A DNA stretch of 14,865 nucleotides from a virus (taxonomy: Duplodnaviria; Heunggongvirae; Uroviricota; Caudoviricetes), in the IMG/VR virus record IMGVR_UViG_2531839179_000012, one strand, 5' to 3'. Positions 1 through 14,865 of the stretch are shown piece after piece. Position 1 is the first letter of the stretch, and each line of letters opens with the position of its first letter. A program made the position numbers and the translations under genes. A model generated the notes under the pieces. That model was not told where the DNA came from and ran no database searches. It saw nothing but the letters and a program-made list of their open reading frames with translations.

Positions 1-13889: not shown

Positions 13890-14707
13890 AACTGGAAGAT
13901 TTACCGAAATACTACTCCCCAAAATCCCCTGGCCTGACCGATGCATCGGCCTCAACGTCAAAAGATGCGCTGAGTATCACTGATGTGATGGCCGCGCAGG
14001 GCATGACACAGAATCGGGCTGAGATGGGGTTTTCTGCGTTCCTGGGGAAAATGGGCATCAGTATGAATGACAGGGCGCGGGCAACAGAATTACTGGCAGA
14101 TTATGCACTCAGTCGGTGCGATCGTGTGGCGGCGTTGAGAAAACTTCCGGCAGAAATAAAACCGGTAGTGATGCGCATTATGGCTTCGTACGCTTTTGAG
14201 GATTATGCCCGCAGCGCAGCGAGTAAAAAGCAGTGCCCTTGTTGCTATGGGGAAAAATTTATTGAAAGCGTAGTTTTTACAAACAAGGTCCAGTATCCGG
14301 ATGGTAAGCCGCCGGTATGGGCAAAGTGTACGAAAGGTGTGTATCCGTCTTACTGGGAAGAATGGAAAAAAGTCAGGGAGGTGGTAAAAGTTGCCTGTCC
14401 GGAGTGTGGCGGAAAGGGTGAGGTTTCCACCGCCTGTAAGGATTGCCGTGGGCGTGGTGTCGCCATTCACCGTGAAGAGTCGGTAAAACGTGGTATGCCT
14501 GTTATCAGAGACTGCCAGCGTTGTGGTGGTCGTGGCTATGAAAGACTACCATCAACGGAGGTATTTAATGCTATATGCGAGGTGACAAACCAGATAACAC
14601 GCGCGTCATGGGAAAAAACAGTTAAGAAATTCTATGATGCGCTGGTGACCCGGTTTGATATTGAAGAAGCATGGGCTGAGCGGCAGTTAAAAAAGGTAAC
14701 TAGGTAA
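13886..14707 (+). CDS. Late-gene antiterminator, lambda Q family, with an internal insertion of about 65 aa carrying extra CxxC motifs
   Basis: Colinear with my recollection of lambda Q: MKLEDLPKYYSPKSP...ITDVMAAQGM...ASYAFEDYARSAAS...CKDCRGRG...CQRCGGRGYERLP...WEKTVKKFYDALV...VTR. 273 aa against a recalled 207 for lambda. Immediately followed by a PR'-like promoter. Confidence 0.75.
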   Translation: MKLEDLPKYYSPKSPGLTDASASTSKDALSITDVMAAQGMTQNRAEMGFSAFLGKMGISMNDRARATELLADYALSRCDRVAALRKLPAEIKPVVMRIMASYAFEDYARSAASKKQCPCCYGEKFIESVVFTNKVQYPDGKPPVWAKCTKGVYPSYWEEWKKVREVVKVACPECGGKGEVSTACKDCRGRGVAIHREESVKRGMPVIRDCQRCGGRGYERLPSTEVFNAICEVTNQITRASWEKTVKKFYDALVTRFDIEEAWAERQLKKVTR

Positions 14708-14712
14708 CAAGG

Positions 14713-14750
14713 TTGATTTTTCCGGAATCTGTGGTAAATTCGTCATAACG
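14713..14750 (+). promoter_or_regulatory. Late promoter of the lambda PR' type, with a pause-inducing -10-like element (probable Q-utilisation site)
   Basis: -35 TTGATT (14713-14718), 16-bp spacer, TGG-TAAATT extended -10 (14732-14740), then TAACGATGGG (14746-14755). Lambda PR' as I recall it has TAAATT followed by AACGATGGG. Confidence 0.6.
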
Positions 14751-14787
14751 ATGGGCTTTTTATGCCTGACGTTAGAAGAGTTTCTAC

Positions 14788-14812
14788 AACCCGCCGCCGA
14801 GCGGGTTTTTTA
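14788..14812 (+). terminator. Intrinsic terminator downstream of the late promoter (tR'-like)
   Basis: GC-rich stem CCCGC (14790-14794) / GCGGG (14801-14805), loop CGCCGA, followed by TTTTTTATT (14806-14814). Confidence 0.6.
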
Positions 14813-14850
14813 TTGCGGAATTAATTACGGACCGTTATTATTCTGCTCCC

Positions 14851-14865
14851 GGCCTTTAGCTCAGT
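14851..14865 (+). tRNA. Probable 5' end of a tRNA gene, truncated by the window edge
   Basis: GGCCTTTAGCTCAGT matches the canonical acceptor stem plus D-arm start (..TAGCTCAGT..) of enterobacterial and phage-borne tRNAs. Only 15 nt are visible, so identity and anticodon are unknown. Confidence 0.35.

Follow-up and report, generated by a model that had tools for sequence, protein, structure and literature searches.

Organization of the locus

The stretch of DNA analysed here, referred to as the window, is 14,865 nt in length and ends shortly after a 273-aa open reading frame, the last long one that it contains. Between this reading frame and the window edge lies a closely packed series of elements, all on the same strand, which are listed below with the promoter elements as read from the sequence.

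13886..14707, + strand: Q antiterminator gene, 273 aa, lambda Q family; its start overlaps the stop of rusA (RusA resolvase)
14713..14740, + strand: late promoter PR′, with the same −10 element as lambda PR′
14713-14718, + strand: −35 element TTGATT
Between the −35 and −10 elements, + strand: 16-nt spacer TTTCCGGAATCTGTGG, the presumed Q-binding element (QBE)
14732-14734, + strand: TGn (extended −10)
14735-14740, + strand: −10 element TAAATT, as in lambda PR′
14747-14752, + strand: predicted +1 and sigma-dependent pause element (SDPE) AACGAT (+1 to +6), in the lambda register
14753-14755, + strand: GGG (+7 to +9), following AACGAT
14761..14764, + strand: TATG (+15 to +18), a match to the T-N-Y-G pause-site consensus (PMC9191641); predicted pause position
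14788..14811, + strand: intrinsic terminator (tR′ equivalent) from a terminator scan and fold, with stem AACCCGC/GCGGGTT, loop CGCCGA and T6
14813..14841, + strand: tRNA promoter (pT), with −35 TTGCGG, 17-nt spacer and −10 TATTAT, homologous to pT of 933W
14851..14865, + strand: start of a tRNA-Ile2(CAU) gene (ileZ type), first 15 nt GGCCTTTAGCTCAGT, cut by the window end and assigned from near-identical relatives

A Q-dependent cassette of the lambda family is defined by a Q gene, PR′, QBE, SDPE, a terminator and late genes (PMC9388147). The window contains a PF03589 Q gene upstream, a sigma-70-type promoter sequence, an SDPE, a T-N-Y-G motif and an intrinsic terminator, and we consider it very probable that this segment is a switch of the lambda-Q family, by which a lambdoid prophage places its late genes under Q control. 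The analysis directly shows these elements, their register and conservation, the family of the Q gene and the gene order in relatives, whereas the positions of initiation, pausing and Q binding, as well as any activity discussed below, are inferred by analogy.

A lambda-family Q gene adjoins the promoter

The product of the 273-aa reading frame matches the antitermination protein Q family (PF03589; E = 8.5e-55, 183 bits) as well as the structure of lambda Q (7UBM, chain 7UBM_Q; E = 1.3e-39). In the alignment with this structure, residues 1-113 correspond to lambda Q residues 1-113, and residues 182-273 correspond to lambda Q residues 116-207. The reading frame is full length and 99% identical to those of its relatives, and its stop codon lies 5 nt upstream of the −35 element. 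Judged by its sequence, the gene that adjoins the promoter on the 5′ side is thus a true lambda-family Q. A literature search for quuQ returned nothing relevant.

Alignment of seven Q proteins reveals that the N-terminal motifs SPKSP and TDVMAAxGM, the zinc cysteines (C184/C187 and C210/C213) and a C-terminal VTR are invariant, while divergence is seen in the C-terminal part aligned to the body of lambda Q, which in lambda contains a helix-turn-helix. The N-terminal segment of lambda Q forms the nozzle (PMC9388147). The presence of an invariant N terminus and a divergent C-terminal body agrees with the class-specific promoter spacers described below.

Compared with lambda Q, the window protein carries a 68-aa insertion (residues 114-181, window positions 14225-14428) located at the junction between body and arm. 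The insertion contributes two more CxxCxGxG motifs (C117/C120 and C171/C174) in addition to those common to both proteins (C184/C187 and C210/C213), for a total of four versus the two present in lambda. These four motifs account for a weak match to DnaJ_CXXCXGXG (29 bits, under the cut-off), and they suggest that the insertion probably forms a second zinc ribbon.

Promoter and pause element share the lambda register

The −10 element TAAATT is the same as that of lambda PR′, and AACGAT begins six bases past it, which is the same sequence at the same distance as in lambda (NC_001416). The lambda promoter reads TAAATT-tgactc-AACGATGGG and the window reads TAAATT-cgtcat-AACGATGGG, with equal spacing and identity at 15 of 21 bases. 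A search of the window for the composite pattern TAAATT-N6-AACGATGGG yields a single match, free of mismatches; for this 15-base pattern, only 0.06 matches are expected by chance in the window even if as many as two mismatches are tolerated.

A consensus for the scrunched pause, T+14 N+15 Y+16 G+17, has been defined on lambda PR′ (PMC9191641). If the first A of AACGAT is taken as +1 in lambda, positions +14 to +17 read TTCG, the published ‘perfect match’ to this consensus (PMC9191641), and thus the numbering from this nucleotide is right. With the same numbering, the T-N-Y-G match in the window falls one base further downstream than in lambda, as it does in 14 of the 23 tabulated loci, and a paused RNA of approximately 17 nt is predicted by analogy. 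The −35-like element located 5′ of the pause hexamer, TTGACT in lambda, is degenerate in the window, where it agrees at merely 3/6 positions.

The remainder of the promoter departs from lambda to a greater extent. The −35 element is TTGATT, accompanied by TGn, compared with TTGACT in lambda, and the spacer is 16 nt rather than 17 nt in length and is unrelated in sequence. PR′ was not called by a generic promoter scanner, as its weak hexamers match the consensus at 8/12 positions (manual count) and the cut-off of the scanner is 9. We rejected this miss as evidence against PR′, since the element falls a single position short, lambda PR′ itself just reaches the cut-off with merely 9/12 positions, and the element is conserved.

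The cassette recurs behind diverse Q genes

Among 5,426 complete E. coli genomes, 1,523 contain a match to the final 266 bases of the window; the match extends over 80% or more of these bases in 1,261 genomes, and every match is chromosomal. Phages mEp460_ev081 and vB_EcoS-640R1 are 99% identical across Q and the switch region. For a broader view of conservation, 16 loci of Q relatives (one genome per species) and divergent E. coli copies were anchored on the pause hexamer; the resulting counts cover 22 non-lambda loci, corresponding to 18 distinct transcript sequences. The Q relatives share 40-99% protein identity with the window Q and derive from about ten enterobacterial genera, including Escherichia, Shigella, Kosakonia, Phytobacter, Mangrovibacter, Buttiauxella, Scandinavium, Atlantibacter and Entomohabitans.

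A promoter, the 6-nt gap, AAYRAT followed by RGG, and an intrinsic terminator are present in all 22 non-lambda loci with the exception of one (L010), in which a hairpin lies directly 3′ of Q. Promoter, pause element and terminator are also found behind Q relatives of just 40-49% protein identity. In six divergent loci, the PR′ block is kept with one G/C change, and the 10 bases 5′ of the −35 element are unconserved there. Three variants of the pause hexamer occur among the 18 distinct relatives (AACGAT, AATGAT and AATAAT), with A1, A2, A5 and T6 being invariant. In lambda, A2 and T6 are the pause-hexamer positions that matter most to sigma region 2.

These observations bear on the alternative that the hairpin merely terminates the early-right (Q) operon and that the resemblance to the lambda promoter and pause element is coincidental. 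A hairpin located about 80 nt past the Q stop is indeed plausibly placed for an operon end, and the promoter hexamers are below the scanner threshold. Against this stand the low chance expectation for the 15-base lambda-register pattern, its position behind a lambda-family Q, the retention of the register behind Q genes of 40% identity, and the invariance of A2, A5 and T6. We regard a coincidental resemblance as exceedingly improbable, and we interpret the elements as a PR′ with its pause signal.

In contrast to the hexamers, the promoter spacer is constant inside a Q class and differs between classes, and it lacks resemblance to the lambda QBE. It reads TTTCC(G/C)GAATCTGTGG in the 273-aa Q class and contains TTCAAAAA in the 250-aa Qin-type class; a more lambda-like version, GGGGAAAAATTGGC, is found in Entomohabitans. 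The existence of class-specific versions is as expected for a Q-specific binding site, and by its position and conservation the spacer is presumed to be the QBE.

The Qin-type (quuQ-like, 250 aa) cassettes of E. coli, Shigella and other enterobacteria belong to the same family as the window cassette, and share with it the AACGATGGGC start, the pattern of the 5′ leader and a terminator T-run that also ends within +54 to +71. They differ in that their Q proteins, with approximately 40% identity to the window Q, have a shorter insertion, in that the promoter takes the form TTGCAT ... TTCAAAAA ... TAGGAT, and in that they are mostly without a downstream tRNA.

The AATAAT and AATGAT hexamers occur in cassettes that are otherwise near-identical (positions 5862-5867 of L002, from phage vB_EcoS-640R1, and the equivalent positions of L006 and L008). 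AATAAT is nearer to the −10 consensus than is AACGAT, and such variants might change the strength of the pause and the timing of late-gene expression.

A close-set terminator defines a short leader

The terminator stem (14788-14807) consists of 7 bp, five of which are G-C, and is followed by T6 (14806-14811). With +1 at 14747, the stem begins at +42 and the last base of the T-run is +65, and a terminated RNA of approximately 65 nt is thus predicted. A 67-nt transcript folds with −20.6 kcal/mol (z = −2.4), and RNAalifold analysis of the 18 sequences retains the terminator hairpin, with two-sided compensatory changes in four pairs.

In lambda, the T-run ends at +194, giving rise to the 6S RNA. 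Among the Q relatives, it ends between +54 and +71 in 18 of 18 distinct non-lambda sequences. Given this distribution behind 18 distinct Q relatives, a close terminator and a short terminated leader are the norm of the lambda-Q family, with the 194-nt lambda RNA representing the outlier; the StxS RNA of Stx phages, at 258 nt, is likewise long.

The initial annotation, which had been made from the letters of this DNA, described a PR′/qut-like late promoter with a sigma-dependent pause element and a terminator some 45-65 nt downstream, much closer than lambda tR′. The lambda-family Q upstream, the hexamer in lambda register and its recurrence behind Q genes of 40-49% identity bear out the first of these proposals, and the coordinates of stem and T-run agree with the second, at a distance of approximately 65 nt versus 194 nt in lambda.

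Conservation within the leader

Across Q classes, the region +1 to +27 (window 14747-14773 and its equivalents in L002-L023) is more conserved than the promoter spacer, and to a greater degree than the SDPE, GGG and T-N-Y-G signals account for. A stem-loop could be formed at the 5′ end of the RNA by pairing of AACG (1-4) with CGUU (24-27) and of GGG (7-9) with YYY (19-21), and the lambda counterpart of this stem would be AACGA/UCGUU. Of the alignment cells, 95% are paired, a fraction that drops to 31-42% if the 3′ partner is displaced by 1-3 columns. Every change at the G-Y pairs preserves pairing, and all of these are single changes. A covariation test of the 5′ helix detected no compensatory double change, and alignments with shuffled columns scored no lower than the true one; we therefore rejected covariation as proof of structure in the 5′ leader.

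A search of Rfam returned no family at threshold for this RNA: isrK scored 18 bits (threshold 50), Trp_leader 25 (threshold 41), and rseX and others were likewise below threshold. As these matches are driven by the terminator hairpin, membership of the leader in an Rfam family was rejected. The conserved CGTT at +24 to +27 is not explained by known DNA signals.

The conservation of the leader raises the question of whether the RNA itself has a role. According to this alternative, the nascent RNA needs the 5′ stem-loop, and the approximately 65-nt transcript, which would be made constitutively in more than 1,200 sequenced E. coli lysogens, serves as a trans-acting sRNA like StxS or as a protective or regulatory 5′ leader, with its conservation then reflecting RNA function in addition to DNA signals. 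A precedent exists in the Stx phages, where the RNA left over from PR′-tR′ transcription is an sRNA that binds Hfq; other antiterminated promoters have been proposed to give rise to RNAs of this kind (PMC7547250). The excess conservation of +1 to +27, the potential 5′ pairing, and a Rho-independent terminator with a U-tail at the 3′ end all accord with such a function. However, the SDPE, GGG and T-N-Y-G motifs act at the DNA level and already account for much of the conservation, the 5′ helix fares no better than shuffled columns, and Rfam provides no family at threshold. Homology to StxS is also absent, as similarity to 933W begins at 14811, past the terminator. We consider a functional RNA unlikely.

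A separate promoter precedes the truncated tRNA gene

Directly past the terminator, pT aligns column for column with the element annotated in 933W as ‘pT; putative tRNA promoter’ (AF125520, 21082-21110), which is located just 5′ of ileZ. In the window, pT ends 9 nt 5′ of the tRNA start, and 39 bases separate the end of T6 from that start. For the Stx2a phage of strain Sakai, a primary start site has been reported in the interval that separates tR′ from the tRNAs (PMC7547250). The presence of a separate promoter suggests that the tRNAs are probably not strictly Q-dependent, and that they are made in the lysogen without Q in addition to being produced by Q-dependent readthrough.

ARAGORN detects no tRNA in the window, of which only 15 nt belong to the gene. 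In loci that are near-identical over the final 266 bases, a tRNA of 76 nt with a CAU anticodon begins at the equivalent of 14851; this tRNA is annotated as tRNA-Ile in RefSeq and scores 72.5 bits against the Rfam tRNA model. Positions 14851-14857 of the window read GGCC-TTT, where GGCCCTTT is found in 1,332 of 1,332 E. coli places, and one C of the acceptor stem is consequently missing. Over the 54-nt stretch 14812-14865, identity stays below 99% at each of the 1,332 E. coli places, and exact-match scans for the window's variant of the tRNA start found none in a one-genome-per-species set or among IMG/VR viral contigs. A chimera formed from the 5′ end present in the window and the 3′ part of L001 is still called as a tRNA, with a 1-nt connector between acceptor and D stems and loss of U8. 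The missing C might be either a homopolymer sequencing error or a private mutation that disables the tRNA. A literature search for ileZ, argN and argO yielded nothing useful.

Downstream modules in relatives and in Stx phages

In relatives, the tRNA-Ile gene is often followed by two tRNA-Arg genes (UCG and UCU), and past the tRNAs lie genes for DUF3927, iraM (on the opposite strand), DUF1737, holin, YdfR, lysozyme, Rz and terminase. FDAARGOS_944 is the sole E. coli genome with a matching upstream mosaic (98% identity), and in it one tRNA is followed by lysis genes, with no toxin.

Four named phages, Stx2_EH1910 (LC567834), mEp460_ev081, vB_EcoS-640R1 and Evi, carry the same Q class with 88.6-99.3% nucleotide identity, and the promoter, pause element and terminator are common to these and the window. 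They diverge in what follows the terminator. In vB_EcoS-640R1, whose pause hexamer is AATAAT, this is one tRNA and lysis genes, while in the Stx2a-converting phage Stx2_EH1910 it is a hypothetical gene, a DNA methylase gene, three tRNAs (Ile2-Arg-Arg) and stx2AB. At least one Stx2a phage thus has its stx2AB genes driven by this Q class, and for this reason the promoter, pause element and terminator of the class matter when toxin expression is compared between Q types.

An O157:H7 prophage that has an unrelated DUF1133 gene in the position of Q shares sequence with the window from 14788 onward, and Stx2_EH1910 and phage Evi share sequence up to 14811 only. As homology breaks at both 14788 and 14811, the terminator is, as judged from these alignments, a mosaic recombination joint between the Q module and the tRNA-cargo module.

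The late region of 933W/Sp5 contains the same order of parts, with Q, pR′, qut, terminators (StxS RNA), pT, ileZ-argN-argO and stx2AB. Homology to 933W, approximately 88% over window 14811-14865, extends from pT into ileZ, and the tRNA set of 933W, Ile2(CAU)/Arg(UCG)/Arg(UCU), is that of the window's relatives. In contrast, the Q of 933W is of a different, non-homologous type, annotated as similar to those of H-19B and DLP12, and its pR′-to-tR′ transcript is not homologous to that of the window. In Stx phages, this transcript (StxS) is 258 nt in length (PMC7547250). Moreover, 933W/Sp5 carry stx2AB, and the nearest relatives of the window are without toxin.

It had been suggested from the letters of this DNA that the window is cut 15 nt into a probable tRNA and that a layout of Q, PR′, terminator, tRNA, cargo and lysis genes applies. 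The 76-nt tRNA-Ile of near-identical loci supports the former, and the latter is found in relatives, including stx2AB in Stx2_EH1910, and matches the 933W annotation. The accompanying proposal was that whatever Q controls lies just beyond the window; in relatives, the lysis genes are present there, and the tRNA, which has its own promoter, is probably not strictly Q-dependent.

Proposed mechanism

The likeness to lambda Q/PR′/qut (QBE plus SDPE)/tR′ encompasses a homologous Q (PF03589), an identical TAAATT, the 6-nt gap, AACGATGGG, a T-N-Y-G motif, an intrinsic terminator and late lysis genes downstream, the last being observed for the window in its relatives. The window differs in the 68-aa insertion of its Q, with two extra CxxCxGxG motifs, and in the tRNA genes past the terminator. 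By analogy with lambda, sigma-70 host RNA polymerase would initiate constitutively at about 14747, after which sigma region 2 would re-bind the −10-like AACGAT and hold the polymerase in a scrunched pause near +17 (TATG). Without Q, the polymerase would escape and stop at the hairpin and T6, thereby producing an RNA of about 65 nt. When present, Q would recognize its own binding site within the promoter spacer and load onto the paused complex, with its conserved N terminus forming a nozzle at the RNA-exit channel. Polymerase loaded with Q would then pass this terminator and later ones to transcribe the tRNA gene(s), small cargo genes, the lysis cassette and morphogenesis genes. Directly past the terminator, pT would drive the tRNA-Ile2 gene, such that the tRNA could be made in the lysogen without Q.

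Such an arrangement is that of the textbook lambda Q switch, to which the window adds little, and this Q type is very common in E. coli prophages. The PR′/qut/tR′ elements of the 273-aa Q class can be annotated by homology in more than 1,000 genomes.

Condition of the prophage

Several features of the window indicate that the prophage that carries this switch is decaying. An IS3-family element occupies 933-3311 on the minus strand, with orfA at 2988-3311 and orfB at 933-1751, and is split by an IS30-like transposase gene (1836-2987); an IS5-like DUF4096 reading frame (6115-6564) lies in the early region. The gene for a replicative DnaB-type helicase (11870-13261) is broken by an in-frame TAG at 12449-12451. 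In FDAARGOS_944, the same helicase gene contains IS600, and several pseudogenes are found in the late region. These insertions point to a host rich in IS elements, for instance Shigella or an E. coli closely related to it.

Because of the IS insertions and the in-frame helicase stop, the switch may no longer serve lytic growth in its host. Taken further, the cassette could be an intact-looking relic within a defective prophage, in which the outputs left are the constitutive short RNA and, provided that it still functions, the tRNA. This reading concerns present function and is compatible with the identity of the segment as a Q switch. In addition to the interrupted and broken genes in the window and in FDAARGOS_944, the private 1-nt deletion at the tRNA start argues in its favor. 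On the other hand, Q has been kept as a full-length reading frame nearly identical to those of its relatives, the promoter, pause element and terminator are the same as in 1,000+ other copies, and defective prophages can still express Q-dependent lysis genes. We therefore view a relic as a possibility that is somewhat doubtful, and retain the Q-dependent switch as the identity of the cassette.

The early-right region of the window also includes a 615-aa reading frame (8012-9859) with Ash and Rha (Phage_pRha) domains, and just upstream of it a second reading frame with a Rha domain (7317-8090). In relatives, these Ash/Rha reading frames are annotated as antirepressor-like (Ant) genes.
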